Part shown: piece by piece, positions 1-64,000 of the stretch
Layout: each line of letters opens with the position of its first letter
How positions within the stretch are numbered: position 1 is the first letter of the stretch
Assembly (NCBI GenBank): GCA_964016885.1
Contig: OZ024740.1
Coordinates: forward strand, 384,648,001-384,712,000
Source: Eledone cirrhosa
Taxonomy: Eukaryota
Length of the DNA stretch: 64,000 bases
Reading direction: 5' to 3'
Notes under the pieces: generated by a model
Databases searched by the model: none
Seen by the model: the letters and a program-made list of their open reading frames with translations, nothing else
Told to the model about the DNA's origin: nothing
Translations under genes and position numbers: made by a program

Positions 1-203
1 TATGTGATGCCTGCCCCCTCGTTATCAAGTATGGCCATTGCATGATATAACATTATTAATAATTATCAATTAATGCTATTGTACAATGTCTGTGAGTGAT
101 GATTTTTTTTAAGTGAGGAAAGACTGTGCAGTGAGCCAGTCCCGCTCTCTGAGCGACAGTAGCTATAACCCGAAAAGAAGAAAAGATAAACATCATTGGT
201 AAC
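1..203. repeat. Unclassified interspersed repeat; diverged inverted copy at 3770-3968
   Basis: CTCTCTGAGCGACAGTAGCTATAACCCGA (145-173) is matched in reverse complement by TCGGGTTATAGTTACTGTCGCTCAGAGAG (3800-3828). Similarity extends over ~200 bp, and the 3968 end abuts (TA)n. Confidence 0.75.
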
Positions 204-1559
204 TACTGAGCCGAAGGTTTTATGTCGGAGTTGTCCCAGTTTCTTAAGTTGCCTTCTCCTAGAAGAATGCCCTGACGAATGGTATGGGTCTTTCACTCCC
301 AGTGGTTTAACCGCGCGATTGAGTAGCAAGCTCGATTATTTCTATGTCCCCGCGCATATATATACCCATGTTGGAAGAAAATATGAATGACCTTGCAATT
401 TTAATTCAGAAGCTACAATGGTCACTATATTAGGTACCTTCAAAATCTGTAAAACATTCTTAAAATTGAAAAGATGAACGATTGTGTCATGGACAGGGGA
501 AATATCCTTTTCGCTACAACCTTACTACCAAGAACGTGGCCGGGCCAATCATATTCTAAATCAAGAATAAATGACAAACATACACACATATACATGAGCA
601 TATACATACATACAAACATATCTATCAATCTGCCTGTATTTATGCATTTATCTCAATTTTTCTCTCCTCTCTTCTCTATCTCTCTTTCCCCATCACCAAG
701 ACAACTACTGGACATACCAAAGAAACAGCTTTGAACACACACTCTACCACTCACTATTGGTAATCACTCCTGGCGATCTCACATTCATAACTTAATCTGC
801 ATAACAATGACAAACCTTCTATTACAGAGTTAGAAAATATTTCAACCTAAAATATTTGCATTCCTTCCAATGTTATATTACACTAACAAATGGATATAAT
901 TCTTAGTTACATATACAGAAATTCTAGACAGCATATAAAAGAAAGTGTTCTGGTTTGCAAACATAAGCATCGCTTTCTTTCTTCGTCTATCTCATTGCTT
1001 TTCCTATATCTGAAATATTGCGCTGTACTCTGAACTCTCTGGGAAGCCATCCATTCCTATGGATGTCTTGCAGACATCAACACCGATCGCATCAATCTCA
1101 CCAAACTTAAATGTCTGTGACTGTAAAACCACTTGTTTATTTATCTCATTGTACCTCAAGTATTTATATACAACTATACATATCTTGGTGTGCAGTTATT
1201 TAAGGTGATTTTTATGATCGTGATATCACTGGCCGATGCAGTACGCCCGAATGTGTTCATATATGGGCATTTCTGAAGAACTTTGTTTTATTGTTCATAT
1301 ATTTTGTGGAGAACTTCAAACACTGCAATATTTTGTATTTCTCACTAATACAAAATGAACAGCTTTGCTTAATTTAATAGTAATAAACCAATGCTAGTAA
1401 CGAAAACGTGTGGAAGATAATTAATTATACTATAAATTTCCAGCTCAGTATATTGCATAGAGCGCTATGTTTCCTTTAACTGTTCGACGGAGTTACTCAA
1501 CACCAAGTATATATATATATATATATATACGCACATATATATATATATATCTTATTTTT

Positions 1560-1690
1560 CATTCTTTCTGCTGACGAAGGACTGGCGTCCGAAAGGGTCG
1601 GACCCTTTTTCCTTCTATTCCAAGCGTTAACCTAATATATTCCTTCCATATACTATACCGATTGTGTTTTTCCTGTTTACCTTTTACATA
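1560..1690 (+). mobile_element. PLE-type 3' fragment with HHR core, between (TA)n tracts
   Basis: CTGACGA-A-GGAC-tggc-GTCC-GAAA-ggg-TC at ~1571-1599. Core and stem II are clear; stem I pairs poorly. Confidence 0.55.
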
Positions 1691-1711
1691 CATATATATA
1701 TATATATATAA

Positions 1712-2290
1712 ATGCCGAAATACCCGCGCCTTGCTGCGTTTCACGCATTTTTTTTGGTAAGAAAATGATGATTGATTTTAAATCAGTGATATAATTTTTG
1801 TAATATATCAAATCAAAAGTACATTATTAAATCTTATTCTTATTTTGTTTCTTGTAAATCATTTTTTTCAAAATATCAATTCAAAACTTTTGTGAATAGG
1901 CATCATATCTTGTCATTTACCTATAGTTTAAATTTCATATAAATCGAAGGGAAAACAATTTCAACGAGCGTTTTGTGCCCCCGGGAAACCCCAATAGGGG
2001 GTTTAACCCCCATTAGGGTGTCTTAATATTATTGAATTTGCTGAAATTTTGTGAACAGGCATCATAGCTTATCATTTATCTATGGTTTAAATTTCATATA
2101 CATCGAAGGAAAAAATGTTCAGCTGGGGTTATGTGCCCCAGGGGAGCCTTTTAATTAAAATAAAATATACTTATCCAAGTATCCTGGGCAGTGTAGTTTC
2201 AGAATATATATGGTCATGGGGGTCTATCTCCAAAACCATAGGAGTAGTTCGTGAACAAACAGTCAGGAATACAACTTTATATATATATAT
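1712..2290 (-). mobile_element. Short non-autonomous Helitron-like element
   Basis: Left end TACCCGCGCCTTGCTGCG resembles the 3' hairpin of the 10887 Helitron. It has two internal ~135-bp subrepeats (tttgtgaa..ggcatcat..aaatttcatata..atcgaagg). The right end ..CAAACAG..CTTTATATATAT resembles that Helitron's 5' end. Confidence 0.55.
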
Positions 2291-2342
2291 ACATATATTA
2301 ATATTTATGGCAATATTTTAAAAATATGACCCTCCTCAAGTA

Positions 2343-2407
<65 letters not shown>

Positions 2408-2409
<2 letters not shown>

Positions 2410-2921
2410 GTATTTAAGAAAGCCACAACAATGCAGAGAAAGTGAAAATTGAGAGAGACAAAGATGAAAACAAAACAAAGGTAGAAGGGTTACCGTAGTA
2501 GAGATTTAATCCCAATATTTCGGGCTCACGCCCATCAACGGGGCGCCCATCAGCGGGGGAAAGTTCCAAAAGGGGGGGAACAGGCCAAGCGGAGAAAGTT
2601 GTGATGTCGTTAAGACAGGAATGCTGTCTTAACGACATCACAACTTTCTCCGCTTGGCCTGTTCCCCCCCTTTTGGAACTTTCCCCCGCTGATGGGCGCC
2701 CCGTTGATGGGCGTGAGCCCGAAATATTGGGATTAAATCTCTACTACGGTAACCCTTCTACCTTTGTTTTGTTTACATCTTTGTCTCTCTCAATTTTCAC
2801 TTTCACCTGTTTTTCCTATCTATCTTTCATTTCCTACCTCGAGATTTCCCTCTGCATTGTTGTGGCTTTCTTAAATACGTATTTTACACATTTCACAATG
2901 CTTCAAGCAAACTTTAACACC

Positions 2922-2925
<4 letters not shown>
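2408..2925. mobile_element. Fold-back PLE/retrozyme-type insertion (family I) in (TA)n
   Basis: Arms ~2408-2618 and ~2625-2881 are near-identical inverted copies around a short centre (AAGACAG-GAATG-CTGTCTT). The left arm lacks an internal ~50-nt segment and the right arm has a ~45-nt tail. Degenerate HHR-like TTGAT-GGGC-gtga-GCCC-GAAA-ta-TT at ~2704-2728. Confidence 0.8.
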
Positions 2926-2970
<45 letters not shown>

Positions 2971-2988
2971 GTATATATATAAATACAA

Positions 2989-3060
<72 letters not shown>

Positions 3061-3512
3061 GCAAAAGTTCTATTTAAAATTGTTGGGATACAACAAGTAA
3101 ATATTTTTATAACTGATATAAAGCACTCGACAAGTATTTGGAGTAGATATACGATATTAATAAATGGAAACTATATTTATAAAACCGTATTTATTTCATT
3201 ATACTTATTTCAGGGATACCAAATTAAATTATGGTATGCCTTCATCAGACAAAATACAATATATAACAGTTTTACAAATAAGCTTTGACGTACCGTATTA
3301 AAATGCAACCATTGTTTTTGAAAGTCATCCGGGTGACTTCCAAAAACAATGGTTGCATTTTAATAGGGTACGTCAAAGCTTAATTGTAAAACTGTTATAT
3401 ATTGTATTTTGTCTGATGAAGACATACCATAATTTAATTTGGTATCCCTGAAATATGTATAATGAAATAAATATGGTTTTATAAATATAGTTTCCATTTA
3501 TTAATATCGTAT
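3061..3512. mobile_element. Fold-back HHR element (family B) in (TA)n
   Basis: Inverted arms ~3151-3328 and ~3333-3511 around CATC-CG-GGTG. The left arm has a ~90-nt tail (3061-3150). Confidence 0.9.
3405..3469 (+). ncRNA. Type-I minimal hammerhead ribozyme, family B (other copies 3192-3256 -, 4233-4297 -, 5012-5076 +)
   Basis: Stem I TATTTTGT/ATGAAATA (two GU pairs); core CTGATGA; stem II AGGCATACC..GGTATCCCT; GAAA; near-palindromic stem III ATATGTAT; AUA cleavage triplet. Confidence 0.8.
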
Positions 3513-3640
3513 ATATATGTATATATATGTATATATATATATATATACATATATAAATACAAATATAAATATATATATATATATTTACATATATATTTAT
3601 ATATATATATGTATGTATATATATGTATATATATATACAT

Positions 3641-3671
<31 letters not shown>

Positions 3672-3674
3672 TAA

Positions 3675-3706
<32 letters not shown>

Positions 3707-4123
3707 ATGTATAAATTCGTGTATATTAATGTAATTTTTTAAAAATGGCTTTATACATTCGATGCACGTGTTACCGATGATGTTGATCCTTTCTTCTTCT
3801 CGGGTTATAGTTACTGTCGCTCAGAGAGTGGGATTGGTTCAGTGCACAGTCTTTTCTCACTTTAAAAAAAATCTTCACGCACAGGCATTTTACGATGGAA
3901 TTAATTGATAAATATTAATAATGGTATATTGTGAAATGGCAACACTCGATGACGAGGGGCAGCCCTCATATATATATATATAAAAGAAGTAAGTGACATA
4001 GTCACTACTTTAAAACTGGTAGTGTATGTTCTTCTAAATGCTTTTTATTAAACATACGGCGGTAAATTGCCAAATATACTATACATACATTCATGTATCC
4101 ATCGCTATTTCAGAACACCAATC

Positions 4124-4189
<66 letters not shown>

Positions 4190-4190
<1 letters not shown>

Positions 4191-5208
4191 ACGATATTAA
4201 ATAAATGGAAACCATATTTATAAAACCATATTTATTTCATTATACATATTTCAAGGATACCTTTTTAAATTATGGTATGCCTTCATCAGACAAAATACAA
4301 TATATACCAGTTTTATAAATAAACATTGACGCATCCTTTCAAAATGCGACCGTTAGTTTTGGAAGACATCAGGATAGTGGTTTGTTTATTTTAGTAAGTC
4401 GTTGTGTTAAGGAGAAGGAAAAAGACGGAGAGAGATAAAAGTGGAGAAAAGAAAGGGAGAGATAAATAATGAAAAAGAAAAAAGCAAAAAGAAAAAAAGA
4501 AAACAGAGAAAAACAACAGAGAGATATCAAACCACCAGACAGAGAGAAAAAATCAAGAGAGAGAAATATAGAGATAGAGAGAGGAGGAGAGAACGAAAAC
4601 CTTAAGTCATGTCATATTAAGTTGAGTTAACAATTAAGATGAAATGAATAAATAAAATTAGAAATATTAATATTCATGAATGGAATATACATATATAATA
4701 TGAGAAATTAATCATTGTTTAGTTATGATTAGATATTTAGTTTAAAAATTGAGATCAATATATTAAAAATTGGAATTTAAACATTACGAAATATATATAT
4801 TGCTCGAGAAATTACCTATCATATAGCACGTACATATATGCAAAAATACATAAATATATATATATATACACACACACTCAGAAATTACACACTATATCTA
4901 CTTGCCCATATAAAATAAAATAAACAAACCACTATCCTGATGTCTTCCAAAAGTAACGGTCGCATTTTGAAAGGGTGCGTCAATGTTTATTTATAAAACT
5001 GGTATATATTGTATTTTGTCTGATGAAGGCATACCCTAATTTAAAATGGTACCCTTGAAATATGTATAATGAAATAAATGTGGTTTTATAAATATAGTTT
5101 CCATTTATTAATATCGTATATTTACTCCAAATTCTTGTGGAGTGCTTTATATCAGTTATAAAAATATTTGCTTGTTGTATCCCAACAATTTAAATAGAAC
5201 TTTTGCAT
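4190..5208. mobile_element. Longer fold-back copy of family B with GA-rich spacer
   Basis: Arms ~4190-4392 and ~4917-5120 are inverted. The tail (5120-5208) is on the right arm and matches 3061-3150 in reverse complement. Both ends lie in (TA)n. Confidence 0.9.
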
Positions 5209-5226
5209 ATATATATCTATATATAT

Positions 5227-5410
5227 AACGAAGGAAATGTGGTAAGGAACCAGGTGGACCATAACGCACCAAAGTACTCAATGCTTGAGGTAGTAGAGTG
5301 GGTAATAGGAACCAGTAAGACCCCGACAGCTGAGCTCAAGCCGTTTCGACGGCTAATTCAGAATTAGCCGTCGAAACGGCTTGAGCTCAGCTGTCGGGGT
5401 CTTACTGGTT

Positions 5411-5413
<3 letters not shown>
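5227..5413. mobile_element. Fold-back HHR element (family A) in (TA)n
   Basis: Perfect 52-bp arms 5308-5359 and 5361-5412 with a 1-nt centre, plus an ~80-nt tail 5227-5307. Confidence 0.9.
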
Positions 5414-5469
<56 letters not shown>

Positions 5470-5539
5470 TAATTTGTTAATTTTATTCATGTTTGGCAGA
5501 TGACAGATGATCTTGATGGTATAGATGTTATCAAGGCAT

Positions 5540-6660
5540 TTTCATGTAACTGTGAATTTATGGTTCTTGGAAAATATCTCCTTTTTCATCATCACTTATC
5601 AGCTATCAACAAGAAATGTTTCTGCAATTTTTTCTCTCATTAACAATTGGAAACCAGGGTCACTATTTGTGTTTTATCCATGTTTTGGCGTTCACTACTA
5701 TTTCACCTACTTCCTAATTATACTATAAAAGACCTTGCATAGAATATCTAAAAATGATAATATACCTTCACACCTTACCGAGGATTTTTCCAAGCCTTGG
5801 TTAAAGCTTTAGTTTTCAGTGATTTCCATAAGGACACTAAATTGAATATTGCGAAGTTGAGATTGTAGATCTTGATGTTGCTCAAACGTGTTCATCCCGT
5901 TTGTTTTCCGTAAATCGTATTCTATCACCAAGCGCATTCTTTCCAAATATCTTCTTCCTCTTTAGGCCACAAATATACCTTTAACAATTGGTTGGATGGT
6001 GAAGGAAACACTAAGGAGAATAGATATGCACCAACATTTATTATCTTTACTGAAATGTTGCTGGCCACTTGGGGATTAGATACCTTTTGTAAAACTATTT
6101 GCACCTTCGATTCAGCAGTAGAAAGTTTGTTGAAGTTTTCCTGATATTTGCCCATTCCAGGAATGGATATATGAGAACAATTACTGATTTGATATTTACT
6201 CTTGTAGCTTGAATACTATTTCTTTCAAAATTCACGAACGTACTGAGTTCCCCACATCCATTAACATTAAAATAGAGTTATCGCTTTCGTTCACGCTATA
6301 CAAAACCAAGGTTACAACTATGTTTGGAGGTTTCATTCTTGAAAGCTTGGATATTCGGAATTAGTAACATCCAATACAACACTTCTTCTTTCCAGTTACA
6401 CCCCGCAGTTAATTAAATTATTTAACTTCTATTTGAATTGTTTGCTTTCATCAGTTGGTACGTAGCCTATTTTAGTAAGTTTATTTACATTATGTATTAA
6501 ATAAACTTTTCTAAATCATCATAACTCGATGGACTCTGTTACTACATGATATAATCATAACTGGCCTCTCAAGCTTTTTATCTTGTGATATTTCCGATTA
6601 TGATTCAGGAGTATTTCTTAGAGACTTTTTAATGCCTCTGATGAATTTAATATCTTTGGT
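5540..6660 (-). pseudogene. Possible decayed hAT-type transposase fragment
   Basis: Minus-strand translation near 5820-5880 reads QLRNIQFSVLMEITE, resembling the hAT 'L...FS...DE(S/T)TD' first catalytic Asp region. Many stops; boundaries approximate. Confidence 0.3.
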
Positions 6661-6763
6661 AGGTTTCAGCACCAATGTAGGAGACCCAGAATATACCCCT
6701 CTACAAAACTGATACACCAAGTCAGCAGACGAAAACAACGATAATAATCACGTTCCGAATTGA

Positions 6764-6831
<68 letters not shown>

Positions 6832-6851
6832 ATATATATATATACATACAG

Positions 6852-6896
<45 letters not shown>

Positions 6897-6897
<1 letters not shown>

Positions 6898-7127
6898 TTA
6901 TTAAAATAACAGATTAAAGTTTAAGCAAAGAATCGCTGCTTTCACCCTTAACGAGGTCTTATGAGTTTCAGAAGATACTGTTAAGAGTGAAAGCACCGAT
7001 TCTTTGCTTAAACTTTAATCTGTTATTTTAATAAACATTTGCTCTACGGTTCTTATATATTTGATGTATATTTATCCTTATCGAGCCCTCTTTGGATTTT
7101 AGTCTTCAAATATATTATTATTACTAT
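6897..7127. mobile_element. Fold-back element family F (other copies 16155-16218, 37708-38022, 48484-48575; related segment 30065-30225)
   Basis: TTTATTAAAATAACAGATTAAAGTTTAAGCAAAGAATCG is inverted at ~6997-7035, followed by a ~95-nt tail. HHR-like CAGAAGA-TCCC-gtta-AGGGT-GAAA-gcaTC with a non-canonical U4 position. Confidence 0.75.
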
Positions 7128-7310
7128 CTGTGGATTGGCAGTATCAGTAGAGGGTCGGACGCCATGCTTTGACGCATAGAGTTACGGCCCTTGCCATTCT
7201 GAGTTCAAATCCCGCCGAGGTTAACTTTGATTTTATCCTTACGGGGTCTATAAAATAAAAGTACCAGTAATGCACTGGGTAATTGCTGGCCTTGTTCCCA
7301 AATTAGAAAT
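7128..7310 (+). mobile_element. tRNA-derived SINE (family S1)
   Basis: Pol III A-box-like TGGCAGTATCAG and B box GAGTTCAAATC; central CTTT..TTTCATCCTTACGGGGTCGATAAAATAAAGTACCAG domain; 3' GGCCTTGTGCC..TAGAAAC. Many copies in this window. Confidence 0.85.
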
Positions 7311-7384
7311 TTTATTTTATTTTATATATACATATATACATATTGAATTTGTGCTAGCCCGCCAAATTTTCCACTCGCTCAATA

Positions 7385-8670
7385 CATCTGATGGAGCGCC
7401 TGCTTCGAGTGATAGATGTAGATGTTTCTCTTTTTCGCATCCTATTTTAACAGTTCACTGGGTGGCTAACTGGCAGCATTTACTGGTAAAATATATTCAC
7501 AGCAGGCTCAGTGATGTACGGCAGTTAGTTATCAAAACTGTGAACAAACTAAAGTCGAATTTTTTTTCAACTTGTTTTCCGTCAATTGATAATAATGATT
7601 ATGTGAAGCTTTTATACCATTCTGAAGAACTATGGTTGTCAAAACACGATTGTATTGACCGTTTTGTGAAACAGTTTGATACAATGATACTTCTCTGATT
7701 GCTTCAAAATGTAATACATATTTCCTTACCGTTATATTAGCCAAACCAAAGTATCTCAATACGTAGTTGCGAGAAAAGCCACAAAACGCTTTTCGACTGT
7801 AAATTGTCCACCATAGCCTTCATTTCTAAGTGAATGCTATATAATATGAACATTTGATGACTTCAACTCCACAAATTTCAATGATGGAATATCTTGTAAG
7901 ATGAATTGGCTGATGAATTTTCCATTACATATCGTGATTACGTGCAATCAAGGGATGATGACATGGTACGGCGATTTCAGGATATTATCGTATTACTTGT
8001 TCCAGTTTGGTATACCAACCAGTTTGACGTCCAAGTAATCGATTGTGAAGATGTGCCAAATAATTGATAGATTTACCAAATGTCAACGATGCCTCAATGC
8101 GATAAACATGGGTTTGTGTTATTAGGAAATATAGTGACATCTTATCCTAATCTACGGAAGTACTTAAAGTTGATTTTGCTTGCTCTTTCAACACACTATT
8201 TGATAGAAGCTGGATTCAGCCAAGTTAATACCTTGTTAACTGAAAGAAGAAGTAAACTGGATATAACCATGAGATGTGACATGCAGTTAAAGATTACTAA
8301 TTTTAAACCCTGTGTTTACACTAGCTACATCACAACAGACTCACGAGCCATATTGATGATATATAAAAATGGTATGCGTGTGCCAAAACATTTGAAGTTA
8401 CTACTTTTTACCATACGTTTAATAAAGTATCAGGTAATCCAACATTTGTTCGTAAGTTTGTAAGAGTTAAACATTTGACAGCAGCCAGCTTGATACTGGT
8501 TTGTAATCGGACTTATGATGACAGTAATACATTTTATTATCCGAAAAAGTGCCTATTAGGAAATCTGCCATCTAAGATCTATGATTTGAATAGTTAATAT
8601 ACAGGTGGGCGGTGGATTTTTTTTTTTTCTGAAAGTTGGCAATGATACAAAAATGTTGGGATCCCTTGAT
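7385..8670 (+). pseudogene. Decayed hAT (Buster/Charlie, SCAND3/ZBED-like) transposon, 3' half
   Basis: ORF pieces LLYHSEELWLSKHDCIDRF (cf. LLLHTEVRWLSKG..L.RF) and YPNL..LILLALSTHYLIEAGFS..LLTERRSKLDI..RCDMQL (hAT dimerisation domain). TIR-like end TGTTGGGATCCCTTG at ~8655-8669. Confidence 0.75.
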
Positions 8671-8859
8671 ATAGATGTAGGTAAAAACAAACCGTGGCGA
8701 AACCGTATGAATTGGCGATCGTCTTTTTACCTTGTTATATCAGTGACTCTCCGATCGCTGACGAACGAAGTATAATCAACTTCGGGGAACTAGGTATAGT
8801 AACTTATGCGACACTTTGCTATGCAGTTCTAGTCCTGTACAAGCCATTTCTATATTACA

Positions 8860-9900
<1,041 letters not shown>

Positions 9901-10624
9901 GACATTGCAAAGCAAACAGCTTTCATATATATGAAATAAAGAAATAAAACAAAATGAAACCAGTCCAAGTTGGCTTGCATGTCGGATTTGATGTAAACGA
10001 ATCTATTGTGAGCCCAGCCCTAGTTATGTTCTATGGATACCGCCGTAATCTTAGTAAGTATAATACTTTGAAAGGTGCCATTCAGATTAAGCTTTTACAA
10101 TCGATGGAAACCAATTATCTAATGTAAGTTGAACGACATTAAGTCGACAAGTTAAGAACATGGAGGGGAATCGGTCACATTTGAAATGGTCTGAGAGAAA
10201 TGCCGGGGTTGCACGGGGACGAATAACGTACTGAATTCAAACAATGTAACACATGAATAATGAAGAGAATAGAAGGCCAGCGCTGTTCAAATCCAGCGAC
10301 TAGGTGTTAATTTGATATTTTTGAAAGCTGCTCGGGGTTAAGATAGGGCGAATAACGAGAGAATTGTAGAAGCAGAGGGAAGTGGGAAAAAGAGAAGGAG
10401 GGGTGTGGGATGGTGTGGAAAAGGACACAGGAGAAGAAAAGAAAGATAAATGATGTAGATTGATTGATATTGCGAATAAAAGAGTGAAGAGTGTATTTGA
10501 AATGATAAAAAGGTGGAAAAATAATGAGAACATGATAGACGGTAGGGTAGCGGAGTGAAGAGCTATATATGTATATATACATATACATATACATATATAT
10601 ATATATATGTATATGTATATGTAT

Positions 10625-10753
<129 letters not shown>

Positions 10754-10810
10754 CATGTGTGTGTGTATATGTATATAATTATATTACACACACACACACA
10801 TTTATATATA

Positions 10811-10884
10811 TATTAAATAAATGGAAACTATATTTATAAAACCATATTTATTCTATATTCTAAATATAGTTTCCATTTATTTAA
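10811..10884. mobile_element. Miniature fold-back remnant of family B
   Basis: TTAAATAAATGGAAACTATATTTA ... TAAATATAGTTTCCATTTATTTAA, matching the family B short terminus. Confidence 0.75.
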
Positions 10885-10956
10885 GACTAGCAGAGGTACC
10901 CGGCATTGTCCGGTATAACTCTCAATGGAGTAGTCATTCAAATGAACGACTATAGT

Positions 10957-11336
10957 AGTAACAATTTATAGGTGTTGGCCCTAAGGAGGGCCTTTGAACG
11001 TCCACTTTGAAATATCTCTGCGGCGGTGCTGCCAGCAAAGACGAATCCGATGGTAACAATTTAAAGTTGATCGCCCTAAAGAGAGCCTTGGTTCGTTCAA
11101 TCTTAGAAGTCTCAGCGGCGGTGCTGCCAGCAAAGACGAATCCAGCGATAACAATTTATAGTTGGTGGCTCTGAAGAGGATCTTTTAACGTTCACTTTGA
11201 AATATCTCAGCGGCGGTGCTGCCAGCAAAGAAGAATCCGATGGTAACAATTTAAACTTGGTGGCACTGAAGAGGTCCTTGGATCGTTCACTCTTAAAAGT
11301 CCCAGTGGCAGAGCTGTCAGCAAAGACGACTCCGAT
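10957..11336. repeat. Subterminal minisatellite of the Helitron, ~86-115-bp units, ~4 copies
   Basis: Recurring TAACAATTTA..GCGGCGGTGCTGCCAGCAAAGACGAATCC, with alternating unit variants. Confidence 0.85.
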
Positions 11337-11714
11337 TAGAGGTGGTGGTCCTTAAGAAGTCGTTCACACCACTTTGGTGTGTCGTATTTGCTCTACTTGT
11401 TATTTGAGATTGTAACCTAGAAAAGCATGTAACAGTCGGTGGCCACAAAACCGGCCTTGGCAAGATCACGCTGGAATGTCAAAAGAGGAGGGAAAAGTAG
11501 ATTAATTAGGTTAAAACTACGGAACATCGATCGTAAAGCGTAATAGCAACTTATAAATGCGTAAAACGGAGACATTGAACATTTATAACGTATAGTAAAA
11601 GCAAACTCAGGGGCGTACGTGGTATTGTTAAAAGGACAAAAATAGCACACGGATACAGCAAATGCAAGCACTTATACAAAAAAAACAGCGATTACTTGTT
11701 GGCGGATGGGGTGC

Positions 11715-12245
11715 CTACAAAACTTCCTTATAGACTATATTTTGGCTTTTCTCGAGAGTTGCAAAAGCAAATAGGTTATGCCGGCTCCTCACTCGAGAGC
11801 AGCCAACATATAGTTGACCACGGGAGAACCATGGCTCTTCAAAATTAAGCCCTACGACCGTTAGCGTCTGACCCTGTGATCGTTTAATCGACATGGCGAA
11901 ACAGAGGAAATTGCAGCCTTCTGAATGTGAAAGGAATGTCTTTACCGGATGAAATGAGAGGTATCCTTGGTAGGAAGACAGTATCCCCCTTACCACATCC
12001 TGTAAGTATTGTTGCCTCAATAATATGAGGCACCGCCTTTTGGACGACCAGACGCGTGCCGATGGAAAGCCTTCCGGGTTCCAAATTCCTGAGGAGCATG
12101 ACAGGGGCAACTTTCTTAAGTCGGAGTAAATGTGGTTGCAATCCGGGAGGGTCTAGGGCGTTAAGATATTATGTGGGGTAATTAACAACTTCGTCCGCAT
12201 CAGCCATAGAGTCAAGGGACTTGTAGAAGTGCAGGTTTCCAGGCA
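11715..12245 (-). pseudogene. Helitron RepHel PIF1-like helicase C-terminal fragment (frameshifted)
   Basis: PHLLRLKKVAPVMLLRNL..GTRL..IEATILTG..VFLPRIPL..PFTFRRLQFP, then FAMSIKRSQGQTL..GLNFEEPWFSRGQLYVGCSRV..NIVYKEVL*. These are PIF1/Helitron helicase motifs V-VI. Confidence 0.9.
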
Positions 12246-12249
12246 AAGC

Positions 12250-12592
12250 ACAGCGTAGTCCTAGAAATGTCACGTAACGATGATCGCTGCTGTTCACTTT
12301 GCAGAAGTCGGCCACGCCGTTGCTCTATGGTTTCAGTATTTTGTGCAGCAGCAGTGGCAGCGGCGTCCCTGCTTCGTCGAACGGCACGTCGTCCTTCATC
12401 CTCTCAGGCGCGAACAGCAGCAGTCGCGGCAGCACCTTTGTTCCGCCGAAGTTCACGCCGACTGTCATCCTCCTCCGCTCTTGCAGCTGCCGTCTGCACA
12501 GCATTCTTTGAGAACCTGATCGCAGTCGCATTTACATCTTCGGTGAAACGCCTTCGCTTAGATCTACTTGCATCATTAGATAATCGACCAAT
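12250..12592 (-). pseudogene. Probable RepHel N-terminal low-complexity region, joined to the helicase end by internal deletion
   Basis: The minus frame reads ..AARAEEDDSRRELRR..AAQNTETIEQRRGRL, typical of the Arg/Glu/Ala repeats at Helitron ORF starts. Confidence 0.55.
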
Positions 12593-14893
12593 GAAAGTTC
12601 TTTTCTCTTCATTGTTTTTAGAAAATTAACCATGGAGAACAATAAATGATGGACAAATAACGTTTAAGTAAGCAACTCTAAACACGGATATAAATTGTGA
12701 AAAAATGTGATAAATCTATGTGGTCTGAGAAAGAGGGTATGTTTTGCAAGATTTTGTGTACCAGTCAAATTTCAGGATTTAGTTAGGGGCAACGCAGCGT
12801 ATGGACTACCTGTGATAAAGGAAATTAAATAGTGCGGTTACAGTGGTAGGTATATAAGTGTCAGTATGTTTGTTCAGTTCGAATATAGCAATAAGTAAGT
12901 ACTAACCATTGAAAAGGTACAGGCAAAAATGGCCGAAAAATCACACCATGATAAACTGGAACCTTATGACCATACACACATTAACTAAACCTCCTTTAAG
13001 GTGACAAATGTTGAAGAAGCATGCGTTTCAGAAACATGGGGTAGCTTATGAGAGTACGCATGTACAAAATCCTACCACTTGTCAAAAGCTAAAAAAGAAG
13101 TGTGATCCTAGGACGGACGTGACCGATATAAATAGGAGTGATTTCGCTCAATGAACAACACTCGAGTTGTCTGATTGGTTAGTTAATACAAATAAATGTA
13201 ATGAAATCTACTGAACACAACTCACTGATGTGTGGTTGGCAAGAGGTCGCCATTTCGCACTTAATTGATGTGCAATTAAACGAGGGAGACAACCAGGTGC
13301 AAAAACTAATCAATCATTCGCACAGTTTAGGCATGAGTGTGAAATAGGACAATCCACATACACCTGGGTTAAATCGCGCTTTCTTGGTTAGCAGTGTGAA
13401 ATGACGCCAAAGTTCAAGGGAAAAAAATTAACTCCCGATTCCGCACTTAATTGTGGTGCAATTACACGGGGGAGACAACTCGGTGCAAAATTAAATTCAA
13501 TCATCCCAAATTTAACTAAACAAACTAAAGTTAAATCAGTGGGATTTAAAAATTCGCTACTCCATTTGTAGGACATGAGTAACCGATGAGTCAACTTTCG
13601 TTTAAATTGACTTTTATTTCCAGAAGTTGAAATGCTTTGCAGCAACCATAATATGAACTTTGAAAGGGGTCCAAAGGGGCTCACTGCTTTCCCCAGGGGG
13701 GTTCCCTTGTAAAATTCAAGTGATAACGAATGTGTGGTGCTTTATCTTATGGCAGGGAATAACCATTTCTTTTAGTTTTTGTAAGAATCAAGTATAAATT
13801 CCCGAGGTTATGGTGCTTTTTTATTGTGGCAGTTTGAAATGTTATAGGTTAATGGATTGTGCTCATTGTCCCTGAGGGGTCGTCTTGCTGAATTGAAATG
13901 GAAGTAAATGTGGCTCACTGTATCTTCATCTGTAGTACATGAATAACAACTAAGTCGAAATTCGTTTAATTGGACTACCAATTATCGAAGCTATGACGCT
14001 TTGCTGCATTACAATAGCCAAATTCAATAAATTACTGCCCCCTGCGGGTCCCCTTGCTTGTTCCGGGTATAGACAGTGTCTTCAACATCATCTTTAGGCA
14101 ATGCTTATCCAATGTGTCCGGTAAAGTAAAATCGAACGTAAACTTCAAAAGTTATCAGGTACTAATACAGTAGTAATGGGAACTTCAATAGATAAGTCGA
14201 AGGGGCTTACTGAGCCCCCCCCCCCCCTGGGGTCCCCTTTATAAGTTCAATTAAAAGTTCATGTGTTCACCTTCCTTTATAAGCCAGAGGTAACCAAAAT
14301 CGAACGTAAACTTCAAAAGTTATCTGTTACTAATACAGGGTTAATCTGAACTTCAATAGATAAGTCGAAGGGGCTTACTGCCCCCACCCCCGGCGTCCCC
14401 ATGATAAGTTCAAGTAAAAGTTCATGTCTTCACCTTCCTTTATAAGCCGTGGGTAACCAATACGTCTCGCTTCGTGAAAACTAAACACCAACTCAAGCAG
14501 TTTGAACGTTTGTTACATTGATGATATCAACTTTAACATTCATCAAGTCGGTTTGATGACCCCAAGGGGTCCCCTAGCTGTATTTCTGCGCAAGTGCATG
14601 CCTGCATATTTAGTTGTAGGCCATAAGCAAAAGAAAGATTAATTTTGGTGAAGATAGGAGGCAAACTTTAGGAATTAAGGAGCCTTTATGCAGTAGTACT
14701 GCTGACTCCAAGCAAGAGGCTTAAGGGGGTTATCTGCACCTGGGCACAATCGATGTTCGGAACAATAAAATAGCCAACGACGCATAATAGGACTTCAGAA
14801 ACCTATGTATGAAATTTGCTGCAAATAGGTTGTAAAATGAAGAAATGCATTCGGTTACACAAACAGACAGACATCTTTTGTTTTATATATATA

Positions 14894-14934
14894 GACTAGC
14901 AGAAAACCACCCGGTGGGTGGTTTTCTGCTAGTC
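14894..14934. repeat. Perfect hairpin built from a Helitron 3' terminus
   Basis: GACTAGCAGAAAACCACCC-GGT-GGGTGGTTTTCTGCTAGTC. Confidence 0.85.
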
Positions 14935-15882
14935 GATATATATTTAACACACAAACACAAACACACACACACATACATATATATATATACACCCATGTTC
15001 ATATTTTGAGATGCATTATTCTAAAATCAGATTATTATCTCTGACATGAAGAACCAGTTTATAATTTTTAAGAAAAATTGAGCATACAGACATATTTTAG
15101 GAAACTTATGAATTCCTGTACACACACACAAACACTTACACAGATACACACAGACACACGCACAGACAGACACACACGCATACAGACACATACGCTAACA
15201 CACACATACCATACACACACTCATACATACGCACATATGCACACACGCTAACACAAACATACACACGCACATACACACTTAAACCTATATATATGTATAT
15301 ATAGAGAGAGACACACATAATATACATATATAATATATATATATAATATATATATATAATATATATATATATATATTATATATATATATATATTATATAT
15401 ATACACACACACACATATAACACACACACATATAACACACACACACATACATACACACACACATATAATACACACACACACACGCATACACACACATATA
15501 ACACACACACACACATGCATACACACACATATAACACACACACATATATATATATATATATTATATGCTCAGCACACGTGAGTTGGTTAAAACACCTAAA
15601 GCCAGTCTTAAAGTTGTCGTCTGTAAATTCAAAGAACTCGGCTGTGTCTGGCTAGATCTCCATGGTAACTACTCCAAGGTCGCGCGTGCCATGGCTGGGA
15701 ACGCAGGTGTCACGTGCTGGCCCAGAACGCTGGTTGTTGGAATCAGTGGTCGACGACATAGCATATATATTATATGTCTGTGGAATAGTATAACCATTTC
15801 TTCGTATTTACTAACATATATATATATTATATATTATATATACATACATTATATATATATTATTAATATATTACATACGTAC

Positions 15883-15914
<32 letters not shown>

Positions 15915-16140
15915 TTTATTAGGAACGATCGACTTTCGTCAAATCGGACCGAGGGAACAATGTTTCCGTTGGTCTTTCCAATTGCTAATACTATCTATCG
16001 GTCGCAACTCCAGGTAGAAGGAGCAACGTGAAATAAAGTGTCTTGGTCAAGGACATAACGCATCGCCTGGTCCAGGAATCGAACTCACAACCTTACGATT
16101 GCGAAACCAATTCTCTAACCACTCAACCACACGCCTTCAC
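15915..16140 (-). mobile_element. tRNA-derived SINE (family S2)
   Basis: Minus strand GGCGTGTGGTTGAGTGGTTAGAG..GAGTTCGATTCC (A/B boxes), followed by TGTCCTTGACCAAGACACTTTA. Confidence 0.75.
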
Positions 16141-16225
16141 ATATATATACATATAATAAAAGTTTAAGCAAAGAATCGATGCTTTCACCCTTAACGGGAT
16201 CTTCTGAAACTAACCAATATATATA

Positions 16226-17299
16226 TCATCATCATCATCATCATCATCAACGTTTAACGTCCGTGTTCCACGCTTGCATGGGTTTGGACGGGGGTAGTCC
16301 CACTTGAGGCAAGAGTGATTGTCTTGCTCGCATAGGACTGTCTGGCAGGTTTTCTACAGTTGGATGCCCTTCCTAACACCAACCACATTTACAGTGTGGG
16401 TCTGGGAGGTTTTTACCGTGTTGCCTACACGGCCACATTACAGCGTGGACTGTGTGTTTTTTTGTCGTGACACCTACACGATCTCATTTGTTTCGGCCTC
16501 GATGGCGCGGCACCAACATAACTTTACATAGAACGGGGTGGTGTGGATCGGGTGGGGGTGGTGGTGGTGGGACGGGGTGTATTTTGTTAGAGATGCCTAC
16601 TGGCTGGAGTAGGTTTTACTATATATTTAGGTAAGGCGGGTCTTCTCTGTTACTGAGTACCGCCAAAGGTCTCGGTCCAGTGACATTGTCTTGGAGAGGT
16701 GTAAGTGTGTGATGTCGGAGTTTATCAGCTCGTCCCAGGTTTTTCTAGGTCTGCCTATTCCGTGACTACCGTCTATCTTTATTGCCCTGCACTTTGTTAT
16801 ACAGCTATCGACTTTCATGCGCATCACGTGTCCATACCAACGTAGCCTTCTCTCGAGTAAACAACATCTGATCCCTCTTATCTCTAATTTTTTCCTTAGT
16901 TCGTTTATGCTTTGCCGTTCACGTATATTACTGTTACACATCCAGCGGAGCATGCAAGCTTCGTTCCTCTCTAGTCTGCGTATATCCTCTGCACACAATG
17001 CCCAGGTCTCACTGCCATGCAGCATTGCTGTTCGTATGCAGGCATCGTACAATCTGCCTTTCATTTTTAGTGAGAACCCTTTAGCAGCTAATAGTGGTAT
17101 AAGCTCTCTGAACTTTTTCCAACCAGTTCTGACTCTAGCTACAGTACTTTCAGAGCACCCTCCCCCACTGCTGATTTTATCGCCCAGGTAACGGAAGCTG
17201 TCCACTATTTCTATAGAACCCTCTGCGCAATTGAAAGAGCTAGTAGTTTGTGGGCACTTGCTGCTACTTATTGCACCAGAGCACCGGCCACATGTAAAA

Positions 17300-17303
<4 letters not shown>
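16226..17303 (-). mobile_element. 5'-truncated RTE-clade LINE with (GAT)n tail
   Basis: ORF 16627-17205 plus 3'UTR ending at (CAT)n on the plus strand (16226-16248). Confidence 0.85.
16627..17205 (-). pseudogene. RTE reverse transcriptase C-terminal fragment
   Basis: FRYLG..MKGRLYDACIRTAMLHGSETW..MLRWM..ERRLRWYGHVMR..GRPRKTW. Confidence 0.9.
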
Positions 17304-17344
<41 letters not shown>

Positions 17345-17415
17345 CTGGTGATTTCTCAAGAATGAAACAGTTCTAGTCTATATATATTTTACACACACAC
17401 AAATGTATATATATT

Positions 17416-17446
<31 letters not shown>

Positions 17447-17600
17447 TATATATTACACACTCAGAAATGTATATATATTTCTTAGAACAAAATTATTATT
17501 AATGCTTTGCTGTTCATAACAATTGGAATTGAAAAATTACTTTTGAAATTATTAGTTATTTTACTAATGCTTAGATATGTAAAAATGAAGCAATGTTTCT

Positions 17601-17790
17601 AATAATTGTTTCTACTTTTGGCACAAGGCCAGCAATTACCCAGTACATTACTGGTACTTTATTTTATCGACCCCATGAGGATGAAAGGTAAAGTTAACCT
17701 CGGCGGTATTTGAACTCAGACCGTAAAGGGACGTAACTCCATGCTATGGAGCATGGTGTCCGACTCTCTACAGTTACTGCCAATCCACCG
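17601..17790 (-). mobile_element. SINE S1
   Basis: Reverse complement of the 7128 SINE. Confidence 0.85.
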
Positions 17791-18215
17791 CCCTATTGTC
17801 TGTACGTAATGAGGGAGTGTGAGGGGAGAGAAAGAAAGGCAGATGTGAAGTGACGAAGTGACTCTCTCCTCCTCCTCCTCCATCTCCCAATTCGTCACTG
17901 CGATAGAAGGGAGGAATGTTAGTGTGTTACAAAGAGAAAGAGTGAGAGTGAGAGAAACAGACAGACTAAAAGAGAGGGATAGCTGGAGAGAGAGAGAGAT
18001 AGCAACCACGCGCGCACGTGTTTCCACTGTCGGACAGACAAACAGAAAAATTGCTGGTTATATATTATAAGGAGATCATTATACTCCAGAAACCTTGTCG
18101 AGTGCTCTGAATCAGTGATTAACATTTATACTTGTTGAATTACCAACAAATTGAATATCCCTTCTGATATATATATATATTATATATATATATTATATAT
18201 ATATATATAAATATA

Positions 18216-18285
<70 letters not shown>

Positions 18286-18287
<2 letters not shown>

Positions 18288-18480
18288 CGAAGGAAATGTG
18301 GTAAGGAACCAGGTGAACCATAACGCACCAAAGTACTCAATACTTAGGGTAGTATAGTGGGTAATAGGAACGAGTAGGACCCCGACATTTTTATCCTGGT
18401 ATATACCAGGATACAAATTTTCTTTTAGTCCAGAATTACCCGTCGAAACGGCTTGAGCTCAGTCGTCGGGGTCCTACTCC

Positions 18481-18484
<4 letters not shown>
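18286..18484. mobile_element. Family A fold-back copy
   Basis: Long-tail arm AACGAAGGAAATGTGG.. followed by sense arm ..GTCGAAACGGCTTGAGCTCAGTCGTCGGGGT. Confidence 0.9.
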
Positions 18485-18544
<60 letters not shown>

Positions 18545-18548
<4 letters not shown>

Positions 18549-19381
18549 TATGTATGTACACGTACATACATATATGTATACAGACGTACAGTAGTATGTA
18601 TATATATACATACATGCACACACATATATATATATATATATGCACGTATCGGTTTACCGTACATTTATTATAATGCTTGGTTTGTTTGTAAACAAAGAGC
18701 CCGAATTACGCCGTACAGTGTTTAGGCAACTACGTCACCTTTTTGTTCAACACTGACACAGGAACGATGTACTAGTTTCAAGCTTATTAGCTATTGTCAG
18801 CATTGTATACCTTCCTGCCAGATGGTTGAACGTCTGAAAGTATATACTTTCCTTATGCATATTAACGGCTGAGCAGCCTAATTTGCATATCGAGTGAGTC
18901 TAGACGGTCAGGCGCACCGAAAACGATAAATGGAATAGAAAGAAACGAAATTTCATTTCTCACTCTTAGTACGGCAGTTACTTAAATGTTTGCATAATGT
19001 GCATAAGGAAAGTATATACTTTCAGACGTTCAACCATCTGGCAGGAAGGTATACGATGCTGACGATAGCTAATAAGCTTGAAACTAGTACATCGTTCCTG
19101 TGTCAGTGTTGAACAAAAAGGTGACGTGGTTGCCTAAACACTGTACGGCGTAATTCGGGCTGTTTTGTGTGTTTACAAACAAACCGACCATTATAATAAA
19201 TGTTCGGTAAACCGATACGTGCATATATATATATATGTGTGTGCATGTATGTATTTAAATACATACTACTGTACGTCTGTATACATATATGTATGTACCT
19301 GTACATACATACATACTTACATTTATGTAACTGCCGTACTAAGAGTGAGAAATGAAATTTCATTTCATTCTATTCCATTTA
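18545..19381. mobile_element. Retrozyme-like family C, fold-back insertion (one full unit -, partial unit +)
   Basis: 18545-18990 antisense and ~19000-19381 sense; HHR in both arms; flanked by (TA)n. Confidence 0.9.
19053..19095 (+). ncRNA. Canonical type-I minimal hammerhead ribozyme, family C (other copies 18764-18806 -, ~28990-29032 -, 49191-49233 +)
   Basis: ACGATG-CTGACGA-T-AGCT-aata-AGCT-T-GAAA-CTAG-TA-CATCGT: 6-bp stem I, palindromic ACTAGT stem III, GUA site. Confidence 0.9.
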
Positions 19382-22300
19382 TATATATATATATTATATA
19401 TCATATGTGTGTGTGTGTATGAATATATGTATGTATGCATATGTTTGTGTGTGAGTGTGTTTCTGAATTTATATAGACGGAAAGTGAAAATTTGGCGGAG
19501 ATATGTGAAGAGATAGGAAAGGATTGGTATCACTGAATATATCATGATATTTAACCATATTACTGATGGTATTCTGAAACATTAATGATTAGTCTTTAAA
19601 TCTTCAGTTTAAAAATTTCGATGAAATGGCTACTACTAATAACGTCTTGGAAAAACATTACACACAAAGGGAAGCAAATTGAAGCCTAATCTTTCTCTAT
19701 TAATTAAAGTAGACAAAGAATGTCGAAACAAAGGAATAAAATAAAACGAAAAAAATAATTAATAAATGTTTCAACATTGAGATTATACAAGTATAATTTT
19801 ATGTAAAGTTGCAGCCGACCAGACGGCTTAGTTGATGGAATAACTTTAGATATAATTAACTATTTGAAAGAAATTTAAACTTATTCTATTAAAAACTAAT
19901 CAAAGAAATTAGAACTAAAGAAACAACGAAACTTCGGGTTGTGATTGTGAGAGTCGTTAACTACTAACATACAAACATCATTATCATCATTTTCATCATT
20001 TTGCTTACGGTTTCCATACTGACATACTTTCCTTCGCGGAGGAATTCTCGTTGAAATCTTTCAATTCTACTTGATTCGAAAGTAGATGAGTGCCGGAAAC
20101 TTTCGGAATTCCAGAAACAGTTATTAACGGTAGATAAGAGTGACAAATGTAGCGTAGCTGGATGGTTCAACGTTTAAGTTTCGACTGTAAACTGACAGAT
20201 GAGCGAAGACAATTAGTTTTCTTGGCAATATGTGTTTTGATGTGTGCTTAGGTTTTCCTTTTGTTGCTTCGCTCATTTACCTGAAAACACAACCATCATA
20301 ATTCTGTCTATAGACCATTGTCACTCGACAATAAAACCTCAAACTCTAATGATCGATTGCATACACAATGCAAAATATCACTCTTCCCTGTTGCGTATAT
20401 TCAACATAACAAACGAAGTACTAAAACATCACATAACAAACAAATTGATATATTATACAGACGCTAACTCTACCTTCCAACAAATAATGCTACACATACC
20501 TCAGTAATAGAGGGGTATAGCTGTACTGTTGTACCTATAGTTTATAACTGGTGTATTATAGAATTGGTTTCATTTATTTATATTAATCTACGTTTTAATT
20601 TACTCTGTTCTACGTGTCTCCGTCATTTTCATGGCATTAGTTATTTTTTTTAAATATGAGTAACTGCATGGATGATTCTGATCTAATTCTCTGAGTTAGT
20701 TGTGCGTTATATTTAATCTGTGAATTCTGCTAGTAAGCATAACGTATCCACTCGTTTGCTACACACCCGGACGTGCGCGTACGATCAGGCATAGTTCACG
20801 GATTTTGAGAAAAATTAAGAAGAATATACGAATTTAATTATTAATTCTTAGATAGTATACTCTTTAATACATTAAACAACTTGGAAAGAATTGGCTTATG
20901 CAGAAAGCGTTTGAAAACAATTATAATGTTGGATGCTTTTTATGTTGTTCGATTCTGTATATCGTTTACACGTGGAATAATGTTAACCTCTCTGCCGTTG
21001 TCTCTATCTTTCAAAAATAGCTCTCTTCGACAGATGTGCGCTCATTTGAAACATCCGGCATATTGTGCGCATAAATGATTTTTTCATTTTTATTGTTTTA
21101 TATTTTAACGTTTTCATGTCTATCGATTTGCAAGACACACATGATCCAGCCTTGAGTTGTTTATTTACTTCCTTTAAATAATTGTATTGCAGTTTTGTTT
21201 TTTTTGAAGTATAAGGTTGCTTTTTTATCTTCTCATTGTCCTGTATAGATATAGCAATTTTCCATTTTGGCATGGCTTGTGCATCTATCTTCTTAGTATT
21301 CAGGCATCTTTATTTATATGGCGTGACTCCAGTATGTGAAAGTGTAGCATATTGTGAAATGTTTTCCGATTATCAATCAGAGCCTCGTTAAGATTTATTT
21401 TCCGATTTTACTATCTTCCTATAATAGCCCGATTCACCGGAGCACATGTTTACAGCCACACATTCTATTCTGTAACCGTTTCGGATCCTCTATCAATGTA
21501 TTTGCTCTTGTGAGTAAGCAACATGTGGTAGGTTATGAATGTAAAGGCTTTATATTTTGTTGGTAAGAAGGTTATAGATAGATCTGTACTTTTAAATGTC
21601 TCTGGTCTTTGGAATTTGGAGAATTAATGTTGTTTTCCACTCTAGTAGCCATTGAATTGATTCCGGTCTACTTACCAGTACATTAAGTAATGCAAAGTAG
21701 CAAATTAAATACCTAATTATTCAATTTCATTCCCCTACATATCTAGATTAAATTAACTTTGGAATCGATAAATAAATTCCAGTCTCAGCTTGTAGTCAAT
21801 TCAATCTGCTACACACCATCCCCCAAAATGTATGACCTTCAAACAAATGAAAAACCATTACAACAGTAGCATTTCACTACATTGACATAGTTGATTTTCT
21901 TTGGAAAATATCCAAATCCATCTTCGATCCATACCTACAGCCTTATGTCTCTGTTGGAAATAAATATTTTAGGTTGAGCACTATTAATCCAAGAAAATTA
22001 GTTACTATTGACGTTGCCAAGAAATAGAAAGAGATTTAATATCTCCCCTAAGAAGCATATTATCAATAAACTTATATCCCTAGCGAAAAATTTTAATAAT
22101 TTCACATGTTCTTCTAGTTTATTCCCTTTACTCGTTCTCATTCCAAATAAATAGCGAAGGTTCATAAGACACGTCAACCTACGCCTATATGTTCTGCATC
22201 ACACACTTGATGTCTTTCGTTTTTTCAGAATTTTCCTTGAGTTTTTTAGAATTTCACTGGAGTTTTGTTATATCTTCTTAGCTAAACTAGGCCTCTCTAT

Positions 22301-23432
22301 CATGTCTTAGTCGAAACCAATTAATAGCTCACTTCTCTTCAGGGGTTCCGTTATGCCTTTCATACATTTCTGTACATATATGATTTTCAAAACATTAAAT
22401 CACTTCTCACTCTCCCGTCTATCAACATACGCTTGCATAAGTGATAGATTCGTTCGCTTCTTAACATCCATATACAGTCGTTATATACTGATTGTTTTAA
22501 CAAGCTTCATCAAACCTGTACTGTCTCCACGACCTCAACAACATGCAGTAAAGTGGACAAAAACGCATGAATATATCAGGAAAACAGTCTTATACCATAC
22601 CAGACCTAAAAATTAACAACATACAATTAATGACCTCAAATGTACTATAAACATTGACTCACAAACTATCATGAAACCGTATGCTGTTCTCATATATATG
22701 ACATTACGAAATTTTAATCTAGAAGATACTTCAGCGAAGATTACTTACTGACACATAGCTCAAGAAAATCTCGTATTAAAGTTCAGCTCATATACCTAAG
22801 AAATGATAATGCTCAAATGATAAGCATTCTAAAGAATGATAAGCATTCTAAACCACATTAAAACGTTTGTATCTTATTGACTAGTAGAATGTCTCTCAGC
22901 TGCCCTCTATAGTTAGTGGCTCTCAGATGCAATGTGTTTCTGATGTATGTCTTCTTCCATCACTATATTAATTCCCGTCCCTCTGAAGTAGCTACAATTG
23001 TATCTCCACCCACTGATATGTATTCACTACACTGTCCCTGTTGTTACCACTAATATATCTCAGAGTACGTATTTAATACTAAACCCTTGACACAAGTTCA
23101 ATCCCCATATGTCATTTTATACTTCCTTATAATAATGCTTCAAACCGAAAGAAACGTCATCACGTCATTTCCACTATACGAGCAAAAGAACAATTTTCGT
23201 GTGAATGGTGCATGGTTTTATTGAATTAACCTCAAAGTTATATGTACTTATTTCATTGGATGTGGAGGAAAGGAATGACAAGGTGAACCTAGTAGGGTAC
23301 GAATTCGGGTAGAAACAATATATCATATATGTATATTCAGCATGTTATCAAGATTATTTCACTATATAAAAGAACAATATATTCAAAAGATATGGTATTT
23401 ATACACACACACACACACATATATATATATAC

Positions 23433-24323
23433 ACATTTTAGTACAGCATTAACGAAGCTTTAGGCTGTGGCTAAGCTAACGAATGCTAATTCGGAATGTA
23501 GCTTTAGCACTCGATAGAGAATAATACCCCAGAGTAATAACAATACGTTTAGACACCTTTGCAAATCAAATATAGCGATCGGCAGTGCAGCCGCATTGCC
23601 ATAGCAACGAATTCCGAATTTGCATTCGTTAGCTTAGCCGCAGCCTAAAGCTTCGTTAATGCTGTACTAAAATTTGTATTTTAACTCCTAGAGTTAACGA
23701 TTAACTGATTAATTTAATTAGACAATTCTATTGATTGACTAATTGTTTATGTTTGTTTGATAACTTCTGGTTGAGTGCTTAATTCGGTTTGTCTAAGGAA
23801 ATTTCATTCCTTTGTCTCAAATTTCGAATTCACCGACAAAACGGGGGTTACCTCCCTTGGAGAAAACCACGTGTCTATAGCGAAATTTACTGCTAGAACA
23901 CACCAGCTGAGGCTAAAGAACGCAAGACTTGTTGAAGAAGTAAATCCTTTGTTCTGTCGTTAAAGACCATTAACTTGCAGACCCCTGCAAGCGGAATTAG
24001 TCGATCTCGGATTTACAGAAACCTAGCGTGGATGTTGTGTGTTGTATGTGATGTATATCGTATGCTATACGATATGCATTATATATTGCATTCGGTCTCC
24101 GCGCAATGGTCCAGGTCAGTCTTAAATCTTTTCCTGAGTCCAACCATTTTCGTTGCTATGGCAATGCGGCTGGACTGCCGATCGCTATATTTGATTTGCA
24201 AAGGTGTCTAAACGTATTGATATTACTCTGGGGTATTATTCTCTATCGAGTGCTAAAGCTACATTCCGAATTTGCATTCGTTATCTTAGCCGCAGCCTAA
24301 AGCTTCGTTAATGCTGTACTAAA

Positions 24324-24330
<7 letters not shown>
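23433..24330. mobile_element. Retrozyme/PLE-like family J: ~652-nt unit with terminal redundancy plus inverted arm
   Basis: ATTCCGAATTTGCATTCG..GTACTAAAAT occurs at 23611 and 24263. 23433-23610 is the reverse complement of ~24150-24327. HHR-like TTGAAGA-A-GTAAATCC...GGATTTAC-A-GAAA at ~23932-24021. Confidence 0.8.
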
Positions 24331-24360
<30 letters not shown>

Positions 24361-24361
<1 letters not shown>

Positions 24362-24558
24362 GTAAAGATTCACGATCCCGGTGGCTGAGCTCCGGCCGTT
24401 TCGACAGCTAGATCCGAGTTCAGATCTAGCTGTCGAAACGGCCAGAGCTCAGCCATTGGGGTCCTGAATATTTTCATATTACCCATTCTACTACCCCAAG
24501 TATCGAGTACTCTGGTGGGTTATTGTCCTCCTAGTATTTTACCACACCCTATCTGATA
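24361..24558. mobile_element. Family A (subfamily A2) fold-back copy
   Basis: GGCTGAGCTCCGGCCGTTTCGACAGCTAGATC / GATCTAGCTGTCGAAACGGCCAGAGCTCAGCC plus tail. Confidence 0.85.
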
Positions 24559-24572
24559 TATATATATATATA

Positions 24573-24660
24573 TAATTGTTTCTACTTTTGGCACAAGGCC
24601 AGCAATTATTCCAGTGTATTACTGGTACTTTATTTTATCGACCCCGTAAGGCTGAAAGGC
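24573..24660 (-). mobile_element. SINE S1, 3' part
   Basis: Matches the 3' half of the 7128 SINE. Confidence 0.8.
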
Positions 24661-24942
24661 CTGGAAAGTAATCATCGGGTATGACCGATGTACCTTCGAT
24701 GGTTTTTCACTCAATGCGTTAATTAAGCTAGTATCATTAAGATACTAACATAAAGAAATACGTTAAATTGTGAGAAAAACAATTTCATGTGGGTACAGAA
24801 TTTCGTTCTCTGGACCCGGACTAATGCATTAATTTCTGCTACCTTCTCTGCTGGTGACAGACATATGGAACTGGTGCGCATAGAAATTAAGTAATGCTAT
24901 ATAAGCATTACGAAATCAGCTACATTTATATATATATATATA

Positions 24943-26937
24943 TATAAAAGTAATATATATGAGTAATATATATGTTGAAACAGATACCAACATATCTGTA
25001 TTTATATTGCAAAAGAAAGTTAGCCAGACTGAAGAATATTAATTATTATACCACAGTTCGTCCACATCGATTTAAAATAATAATAATAATAAATCGACAA
25101 AAACTAGTTGTGCTGCCAAATGGCAATGATGTTTATACATATTTAAATTTCAAAGTCAAACCTGTTCAGTAGATAAGTTTAAACCTCAAAATCCAAACAT
25201 GTTTCGAGATGGATATAAGTGTAGGAATATCATGCCACTGCTCTCCTCAGTAAACATCCAGAGACAATTGATAAGCTTCACTTCTAAATAATTTAAAAGA
25301 CTGTGTGACGCACATGGGTTCACAGATTCAGGCTAGTCTCATAACCGTACTGCTAGAAATAACAGTCGTATATATGAGGCGAATTTTAGCTCGACGAAGA
25401 GCCGTTATATTAAGTGTAAGGAATTCTTTTACAATGGAATTAGCTCGAAAGGAAATATTCCTGAGCCGTGTATAAAAGTAATATATATGAGTAATATATA
25501 TGTTGAAACAGATACCAACATATCTGTATTTATATTGCAAAAGAAAGTTAGCCAGACTGAAGAATATTAATTATTATACCACAGTTCGTCCACATCGATT
25601 TAAAATAATAATAATAATAAATCGACAAAAACTAGTTGTGCTGCCAAATGGCAATGATGTTTATACATATTTAAATTTCAAAGTCAAACCTGTTCAGTAG
25701 ATAAGTTTAAACCTCAAAATCCAAACATGTTTCGAGATGGATATAAGTGTAGGAATATCATGCCACTGCTCTCCTCAGTAAACATCCAGAGACAATTGAT
25801 AAGCTTCACTTCTAAATAATTTAAAAGACTGTGTGACGCACATGGGTTCACAGATTCAGGCTAGTCTCATAACCGTACTGCTAGAAATAACAGTCGTATA
25901 TATGAGGCGAATTTTAGCTCGACGAAGAGCCGTTATATTAAGTACGGTTATGAGACTAGCCTGAATCTGTGAACCCATGTGCGTCACACAGTCTTTTAAA
26001 TTATTTAGAAGTGAAGCTTATCAATTGTCTCTGGATGTTTACTGAGGAGAGCAGTGGCATGATATTCCTACACTTATATCCATCTCGAAACATGTTTGGA
26101 TTTTGAGGTTTAAACTTATCTACTGAACAGGTTTGACTTTGAAATTTAAATATGTATAAACATCATTGCCATTTGGCAGCACAACTAGTTTTTGTCGATT
26201 TATTATTATTATTATTTTAAATCGATGTGGACGAACTGTGGTATAATAATTAATATTCTTCAGTCTGGCTAACTTTCTTTTGCAATATAAATACAGATAT
26301 GTTGGTATCTGTTTCAACATATATATTACTCATATATATTACTTTTATACACGGCTCAGGAATATTTCCTTTCGAGCTAATTCCATTGTAAAAGAATTCC
26401 TTACACTTAATATAACGGCTCTTCGTCGAGCTAAAATTCGCCTCATATATACGACTGTTATTTCTAGCAGTACGGTTATGAGACTAGCCTGAATCTGTGA
26501 ACCCATGTGCGTCACACAGTCTTTTAAATTATTTAGAAGTGAAGCTTATCAATTGTCTCTGGATGTTTACTGAGGAGAGCAGTGGCATGATATTCCTACA
26601 CTTATATCCATCTCGAAACATGTTTGGATTTTGAGGTTTAAACTTATCTACTGAACAGGTTTGACTTTGAAATTTAAATATGTATAAACATCATTGCCAT
26701 TTGGCAGCACAACTAGTTTTTGTCGATTTATTATTATTATTATTTTAAATCGATGTGGACGAACTGTGGTATAATAATTAATATTCTTCAGTCTGGCTAA
26801 CTTTCTTTTGCAATATAAATACAGATATGTTGGTATCTGTTTCAACATATATATTACTCATATATATTACTTTTATACACGGCTCAGGAATATTTCCTTT
26901 CGAGCTAATTCCATTGTAAAAGAATTCCTTACACTTA

Positions 26938-26939
<2 letters not shown>
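24943..26939. mobile_element. Retrozyme-like family D: 528-bp tandem units arranged as a ~2-kb palindrome
   Basis: Period 528 (24943/25471; ORFs 24972/25500). Inversion junction at 25941-25943 (AGT microhomology) with a ~61-nt spacer. Units look identical by eye; both ends lie in (TA)n. Confidence 0.95.
26036..26102 (+). ncRNA. Hammerhead motif, family D (also 26564-26630 +, 25190-25256 -, 25718-25784 -)
   Basis: CTGAGGA-GAG-ca-GTGG...CCAT-CTC-GAAA-CATG-TT; palindromic ACATGT stem III; GUU site. Stem I GTTTA/TGGAT is wobble-rich. Confidence 0.65.
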
Positions 26940-26984
<45 letters not shown>

Positions 26985-27105
26985 GAGGGAGGGAATAATC
27001 GATTGGAGAGGGGCGTAGAACCCTTTCTGCCAGGAATAGCGGTGGGTTTGCACCTACAACATGGCTCTCTGAGGCTGGTCGTTATATGTATATATATATA
27101 TATAT

Positions 27106-27312
27106 ATAAAATTGCAAACTTAAACGGTTGAAAATTGCAAACTTGACCACAGAATATGAACCTGAATAGTGCGAAAGCATGAAAGTACTTGTTCAATTAA
27201 CACTTAACATTTCATATTCTACCATACTATTTCATTCTAATACCATTATAAATTTTAAAGGATTGTAAATAAAACGAGTAAATCAGACAAAGTTGGAATT
27301 CCTTTTATTAAT
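27106..27312 (+). mobile_element. HHR element family E fragment
   Basis: TGAAC-CTGAATA-GTGC-gaaa-GCAT-GAAA-GTAC-TT-GTTCA at 27157-27195 (G8 mutated). Same family as 49505-49872. Confidence 0.8.
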
Positions 27313-27335
27313 ATATATATATATATATATATATA

Positions 27336-28708
27336 TAGTATAAAAGAGAAAACACAGGTAAGCATTAAGAGAAGGATTTTATCTAGGTATTTACGACCGT
27401 TTCATTGGTAAGTGCAACCTTATATTGCTATACTGCAAACAGCAGCCACTCAATTATAATTGTTGTTCACAGTCCAAATTTTCAAAATAGTGAGTAAGTT
27501 ACTCTTGAAATAGTTCTTAATATATAGAGAAAAACATTTTTTTGGAATTGTATTTACTTGTATAGAGAGAGACGAATTAGAAGGTGAGGGGATAAACGGA
27601 ATAGTATAGAGAGAGAGGAAGGGGGAAAAGTAAGGAAGTAGAGTGACAAACTGAGATGGAGGGAGGGGTAGAAGTGGAAGGATTCCTTGATCAGTTTTGA
27701 CATGTAGACTTCAACTCGTGGAATGTAGTGAGTTAAAGAGAATTAAATTGATCATAGTGGGAGGGAGGGATAGAGAGAGAGAGGGAGGGGGAGATATAAA
27801 GAGATAAATATATATATAAAAAATAAAGATAAAGTTAATAATGACACAAATAAAAGCAAAGAAGGGGGAGAAAGAAGAAAAGAAAAGATAGCCAAAATGG
27901 AGAGGGAAGGAAGGAAGAAAACGAAGAAATAGAAGAGGGATGAAGGGGAAGGGAGGGATATAGGTATTGGTTTTTGTGGGTAATTAAAAGGGTTTAGATA
28001 CAACAAGAGAGTATACAGTCTAAGTATATGCAGTTTGTCAGTTGGTAGTAAGAGGTTAATGGTTCGATTTGCACTTGTAGTGTGAAAACTTCTCTTTGAG
28101 TCCATGATTTATATATTTATCTCTTTATATCCCCCCCCCCCTCTCACTCTCTATCCATCAATTTAATTCTCTTTAACTCACTACATTCCACGACATGAAA
28201 TCTACATATTAAAACTGATCAATGAATCCTTCCACCACTACCCCTCCCTCCGTCTCAGTTTGTCACTCTACTTCCTTACTCTCCACCCTTCCGCTCTCTC
28301 TATACTATTCCGTTTGTCCCCTCACCTTCTAATTCCTCTCTCTCTATACTCGTAAATACAATTCCAAAAAAATGTTTTTCTCCATATATTAAGAACTATT
28401 TCAAGAGTAACTTATTCACTATTTTGAAAATTTGGACTGTGAACAACAATTATAATTAAGTGGCTGCTATTTGCAGTATAGCAATATAAGGCTGCACTTA
28501 CCAAGGAAACGGTCGTAAATACCTGGATAAAATCCTTCCCTTAATGCTTACCTGTGCTTTCTCTTTTATACTTTATACTCCAAGATTGAACGGAATCTTA
28601 CAAACTTGTGGAGTTACCCCTAACCGTACGTTGAAATCATCCATGAAACTGACTTTCTTAACCACGAACTGGATCACAATAAGCAATGTTCTGCTTCCCT
28701 AACTATGT
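27336..28708. mobile_element. Fold-back PLE-type element family G
   Basis: Arms ~27336-27800 and ~28115-28572 are inverted and moderately diverged. Right tail ~135 nt; GAAA-CGG-TC at 28506-28514; both ends in (TA)n. Confidence 0.85.
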
Positions 28709-28726
28709 ATATATATATATATATAT

Positions 28727-29167
28727 ACGGAAAAAATGAAACGAATTTTCATTTCTCAATCTTAGTACGGCTGTTACTTAAATATAAGTATGTATACGTA
28801 CATACATATATGTATACAGACGTACAGTAGTATATATATATATACATACATGCACACATATATATATGTACGTATGGATTCACCGAACATTTATTATAAT
28901 GCTTGGTGTGTTTGTCAACAAACAACCCGAATTAAGTCGTGCAGTGTCTAGCAACCATCGTTGCTCATTTGTTCAACACTGATAAAGGAACGCTGTACTA
29001 GTTTCAAGCTTATTAGCTATCGTCAGCAACATATACCTTCCTGCCAGATGATTGAACATCTGAAAGTATATACTTTCCTTATGCATATTAACGGCTGAGC
29101 AGCCTAATTTGCATATCTAGTGAGTTAATCGGCTTGGGCACCGAAAACGATAAACGGAAAAAAATGA

Positions 29168-29170
<3 letters not shown>
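28727..29170 (-). mobile_element. Family C, one complete unit with terminal redundancy
   Basis: ACGGAAAAAATGAAAC at both 28727 and ~29154 (period ~427); intact CTGACGA HHR core. Confidence 0.9.
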
Positions 29171-29214
<44 letters not shown>

Positions 29215-29215
29215 G

Positions 29216-29266
<51 letters not shown>

Positions 29267-29301
29267 GTATGTATATATATATATATATATATATACGTAT
29301 G

Positions 29302-29337
<36 letters not shown>

Positions 29338-29338
<1 letters not shown>

Positions 29339-29775
29339 TAGCAGAGGAACCCGGCGTTGCTCGGGTATTAAATAGCAGTTGTGTATAACATTTATGTCAA
29401 TACTTCAGTGCTCTCTTCGAAAACTATACTTTTACAAAATCATCGGCTTTTTCCAAAAGGTGTTCCTGCCCCCAGGGGTCCCCTACTCAATATGTGCCAA
29501 TTCTGAGAGTTCACATTCATCTGTAGGTCAAACGTAGCACATGTGTCAAGGTTTGTGAAAATCGGTTGCGAACTCCAGAAGTTATGACGTTTTGTTGCAT
29601 TGCACTGCAGTGCTTCAGTCGACTCCAAGGTGGTTAAAGGGGGTTATCTGCCGGGAGGCACTATAATCAATATCTGGAAAAATGAAAGTGTCCATGACCA
29701 TCCGGAGTACATAAGTAACCTATATATGTCTTACGTTTGGTGAAAATACTGTAGAAATGCATGAGGTTTATACAT
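29338..29775 (-). mobile_element. Short non-autonomous Helitron related to 10887-14895
   Basis: CTAGCAGAGGAACCCGGCGTTGCTCGGGT is the 3' CTAG plus hairpin. The body shares GGGGTCCCCT and AAGGGGGTTATCTGC motifs with 14560-14850. Confidence 0.8.
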
Positions 29776-29795
29776 ACGCGTGCGTGCGTGCGTGC

Positions 29796-29838
<43 letters not shown>

Positions 29839-30454
29839 TGGTGTGTGTGTGTTTGTGGGTGTGTATGTATTTGTGTGTGAGTATGTATATGTATGTCCGT
29901 CGGGGCACACGTATGTACTGGCCTACATCTTCACTATTTACTTTTACTATTTTAATAACCTCTGTCATTTTCGTTTACAATTTTATTTACATCATTCTTA
30001 AATTCCGGCGCGGGAAATCATTCTGTTATTTTAAATAGAATATTAGTCTAACGACTCCATTTATACCATAAACTTGGTCTTGTCTTTGCATGAAATTGTT
30101 CTTCTAGCTCCACATAACGAAGTATTATCCTCCCTTTTTTCCCGTTCACGAACCAAAATATCGTCTTCCTGTTTTCGCCCCGTTGCAACGTTTCTCGAAA
30201 TATTACTTCTGCGTTCACAGATTACTCCCAGTTCAATTTGAATGGGAAATTCCTGTTTCATCGATTTTCTCCGTAACCATGGACGCTTGTAGCTTAGAAG
30301 TCGACCCAACGCCTCCTCGAGTCATTCTGCATAACGTTGTAAATTTTCGCTGCATTCCACTAAGCCGTTTCGACGTTTATCCGACTACACCTACTTACTT
30401 AAATATACAACATCCGACCACTTCCAATTTATATAGTAGATATATATATATATA

Positions 30455-30636
30455 TAACGAAGTAAGTGTGGTCAGGAACCAGGTGGACCATAACGTACCA
30501 GAATACTCGATACTTAGGGTAGTAGAGTGGGTAATAGGAAAAGAACCAGGAGTAACCCAGTAGTGTACTGGGTTAGTTCAGATCTAGCTGTCGAAATGGC
30601 CGGAGCTCAGCCGTCGAGGTCCTGACTCTTTTCCTA
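30455..30636. mobile_element. Family A2 fold-back copy with a small central hairpin
   Basis: Tail arm, then TAACCCAGTA-gtg-TACTGGGTTA, then sense arm GTCGAAATGGCCGGAGCTCAGCCGTCGAGGT. Confidence 0.85.
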
Positions 30637-30696
30637 TATATATATATATACATCACCCTCCACACACGCACACATACACACACGCACACACGCACG

Positions 30697-30732
<36 letters not shown>

Positions 30733-31640
30733 AATATATATTTAGTTTTGTTGGTTCACCACTGGATAGAACTGGTCATTCCTTATGGTCAACCTCGATG
30801 TAATACTATGGAGAGTACTCAATGTAATGCAACCCACCCGTCTTCGTTTGTGTATTTGGTGGTGCGAGTACGGAGTTAATTATTATAAAATAGCAGGAGG
30901 CTGGACTGGTGTAAATCCTTGAAACTTTTATTATACTATGATCATTTCAATGACCGGGTTCGGTGTAAATCTGGTGACATCTTCAGGTATTCAAATTATA
31001 ACAAAGGAATATTATTGATAACATCCATGGGGCTGAAAATCAGAGCCAAGAGGGCGACCGACTATTTAGCAGCTTCTACCCCTGTCGGCCGCCCTCAAGT
31101 GTTGATTATTAAGTCTACTTATGACCATCTGGTGAGGGGGTGCAAGCTTATAATGTGCTACTATCACCCCGTCAAAGGGAAATGTCAGCGTTGAGGTTAT
31201 GCTACAATCAGGCTGATCATGCGTGCTCGAAATTGCCGCGAAAAATGTTTTTTCCAAAGAACAAATATCTTCAACAAAGACATATATAGAGAGTAAAAAA
31301 GATAGAGACTGTGTGTGAATGAGAGAGAGAGAGAGAGAGTCTGACAGAGAGAGTAAAAGAGAGAGAGAGTGTGTATGAATGAAATAGAGAGAGAGATTGA
31401 CAGAGAGAGTGAGAAAGAGAGAGTGTGTGTAAGTGATAGAGAGAGAAAGTGACAGTTTAGAGAAGGAGGCTTTTATGAAAAAGTTTAAGTGTAATATATA
31501 TAGTCACGATAAATTTTGAAGGTTGGATATAGAGTAAAGATTAAGCCCTTGCTTAGCGGTCAATAACCAGCGACGACTGCGGACACCCCGCCAGCCACCC
31601 CTCATCGCGTGTTACCAAACGATTATTATTTATTCACACA

Positions 31641-31745
31641 CGCCGAGGTTAACTTTGCCTTTCATCCTTACGGGGTCGATAAAATAAAGTACCAGTAATA
31701 CACTGATATTTGCTGGCCTTGTGCCTAACGTAGAAACAATTATTT
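31641..31745 (+). mobile_element. SINE S1, 5'-truncated
   Basis: CGCCGAGGTTAACTTTGCCTTTCATCCTTACGGGGTCGATAAAATAAAGTACCAG. Confidence 0.8.
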
Positions 31746-31784
31746 ATTCACACACGTTATGTGAGGTTGAAAGTGGTAAAACGC

Positions 31785-31815
<31 letters not shown>

Positions 31816-31816
31816 A

Positions 31817-31847
<31 letters not shown>

Positions 31848-32942
31848 CATATATGTATATATATGTATATATATATACATATATATCTGTGTTTGTGAGT
31901 TTATAAGTTGGTTGGAAAGTGTAACACATATAGCCAGTAGAATTTAGATAAACGTAAAAAAAATTAATATATAGTCAGCTATTCTATCGAAAATAACCTT
32001 TAGAAAGGAAAGAACTCGGTCGTCAAGTCACGCTAAAGAAATTATATATCTATTGCCCTTTCAGTTGATTATACTAACAGTCACTCGCAACTCCTTTAGA
32101 ACAACCTTAATTGTCCTTGAAATGATAATTTCTATATGATTCTTACAAGACCACGGACTAGTATGGTAGTTTTTCTAGGATGTGGTTCTAATCATATTAA
32201 TAATCTGGATGGATTGACATACGAGGGCATTCCAAATGTTTCTCGGTGTTATGATTTTTCTGGATTTCTAATAAGATTTGACTACTAGTATACCATGATA
32301 CCAGGTATAGGTTCCCCTATAATGGACGCATATGATGCAGTTATTAAATACACCATAGAATGCAAAATATAATGTCCGTTATGATGGATTTTGAACGCAG
32401 CCACAGAGTCAATGCCACTACGAGGCATTAAGTTCATAGCTCTACTTACTAGTACCACCATCCCCAACACGGCGTTTAATGGTTGCCCAAAATATTATTG
32501 ATAGCTTTATTTTTGTATTTTGCGCAGCAGCTGTAATCAGTGATGAGAAAATGGATTAAGAAATAATACAAGATTGGAATCCTGAGGACCAGCTAAATAT
32601 ATAAAACTTCAAATTTCCTGGATACTAAATATGAAATATTGGAAACTTCCGGAAATCTTAATAACGTTAAACTAGACGCATGGAAATTATCATTCTACAA
32701 TCCGTATTCATGTTTTCACTTGTTTATTCGTTCATTTCGTTCTTCTTTTGCTTTCTTTCATCTCTTTGATATTCTTTATCGATTTCTACTACAACATTTT
32801 AATCAGAGGGAAAAATTAAGAATAAAATGATTGCGTTTCTGCATGCATATGCACATACATACATAAATACATAAATACAATAATGTATATATATATATAG
32901 AATATATTCTATCTCTCTCTCTCTCTCAGTATATATATATAT

Positions 32943-32993
<51 letters not shown>

Positions 32994-33079
32994 ATATATA
33001 TATATACTCTGAGAGAGAGAGAGAATATATATATATTTATATATATTTATATATATATATATACTGAGAGAGAGAATAT

Positions 33080-33153
<74 letters not shown>

Positions 33154-33651
33154 TATAATGTACATATATATATTTATTCGTGTGTATATGTGTGTGTGTA
33201 TGCGTGGGTGCATGTGTCTAGAGCGTGTATGCGTCTGTGTGTGTGTGGAGATTTTTAGAAAGATAAATAGAGGTATGAGTACGGAACGGGGAAGAAGGAA
33301 ATAGAGAATGCCAAGTTCTTGAGGATCTTAGCTTAGACAATTATAGATTCCGTGTAATCCGAGACAGTGATAAGGCCATCTACAATAAACAACGAAGCAG
33401 TACAGCTGTAGTGCGTTTTTACAGATGCACGTAACGAACCAACGCTTGTATATTGTCTTAATTAATGTCAGAGAGATGGTGATGTTGAAGTGAAAGACGG
33501 AGATACTGAGCAGAAAGATATTTAGAAAGCTTGATTTATCGGCGTAAAAAATAAAGAACATACCGAGCTAATTTGATAAAGTGAACTCCGAAATATGCGT
33601 GTGGGAGTGTCTGTCGCTGAGGGTACACTTGTATATATGTATGTGCGTGGG

Positions 33652-33726
<75 letters not shown>

Positions 33727-35202
33727 TTAGTCGGCGTTGAATCTTCACTGCTAACATGCGGAATTGTTAGTTCTTGTCGGTGCCTTAGGATATATAAAAG
33801 TTACGAAAAGTTCTGAATAGAGACGGAGTGAATCGTTATCTTCGATTAAACAATTAAACACGGCCTGCTATTGGTACTATTTTTCTTTTGTTTTTCATTT
33901 GCATATTCAAACGAATATTATATATAAAATATACACATATGCTCATATATATTTATATTTATATCTATCTAAGACGGAAAATTAAGAATAAGAGGATTGT
34001 ATTTGCGCGTACGCTTTACAAACATACCTATATACATACATAAATACATAAATACATACATACATAAACCATTTGACTGTCGCATCATATCGCTCCCACA
34101 ATATCTACGAAAGAGACATCCATAGAATGAATCTGTTTAGATGTGGTAGATGACATCGTGAGAGTTACGAAAGAGATCCATGACAAACACTCGCGGTGTA
34201 ATAACCAAAGTCTCACAACCATGAATATTGTACACCAATACTGCAACGAAAACAATGGATGAAATACTGCATTCTTATCAACAAAAACTCATTCATATCT
34301 CTGTTGCGAGAAAGTTTCAATCGGTGAGTTATATAGCGAAGCACATTTATCTATCATGGAAGCGCTACATTAGCTCTCCCTTTGAAGGATATAATATTGT
34401 ATTTAAGATAACAACAAAATGACAACAGAAGAGAGAGGTTTGCAGACGCCGGAATAAACATCGAGGATGTTACCTGTAACTTAAGTAGCTGTCCATAAGT
34501 GTCATCACTATAATATCTACCTATGAGGCATGATGCAGTTGCCAAAACACTGTACAATTCATAGAAGGAACTTTCCTGAGAATAAAGATATAAAAAGATA
34601 CAATGACGTGGAAGGTATATACATACATGTCAGACACGAATTTTGATGGAATATTCCAGTCAGAAACAAATACAATACAAATATAACAGACCCGACATAG
34701 TGTGATATTGGACAGAGATAAGAAAGTATTCACAGCAATAGAAATCAGATAAACTATACATGTTAATATAATGGAACGATTAGTGAAAATGAGAACATCT
34801 ATGCTGCAGTAATCAGGAATCTGTCAATACACAACCCTGTGGTTTGGGAGGTTCTTGGATATGTTACATATCTGGAGAAGCTGGGCTTCACAGGACTGGA
34901 AAGAGCAGGGCTAGTTAGGACGCTACAAGTACAGTCCATTAATGGAAATTTAAAACTATGTAAAGTATTTCGGAAATTCACCATGTAACAAGTGCATGTA
35001 CACATGTTTGAATACAATAACATATCCACGTGTACAAATTATTTAAAACATAGAGATGCACGCATCCAATTAAATCCATATCATCATAGACACATTACAT
35101 AGAGACATACATACGTATTTTCCTGGAAAATGCTGTCTAAATTCCAGTGGAAGAATCTCGTTTCTGTGTGAGAAACTCTCTCTATTGGTAAAAATGTATA
35201 AA

Positions 35203-35452
35203 ATAATTGTTTCTACTTTTGGCACAAGGCCAGCAATTATCCCAGTGCATTACTGGTACTTTATTTTATCGACCCCGTAAGGATGAAAGGCAAAGTTAAC
35301 CTCGTCGGGATTTGAACTCGGAATGGCAAGGGCCGTAACTCTGTACGTCAAAGCATGGCGTCCGACCCTCTACCGATACTGCGAATCCACTACCAAAAAT
35401 GCATAAAATAATTGTTTCTACTTTAGGCACAAAGCCAGCAATTACCCAGTAC
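35203..35452 (-). mobile_element. SINE S1, full copy plus a second 3' end
   Basis: Sequence match to the 7128 SINE. Confidence 0.85.
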
Positions 35453-35555
35453 ATTACAAAAGGTATAAAATAATAAAACCAGAACATACATACATGGATG
35501 CAAACATATGCAAAGACTTACATATAGGCATACATGCATATAAATATATATATAG

Positions 35556-35597
35556 CCCGAGCTGAAGATCCTTAAGAGTGAAACAATTGTTCGCGGT
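35556..35597 (+). ncRNA. Degenerate minimal hammerhead motif
   Basis: CCGAG-CTGAAGA-TCCTTAAGAGT-GAAA-CAATTG-TT-CGCGG; palindromic ACAATTGT stem III. Confidence 0.55.
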
Positions 35598-35649
35598 ATG
35601 GTGAACTAACTGTTGTGTTACTACTTCTATATCTATATCTATATATGCA

Positions 35650-35697
<48 letters not shown>

Positions 35698-35700
<3 letters not shown>

Positions 35701-36309
35701 ATCAAGTATGACACCGACGGCAGAGAGCTGAAGCCGTTTCGACGGCTATTTCTGGACTCCAGGAAAATTTCTGTCGGAGTTGACGAAGTAGAGGTTCCAG
35801 TTTTGTCCGAGTGCAGCAAAATGCCGTTAGTGTTTTCATACTCTGTTACTTTGCTAGGGAGTTTTTGTAGGAATCTGTTGTGTCTGGGTTTGAATATAAT
35901 GCTCTTGACCAGTTGGAAAAGGTCGTTCTCGAAGGGTGAGAGCATAGGGTTCGGAAGGAGAGATTTGTAGGTATTAAATCCGAATCTCTCCTTGGTATCG
36001 AAGTCCTGATAGTCGCGGTATCTGTCGTAGAAAAAAGTTCTCCATCTTAGTCTTTTCGCAAAGAGGTCGATTTTTTGCGTGAGCATCCGAAGGTAAAGTT
36101 TTCTCGGTGGAACTGGGATGTCGATGTTGTGTTTTCGCATGGTGCGGGAGAAAATACTTGAACTGGGCGGAAAAGAATATAGCCGTCGAAATGGCTTGAG
36201 CTTTGCCGTCGAGGTCATACTTGTTCCTATTACCCACTCTACTACCCTAAGTATTGAGCACTTTGGTGTGTTATGGTCGATCTGGTTCCTTACCACAATT
36301 CCTTCGTTA
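35698..36309. mobile_element. Family A fold-back copy enclosing a PLE ORF fragment
   Basis: Short arm 35698-35758, long-tail arm 36175-36309, coding spacer between them. Confidence 0.9.
35770..36150 (-). pseudogene. Penelope-like element ORF N-terminus (Nematis-like pre-RT region)
   Basis: IPVPPRKLYLRMLTQKIDLFAKRLRWRTFFY..FGFNT..PFENDLFQLVKSIIF..FLQKL..HSDKTG. A 1-nt frameshift restores DKTGNLYFV, the conserved DK(G/T) motif preceding PLE RT. Confidence 0.75.
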
Positions 36310-37187
36310 TATATATATATACATATATATAATTCAATTAAAATATATATGTTTATATAGAGAATAAACATCCATATATAGTTGGAGGAACACAGTATTT
36401 TAGATATATATATATAAAGCCTAATATACTTTGGAATAACTACGTGCTTTAAGGTGGGAAATTTATATTCTGATACTGTTTCATAGGAACTTTTCCCCTT
36501 AAGGTATGTAGTTTTTCTTAAATATTATATGCTTTATATATATGTACAAATTACCATTTGTTTCTCTAACGATATATGGTTCTTTATCTCTCTCTATATA
36601 TAAATATATCTTTTTTTATTTTAATCATTGATGGTCTGGAAAACTTCCAATGATCTTTTCTACTGAGAAATATAATCATCATACATATTATGTCTATCAA
36701 TATACTACTAAATCTCTGTGACTGTGTGCTTGTCTGTGATTTAATGCACCCTAACGGCGCATAATGGGGTAGTAGGAATTTGCCCCTCAAATGGGAGTAC
36801 AAATGGAATAATAAAAGTTTCGCGTAAATCGGAGTATGGGTTCACGACATACGGTTTTTTTTCACGACATACGGTTTTTTTTCCATAAATAGATAGAAAG
36901 AGATAGTGGTTGGGGGAGAGTAGATTGACAGAGAGACATGGAGATAGACAGAGAAGGAAAATGCAAGAGAGTGAGAGAGAAAGCTGAGGTGTTGTTGAAC
37001 GAAGTTATAACAGGTGACGACAAGAATCAAATAAAGCAATACTTTATCTGGTGACTATATATTAAGTCATATGTATCATATACCTTGCGTTAGGACAATG
37101 TGTGTAGCGAATATTTCTTGGTAAATAGGAAGGGTTTATGTGTGTGTGTGTGTTACCAGTGTATATAGGTCGCAGACACCACCATAA

Positions 37188-37311
<124 letters not shown>

Positions 37312-37400
37312 TATATATATATATATTATATATATATAAATATATAAAATAAAATAATTAAGTCAAATATTAAACAATTGGCTTCGTTTATTAAAGATGT

Positions 37401-37455
37401 ACTGCTATATATATTTCGGTGACAGCCATCCTTGGCTGTGACCTCTTCAGGCAGT
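37401..37455 (-). ncRNA. Canonical type-I hammerhead ribozyme (family L fragment, ~37345-37570)
   Basis: Minus strand: ACTGC-CTGAAGA-GGTcACAGCCA-agga-TGGCTGTcACC-GAAA-TATATA-TA-GCAGT. Confidence 0.9.
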
Positions 37456-37568
37456 CCGAATTGGTGTGGTAGAGAGAGGTACACATGTTGGGGAAGTGTT
37501 TTACTCCGTCAATACTCCGACATGCCCAGCTCCTGGTTGGGTTGGTATTTCTCTGAGGAGCTGGAATC

Positions 37569-37602
<34 letters not shown>

Positions 37603-37615
37603 GTATATATGTATA

Positions 37616-37708
<93 letters not shown>

Positions 37709-38023
37709 CAATAATAATCAATTTGAAGACTAAAATCCAAAGAGGGCTCGATAAGGATAAATGTATACTATAAACGTGGTTTTGTCTTTCCGTGTAATTG
37801 TTTTCACCGCTCCAAATAATGACGTATTATCTTCGTTTTTTTTTTTTCGTTCTTTGCCAGGGAACGTTTCCACGAACCAAAGTATCGTCTTCCTGTCTTC
37901 CTTCGGTTCGAACGTTTTTTGAAATATTTACTTCTGCGTTCACAGATTGATTTTTTTTAGTTTCAGAAGATCCCGTTAAGGGTGCAAGCACCGATTCTTT
38001 GCTTAAACATTAATCTGTTATAC

Positions 38024-38089
<66 letters not shown>

Positions 38090-38091
<2 letters not shown>

Positions 38092-39154
38092 CGAAGGAAT
38101 TATCGTAAGAAACTAGATGGACCATAACGCACCAAAGTACTCAATACTTAGGGTAGTAGGATGGGAAATAGGAAAAAGTATGACCCCGACGGCAGAGCTC
38201 AAGCCGTTTCGCGGCTTTTTCTGGACTAAATTAGAATTTTTAGTCTGGTGAATAAATAGCCGAACTTGTCAAGGGGTACTTTCGTATATGGGAATATTGT
38301 ATTTGTCAAGAGGATTGGTTAAAATTTGTTTGTAAACACAAATAAGTCTATCATGGCATTTGGTGGGGGTAGGGGTGGCTGAACTTGCCTGTATAACAAT
38401 GAGGGAGTGATTGGAGCCGGTCAAGCGTTGAAAGTGATATGTATACAGCAGATTCTAAAAATAGTGTATGAAAAGTCGAAAAATTTACCTGTAATTGCAA
38501 GATAGCATTGGCGGAATACGCTTTACTAACTGCTTTTAGCAGCTGTGTTAGACCCTGAAAAGTTTGCTTATATTTTTTCACTACCCACTTCTACATTTTC
38601 TTATTTAGTATTTTCCATTCTCAACTTATTAACCTTTTGTATAGCTTTGGCCGTACAAGCAACACCTACTAATCATAGCAGCTGTTTCTAGACCCTACTG
38701 CTTTTTTTTTTTTTTTTTTTATTCATTTCTCACTATCTAATTTTATATATTTGTTTATATTTCTTTCTAGTATTTTTTATTGTCTCCTACTCTCATTCGA
38801 ATTACCTATTCTATAACTTCCCTCCTCCATTTTCTCCAGAACAATTTTTCGACTTTTCATACACTATCCTTAGAATCTGCTGTATACATATCACTTTCAA
38901 CGCTTGACCGGCTCCACTCACTCCCTCATTGTTCTACAGGTAAGTTCAGCTAACCATACCTCCCACCAAATGCCATGATAGACTTATTTGTGTTTACAAC
39001 AAATGTTGACCAAAAGTCTTGACAACTACAATCTTCCCATATAAGGAAGTACCCCTGACAAATTCGACTATTTATTCACCAGGCTAAACATTCTAATTTA
39101 GTCCAGAAATAGCCGTCAGAACGGCTTGAGCTCTGCCGTCGGAGTCATACCTTT

Positions 39155-39158
<4 letters not shown>
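38090..39158. mobile_element. Longest family A fold-back copy
   Basis: Arms ~38170-38484 and ~38842-39158 are inverted and diverged; tail 38090-38170. Complete HHR at 38183-38277 (-) and ~39051-39145 (+). Confidence 0.9.
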
Positions 39159-39197
<39 letters not shown>

Positions 39198-39201
<4 letters not shown>

Positions 39202-39527
39202 TTAGTTTTGCGAGGTTTTTGATATGAAATCGTGTGTCGAAAAAAATATTGTTATACTTGGGGGGGGGGGGGGGGGGGTTCATATTGTTGTAATAATATT
39301 GCCAGAATAAATAACAGAACACACTCATTGTTTGTTAGACTATATATATGTGTTCGTGTCTATATTATATCTGTATTTTTGACTGTTGGTCAGTCAATGG
39401 TAAACATTGAGGACCGAATAAATTAACTGATATAAAAGATACAAAGCGAAAATCAACCAAACAGTGAATGTGTTCTGTTATTAATTCTGGCAATATTATT
39501 ACAACAATATGACCCTCCCCAAGTTTA
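39198..39527. mobile_element. Fold-back element family K (another 3' end at ~2300-2347)
   Basis: 39251-39336 is inverted at 39457-39525; left tail ~50 nt; flanked by (TA)n. No convincing HHR. Confidence 0.7.
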
Positions 39528-40784
39528 TATATATGGATCTACCAATATCATACTTAAAGAGATTTATACATGTTTGCGCTTGTCTAGGTGGCAGGTATTT
39601 GCATAACTAAAAATATCGATAAAAGAGACGAAAAGAAATATCTAGAGAAATCGAACGCAATGATTTTCAATATTTAAATGAAGAAAATGAATGTAAGACT
39701 CAATACATTCATACGTTTTTATTCTTTGAATTACTTATTTAATTATTCAAATTATCCTTGGCTAAACAATGTACCATTCTATGTTCAAGCATTTACAACC
39801 GACTGAACTACAGAGCAAACAATAGACTGATATATGTGTCCATCCTTGCCCACTGCCTGCAAATAAAGATCAAATTTACATACTATAGCATATAGATTTA
39901 CTCGATATTTTATTTTTTTATTTATTTAAATTATTTCCATTCTTCCATTCTACTGGTGACTCTCCAAAATATTGCCGTCAGGTTTTCGTTTTTTATATTT
40001 AAATTAGTAATTTATCAATGCATTGTATAGTGCAATCAATATACCACAGCCCTAGATACCAGTATTCGTGACACATTGGTGCCTTTGATATATTTCTTTT
40101 AGTACTTAGTTACTTCCATATACATGAATGTACAAAGAAAGGAACTCTATAGGTTAACATGTAAATGAATAGAATCTAATAATCTGTTGCATTATCAAGA
40201 AATCGGCTAAAGCCTGCTTAGTGATGAGAGTGATCTTTGGAAACCTTGTCGAAAAGTGGCGAAAAACATGAACTTAAATAACTTTCCAATAGTTTGTATA
40301 TACGATTATGCATATATAAGTGTATTTGGACTTTTATATAAATTCACATAAGGAAAAGATACATATATTTGAGTCTTGTTGTGTTTGAGCCAAGTTGCGT
40401 TGTTTTTACTAGCTGTTAGCTTAACGGCTTCAAATATTTAGCTGATTACATCAGTTACGGCACAAACATTTATCAATATATAGACAGCGGATTTTTCTTT
40501 GCAGCGATCAGAGTATTGTGAGAGTCCTTGTCCATGAAATATTACCACTTTTATAGTTTCGTCACTGATAAGGTGCTTAGTGTAAACGAGAATATTCGGA
40601 ATTCTTCCCTAATACCGTTGCGTCCTACGTTGAATAGTTAAGAGTAACTAGAAGTACAATTTTGATTTTCGTAATACATATGTATATCTTCATCGTCCTG
40701 AGTGTCATGAAGTTCATACTCAATGGCGAATAGATAACACATATTAGGTAAGATAAATTACTGTTGTTTTCAGAGACATAAATG

Positions 40785-41290
40785 TATATAAATCTAAAAG
40801 GAGATCTTGGTGTGGCAAAAATCTACAGATGTATAACCATTTTAGTAATAGCTGCGAAGGATTATAACTCTATGTTGCTTAACTGGATACATGCAGAAAT
40901 CGAAAATGTATTGAGAAAAAATCAAAGAGGACGATCGATCAAATATCGGTCAAAACGTAACCGTTCGCAAAATTCTTGAAGGTCAGAAACCTAAAATTCT
41001 ATATTATGTTTTGTTATTCGCCAATTTCTCCAAACCATTGGATTTTATTCATAGATATAAAAGGAAACAAAATACTGCTAGCCTATGGTATACAAAATGA
41101 AACATTATGCTGCTTTACAAAAGCACACATTCAATGGTACGATCTCTAGATGGTGATAGGGATATCTTTGAAATAGTTGCAGGAGTGCAACCTATATATT
41201 CATCATTTGCTTGGAGTAAGTTCTCAGAAGTTCTGTCAATTCAAATTAAAGAAAATAGATTTACACTATATCCAAGTAGAAGTAATAGAG
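40785..41290 (+). pseudogene. Decayed RTE-type LINE reverse transcriptase fragment
   Basis: KGDLG..YRCITIL.IAAK.YN.MLLN.I..EIENVLRKNQ and LYKST.SMVRSLDGD..FEIVAGV. Confidence 0.7.
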
Positions 41291-41447
41291 AGAGAGATAG
41301 GCTTGAAGATAGATAGAGAGATATGACTATTGGTGGAGAATATAGTATTGTAAATTTATAGATGTGTATATATAATATATATTATACTATACTCATAAAA
41401 CCTAAAATTTATTTGTCGAAGTGTACTGCATGTGAAGTGTACAATAT

Positions 41448-41503
<56 letters not shown>

Positions 41504-41504
<1 letters not shown>

Positions 41505-41698
41505 ACGAAGGAAGTGTGGTAAGGAACCAGGTGGACCATAACGCACCAGAGTTCTCGATACTTTGGGTAGTAGAGTGGGTAATAGGAAAATGTTCAGGAT
41601 ACCGACGGCAGAGCTCAAGCTGTCTCGACGGCTATTTCAGTCCAGAAATAACCGTCGAAATGGCTCCAGCTCTGCCGTTGGGGTCCTGAATGTTTTCA
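41504..41698. mobile_element. Family A fold-back copy
   Basis: Same arm-plus-tail layout as 5227-5413. Confidence 0.85.
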
Positions 41699-42110
41699 TG
41701 TATATATATATGTATATATATATTTATATTTATATATATATATATATATATAGATATATATATATAACTCAATATTTAGTTACTTGTATGTCTGTTCCAC
41801 TACGTATACAAATACCCTAATATTGCGCAGTACCAAGTGTATATATAAATATCTGTGTGTTTGTGTAAGTATGCATATATATATATACAATTAAGTTAAA
41901 AATGTACATCTACATATGCATACTGAAATACTAGTATGCATATGAATACACACACGTATACATATGTAGATGTACCAAGTCTTTCACTGGTTACTTTACT
42001 GTGAGTAATCCAGCTATTCTGTATGTAAACACACAGACAAACCGGTTTTTAGAGTCATACTGGTTTTCGAGGAAACACCTTTCCTCTATTCTCCAGAAAG
42101 CCAGACAAGG

Positions 42111-42155
42111 AATATTGAACTAGTTTCGTTGTTGTTACAACTCATCAGCAATATT
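42111..42155 (-). ncRNA. Type-I minimal hammerhead motif (family M)
   Basis: Minus strand: AATATTG-CTGATGA-GTTG-taacaa-CAAC-GAAA-CTAG-TT-CAATATT; 7-bp stem I; GUU site. Confidence 0.8.
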
Positions 42156-42241
42156 TACCTATCTACCGGCCTTTCTGGAGAATCGTAAAAGCACATATCG
42201 TTATATGCTTTTTCTATGAAAATTAGTAGTGGGCAGACTAA

Positions 42242-42307
42242 TTTGAGATAGAGTGTCCGTGTTGTTTGCTCTGATCAGAGCAAACAACACGGACACTCTA
42301 TCTCAAA
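42242..42307. repeat. Perfect 66-bp palindrome with no spacer
   Basis: TTTGAGATAGAGTGTCCGTGTTGTTTGCTCTGA|TCAGAGCAAACAACACGGACACTCTATCTCAAA. Confidence 0.95.
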
Positions 42308-42466
42308 ATTATTTTTGAAAAGCATTTAGAAATGCGTAACCGGTAAAAACTTAAAAACTTAAAACCACAACTGAATAATAACCCATACGATTACTAATAC
42401 TCTTTTATTCCTAATTAAACCATTTTTCAACTGTGAACAATTTGTCAGCATTTTCTATTCCGTTTA

Positions 42467-43229
<763 letters not shown>

Positions 43230-43232
<3 letters not shown>

Positions 43233-43470
43233 CGCTTGATTGGGTCAACTCCACCCCCTCCCCTCTTTCTCCTACTGGCAGGTTTAGCCACCATCTCCCC
43301 TACTAATTTGCAATCACAGAATTACTACTGACTTTTGACAATCACTTTGACCATATATGGAATTACCCCTTGAGAAGATCGGCTATTTAAATACCAGGAT
43401 AAATTTTCATTTAGTCCAGAATTAGCCGTCGAAACGGCTTGAGCTCAGCCGTCGGGGTCTTACTGGTTCC

Positions 43471-43471
<1 letters not shown>
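43230..43471 (+). mobile_element. Family A single arm with complete variant HHR (43365-43458)
   Basis: ACCCC-TTGAGAA-GAtCGGCTA...TAGCCGTC-GAAA-CGGCT-tgagctc-AGCCG-TC-GGGGT. Confidence 0.85.
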
Positions 43472-43515
<44 letters not shown>

Positions 43516-43516
<1 letters not shown>

Positions 43517-43891
43517 TGAAGGTAGCTAAGATGAATCCATAGGCGGTATGCCGGTTGAGCACTCTATGCTCTTACAGAGCAAAGTATGATATAATATAAA
43601 ACGAAAAGTCAGTAATGCATCTTAACTCAATTTATTGTGAGTTACAATTGTTTCCCCGACGGACAGCTCTAGACGCGAACATTGTGTGGATCTGTCTGAT
43701 TCTGGACCCGCAGGTTTGACGGACACGTCTAATGATTATTCTCAGTGAGAGAAATCATTAGACGTGTCCGTCGAACCTGCGGGTCCAGAATCAGACAGAT
43801 CCACACAATGATCGCCTCTAGAGCTGTCCGTCGGCGAAACAATTGTAACTCACAATAAATTGAGTTCAGATGCATCACTGACTTTTCGTTT

Positions 43892-43899
<8 letters not shown>
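43516..43899. mobile_element. Fold-back element family H
   Basis: Arms ~43590-43736 and ~43753-43899; left tail ~75 nt. HHR 3' half GAAA-CAATTG-TA at ~43836-43847; the 5' core is not visible in either arm. Confidence 0.85.
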
Positions 43900-43955
<56 letters not shown>

Positions 43956-43959
<4 letters not shown>

Positions 43960-44682
43960 GAAAAGTATAGAAATTGTTGTAGCGAGAAGCTAACAGTATT
44001 CCATAACACATATGCGACTATAGCGTCAAAATGGGAAAATAGTTAACATAAGATATGGGAAAAATAATTCAGACTCAATTCAAAAGGAATCAGGATATAG
44101 ATTTATCCAACAGAATTTAGAGAAATCCAGGGAAAAATCAATAAAGCCTTAACTCATGATAAAACAAAGTCTAATGTACTTAACCTTCAATTTGGGACAA
44201 TTTCAAATGCTCTGTATAGTCTTGAAAAGACTATTTCACGAAAACTTTCAGTGGAGATGGTCACGGTTGGATTTCGTTCCTCAGCAGAGCTCAACATGGT
44301 AACCAAGGTCTCACTGGTAATATGCCAAAAAGGGAATTTAAAAGCAGGCTAGTTTAACATCATGCGTGGTTATTAAAATAAACGCACACGTGTAAAAACA
44401 TGGCTGGTGACGTCAGAATGAGATAAATGTTTGTTTACATGAAACAACAGTCAAAAACATTCCGAAAGAAAACTCTACAAAAGGAGTTCAGCAAAAAGCA
44501 ATATCATCGCGGTTTTTTTTCAAAAAAAATACCGGGATTAGTCACAAATAATTTAAGCACTCTAAGAAATAAATCCGAGTATATATATATAAATGAAAAG
44601 TATAGAAATTGTTGTAGCGAGAAGCTAACAGTATTCCATAACATATATATAGCATATATAGCTAACAGTATTCCATAACATA
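43956..44682 (-). mobile_element. TA-embedded element family N with reiterated 3' ends
   Basis: AAATGAAAAGTATAGAAATTGTTGTAGCGAGAAGCTAACAGTATTCCATAACA at 43956 and 44591, partially again at 44660. Minus-strand CTGAGGA-ACGAAA...TTTCGT-GAAA-tag-TC at ~44229-44284. Confidence 0.65.
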
Positions 44683-44699
44683 TATATATATATATATAT

Positions 44700-44764
<65 letters not shown>

Positions 44765-45449
44765 TTAATATGTCCCCCCAACGGTCCATCCTGTCTCTGT
44801 GCATGTATCACCTGCTCCCCACTGCCGCTACAGTGTTGAATGAATGTTTTATTTCTCTCCCTTTTTTTCTAAAACTTACTCTCTCACTCACTTTTTCTTT
44901 ATATTTCTCCCCGTCTCTCACTCACATATTTTCATAATCTTACCACTTACTTTCACTCACGTATTTCTTCCAATATGTTTCAATTTTTGATAATTCTCGT
45001 AAAATTGCCTCACAGTGTTGTACATGTTTTTAAGACTTTCATGATTTTTTTTATATTCTGACACTCCGGTTCAGACTCATGATATACATATTTGCATATG
45101 TAGAAACAGTATCACCATATGTCTGTAAGCTGTACTCATTTGCATGTGATACATGAGATTTGTAATTGACAAGAGTTTAAATATTCCCTGGCACTAAAGT
45201 GATGTCATAATATTTCTTATTTGAGAATATGGAGAAAAATTGTAAGGTGCATTATATCTGAGGAAATTGTCTTATGTATGTGTCTGTATATATATTCATC
45301 TGTGTAAGTGTTTGTCTTTATGTGTGTATATGCCTGTCAGAAATTCAACTGTTCTAAAAAAGAGGCAAACGCGGAAAACTTTGGCAAAGTATCAAAAGAT
45401 ACTCATGTTACTGCTGGCAATACTGACGTTATGGTGGTCGGTAAATAAG

Positions 45450-45655
45450 TAATTGTTTGTACTTTAGGCACAAGGCTAGCAATTTGAAGGGGGCGTCAAC
45501 TAAATCGAACCCAGTGTATTACTGGTGTTTTTATTTTATCGAACCCGTAAAGAAGAAAGGCAAAACTAACCTCGGTGTGATTTGAACACAGAACGTGAAG
45601 GCCCGTAACTCTATGCCACGAAGCATGTTGTCCGACGCTCTACCGATACTGCCAC
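45450..45655 (-). mobile_element. SINE S1, diverged
   Basis: Sequence similarity to the 7128 SINE. Confidence 0.75.
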
Positions 45656-45861
45656 TGGTAATGATGTTGACATCCTCCAAGTATTTTAGGCGATTCATTG
45701 TAATGTTTATATATTCATTCATATATTTAATAATCTTATATAATCATGAAAACATATATACATACTTATATACATCTACTCACTCACACACAGCTACACG
45801 CGCGCACGACCCCCCCCCACACACACACAAATACATTTACATATATACATACATATATACG

Positions 45862-45969
<108 letters not shown>

Positions 45970-46031
45970 CATACACACACACACAGACACACACAAATAT
46001 ATACACATATATATATATACATATATGTGTG

Positions 46032-46075
<44 letters not shown>

Positions 46076-46918
46076 CATCACTTCATTTTTTTTCGCAATC
46101 GGCTTATGTTAAGTTTACAGACGACCAAAAACCGAGTGAAGCAAACCGTGGTTCTGGTGTGTAATTCTGTTTACCATACATATGAATAACCATGTATCAG
46201 ACACTACATTGATCTAACAAGGCTGAAGCACAAAGTAAAGAAATGCTATATTACTATACAAATATATATATATATATATATACATGTGTGTGCGTGTATA
46301 CATATATATAATTCCTTTCTAGCGTTACAGGTATATATAAAAAGACGCTCATTTTTTTTCTGTGCTTGTGTATTAAGCGTGTCTAATGTATGTGTCTGTA
46401 TATATATATTCCTGTGTGTAAAAGTGTTTGTCTTTGTGTGTGTCCATGTCTGTCTATGCGTGTGTTTTTGAGTCGTTGTGTGTGTGCGTTAGTTTATATG
46501 TGTAACCATATATTCTATTCAAATTACTATATTTGAATTGAAAACACGCCTTCATATGTTACGTCCGCATTCAACATATGGAGTGTTCTCTACTTCATGT
46601 CTTCTTTGAGAGATATTAGGTAAAATGAAACCCAAGAAAAACCATCTCCTAATTATGGTTAAAGAGTTGGAACACATAATAAGATGTTGTAGCGTTTATC
46701 AGGCATTTCTAAATATTTCACTATTTCTATGTCATATCTTTGGATTATTTGTTTCAACTTATCTCTCTTTATCACCATATCAAAACCTCTCCCCCCTCTC
46801 TCTGTGTCTTTTTCACACTTCCTTGTAATATTTTGATTACTATTTACCCCCTTCTCCTTATCTGTCTATCTCTCACTTCTCCTCTCTCTCTCCCTCTCTC
46901 TCCCCCTCCGCTCACTGA

Positions 46919-46982
<64 letters not shown>

Positions 46983-47477
46983 ATGTGTGGATGTTTTATA
47001 ACTTCTCTCGCTTTCAAACGCTTTCTTCTATCACTTTATCCCTTTCATTTCATCTCTTTCTCCTTTTTCCTGTTTCTATAAATCCTTATTCATCTTACTT
47101 TATGTATTTACTTTTTTGTCTTTTTCTCATCCACACACATGTATTATCTAAATAGAACAGCGATATCGTTCAACTACACATGCAAACTATGTCTTCTCTG
47201 CATATTTATCTCAGTTCACTGCTCAAAGGCTTTGGACAAGAAGTGAATGTAAATCACACATTTCAGCAAAATTACAGTGAAAATTGATGCTTTTGTAGTA
47301 AGGTATCAGTCAGCAAGCAATACTATCTATTAGTATGTGTTATTTAGGAGAAATACCATCTGATATAACGTAGTGAAAAGATAGAATGTGTTGCTTGCTA
47401 TACGAAAACCGCACTTTTACAATTATGTCTAATATAAGGAAGACTCCATGGCTACTGGACCATACAAGCATATATAC

Positions 47478-47535
<58 letters not shown>

Positions 47536-48231
47536 CTGTGGGGGGGGGTCTTTGTGTGTGTGTGTGTTGCAGGCACAGCCATGTTCATCCATTCATGGGT
47601 CCTTAAATTCTTATCGGGTCCAATTCTTACAAAGAATGAAAAGGAAAGTGAGAGAGATAAAGAGAGTGGGAGAGAGCGAGTGAGAGGGTGAGAGAGAAGA
47701 ACCGAGACATAGACATAATGAAAGAATCGATAACTCTACTGAATTCTTACATATATCGAACTCGGAAGAATGAAGGGCGCATGATACCTCCGAAGATTTT
47801 GAACTCGAATGATTCTGCCAATTTGAGGCCTTGTCACCCAAATAATTTTGGTTAAAATGTTCTCTTAAATATCACTTGATTCTTTGTCGATCAAATGGGG
47901 TTGCACTTTCGGTAATTATCGTTTGACATCGATAGAACCTATACAAAAGTCTGTTGGAAGAAGTGCGCCTTGATTGTAGACCTAATGTGCAACCACATTT
48001 AACCACATCATCATTTGATCCTCAAATGCTTTAGAGAAATAAACTCCTGGTGTAAAAAGTCCTACCATGTCTTTTGACAAAGAATCCTACGATATTGAGT
48101 TTCTTAGTTCTTACTACTGTAACCAATGTGTTGGGTTTGCTTTTCCACAATAAACACTCCACCAGTTTCAGGAATAAATGTTATGGATGTTGACTCTCCT
48201 ACTCTGTTTAAAGCTTAAACAATATACACAT

Positions 48232-48423
48232 AAATAATTGTTTCTACTTTTGGCACAAGGCCAGCAATTAACCAGTGTATTACTGGTACTTTATTTTATC
48301 GACCCAGTAAAGATGAAAGGCAAAGTTAACCTCGGCGGGATTTGAACTCAGAATGGCAAGGGCCGTAACTCTATGCGTCAAAGCATGGCGTCCGACCCTC
48401 TACCGATACTGCCAATCCACCGT
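48232..48423 (-). mobile_element. SINE S1
   Basis: Near-consensus copy. Confidence 0.9.
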
Positions 48424-48574
48424 CCTATATACACATAACTAATATACACAAAATAATAACCTTCCATATAGGTATTGTTATATATATTTGCTCTACGGTT
48501 CTTATATATTGTATATATATGTATCCTTATCGAGCGTTCTTTGGATTTTAGTCTTCAAATTTATTATTATTACT

Positions 48575-48642
<68 letters not shown>

Positions 48643-48796
48643 ATGTATATATATATATATATATATATTGTTATTATTTGGGAGGGTCATGTTGCCAATA
48701 AGAAACACACGCACCAGTTGTTTCACTCCAATTTATTATAAATTAAATTTATAAATTTAAGAATTTATGAATTTACGGTTGGATGGTTGGTTACAT

Positions 48797-49440
48797 AACC
48801 GGGCGTACCGAATACGATAAATGGAAAATGAAATTTCATTTTTCACTCATAGTACGGCTGATACTTGAATATAAGCATGTATATTGTTTACAAACAAACC
48901 GAACATTATAATAAATGTTCGGTAAACCCATACGTACATATATATGTGTGTGCATGTATGTATATACATACTACTCTAAGTCTGTATACATATATGTATT
49001 ATGTATACATACTTATATTTAAGTATCAGCCGTACTAAGAGTGAGAAATGAAATTTCATTTTTTCCGTTTGTCGCTTTCGGTACGCCCGGCCGACTAATT
49101 CAGTCGATAAGCAAATTAGGCTACTCACCCGTTAATATGCATAAGGAAAGTATATACTTTCAGACGTTCAATCAACTGACAGGAAGGTATACGGTGTTGA
49201 TGACAGCTAATAAGCTAGAAACTAGTTCATCGTTCCTTTGTCAGTGTTGAACAAAATGGCAACGATGGTTGCCGAACACTGTACGGCTAATAATTCGGGC
49301 TGTTTGTTTACAAACAAACCGAGCATTATAATAAATGTTCGGTAAACCCATACGTATATATATATGTGTGCATGTATGTATATACATACTAATGTACGTC
49401 TGTATACATATATGTATGTACGTATACATACTTATATTTA
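48797..49440. mobile_element. Family C: ~1.3 tandem units (+) with a short inverted arm
   Basis: TGTTTACAAACAAACCGA at 48885 and 49305 (period 420); 48797-48882 is antisense. Confidence 0.9.
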
Positions 49441-49504
49441 TATGTATATATATATATATATGTGTATATATACACGGTGTGTATGATTGTGTATAGAAGA
49501 TTTT

Positions 49505-49872
49505 ATCAATAAAAGGAATTCCGACTTTGTCTGATTTACTAATTTTATTTACAATCCTTTAAAATTATAATGATATTATAATGAAATAGTATGGTAGAAT
49601 ATTAAATGTTAAGTGTTAATTGAACAAGTAGTTTCATGCTTTAGCAATCTTCAGGTTCACATTCAGTGGTGACAGTCAAGTTTGCAATTTTCAACAGTTG
49701 AAAATTGCAAACTTGACTGCAACCACAAGATTGCTAAAGCATGAAACTACTTGTTCAATTAACACTTAACATTTAATATTCTACCATACTATTTCATTAT
49801 AATATCATTATAATTTAAAAGGATTGTAAATAAAACGAGTAAATCAAACAAAGTTGGAATTCCTTTTATTAA
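49505..49872. mobile_element. Family E fold-back copy; HHR at 49621-49659 (-)
   Basis: Arms meet at AATTTTCAAC-A-GTTGAAAATT. Minus strand reads TGAAC-CTGAAGA-T-TGC-taaa-GCA-T-GAAA-ctac-TT-GTTCA. The right arm has lost the 5' part of the core by deletion. Confidence 0.85.
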
Positions 49873-50209
49873 TATATATATATATATATATGTGTGTGTG
49901 TATATATATATATACTATCTGACACCGTGGGATTTTCACGGTTTAATTAGAAATAACCACCAGGCATTTTAGATCAAATGTTTTATATATGTTATTTACA
50001 CACACAAATATTATATCCAATACGTAATTATATATATGTATGGTCCTCTAACTCCCGATAGATTCGTAGTGGCTCCGTATTGAGATACGGCGTTTCCTGG
50101 GCATTTTAAACCTGCCGGAGCCTAGCGTTCTCCAGGCCTGACTACAGGAGATGTCTTCCAGAGAATGATAGAAAGTGAGAGAGAGGAAATGATTAAGAGA
50201 TTCGACTCC

Positions 50210-50360
50210 AGTACTAGACTGGTAGCTTTTTTATCAACTTCGAAAGGATGAAATACAAAATTGACCTCGGTGGGATATGAACTCAAACAGGAAACAGCCG
50301 GAACGAATGCCATAAACCATTCTATCCGTCTCTCAACTGACTCTGCAAAATCGCTGCCTA
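50210..50360 (-). mobile_element. Old diverged SINE (S1-related)
   Basis: Minus strand GAGTTCATATCCCACCGAGGTCAATTTTGTATTTCATCCTTTCG. Confidence 0.6.
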
Positions 50361-50498
50361 ATAATAGTATATATACAGCACAACAATTAATTCTAATAAA
50401 ATTTAAAAGAACGATTGACACTACCAGAAACCAGTCTTTTACTTTTTCACAATTTGAAGATAAAGATAATTTATCATAAAAGAAAATGCTAATGCTAT

Positions 50499-50574
<76 letters not shown>

Positions 50575-51499
50575 ACACACACACACTCTCTCTCTCTCTC
50601 TATCTATCTATCTCTCTCTCTCTCTTTCTCCCGATCTTTATCTCTATCTATATCACACACACACCCACGCATACATGCACACACACACATATACACACGC
50701 ATACATACAAACACGCACACACAGACACATATAATTATGTGTGTGTGTATGCATACACTCCCTCCACCCATATACATATATATATATAAACCACAAACCC
50801 GCCATCTCAATTCTACTTTTGAAAAGCATAATAACTGTGAAACCAGTAAAGGAAACAAATAAATACTCTTAAAAAGACTCCAGTTGCATTTCGATTTCAT
50901 CTTCTTTCCTTATACTTTCACTCGTGTAGGACATCTCGTTTTTTTTTTTTTTCATTTACAAAAACCCCCTCATTTTCTTATATATACAGCAAAATTATGC
51001 AGTGTAACCGGCTACCAAATTTCATTCACAAAGTATTGGTCAACCGACGCTCTAGTGATACTTGCCAAATGTGCTCCGCAGTGGGACTAACCTGAAACCT
51101 GTGTTTGATAACCGATTTTCTTAGCCAGGCAGCCTTATATAATGTTCTTTATTACAGTTACTTCTTTGTTTTTAATCATTTTTTTCTGCTTGTCTGTACT
51201 GAAACAGTGCAAGATCTTCATACATTATTTTCTTTGGACCTTCCCCAGATGGAAAGAAAACTTTGGTCGTCTTCCAAGACGAAAAGAATTATTTCACTTC
51301 CCGATAAGTGACATAGCTTCAGGGCTACACAAACAAACTGAAAAAAAATATTTTACATTCTATCAACTCTCCATATGAAATTGCTCGTCAATATAAAAAG
51401 AATAAAAAATGTTCTACGTGTTGAAAACTGTCCGGCAGTGAAGATGCTTTGTGCTCAAAAGATAAGAGAAAACTCAGAAAACTAGCCATTATTTACAGA

Positions 51500-52280
51500 A
51501 AGCAAAACAACATAGCCATATCAACTGATTTTTCTACAAGCACTAGGCAAATTATTGAAACATTATTAGAAGTCCTTCAGTCATCGTAACCCACTGAACT
51601 TGCGTTAATATTTTTGAAGTTGAGGCAGACTGCAAGTTAAGCTGTAATTGTACAGGGTAGAGAATAGGATGAACTCTATATGGACAATGGTGTACCGCAT
51701 GCTGGTTTATAAATGGCCAACTGGACCACATGCTAGAAGCTAAGTGATCAGATAGAAGGCAGGCTAATCTGGTGCCTGTTATCTCCGAAATAATATTCTC
51801 ATCTCCACTGACGATGTATAATATGAACATTTTCTTTGATATCAAACATAGTTGTAAGATTGACTGATATTTTCAAGGACGCTTGTCTACAATAGACTAT
51901 TATGCTTAGATTGTGTGGGAAACTTGCGTGGAAATATTTCCCAGTAAATGCTTTGCACAATTCTTTTCTACAGGGAATTGGTCAAATCAAGATACCACAT
52001 AGAAGCAGTATTAAGCATCTATGTTCTTCCCTATATATATCTATATTTGCGCAAGACTGGCAATTTACCATTATAACGTTTGTGTACATTATTTGTTATT
52101 ACAGTCAGATGATCATTAATCCAAATGATGTGTGTTGCCAGATCCACTCTGGCTTTTCGAAACTCATGGTATTGACAAACATGTAATAAATTCAAATACA
52201 TAATGAATATTGTAAATGTGCCCTCTATCGATTCCAACGATGGGCTTTCAATTGTTCAATTAACTGATCATGTGATTCAG
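51500..52280 (-). pseudogene. Possible highly decayed LINE RT fragment
   Basis: Weak RTE-like remnants (IEGTF..FMYL..KARVDLA) in broken ORFs. Confidence 0.3.
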
Positions 52281-53913
52281 TAGTTGGGTGTTCTACAAAC
52301 AGGTGTGCTCTTCTCGTAATTCTCAGGCAGAAGCAGCGTGACTCAATATGTGAAAATGGCTAGGGATTTCAATTACAGGTACAATCCCTCCGATAAACAT
52401 ACACCCACATAGTTTCCACTTCATTCAATTTAATTCACACGGGTTAGGTCGATCCGAACCTATGTTAAAGACATTTTTTCAAGCTGCCACGCGATGAGAC
52501 TGGACCGGGGACTTCATGACTGCGAGGTAAAATACTTAGCCCTCAACCATCACTGAATAATAGCTTATATTCAATCATTTGTTACCACCACCAAAAATTT
52601 GAAATTATATGTCGCATCCGACAGGAGTTGAACTCAGAGAGTAAAGAAGCATGACGACTAAATAAATACCACATAGAAGTGTGTCCACTGATCTAAACAT
52701 TTTGGCAATCAACCTCCCAACAAGCGAACAATATTAACAAATATGTCTACTGTAATTGGGATTTGAAGGAAGAAAAGAAACGTGACATTTTTTAGCGTCA
52801 TTTTCTTCTGATAGAAATAATAAACTAAGGTTTATTATTATTTTTTTGTCTTTTCGTCGTGCTGTATTCAATCTTTTGGAAAGGCGATAACTAATTCGTA
52901 ACCTTCTTTGATTTTCTTATAGATTGCGTAGGTTTATTGTTTCTTCCATACAAACTTTCTCACAAACAAGAAGCAGCTATATTAACTATATGCTTTTCAA
53001 TTCCTTCTCTTGAACAATGATGAAAAGGTCTTATTTATGGTTAATTTGTTGAGATGAAAAATAGCAATTGCTGATTGTATTTTCTCACCCTATTCTGCAA
53101 TAGGTGTCCAGTCTTTGATTCCATGTTTTATAGTATTATATCTTTGATATATTGTTTTCGTTTGTCACGTATTTGTGATATATTTTTCCAATCTGGACCA
53201 AACGTTGAACAACAAACGCCGAACAACACACTGGCTTTTAACCTTTAGACTCCATCGTCTATATGAAGAAGAAAAATATTTGTTTTGAATCATCAATTTT
53301 CTTGGAACTGCATATTTACGACACTATGTTAAAGAGAGGAAAAAGAAAAGAAAAACTAACCTTATTACATCTTCTTCTGAATATTTCTTTTTTCATTGTC
53401 ATATTTTCTAATGCCCTTCTACTATGATTCTCATAACTCTAGTGAGACATCTCGTAAACATATACATATTATAGGCACATGCATATATATATACACTTCC
53501 GCACACACATACAACATACATACGTCTAAAATACCATTCCTGTTTCCGATTAACACTAAGAATGTCCCTACATCCCGGAAATAAATTGGTTGGCGTACAG
53601 CCCTAGTTCAAGAATGCGCGGCCACCTGTATGCAGGCAACACCTTTGAAGCTGCTAATATCCATACACCCCGGCGCACGTCGGGATCCAGAAAAAATCAT
53701 TCGTACCTTCAAAATCCCAAATTCTCTTAAGCAAGAAAGCCACTCCGTCCAACCCTCCAACCTAATATGCATACATCATATAGTAATCGAAGATAGGTAC
53801 TAAAGTGTGTCTCCGAAAATATTTTTTAGCTGATGGCTATCACATCTATAGGAGGCATTGAAAATGTCACCTTGATTTTAAGCCCACTAGAGAATAATAT
53901 AGAATATTATTAA

Positions 53914-54102
53914 ACGGTGGATTGGCAGTATCGGTAGAGTCGGACACCATGCTTTGAAGCATAGAGTTACGTCCCTTTATGATCTGAGTTCAAATCCCGC
54001 CGAGGTTAAATTTGTCTTTCATCCTTACGGGGTCGATAAAATAAAGTACCAGTAATACACTGAATAATTGCTGGCCTTGTGCCAAAAGTAGAAACAATTA
54101 TT
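53914..54102 (+). mobile_element. SINE S1
   Basis: A box TGGCAGTATCGG, B box GAGTTCAAATC, same body as 7128. Confidence 0.9.
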
Positions 54103-55459
54103 AAACGGAGACCGCGCCAACTTCATCCCGAAAATATTTTAACTAATACTTTGCTAACGAGGCTCTCTGTATATAAAGAATATGTTGATATGTGATATTG
54201 GTAGACATAAATACGAACATACACGCATACACACATATATGTAATAACTGTTCATCGCATAATTTCCGACAATCAGCATGATGTGGAATGAAAAGAAAAA
54301 GAGATTATATTTGTTCAGGATAAATGGTGCTTTTCTCTTTCGCTCACCAGTTGGTTAGGTTGGACACATGCCGGGCGACTTCTTATTTTTTTCTTCCTGT
54401 TATAAATTTGAAAATTCTCACCTTATTTTGCAATTCGTCCTTTATCTTGTAAATGTTCGAAGTTGTTTTTGATGCGGTTATTGTTGTACTCCCTCTCCAA
54501 CATATATTTTGGTTGCAATTTATGTATGTTACTGAGTGTTTTAAAATATCTTTAGGGATTTTTTTCTGGTGATTGTTGTGATGTGTGCTGATGGTATAGT
54601 TGCTGATTTGACTCTTGAAGTATCAATAACAGCGGCAGCATTATTATGTAATTCTTGGTGATATTGCTACTGTTATTTATAGTGATGCTACTGCTGCTGT
54701 GGTTGTTGTTATTACTAGTGATGCTATTGTTGTTTTTTGCTATGATTGCTTCTGTAGTATATGTTATAGGTTTTGTTTCTGTGTCTGTAGGTGATATTAT
54801 TGTTGTTGCTTTTGCTATTTTTGTCGCTTGTGTTGTTGCTATTTGTCTGCTGTAGACAGAAATCATTCAAATATTTTGATACTTTGGGAGGTTTATGATA
54901 CCAATAAAAACATGCATCTGTTAGGTTTCACTTTAGTTTATCATTATAATTTCCCGGTCGGTTAATTTAGAAGATGGTGTAAAAGAGAACAAAGAGGAGA
55001 TACAAAGTACCAACAAAAATAGTCACTGAGGAAGTCACGAATGAGCTTTGTCAACAAATAAATAACCATCCGGTTATTAAATTAACCGACCGGGAAATTA
55101 AATAAATCGAAGTGAAACCCAACAGATGCGTGGTTTCAATGGTTGCATGAGCTTCCCAATGTATAACATTAACTGTTTCCAAACATACTTTCAGATAATA
55201 AAACGTTGCAAAAGACATACAGCAACTGAAATAGTTTTTATCATATGTGTGGCAATTGAATCTTATATAATCAAGACGGGCAAACAGCTGTTTGTCGATT
55301 GACAATCCGATCAGGACATGGATCTCTCCATGTTCTACTTAGTTGGAGGCCTTAGCTCTACCGTACTACACCTTCTGCCACGAGTGACGAAGGTTTTACG
55401 CCTTCACATCGCCCTCAAGCAACGCGCGACTTATGCACGTGTCTGACTTTCAGTATGTC

Positions 55460-58295
55460 CAACCTAAAGTCCAACCCCTCCTCAACGTGGCAGGGCGGAG
55501 GCAACGGGAAGTGTCAGAGTTATGCCCTGGGGAACTTCGGTTCCTGGTAGGGCCACCCAAGGCGGATTGGTCTGGCACCCAGCGGTATTAGGGCCGCAAC
55601 CCGGCAAAAGAGGCTCCGGTGAAAATCCAAGAGGTGTCTGCTCCGGTAACCGGCGGCTTCGGGTCGTTTCTGTCTCTGTGTCTGTGGAGAATCTGCGGCA
55701 AACAGGACGTTTTTCCCCCTTGTTCGGGATATACATGCGGGTTTTTTGGGGGACCGCTTGTGAATTCACTACTCCCATGACACTTCTTCCATGAATCCTA
55801 CATATACGAACTATGAAACCAAATTGCCTTCCCGCGACGAACGCAATGCAAAGCAACAGCGCTCCTACCGCTATGGCTCTACAGACTACTCCCGCAGTAG
55901 TCCCGCTCTTCAGACAAAGGAAGGAATTGAGGGTGGCGTGCTGGAACGTCCGAACATTTCGTGACGACGGTGTCCAGGCACTTACAATGAAGGCTCTGCA
56001 CAGGTACTGCGTTCCTGTGCAGGGGACATCTACCACTTGTAACATAGTAGTGTGACTGATAACAGTGGCCTCACGGGATCGCTGTAGCGCTCAGCCCCGA
56101 CTGTAAGCAGCTCTGCTGGCGTGGCAGCCGATCTCCCACCGACTCGCGCTGGTTCGATTGAAGGGTCAAATCTCCAACGTCAGCGTAATTGCCTTCTACG
56201 CTCCCACACTCACGAGGCGGACCTTACGCAGTTCTATGCTGATCTCCAAACAATCGAGGATGGCGTCCGCTCCAGTGATGTTCTCGTTGTCGCTGGGGAC
56301 TGGAAGCGCGGACAGGGCCAGCTGATGATACAACAGGGCATATTCTAGGACGCTTCACCCTAAGCATACGCTGTGACAATGGTGAACGGCTCGTGTCCTT
56401 CGCGGATGCCAATCGTCTTATCGTCACCAACACCCGGTTCCAACATAATCGGCGTCACCTCGTCACGTGGCGATCCAATGACAGAAGAACGGCCAATCAG
56501 ATTGCCTACATCCTGGTCAGATCTCGTTGGGCGATTTCAGTGATGGACTCGCGTGCGTATCGTGGGGCTAATACGGGCAGTCAGCATGGGTCAGACCATA
56601 CTCTTGTTCGAGCAACCCTTCGTCTGCGGCTGCGGGCGAAACCTCCTCCCAACCGCCAGAAAAGGATCGATATCTCGCGACTCAAGCTCGATGCTGGAAA
56701 TGCTTTCCGGCTAGACTGTGAAACCGATTCCAAATGCTGAGTAACGAAATGGAATAGCAACCGGAGCAGGAGTGGAACGCGCGCTGGGCGGCGACGGTTG
56801 GGCAGGGAGTATCTCGGGTCGCCCCGAAGACGCCATCGGGACTGGATCTCCGGCGGCACACTTGAACTCGCGGAGAGGGCGAGAGTCGCCCGACTCGAGG
56901 GTGCACTTAGTCTTTGAGATATCCGACGTCGCACATCTCGCGCTATTCGGGCAAATCGGAATGCACACTGGCGCGAGTTTGCGGAGCAGACGGAGAGTGC
57001 AGCAGCCTGTGGTGACTCGCGCAAGGTCTACCAACTGGTGAAGCGGGTCAGCCGAAGCAGTACGGGTATCAGCGAGACTATCCGTGATCGGAACGGGGCG
57101 GTCATTACCAATCTTAATGACCGGCTAGTCCGATGGTGGGACCATTTCTCCGAAATGTTCAACCACCCGTCACCATCCACGCCAACCTACTTGCAGCCTT
57201 CCAGAGAAGAATACGGGTGCAGCACTGCCCCTCCAACGGTCGAGGAGGTACATGGTGTCCTGACACATCTCCAGAACAAAAAGGCGCCGGGCGAGGATGG
57301 CGTTCCAGTTGAGGTCTACAAGGCCGAGACTGATGTCTTCGCAGCTTGGCTCCATCAAGTCTTCTGCTGAAGAGGTTCCAGGAGAAGGGAGAAGGGAGAA
57401 GGGTCGTGGTGACGGACCTGACCTACGTGGATGACATCGTGCTGATGGGCCCTAACGGGACAGATGTACAAGGTGCTCTCGAAAGGGTGCACACTGCAGC
57501 CGCCGCTGTTGGTCTACGAATCAATGCCACCAAGTCGAAAGACATGACGTCACTGGTCACGCCTGATGCCTGGCAGCCGATATCTCTTGAGGGCGTGGGC
57601 CTGGAGGATGTGGAGTCCTTCATTTACCTGGGCTCAACAGTGGTTCCAACGGGACAGGGCGCAGCCGAGGACAAGCGTCGCATAGGTGCTGCCATATCCG
57701 CTTTCGGGCGCCTCCAGCGGTGTCTGTGGGACAGAAGAGGGATCACCTCGGCGATCAAAGGGCGTATCTACCAGGCCGTCGTTCACACTATCCTCCTCTA
57801 TGGCTCTGAAACATGGCCTATGAGGGTAGTCGATTAACGAGGGCTGGAGGTCTTCGACAATAACTGTCTTCGCCGCATTCTTCGCTGCCGACGCGTTGAT
57901 TGGGTACCTACCACCAGTATTCGTCTTCGCCTGAATCTTCGACCCCTTCTTTCAGTGCTTCTGCAACGGCGCTTGAGATGGTTTGGTCACGCAGCCCGGC
58001 GCCCTGAGGGTGAGCTGATCCGCGATGTTCTCCTCCCACCTCCACTCCCTATTGGCGCAAGCGCGTTGGCGGGCAGCTGAAGACCTGGGCAACGACGATC
58101 AAGGAGGACCTCTCCGAACTCTCAGGTCCGCAAGTGGTCGGCCTGCGCCATGGAACCGTGACTGGCTCGCTATCTCCAGTGACCTAGCTCGGGACTGTCG
58201 TGCGTGGGCTGCCATGGTTCGGGATGCCGTCAGGACAAGGGAAGAAGCCGGATCAACCCGTCCAGGGTGAATGTCGACACAAGTAAGTAAGTAGT
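55460..58295 (+). mobile_element. RTE-clade LINE with 14-bp TSD and internal deletions
   Basis: TSD ACTTTCAGTATGTC at 55446-55459 and 58296-58309; (AAGT)n tail; GC-rich body against an AT-rich background. Confidence 0.92.
55813..58270 (+). pseudogene. APE endonuclease + reverse transcriptase, disrupted
   Basis: APE: LRVACWNVRT, YAPT, VVAGDW, TW.SND..NQI.YILV, GSDH.LV. RT: KAPGEDG, DLTYVDDIVL, F.YLGS, LLYGSETW, RRLRWFGH. The central RT region between KAPG and YVDD is deleted near 57365. Confidence 0.9.
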
Positions 58296-58934
58296 ACTTT
58301 CAGTATGTCAGGTATGCATCTGCATGTGTCCGTCAATTTTCGAATATTTTAAATCATACCTAGATGTTTGTTTTGTTGCAATTGAATGAGGATTAGCTGA
58401 GTTAGTATTTGTAGTGTTGGTATTACTACTAGGCATGTTGGTGTATGGTGATGTTGTTATTGCTGTTTCGTGGTTTGAAGCCAACGTGGATTCCCCTCAA
58501 TTTGATGAATGTTTTTTTAAGACAAAGAATTTTTTTTCGGCAAAGATGATTGTTTCATTGTCAATTTCCGCCTTCTCTCATTCATCATCTACACTATCTT
58601 CTTCTCCCGATGCCCAAAACGACGCCATTGTCTGTGTTTGTGTGTCTTTTTGAATATGCTTTGGCAAAACAAATGTTTTAGTGGAGATGGCCCCAATGTG
58701 ACTTGAAACAAAGAAACAGATAGTCGCTATCAGTCTCGGTCGATTCTGCAACCAAATAAGAATATAATAACAACAAATAGCCCAAAGGGCAAACAACAAG
58801 AATTATTCTCAAACTGATAAAACGAAAGGAAACACGTCAGGATAAGTCAGCAGTGGAAACTAATAACTGGAGCAATATTAGTTATTATTACTCGAAAAAG
58901 AAACTATTTTTGTTGTTTTTTTCTGCGATTGGCA

Positions 58935-58949
58935 TTGATAGCAGCAGCT

Positions 58950-59025
<76 letters not shown>

Positions 59026-59174
59026 CAGCAGCAGCTGCATTAGTATTATTATTATTATTATTATTATTCATCCTTACGGGGTCGATAAAATAAAGTACCA
59101 GTAATGCACTGGGTAATTGCTGGCCTTGTGCCTAAAGTATAAACAATTATTAATATTATTATTATTAGTAGTAC

Positions 59175-59232
<58 letters not shown>

Positions 59233-59481
59233 TTATATAAATATAACATTAAAAGAATTTGATGATGTCAAGGACAACAACGACGGCGTTGATAATGATA
59301 GTGATGATGGTGGTGGCAATGGTGGTAATGATGGCGAGGTGTTGGTGGTGGTAGTGGTGGTTTTGGTGTTAGTGGTGCTGGTGCCCGCTGTCGTCCTGAT
59401 GATGATGATGATGATGATGATGATCTTTTTGATGATGATGATGATGGTGATGATGGTGATGAGGATGATGTTGATGATGGC

Positions 59482-59514
<33 letters not shown>

Positions 59515-59570
59515 CTTACGGATGATGGTGTTGATGACTAAATAATAATAATAATAATAATAATAACAAC
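58935..59570. repeat. Trinucleotide microsatellite cluster (AGT, TAT, GGT, GAT, AAT) with a SINE S1 3' fragment at 59068-59150
   Basis: Direct inspection. Confidence 0.9.
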
Positions 59571-60746
59571 AGTAAAAGTTATTAGAATGAATGCTCAGAA
59601 GAAATATCATTCTTAAACATTATTTCTGCAGTTGCTGTGATGCATTGGTTGTGACAGTCATCTTGTTAGAATCCCGCGTGAACGGAGTTTTGTTATTGCT
59701 AATAATAGATCTTATAACTATCAATACTATCTTATTGTATTTTATTGTATTTATTTGATTTACGTTCGTTTTTTCTTTATTGTTTGTTTGTTTACTGTTT
59801 GTTTTTAAGGCCACATTTTTTGTCAATTTGTTTAGTGTTTTGTGTGTATGTGTATGTATGTTTGTGTGTTTGTGTGAATGTATGTATCTGTGAGTGTGTG
59901 TTTGTGTGTGTGTTTGTATGTGTGTGTGTGAGTGTGTGTGTATGTGTTTGTGTGTATGTGTGCGTGTTTATGTATGTATATATGTGTGTGTGTGTGTATG
60001 TGTGTTTTTGTCTGTATGTATGTGCGTGTGTGGGTGTTTCTTTTAATACTTATTTTTACCTTTTGTTTTTTTATTTGTTCTTGAAAGAGATGATCGCTGA
60101 ATGAATTATGAAGACGAAGAGAAAAGGAAAAATAAGTAGGGGAAAAAGAATGAAATGAAGAACAAAAAAAAAGTTATGGTAAAAAAAATAAAATGGAAGT
60201 ATAAATGAATAAGTGAAATGCATAAACTAGATAAATAAATAAGGACATTCAGAAGACTATTTGCTGTAAAGCATTGATTAACTTCTTTTTTGTACTGCAC
60301 CGAACATTCCAACTCACATGTGTTACAATGAATAGCTTTGATGTCGCAAAACAAGTGATGCTGTTTCGTCTTCTATTTCTTTCCTTCCTCCTGAGCATCC
60401 AGCTAAAAGGAAGAAAAAATATGAATTGCTCAGAAATTACTTTCGAATGTAAAAATGAAAGAAAAAAACAAAAGCAAGAAAAGCAATAACAATAACCACA
60501 TAATCAGATATAACAATAACAGCAGCAGGCAGTGTTATCACAAATAAGAAAACTACAAACATTAATAAATATATATAAATGAAAAGATCTATCAGAGATG
60601 GTGCGATGTTCAGTCATTTTACGCCAGTAGTTGTGGACTCAATTTCATTGTTTGTTACTCTGTATAAACTTACAATTACTAAAGGCCAAGCGGGAAAAAG
60701 AAATACACAGTGACACACACACATTTAGACGCATGTAAATATACAA

Positions 60747-60790
<44 letters not shown>

Positions 60791-60928
60791 GCTCACATAA
60801 AAATGCATATGTACATTCATATATGTATGTATATATATATATATATATATATGCTCACATATGCATGCATATGTACATACATATATGTATATATATATTT
60901 ATATATATGTTGTATGTGTATATATACA

Positions 60929-61026
<98 letters not shown>

Positions 61027-61794
61027 TGTACATATACAAATATGAATATATATATATATATATACATATCGATATACATATAAATTGTGACTAAATTGTC
61101 CGTTAATAACAAACACGGTGATAATTAACTAGGGTTTTATGTGTGTGTGTGTTGCTTTCAATGTTTTATCGATTGGTCCGAGAAAAGAAAGCTAAAATAT
61201 TTGCCATCAGTTGATTAACTAACGCTGTTATCTCAGCGATATAAAACAGACGCACAATAATTTCTATTGAAAGCAACAAACTAAAACACCGATATCGACA
61301 GATATGACGGTGCATTGAGAAAAAAGCGAGAAATTTGCTGAAAAAGCTCGTGGATTAATGTCTCAGGCTTAGTTTAAAGACAAGCCAAGTCAATGAGTAA
61401 AAACAATACCCGATATGTAAGTGTAAGCACTGATATGCTGTTGTTTATATTGTATCCTGCTAGTACACATTTAATGAAAAGCCTCCCTAGTACTATATTC
61501 AATAACAACAAAAAAATAAAGAAATGTTGTTTCCTTATTCTATGTATTGTTATTTCTTAACCTCAGATCAATCCTGAACACAAGGATCTATAATGAGAGG
61601 GTTTTAAATCAATGATCCAATTATTTCAGTTCGTTGATCACAAAGGTTTCAGTTCGATGATCCAGTCTTTTTTTCAGATCTATGATCAAAGTCGTGACCC
61701 TTCCTTCTTTTTTCTTGCCATAATACTATCAGAACTACCACTAGACGATCGGGTTTATAATATGAACGAAGGGTGGTTATTACTAGCCCGTCGA

Positions 61795-62590
61795 ATAGCC
61801 TCGTATATTTATAGACTGCCTTGTTAACTGGAACGACTGATTAAGACAACGTCGTTCTCGTTTCCTTCAACTACTAATTAATCTTTCACTTTAAATTGAG
61901 CTGTTACTTAAAGTTGTTCTCCTTGGGTGGAGCTATTAGTTTAAACCTTCCTTGTTGATTCGAGTGACGTATTAAAGAATCCCATATTGGCTTTCTCAAT
62001 ATATTAATGACGAGCGCCTTCTTGACTCGAGTGATTAAAATGATGAACTCGTTGGCTTTCACCAAGAATTTATGGTATACAAGTTGGCTATATCCTCGTT
62101 TTATAACAGATTGTTTGTCGCCTATGGGTGCCAAGTTAGAGTCTACTTCGATGACTTAAGTGATTACGTGGAGATTATGCTCGAGCGACTAAACAATGGA
62201 TACAATTTTTTCGTTGGTTTGGGTAACTAATTAAATAGTCCTTCTTCCGCGTCGGCGGTTTATTAAAAGCTACCACATTAGCTTCAGTGACTAATTAGAA
62301 CTTCTCACGGCTTGAGCGACTAATTAAAAAGTATCTCGTTGGCTTAATTGATTAATTAATGATTGTCGCGCTGGCTTGAGTATCTAATTAAAATATAGCA
62401 CTTTGGCTTGAGTGAGTAATTAGATACCTCTGCATTGGCTTGAGTGATTAATTGAATATTAATATGTAGGTTTGAGTGTCTAATTTGAAGCTCATTTGTT
62501 CTCCATCGCCTTAGCAACTTATTAAAATTGCTCTTCCATAAAAGGCGTCTAATTAAAGACTACTCATTAAATTGAGCGACTAAGTACTAG
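61795..62590. repeat. Degenerate ~32-bp minisatellite, roughly 20-25 units
   Basis: GGCTTGAGTGACTAATTAA-like motif at 62309, 62341, 62373, 62405, 62437 and 62469, and at 62216, 62248 and 62280, fading leftward. Confidence 0.8.
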
Positions 62591-64000
62591 TTGCCTTGTT
62601 CTTTTGGGATTAAGGCACTATTTAGGGTAGTATTGGCCCAGGTTTCTGCATTATTATACACTTCAAAGACAGGAAGAACAGTCTATTTAAATAAGAAAGA
62701 AATCAATTGTTTGTTATGTTCTTTGAAATTGTCGTATTTTCTGTCACTGTTTTTATAGTTGGTTTTGTCGTTGTTGCTGTTGTTTATTGTTGTTGGACAA
62801 GCCTATGAGCAAAGACATCTCATTTCTGAATATCTAGACTACGTTATCAATATATTCTCTTTTTTGCACATGGTATGTGGTGGCTTGATGGTCATTTGGC
62901 TGCTTTTTCTAGAATATAGGTTCAGCAACAGTTTAGAAGCTTTCAAGGACTCGGGGCTACAAAAGTAAAAATTTATTATTAAATAGCGATGTGGAAAGTT
63001 GACAACAGTGAGGTATTGTGGTATTTTGATATAATATTGTAGAGTACTTTAAATGGTATGATGAAATGTAGTATGTGTAGTATGATATACATTATTTAAA
63101 ATCCATAGCCTAAGAAGAGAGTTGGTGCGTGGCAAAAGAAAGACCGACCCCTTTCCATATTCCCTAATCATCAGCTATCTGCATATTTTTCACTATCACT
63201 CATCTATGTTCATCCCTATATGTTGCTCAACTACTCGTTTTAAAGTCCTTTTTTACTAGGGTATTTGTTTTCATGCATGACCATACTTGCTAGAGGTAGT
63301 ATGATTTGTTGTCCTGTTATATAAAAAAAAAAACAAAAAAAAATGCTTCCTTTTCTCGCTCTTTGACAGACGAGTTAATTGTTCGTATGATACCCCAAAA
63401 TTTGATTTCTAACACTATCATTAGTTCGATATTATGTGCATGGAATACTATGCATCATTCTCTAACTTTTAAATTCAAAAGCCGTTATCTTTTTAACTTT
63501 CAAAACCTACCGTCTATGTGTTGCAGTAATAGTCTTTGAAGGCGAATTTTTATTATTACAATCAACTTTTATCTTTCGAAACAAAGCCGACTTATGAACG
63601 GAATTCGGTAAACGGACATGGTAAGCCCGTCGACTAGACTGTACCTGTAAGTTTCACGCATGCCACACGCTGAATACACGTCAGAATTAAGATAAGAAAA
63701 CAAATATTCGTGGAATTCTCAGTCATTCGAATGTTGATGATTGAACAACAGAATACCCTTCATTGAATAAATGAATGGTTATCCTCGAACCCGACGGACG
63801 ATCTATCAGTTATTTCGGTTAATGACTATACATACTACTACGAAATATGGAGGTTCCGTTTAATCAATTTTCTATAATCTTCCTTCCTATAAAATTGTTT
63901 ACACTTTCCTTTGAAGAATCATCTGCTGAAATCATATGCATTATTAATGTGCATATAAACATACACATATACACATACATACATACATACATACATACAT

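Follow-up and report, generated by a model that had tools for sequence, protein, structure and literature searches.

A probable insertion of 2 kb, made up of 3.8 head-to-head copies of a non-coding 528-nt unit, lies in a (TA)n tract of the window, the 64-kb stretch of Eledone cirrhosa DNA that was analysed here (Table 1). The window is AT-rich and crowded with microsatellites and broken retroelement frames; in a BLAST search, no further copies of the unit were found in it besides this array. We defined the unit on window positions 25941-26468 (528 nt, 33% G+C). On this numbering, the left arm, which reads on the minus strand, is 1,001 nt long and consists of unit positions 465-528, 1-528, and 1-409, and the right arm, on the plus strand, is 1,002 nt long and consists of 1-528 followed by 1-474. 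The unit has no open reading frame (ORF), its longest stop-free stretch being 80 codons of low complexity, and in particular it lacks the ORF with reverse transcriptase and GIY-YIG domains that marks an autonomous Penelope-like element (PLE); the element is non-autonomous.

An initial annotation had described a 2-kb palindrome with no differences between its arms, and this was confirmed: all five pieces of the unit found by BLAST are 100% identical. The arms were said to be near-perfect and approximately 0.94 kb long; the length is right (937 nt of each arm mirror one another, with 61 nt separating the arms), but the arms are perfect. Four units had been counted, and there are indeed four hammerhead motifs, but the array amounts to 3.8 units. 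The 3-nt AGT microhomology reported at the central joint was found there and is shared by the two arms; of 12 ACT sites, the one that partners it (25877-25879) is the closest. The tail of about 60 nt on the right arm is also real, at 65 nt, or 60 to 69 nt once overlap with the TA tract is allowed for. A fixed right boundary at 26939 could not be upheld, as the array ends within 26937-26942, where it overlaps the TA. Similarly, the inner end of the left arm (unit 465) and the outer end of the right arm (unit 469-474), which had been placed at one and the same unit position, overlap by 5 to 10 nt but do not coincide exactly. At each outer end the array passes into (TA)n, beyond which the two flanks have different sequences.

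Table 1. Features of the insertion and its borders, in window coordinates; sites A and B are putative start sites
Feature	Position	Strand	Remark
Left (TA)n tract, likely target	24927..24946		Final 4 nt common to element end
Whole insertion	24943..26942		3.8 head-to-head copies of the 528-nt unit
Left arm, without tail	24943..25943	-	Outer end is site A (unit 405-409); owns the spacer
Hammerhead motif copy 4	25196..25250	-	By descriptor
Hammerhead motif copy 3	25724..25778	-	By descriptor
Spacer, 61 nt	25880..25940	-	Unit 468-528 antisense; inferred fold-back loop
AGT microhomology at joint	25941..25943		Common to both arms
Right arm, with tail	25941..26942	+	Outer end is site B (unit 469-474)
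Hairpin C, third ACGG-opened stem	25946..25961 (unit 6-21)	+	Adjoins inner end of right arm
Hammerhead motif copy 1, minimal type I	26042..26096	+	By descriptor
Predicted 27-bp hairpin, one per unit	26090..26155 (unit 150-215)	+	-23.4 kcal/mol, z -6.1, 0/200 shuffles
Hairpin A, GGCUC/GAGCU stem after ACGG	26353..26378 (unit 413-438)	+	Just 3' of site A
Hairpin B, same GGCUC/GAGCU stem, other loop	26417..26432 (unit 477-492)	+	Just 3' of site B
Hammerhead motif copy 2	26570..26624	+	By descriptor
Tail, 65 nt	26878..26942	+	Unit 410-474; without mirror at left end
Hairpin A, second copy, in tail	26881..26906	+	Same stem as first copy
Right (TA)n tract, then (GA)n, likely target	26938..26954		First 5 nt common to element end

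The 528-nt family in sequencing reads

Four of eight listed public sequencing runs, none of which is on record as RNA, were compared with one permuted unit and the left flank. In run X1, the flank contig has a depth of 6 and the unit a depth of 800 to 33,000; three contigs at depth 593 to 708 are identical to the unit. Relative to the flank, this is approximately 100-fold for the exact contigs and more than 1,000-fold for the family which, depth being no copy number, translates only roughly into the order of 100 exact units within a family of thousands. Run X4, whose library type is not on record, contains a 536-nt contig that covers the entire unit in head-to-tail form and differs from it by 12 letters and 10 gap letters; it carries mostly the window's minority letters, the majority letters being largely missing. 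Run X5, from another organism, yielded diverged pieces and one head-to-tail joint. The 528-nt repeat is a high-copy head-to-tail family. An opposite-strand joint in run X6 (unit 118/501) was considered as a second palindromic copy and rejected as too thin (27 reads, 2 starts, and a short side of 20 letters). Among the pieces and loose ends listed, the TA tract having been skipped, no read or contig from the four runs spans the central joint or either insertion end; the X1 flank contig (316 nt) stops at the TA tract and is uninformative on presence or absence of the insert.

The recent activity claimed for the element is backed by these contigs of identical sequence, at ~100 times the depth of the flank, which point to a young subfamily. 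Zero differences over 2,000 nt would place the insertion at less than ~0.15 to 1.5 million years at assumed rates of 1e-8 to 1e-9, a bound behind which arm-to-arm conversion could conceal a greater age. Conversion between the arms of palindromes is established. The insertion is likely young.

Hammerhead motifs and predicted RNA structure

Copy 1 of the motif has a CUGAGGA core, a GAA, a 3-bp helix II with a 32-nt loop II, and a palindromic helix III of 6 nt, with a predicted cut after GUU at 26094-26096; the corresponding GTT was found where it had been reported and at three equivalent places. The conserved positions C3-A9, G12-A14, A15.1-U16.1, and H17 all carry the expected letters (CUGAGGA, GAA, A-U, and U17), and G10.1-C11.1 and the palindromic 15.2-16.2 are present in the window's copies. 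Helix I is weak (5 bp, 3 of them G-U); its duplex is predicted at -3.6 kcal/mol, compared with -2.3 to -8.7 kcal/mol for five other motifs in the window. An alternative cut site after 26110 would have a helix III of 2 bp and a loop of 16 nt. The hammerhead annotated in each unit stands by descriptor, with a match in every unit, but not by Rfam: a search gave 0 matches at the gathering score, and none of the 9 weak matches at E<=10 is a hammerhead. The descriptor match of the unit was equalled in 0 of 5,000 dinucleotide shuffles, with any match in 6 of 5,000. A relaxed descriptor gave 12 matches in the window (4 in this array and 2 doubtful), compared with a mean of 0.2 in 30 block shuffles, and a scan of metagenomes for the hammerhead pattern gave 0 matches.

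Hammerhead motifs occur elsewhere in the window. A second hammerhead tandem family, with a unit of ~443 nt, lies at 18548-19382 in an inverted and tailed layout in (TA)n, and also at 28723-29170 and 48802-49434. Palindromic copies of a third family, at 3061-3517 and 4192-5206, have minimal hammerheads at 3248, 3413, 4289, and 5020 and a tail of ~90 nt, which is on opposite sides in the two copies. Single, well-formed minimal hammerheads with palindromic helix III are found on the minus strand at 42118-42148 (helix I of 7 bp, also with a GUU site) and 37406-37450.

Among the 37 substitutions listed in the unit from reads, none hits a core position, an absence that by our own estimate would arise by chance about 1 time in 3, and none makes a two-sided (covarying) change in helix I. 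Of 12 rows of indels listed, which are not independent, 8 fall inside loop II. At position 16.2, G is replaced by A in 84% of X1 depth, 76% of X5 depth, and 161 of 227 X6 reads, and with this A the helix III duplex is predicted not to form; the majority of family copies are without an intact helix III palindrome.

The predicted 27-bp hairpin would pair helix III, the cut site, and the 3' strand of helix I, and the pairing of its stem is kept by 4 of 4 listed substitutions. Over the whole unit, 6 of the 37 listed substitutions break a predicted pair, compared with 14.7 expected (P ~0.0006), a count that includes no two-sided changes and uses a structure derived from the window's own sequence. 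Folding of the unit as a circle gave z -5.5 (0/60 shuffles) and of its antisense z -3.3; 10 control stretches ranged from z -3.0 to +1.5. Because few substitutions break pairs and the fold has a strong z score, the RNA structure looks to be under selection, with the long hairpin apparently its best preserved part. In these models, the conserved hairpin would enclose the cleavage site and keep the hammerhead inactive; a double-hammerhead fold of the right-arm RNA was placed 52 kcal/mol above the minimum, core contacts not being modelled. As the helix III palindrome is gone from most copies of the family, self-cleavage at the GUU and a 528-nt circle stay hypothetical, with an unfavourable prediction for cleavage.

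Small hairpins adjoin the arm ends. ACGG occurs three times per unit, twice directly after sites A and B, the outer ends of the left and right arms; hairpin C, which the third ACGG opens, is the weakest of the three and is missing from the whole-unit fold. In two read consensuses, the inner four pairs of hairpin B are kept with other loops, and the ACGG is altered there. The association of hairpins with start sites is a post hoc pattern from one insertion.

Relation to retrozymes and PLEs

The element is very probably a PLE-type non-autonomous insertion, and the array is likely a recent insertion of a protein-free non-LTR retrozyme, a kind of element already described; the 528-nt repeat would then represent a new family of the retrozyme type whose insertion follows the usual PLE mode. 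No published description of the 528-nt family was found, although supplements of Cervera 2020 (PMC7229834) and Li 2026 (10.64898/2026.07.22.740005) may list it or similar hammerhead variants; the 10-letter hammerhead core string is missing from file S1 of the Craig 2021 supplement, which is a metadata table.

Tandem non-coding hammerhead repeats are known as non-LTR retrozymes (PMC7229834) and have been argued to stem from PLE pLTRs, with units of 51 to 972 bp (10.64898/2026.07.22.740005). As in those elements, the units here are non-coding, low in G+C, head-to-tail, and of high copy, with one type I motif each. Retrozymes are tandems of at least two consecutive units; each arm of the array has 1.9 units and two motifs, and head-to-tail joints are also found in X4 and X5. 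The type I hammerhead is present in 4 of 4 units by descriptor only, Rfam being negative; inspection of the stop-free stretches found no protein coding; and multiple copies are indicated by the depth ratio to the flank, which is not itself a copy number. The unit had been called longer than most animal retrozymes, and it is above the 220 to 390 nt of the coral, mussel, and axolotl examples (PMC7229834), but inside the range of 51 to 972 bp. Unlike that of retrozymes, the motif is minimal and of the dimer type, not canonical with loop contacts, and its cut site is predicted to be blocked, whereas most metazoan circles, the mussel excepted, are predicted to have a free one (PMC7229834). The inverted and tailed layout is a feature of the array that is absent from the retrozyme descriptions in the cited parts of PMC7229834 and 10.64898/2026.07.22.740005.

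The typical PLE layout is a partial tandem with an adjacent inverted, 5'-truncated copy and a one-sided tail (PMC8557442, PMC3846280). The array resembles EN+ PLE insertions (PMC8557442, PMC3846280, PMC11167929) in all of this, with 3' ends pointing outward, as well as in its short joint overlap, its hammerhead within the repeat, and its AT-rich microsatellite target, here (TA)n at both sides. It differs from them in having no ORF, in arms of nearly two full units each, in the duplicated hairpin behind both ends, and in a tail of 65 nt as opposed to the published 30 to 40 nt; other tails in the window are ~65 to 130 nt long. Two details are new: the position of both outer ends immediately 5' of the duplicated hairpin, and the predicted burial of the cleavage site in the conserved 27-bp hairpin.

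Minimal PLE hammerheads have been reported in opposite-strand pairs 100 to 700 bp apart (PMC4209133). The motif shares with these the conserved core, G10.1-C11.1, a short helix I, and a palindromic helix III requiring a dimer. In contrast to the Schistosoma families, with a helix II of 7 to 8 bp, that helix has 3 bp and a 32-nt loop here; unlike the hammerheads of PMC4209133, positions 9 and 10.1 have no additional base between them, three G-U pairs occur in helix I, and most copies of the 528-nt family have A at 16.2.

Hydra clade PLEs likewise carry hammerheads and insert in (TA)n (PMC8557442). That a Hydra PLE is the mobiliser is a guess based on co-occurrence in the window; no sequence link was found between the 528-nt unit and the window's Hydra-type family, and the unit has no ORF or protein resemblance to link it to Hydra or another autonomous partner. 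An internally deleted PLE copy lies at 35699-36307 on the minus strand, between a tailed inverted end and a tail-less end, an end layout like that of the 528-nt array. Its ORF piece (35790-36140) is the N-terminus of a Hydra-type ORF with RWR and DKT, and at least 8 short copies of this family occur in the window, of which several are folded back near one hairpin. HMMER gave 521 matches to the ORF remnant at E<=0.001; the relatives are proteins of 710 to 720 residues, and all 5 of the long matches aligned have RWK/RWR, DKT/DKS, and YRDD. The remnant is assigned to the Hydra clade because its relatives bear these marks of that clade. In a word-index protein search with the remnant, 0 of 61 candidates passed; among 9 of the relative proteins, Pfam matched RVT_1 once and GIY-YIG once, in different proteins and below cut-off each time; a coiled-coil match was spurious, and 6 proteins gave nothing. 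Other families of the window end repeatedly at two fixed sites: in the Hydra-type family 3, tail-less ends lie at TCC before a microsatellite in 6 of 8 cases and tailed ends at TTCGT in 6 of 7.

Taken by itself, the array is nothing unusual, being a fresh copy from an already known class of elements. What makes it useful is that it preserves, without mutations, a record of the way PLE inverted repeats and tails arise, a question that Craig 2021 (PMC8557442) and Frangieh 2024 (PMC11167929) leave open. Since the repeat is in tandem, each of the four arm ends has a position on the unit, and this placement excludes fold-back alone and points to the duplicated hairpin as a start signal. A locked and often degenerate hammerhead also bears on whether such motifs must cut at all.

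Formation of the insertion and other palindromes of the window

The initial annotation had proposed reverse transcription of a multimeric or circular RNA followed by fold-back. Both steps are retained here for a multi-unit RNA, but fold-back alone leaves 65 nt (left arm first) or 463 nt (right arm first) without a template, and so a second priming or a jump is needed. The balance tips slightly toward PLE-type insertion by fold-back and second priming as the best explanation of the whole; for the particular route, with fold-back at the nearest ACT and second priming for the tail, the case is about evenly poised. A borrowed PLE reverse transcriptase-endonuclease would copy an uncut multi-unit RNA after nicking both (TA)n strands. 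The left nick would prime at RNA site A (unit ~409), and 1,001 nt, almost two units, would be copied; the AGT at the cDNA end would then pair with the nearest ACT by folding back, leaving a 61-nt loop, and its extension on the same cDNA would give the mirror arm. The right nick would prime at site B (unit ~474), which lies 65 nt 3' of site A on the RNA, and the B-primed cDNA would supply the tail and anneal to the fold-back strand. One small hairpin, duplicated just 3' of each start site, would be the likely positioning signal, and multimers would survive as templates if the long hairpin locks the hammerhead as predicted. In vitro, a PLE nicks and extends both target strands, two RNA start sites bound the tail, and uncut RNA is the main template (PMC11167929).

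We infer the order of events (first priming at A, fold-back, second priming at B) from the joint, the loops, spacer ownership, and the in vitro work. As fold-back predicts, 10 of 12 other self-palindromes in the window have a clear centre with a loop of 0 to 41 nt, two being unresolved. The spacer belongs to the tail-less arm in all three of the decidable tailed elements (this array, 18548-19382, and 35699-36307); three further tailed elements are undecidable. Against the route, use of the nearest ACT has a chance of ~1 in 12, a 3-nt microhomology occurs by chance in 7% of random joints, the predicted DNA fold of the cDNA end leaves the terminal AGT unpaired, seven other inverted pairs have spacers of 108 to 537 nt, and the ACGG before hairpin B is altered in a diverged subfamily. 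Sites A and B are taken as standard family ends by analogy with other families, from one copy of the 528-nt family. Two general rules were tried and rejected: spacer length does not equal tail length in general, as it would with two enzymes in lock-step, since other loops are 0 to 41 or 108 to 537 nt, and the idea that each arm stops 55 nt 3' of its own start holds for the two arms of this array and approximately (62 nt) for one arm of 18548-19382, but not for the others. No fold-back or twin-priming model for PLE inversions was found in the literature covered, which included few subscription papers.

L1 twin priming leaves an inverted 5' part, a breakpoint duplication, and microhomology. The array is like it in its inverted 5' part, short breakpoint duplication, and joint microhomology, and differs in having no poly(A), both ends at fixed RNA sites, and a tandem template. 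Without fold-back, both nicks might have primed long cDNAs on one linear tetramer RNA, the A-primed strand halting at the B primer two units upstream, the B strand running 1 kb further, and the ends joining via the AGT. In favour of this, the left arm's inner end (465) and the right arm's outer end (469-474) are no more than 10 nt apart, for which the chance is ~4%, so that the insert corresponds to an uninterrupted 2-kb piece of a tetramer whose 5' half has been inverted; a PLE also extends both strands in vitro (PMC11167929). Such twin priming does not, however, predict the nearest-ACT joint, the short loops in 10 of 12 palindromes, or the ownership of the spacer by the tail-less arm in 3 of 3 elements, and the tail-less arm of 18548-19382 stops at site A, not B; we consider it rather unlikely. 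A closed dimer circle of RNA (1,056 nt), primed at adjacent A and B, on which the A strand laps once and meets the B primer after 991 to 1,001 nt, would give 1,056 - 65 = 991 nt, compared with 994 to 1,001 observed, and exactly one unit is found in the tail-less arm of 18548-19382. The unit also folds as a circle far better than shuffles do, and minor dimeric circles have been obtained in vitro for the axolotl retrozyme (PMC7229834). We nevertheless judge this template decidedly unlikely: of five multi-unit first arms in the window, two stop at a priming site but three (1 unit + ~20, + 69, and + ~146 nt) stop at none, a circle could form only after cleavage, which the predicted fold would block, and the template copied in vitro is mainly uncut RNA (PMC11167929). 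Quite unlikely, taken as a whole, is a composite in which the insert is the one-lap record of a circular dimer RNA, with a PLE enzyme dimer positioned by the duplicated hairpin, a hammerhead selected to stay locked, and a first strand that halts on reaching the second primer and folds back, after which cDNA from that primer seals it; if true, it would give a general rule for PLE inverted repeats and tails.

The palindrome could also have arisen by self-priming on an antisense transcript, as proposed for PLE head-to-head palindromes (PMC3846280), or by DNA rearrangement (a template switch or arm-to-arm conversion) of a simpler tandem after insertion, conversion being able to keep the arms identical. 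Both seem very improbable, as neither accounts for a tail that ends flush against (TA)n where a hairpin is repeated. Folding is stronger for the sense strand (z -5.5) than for the antisense (z -3.3), and a post-insertion fold-back would mirror the flank, whereas the flanks here differ. An assembly or chimeric-read artefact, in which the fold-back or the number of units is unreal, might be suspected, as every copy is 100% identical, the joint was not seen among the pieces listed in the four runs, and complex PLE inserts are known to trouble assemblies (PMC8557442). It is extremely doubtful, however, as a fold-back within a read would give a mirrored flank and no tail, and the same layout is found at 18531-19382 (92% arm identity) and 38168-39160 (90%). 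In addition, the units carry minority letters (e.g., at 25155, with 2.5% of X1 depth) that match exact contigs of a public run, X1 possibly being the assembly's own sample; because these letters exist as exact contigs, polishing toward the family majority did not create them. Fold-back with second priming is the reading we prefer.

The listing of local inverted pairs in the window has 28 entries, 3 of them from this array; the window has ~17 other local inverted pairs, several with this layout. Several have one side flush with a microsatellite and the other 65 to 130 nt off, and older palindromes persist with arm identities of 84 to 99%. The roles as a dsRNA, ADAR, and fragility substrate suggested in the initial annotation go beyond the evidence. 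One at 23419-24341 has a unit of 652 nt, ends at one same site (no tail), and a spacer of 537 nt, with no hammerhead by either descriptor. Another, at 27332-28700, has arms of ~430 to 480 nt at 88 to 90% identity, a tail of 127 nt, and a doubtful U3-A8 hammerhead-like match in each arm. A G+C-richer palindrome of 367 nt (2438-2804), in which no hammerhead was found, is 98.6% perfect with a loop of 5 nt. At 10958-11336 and 11715-12152 (minus), four copies of a 95-nt repeat lie beside a frame that we take to resemble the end of a Helitron-type helicase, and the frames at 16627-17355 (minus), 42700-43200, and 56279-57837 (plus) are presumably broken LINE-type reverse transcriptase or endonuclease frames.

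Follow-up and report, generated by a model that had tools for sequence, protein, structure and literature searches.

Background

Most components of the locus described here have counterparts that are already described, namely Hydra elements, inverted pLTRs and their tails, U3-A8 hammerheads and PLE-derived non-coding repeats. The Hydra clade of PLEs is defined by the motifs RWK, DKT and CxCX5C, a canonical hammerhead and (TA)n targets, its CxCX5C linker being accompanied by a C-terminal GIY-YIG without CCHH, whereas Nematis and other canonical PLE clades carry DKG (Craig et al. 2021, PMC8557442). For a Poseidon PLE, in vitro work has demonstrated cleavage of the two strands of an AT-rich target and initiation of reverse transcription at a pair of internal sites, between which the tail lies (Frangieh et al. 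2024, PMC11167929). Covariation of U3-A8 in the hammerhead core is known from Cercyon PLEs of Schistosoma mansoni (Cervera and de la Peña 2014, PMC4209133). No tested mechanism for the Hydra clade was found in the literature surveyed.

Architecture of the locus

The locus lies in a window of 64,000 nucleotides, the whole stretch of DNA analysed, and is inserted in a (TA)n target with its left flank at 35651..35698 and its right flank at 36308..36331. Between these flanks, two inverted copies of one repeat, termed family A (35699-~35770 and 36176-36309, 44/52 aligned bases equal), enclose the ORF fragment, the minus strand forming a single open frame across arms and insert (36311→35700), in agreement with the preliminary description, which had proposed a PLE ORF N-terminus between family A arms, in the sense of the left arm and fused to the 3′ half of a hammerhead. 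All three points hold on the sequence, and the fusion is real.

The short arm (35699..35770, minus strand) corresponds by sequence comparison to the 3′ end of family A and holds the 3′ half of the hammerhead, that is, the end of stem II, GAAA, stem III, the cleavage C and the 3′ strand of stem I, stopping at the first TA site. Its match to family A is secure up to 35758 and probable up to 35770, and the junction between ORF and left arm is placed no finer than 35758-35772. The predicted N-terminus of a Hydra-clade PLE ORF follows (35771..36140, minus strand; ATG at 36140, with IPVP, RWR, FGF, FENDL and DKTG), together with 35 nt of the 5′ UTR of the ORF's Hydra family (36141..36175, minus strand), as delimited by aligned contigs from other copies. 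With this UTR included, the insert between the arms measures ~405 nt (36175→~35771), refining the ~380 nt given earlier. The right junction falls at 36175/36176, where 2 nt are compatible with either side.

The long arm, on the plus strand and thus inverted relative to the ORF, consists of the family A hammerhead 3′ half (36176..36227) and an 80-nt tail extension (36228..36307) that reaches the second TA site. Within this tail lies a Hydra-type hairpin (36236..36262, plus strand; covariance model E 2e-4), the family A form of which is ACTC…GAGT-ACT; the window copy has GAGC, with T at 36259 in other copies. Just left of the locus, a fragment of a different hammerhead with canonical core (35555-35630, plus strand) shares the (TA)n run. 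An abundant SINE-like repeat of ~190 nt, which we take to be of a type typical of octopus genomes, occurs at 35190-35457 and at many other positions in the window.

Family A and its hammerhead

The arm repeat recurs in 7 other blocks of the 64-kb window, and the 8 blocks are dispersed, 7 of them being fold-backs in which one arm stops 35 nt past GAAAC and the other extends 80 nt further. The longest fold-back (38089..39157, plus strand), with 320-bp arms, and the copy at 43231-43470 each contain the complete hammerhead, at 38183..38277 (minus strand) and 43365..43457 (plus strand, predicted three-way junction), respectively. By its core boxes and three stems, present in both of these copies, it is a type I hammerhead with a UUGA(C/G)AA core of U3:A8 type, a long stem II and a 5-bp stem III. 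Folding z-scores of the family A hammerheads are -0.7 and -2.0, and an Rfam scan did not report the motif at E≤0.1. Assignment of family A to the tandem (non-LTR) retrozymes was rejected, as its copies in the window are dispersed and mostly fold-backs, not head-to-tail hammerhead units. A family A 22-mer was absent from 79 loci and from GTDB genomes, and a 20-mer was absent from viral contigs.

Several other repeats accompany family A in the window. At least 7 further type I hammerhead families occur, several of them in fold-backs (+1571; +3413/-3248/-4289/+5020; +19059/-29026/+49197; -37450; -42148; -44284; +28424/-27485), with the U3:A8 core recurring in the pair at 27485/28424. At 24943-26942 lies a nest of inverted and direct repeats that are nearly perfect (937-nt arms, 100%); it is either an artefact of the assembly or a fold-back of very recent origin. 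At 42716-43470 (plus strand), a C-terminal piece of 515 nt (42716-43230), presumably LINE-like (the ESM Atlas lead being weak), directly precedes the family A 3′ end at 43231-43470 in one (TA)n-bounded block, a possible second chimera.

Affiliation of the ORF fragment

From the ATG at 36140 the frame encodes 116 residues, starting M-R-K-H-N-I-D-IPVPPRK and passing through KRLRWRTFF, FGF and FENDL to HSDKTG. The peptide had been correctly read up to DKTG; the NLY given after it in parentheses belongs to NLYFVN in the next frame, reached by a 1-nt shift (frameshift near 35794). A phmmer search of the peptide against 1.84 billion representatives recovered 519 proteins at E≤1e-3, the best at 4.6e-17 with 40% identity, and a profile built from 107 full-length relatives matched it at E 9e-26, far below the best of 1000 shuffles (0.48), which together argue that the match is not due to chance. 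Word-indexed protein searches with the peptide gave no match, and Pfam and ESM Atlas gave no informative one.

Motifs were counted at aligned sites in the best 150 of the 519 phmmer matches. RWK or RWR occupies the aligned site in 125/149 among the matches listed, the window peptide having RWR, and the third DKx residue in the 109 aligned matches listed gives DKT in 84, DKS in 18 and DKG in none, the window peptide having DKT. The 107 full-length relatives, 690-760 aa long and mostly gathered with the best phmmer match as query, have YRDD in all cases, CxCx5C in 98 and CX2-5CxxC at residues 500-620 in none; this linker lies outside the window fragment, and the relatives so scored are only 30-40% identical to the peptide. 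The Pfam GIY-YIG domain was below cut-off in 1/11 relatives. In an N-terminal tree without outgroup, the window peptide forms a long branch beside P0003 (56/93). Insertion into (TA)n is observed, yet it is common to Naiad and other clades and hence not diagnostic for Hydra.

RWR and DKT in the peptide identify the fragment, at the level of sequence, as a Hydra-clade PLE; CxCx5C is a feature of its full-length relatives. The earlier assignment to the pre-RT region of a canonical PLE, with C-terminal endonuclease, stands, whereas the likeness to Nematis does not: DKG is missing from the peptide and from all 109 aligned matches, and CX2-5CxxC from all 107 relatives. Naiad is ruled out by the motifs. 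A host gene is equally ruled out, the homologs of the peptide being RT-endonuclease ORFs.

Neither a tblastn search of the window with 20 long relatives nor the profile revealed any further Hydra RT or endonuclease piece, save a weak remnant at 1382-1275. This weak PLE endonuclease C-terminal remnant (minus strand, E 0.026) sits within 1275-1472 beside a plus-strand Hydra-type hairpin (E 6e-4). Pfam searches of 149/163 filtered frames plus one extra reported only an RT (57334-57834), a Pif1 domain and a DUF. The RT, LINE-like by its frames, belongs to a decayed LINE at ~55800-58300 (plus strand; endonuclease-like and RT frames, RVT_1 E 6e-7), which is presumably RTE-like, and the Pif1 2B domain fragment (11887-12168, minus strand, E 9e-10) is likely a Helitron remnant.

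Other copies of the ORF family

Further copies were sought in three contig sets from one sample and in one RAD run, aligned to 35698-36700 at 80% likeness; the animal sampled is apparently conspecific. The ORF is covered by many contigs that are ~80-95% alike in the three sets, and it belongs to a multicopy family. Summed contig depth, which does not equal copy number, was 2,500-10,000 for the ORF, 1-2 million for the arms and ~8-10 for a flank contig.

Other copies carry an extra base at 35794/5 (939/971 of contig depth in X1, 11/20 raw reads in X5). At 36119-36121 they are longer by 15 bases, which corresponds to an in-frame 15-nt deletion in the window copy. By this deletion and the 1-nt frameshift the window copy is a decayed one. 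The exact window copy was not seen in the sample, though the flank at 36365-36543 matches it 100% over 179 nt, and no contig or read among those listed for the sample and the RAD run spans the junction between ORF and left arm. Many of the joints among those listed are plain family A fold-backs without the ORF, with varied turn points.

Among the loose ends listed for the one sample, 3-4 contigs per run show the other copies running on beyond 36175 into sequence other than family A (a further 773 loose ends and 154 joints lie outside the listing), and the loose ends upstream of this position agree at 0.96-1.0. Together, the 35 nt in the window and 30 from the loose ends give 65 nt of known sequence upstream of the ATG, in which the end of the family A tail does not occur; reads are cut near 36297-36364, where a joint between tail and UTR would fall. 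The covariance model described below finds no second hairpin before the ATG of the window ORF at E≤10. A full-length copy or 3′ end of the ORF family was not recovered from the sample's contigs and the RAD run, and the exact mobiliser is for this reason unproven.

Twin hairpins in intact Hydra loci

The ends of intact elements were studied in 78 Hydra loci from metagenome contigs (L002-L079), representing the best 80 of 304 stretches. A structural scan placed a hammerhead 3′ of the ORF in 38/62 loci, 37 of them C3:G8 and one U3:A8, and the ORF ends within 328 nt of the hammerhead in 50/51. The motif GCTC…GAGCACT occurs upstream of the ORF in 51/60 loci and downstream in 27/46, with 0/168 control windows within ORFs and 2/46 in antisense. 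Two hairpin copies, 33-56 nt apart, are present in 29/55 Hydra 5′ UTRs, and the second starts 35-62 nt before the ATG in 45/46 loci and ends 13-41 nt before it. Covariation is seen in the inner pairs, with 9 cells in which the two sides have both changed (0/500 shuffles), a figure inflated by related loci. Pattern scans for the hairpin gave 41 matches in prokaryotic and 8 in viral contigs, by estimate the chance level.

The position of the hairpins relates to that of the insertion ends, for the ends in (TA)n fall directly ahead of hairpin 1 in 7 loci, and in 4 they fall 29-34 nt past it. The tail equals the start of the 5′ UTR (≥85%) in 5/6 loci with two separate copies, and in 8 more Hydra loci hammerhead, tail and ATG are contiguous. 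No description of twin hairpins was found in the literature searched, a scope that does not extend to Repbase reports, subscription papers and supplement figures, and the word hairpin is absent from the main text of Craig et al. 2021 (PMC8557442).

Family A shows the same order of parts: hammerhead, TA site, hairpin, 45 nt and second TA site. The distance from GAAAC to the hairpin is 43 nt in family A and 44-77 in the loci (n=28), and the short end measures 35 nt against 40-58 (n=7); the long end of family A lies 45 nt past the hairpin, and in the loci the distance from there to hairpin 2 is 33-56 nt (n=29). All 75/75 paired hairpins of Hydra 5′ UTRs close with GCTC/GAGC (G-C), whereas that of family A closes with A-U. 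A covariance model built from 23 first hairpins of metagenomic Hydra loci, and thus made independently of family A, placed all 7 of 7 family A tails among its top 9 matches in the window (E 2e-4 to 0.15, rough values), and on this ground family A is taken to be a Hydra-type end, unless the hairpin is common to other clades such as Neptune, Nematis or Poseidon. A loose regular expression for the hairpin gave 4 matches in the window against 3.1 expected, which is no enrichment by count; only position and covariance model carry weight.

Origin of the insertion

The locus is best explained, with a probability of roughly 0.55, as one dead insertion in (TA)n that would have acquired the start of a Hydra gene when the RT switched templates, leaving family A RNA. 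By analogy with the Poseidon PLE (PMC11167929), a Hydra RT-endonuclease would cut (TA)n and prime cDNA at both ends, the short arm arising from priming at the site before hairpin 1 and the tailed arm from priming at the expected start of hairpin 2. The short-arm cDNA would copy ~70 nt of family A RNA and then jump to the mRNA of a different Hydra family, of which ~405 nt would be copied to a point 35 nt before the ATG, and the extended cDNA would be joined to the cDNA of the other end over 2 shared bases. A template switch had been among the options of the preliminary description and survives as a candidate, the switch being best read as leading to the mRNA of another Hydra family.

The other option raised there, that family A is the 3′ end (pLTR) of this very Hydra family and the locus a near full-length copy from which ~2 kb with RT and endonuclease went missing, either in a jump within the molecule or through deletion at a later time, is disfavoured and considered unlikely. 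It would account well for Hydra-type arms around a Hydra cargo that has the same sense and begins near a 5′ end, and heavy 5′ truncation predicts the excess of arm over ORF-start depth (contig figures, not copy numbers); a weak A-U-closed hairpin candidate, found by eye, also has its start precisely on the right junction, 36 nt ahead of the ATG. If family A were the ORF's own end, however, the end of its tail would be expected within ~70 nt of the ATG, and the 65 nt known there lack it, the other copies continuing with different sequence; likewise, in the longest family A copy (38089-39157) the stretch of up to 570 nt that precedes the hammerhead holds no remnant of a Hydra ORF, whereas the ORF ends within 328 nt in 50/51 intact loci. 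Because of this different 5′ UTR, family A is probably not the ORF's own end, as judged from the aligned copies.

That the Hydra piece has nothing to do with the mobiliser and was acquired when the RT switched to nearby RNA or DNA, or through later recombination between repeats, appears improbable. Hydra sequence is present in only 1/7 tailed family A fold-backs of the window, and the LINE-like piece that abuts another family A copy indicates that cargo need not name the enzyme; nevertheless, the cargo is of the very clade to which the layout of the arms points, and, compared with family A, starts of Hydra ORFs are rare. An assembly chimera between repeat copies is very improbable, for although the left junction is unspanned among the listed records and no S1 contig has the window's letter at 35820, 35824, 36011 or 36149 despite the matching flank, both ends are the same as in six other fold-backs, private decay runs throughout arms and ORF, and contigs lose rare repeat variants.

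Under the template-switch reading, a fold-back with Hydra cargo suggests that a Hydra-type enzyme spreads the abundant family A repeat. The mobiliser is very probably an enzyme of the Hydra clade, and the chance that it is the ORF family's own enzyme is somewhat short of even. The earlier statement that either option points to the likely mobilising enzyme was too strong, as the arms independently point to the Hydra clade and not to the ORF family. More tentatively, and with doubt prevailing, twin hairpins of the form GCTC…GAGCACT may serve Hydra PLEs as marks of two RT start sites; family A may be a very abundant non-coding parasite with a compensatory A-U hairpin and a U3:A8 hammerhead, and the chimera may record family A RNA sharing a particle with the mRNA of the host enzyme.

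The locus itself is a dead transposon fragment of an ordinary class, through which a fold-back repeat of high abundance, equipped with a hammerhead, is connected with a clade, Hydra, that has received little study. Most worth following is the twin hairpin: doubled in Hydra 5′ UTRs, where insertions end directly ahead of one copy or the other, it is a testable candidate for what fixes two RT start sites and the PLE tail in this clade.

Comparison with known systems

The described Hydra-clade PLEs (Hydra-1_Obim, Hydra-2_Amil and Hydra-1/2_Ajap; PMC8557442) share with the locus RW[K/R], DKT, (TA)n and a type I hammerhead near the 3′ end. The window locus differs in the absence of RT and endonuclease, and family A in its U3:A8 core, 5-bp stem III, long stem II and A-U-closed hairpin. 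The Hydra-2_Amil consensus ends in the same hairpin as family A, and a 12-mer of the window tail, chosen after this was seen, occurs once in the 584,131 characters of the Craig et al. 2021 supplement, in Hydra-2_Amil. Hydra-1_Obim is a homolog from a different family, about one third identical by eye, with a canonical C3:G8 hammerhead. Nematis PLEs resemble the Hydra clade in the C-terminal endonuclease and a related linker, but differ by DKG and CX2-5CxxC.

The inverted-pLTR insertions of PLEs (Craig et al. 2021, legend of figure 2; PMC11167929) likewise have a truncated inverted copy at one end, a tail on one arm and an AT-rich target. Their tails measure 30-40 nt and that of the present locus 80 nt, and the sense arm of the locus carries sequence that is likely from another family. 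Cercyon shows the same core covariation as family A and, in addition, opposite-strand pairs 100-700 bp apart; its hammerheads are described among the minimal ones (PMC4209133), whereas family A has a stable stem III and a predicted monomer fold. Finally, the non-LTR retrozymes (bioRxiv 10.64898/2026.07.22.740005) are, like family A, non-coding, PLE-derived and equipped with a type I hammerhead, but they form head-to-tail tandems, whereas the family A copies of the window are dispersed fold-backs.
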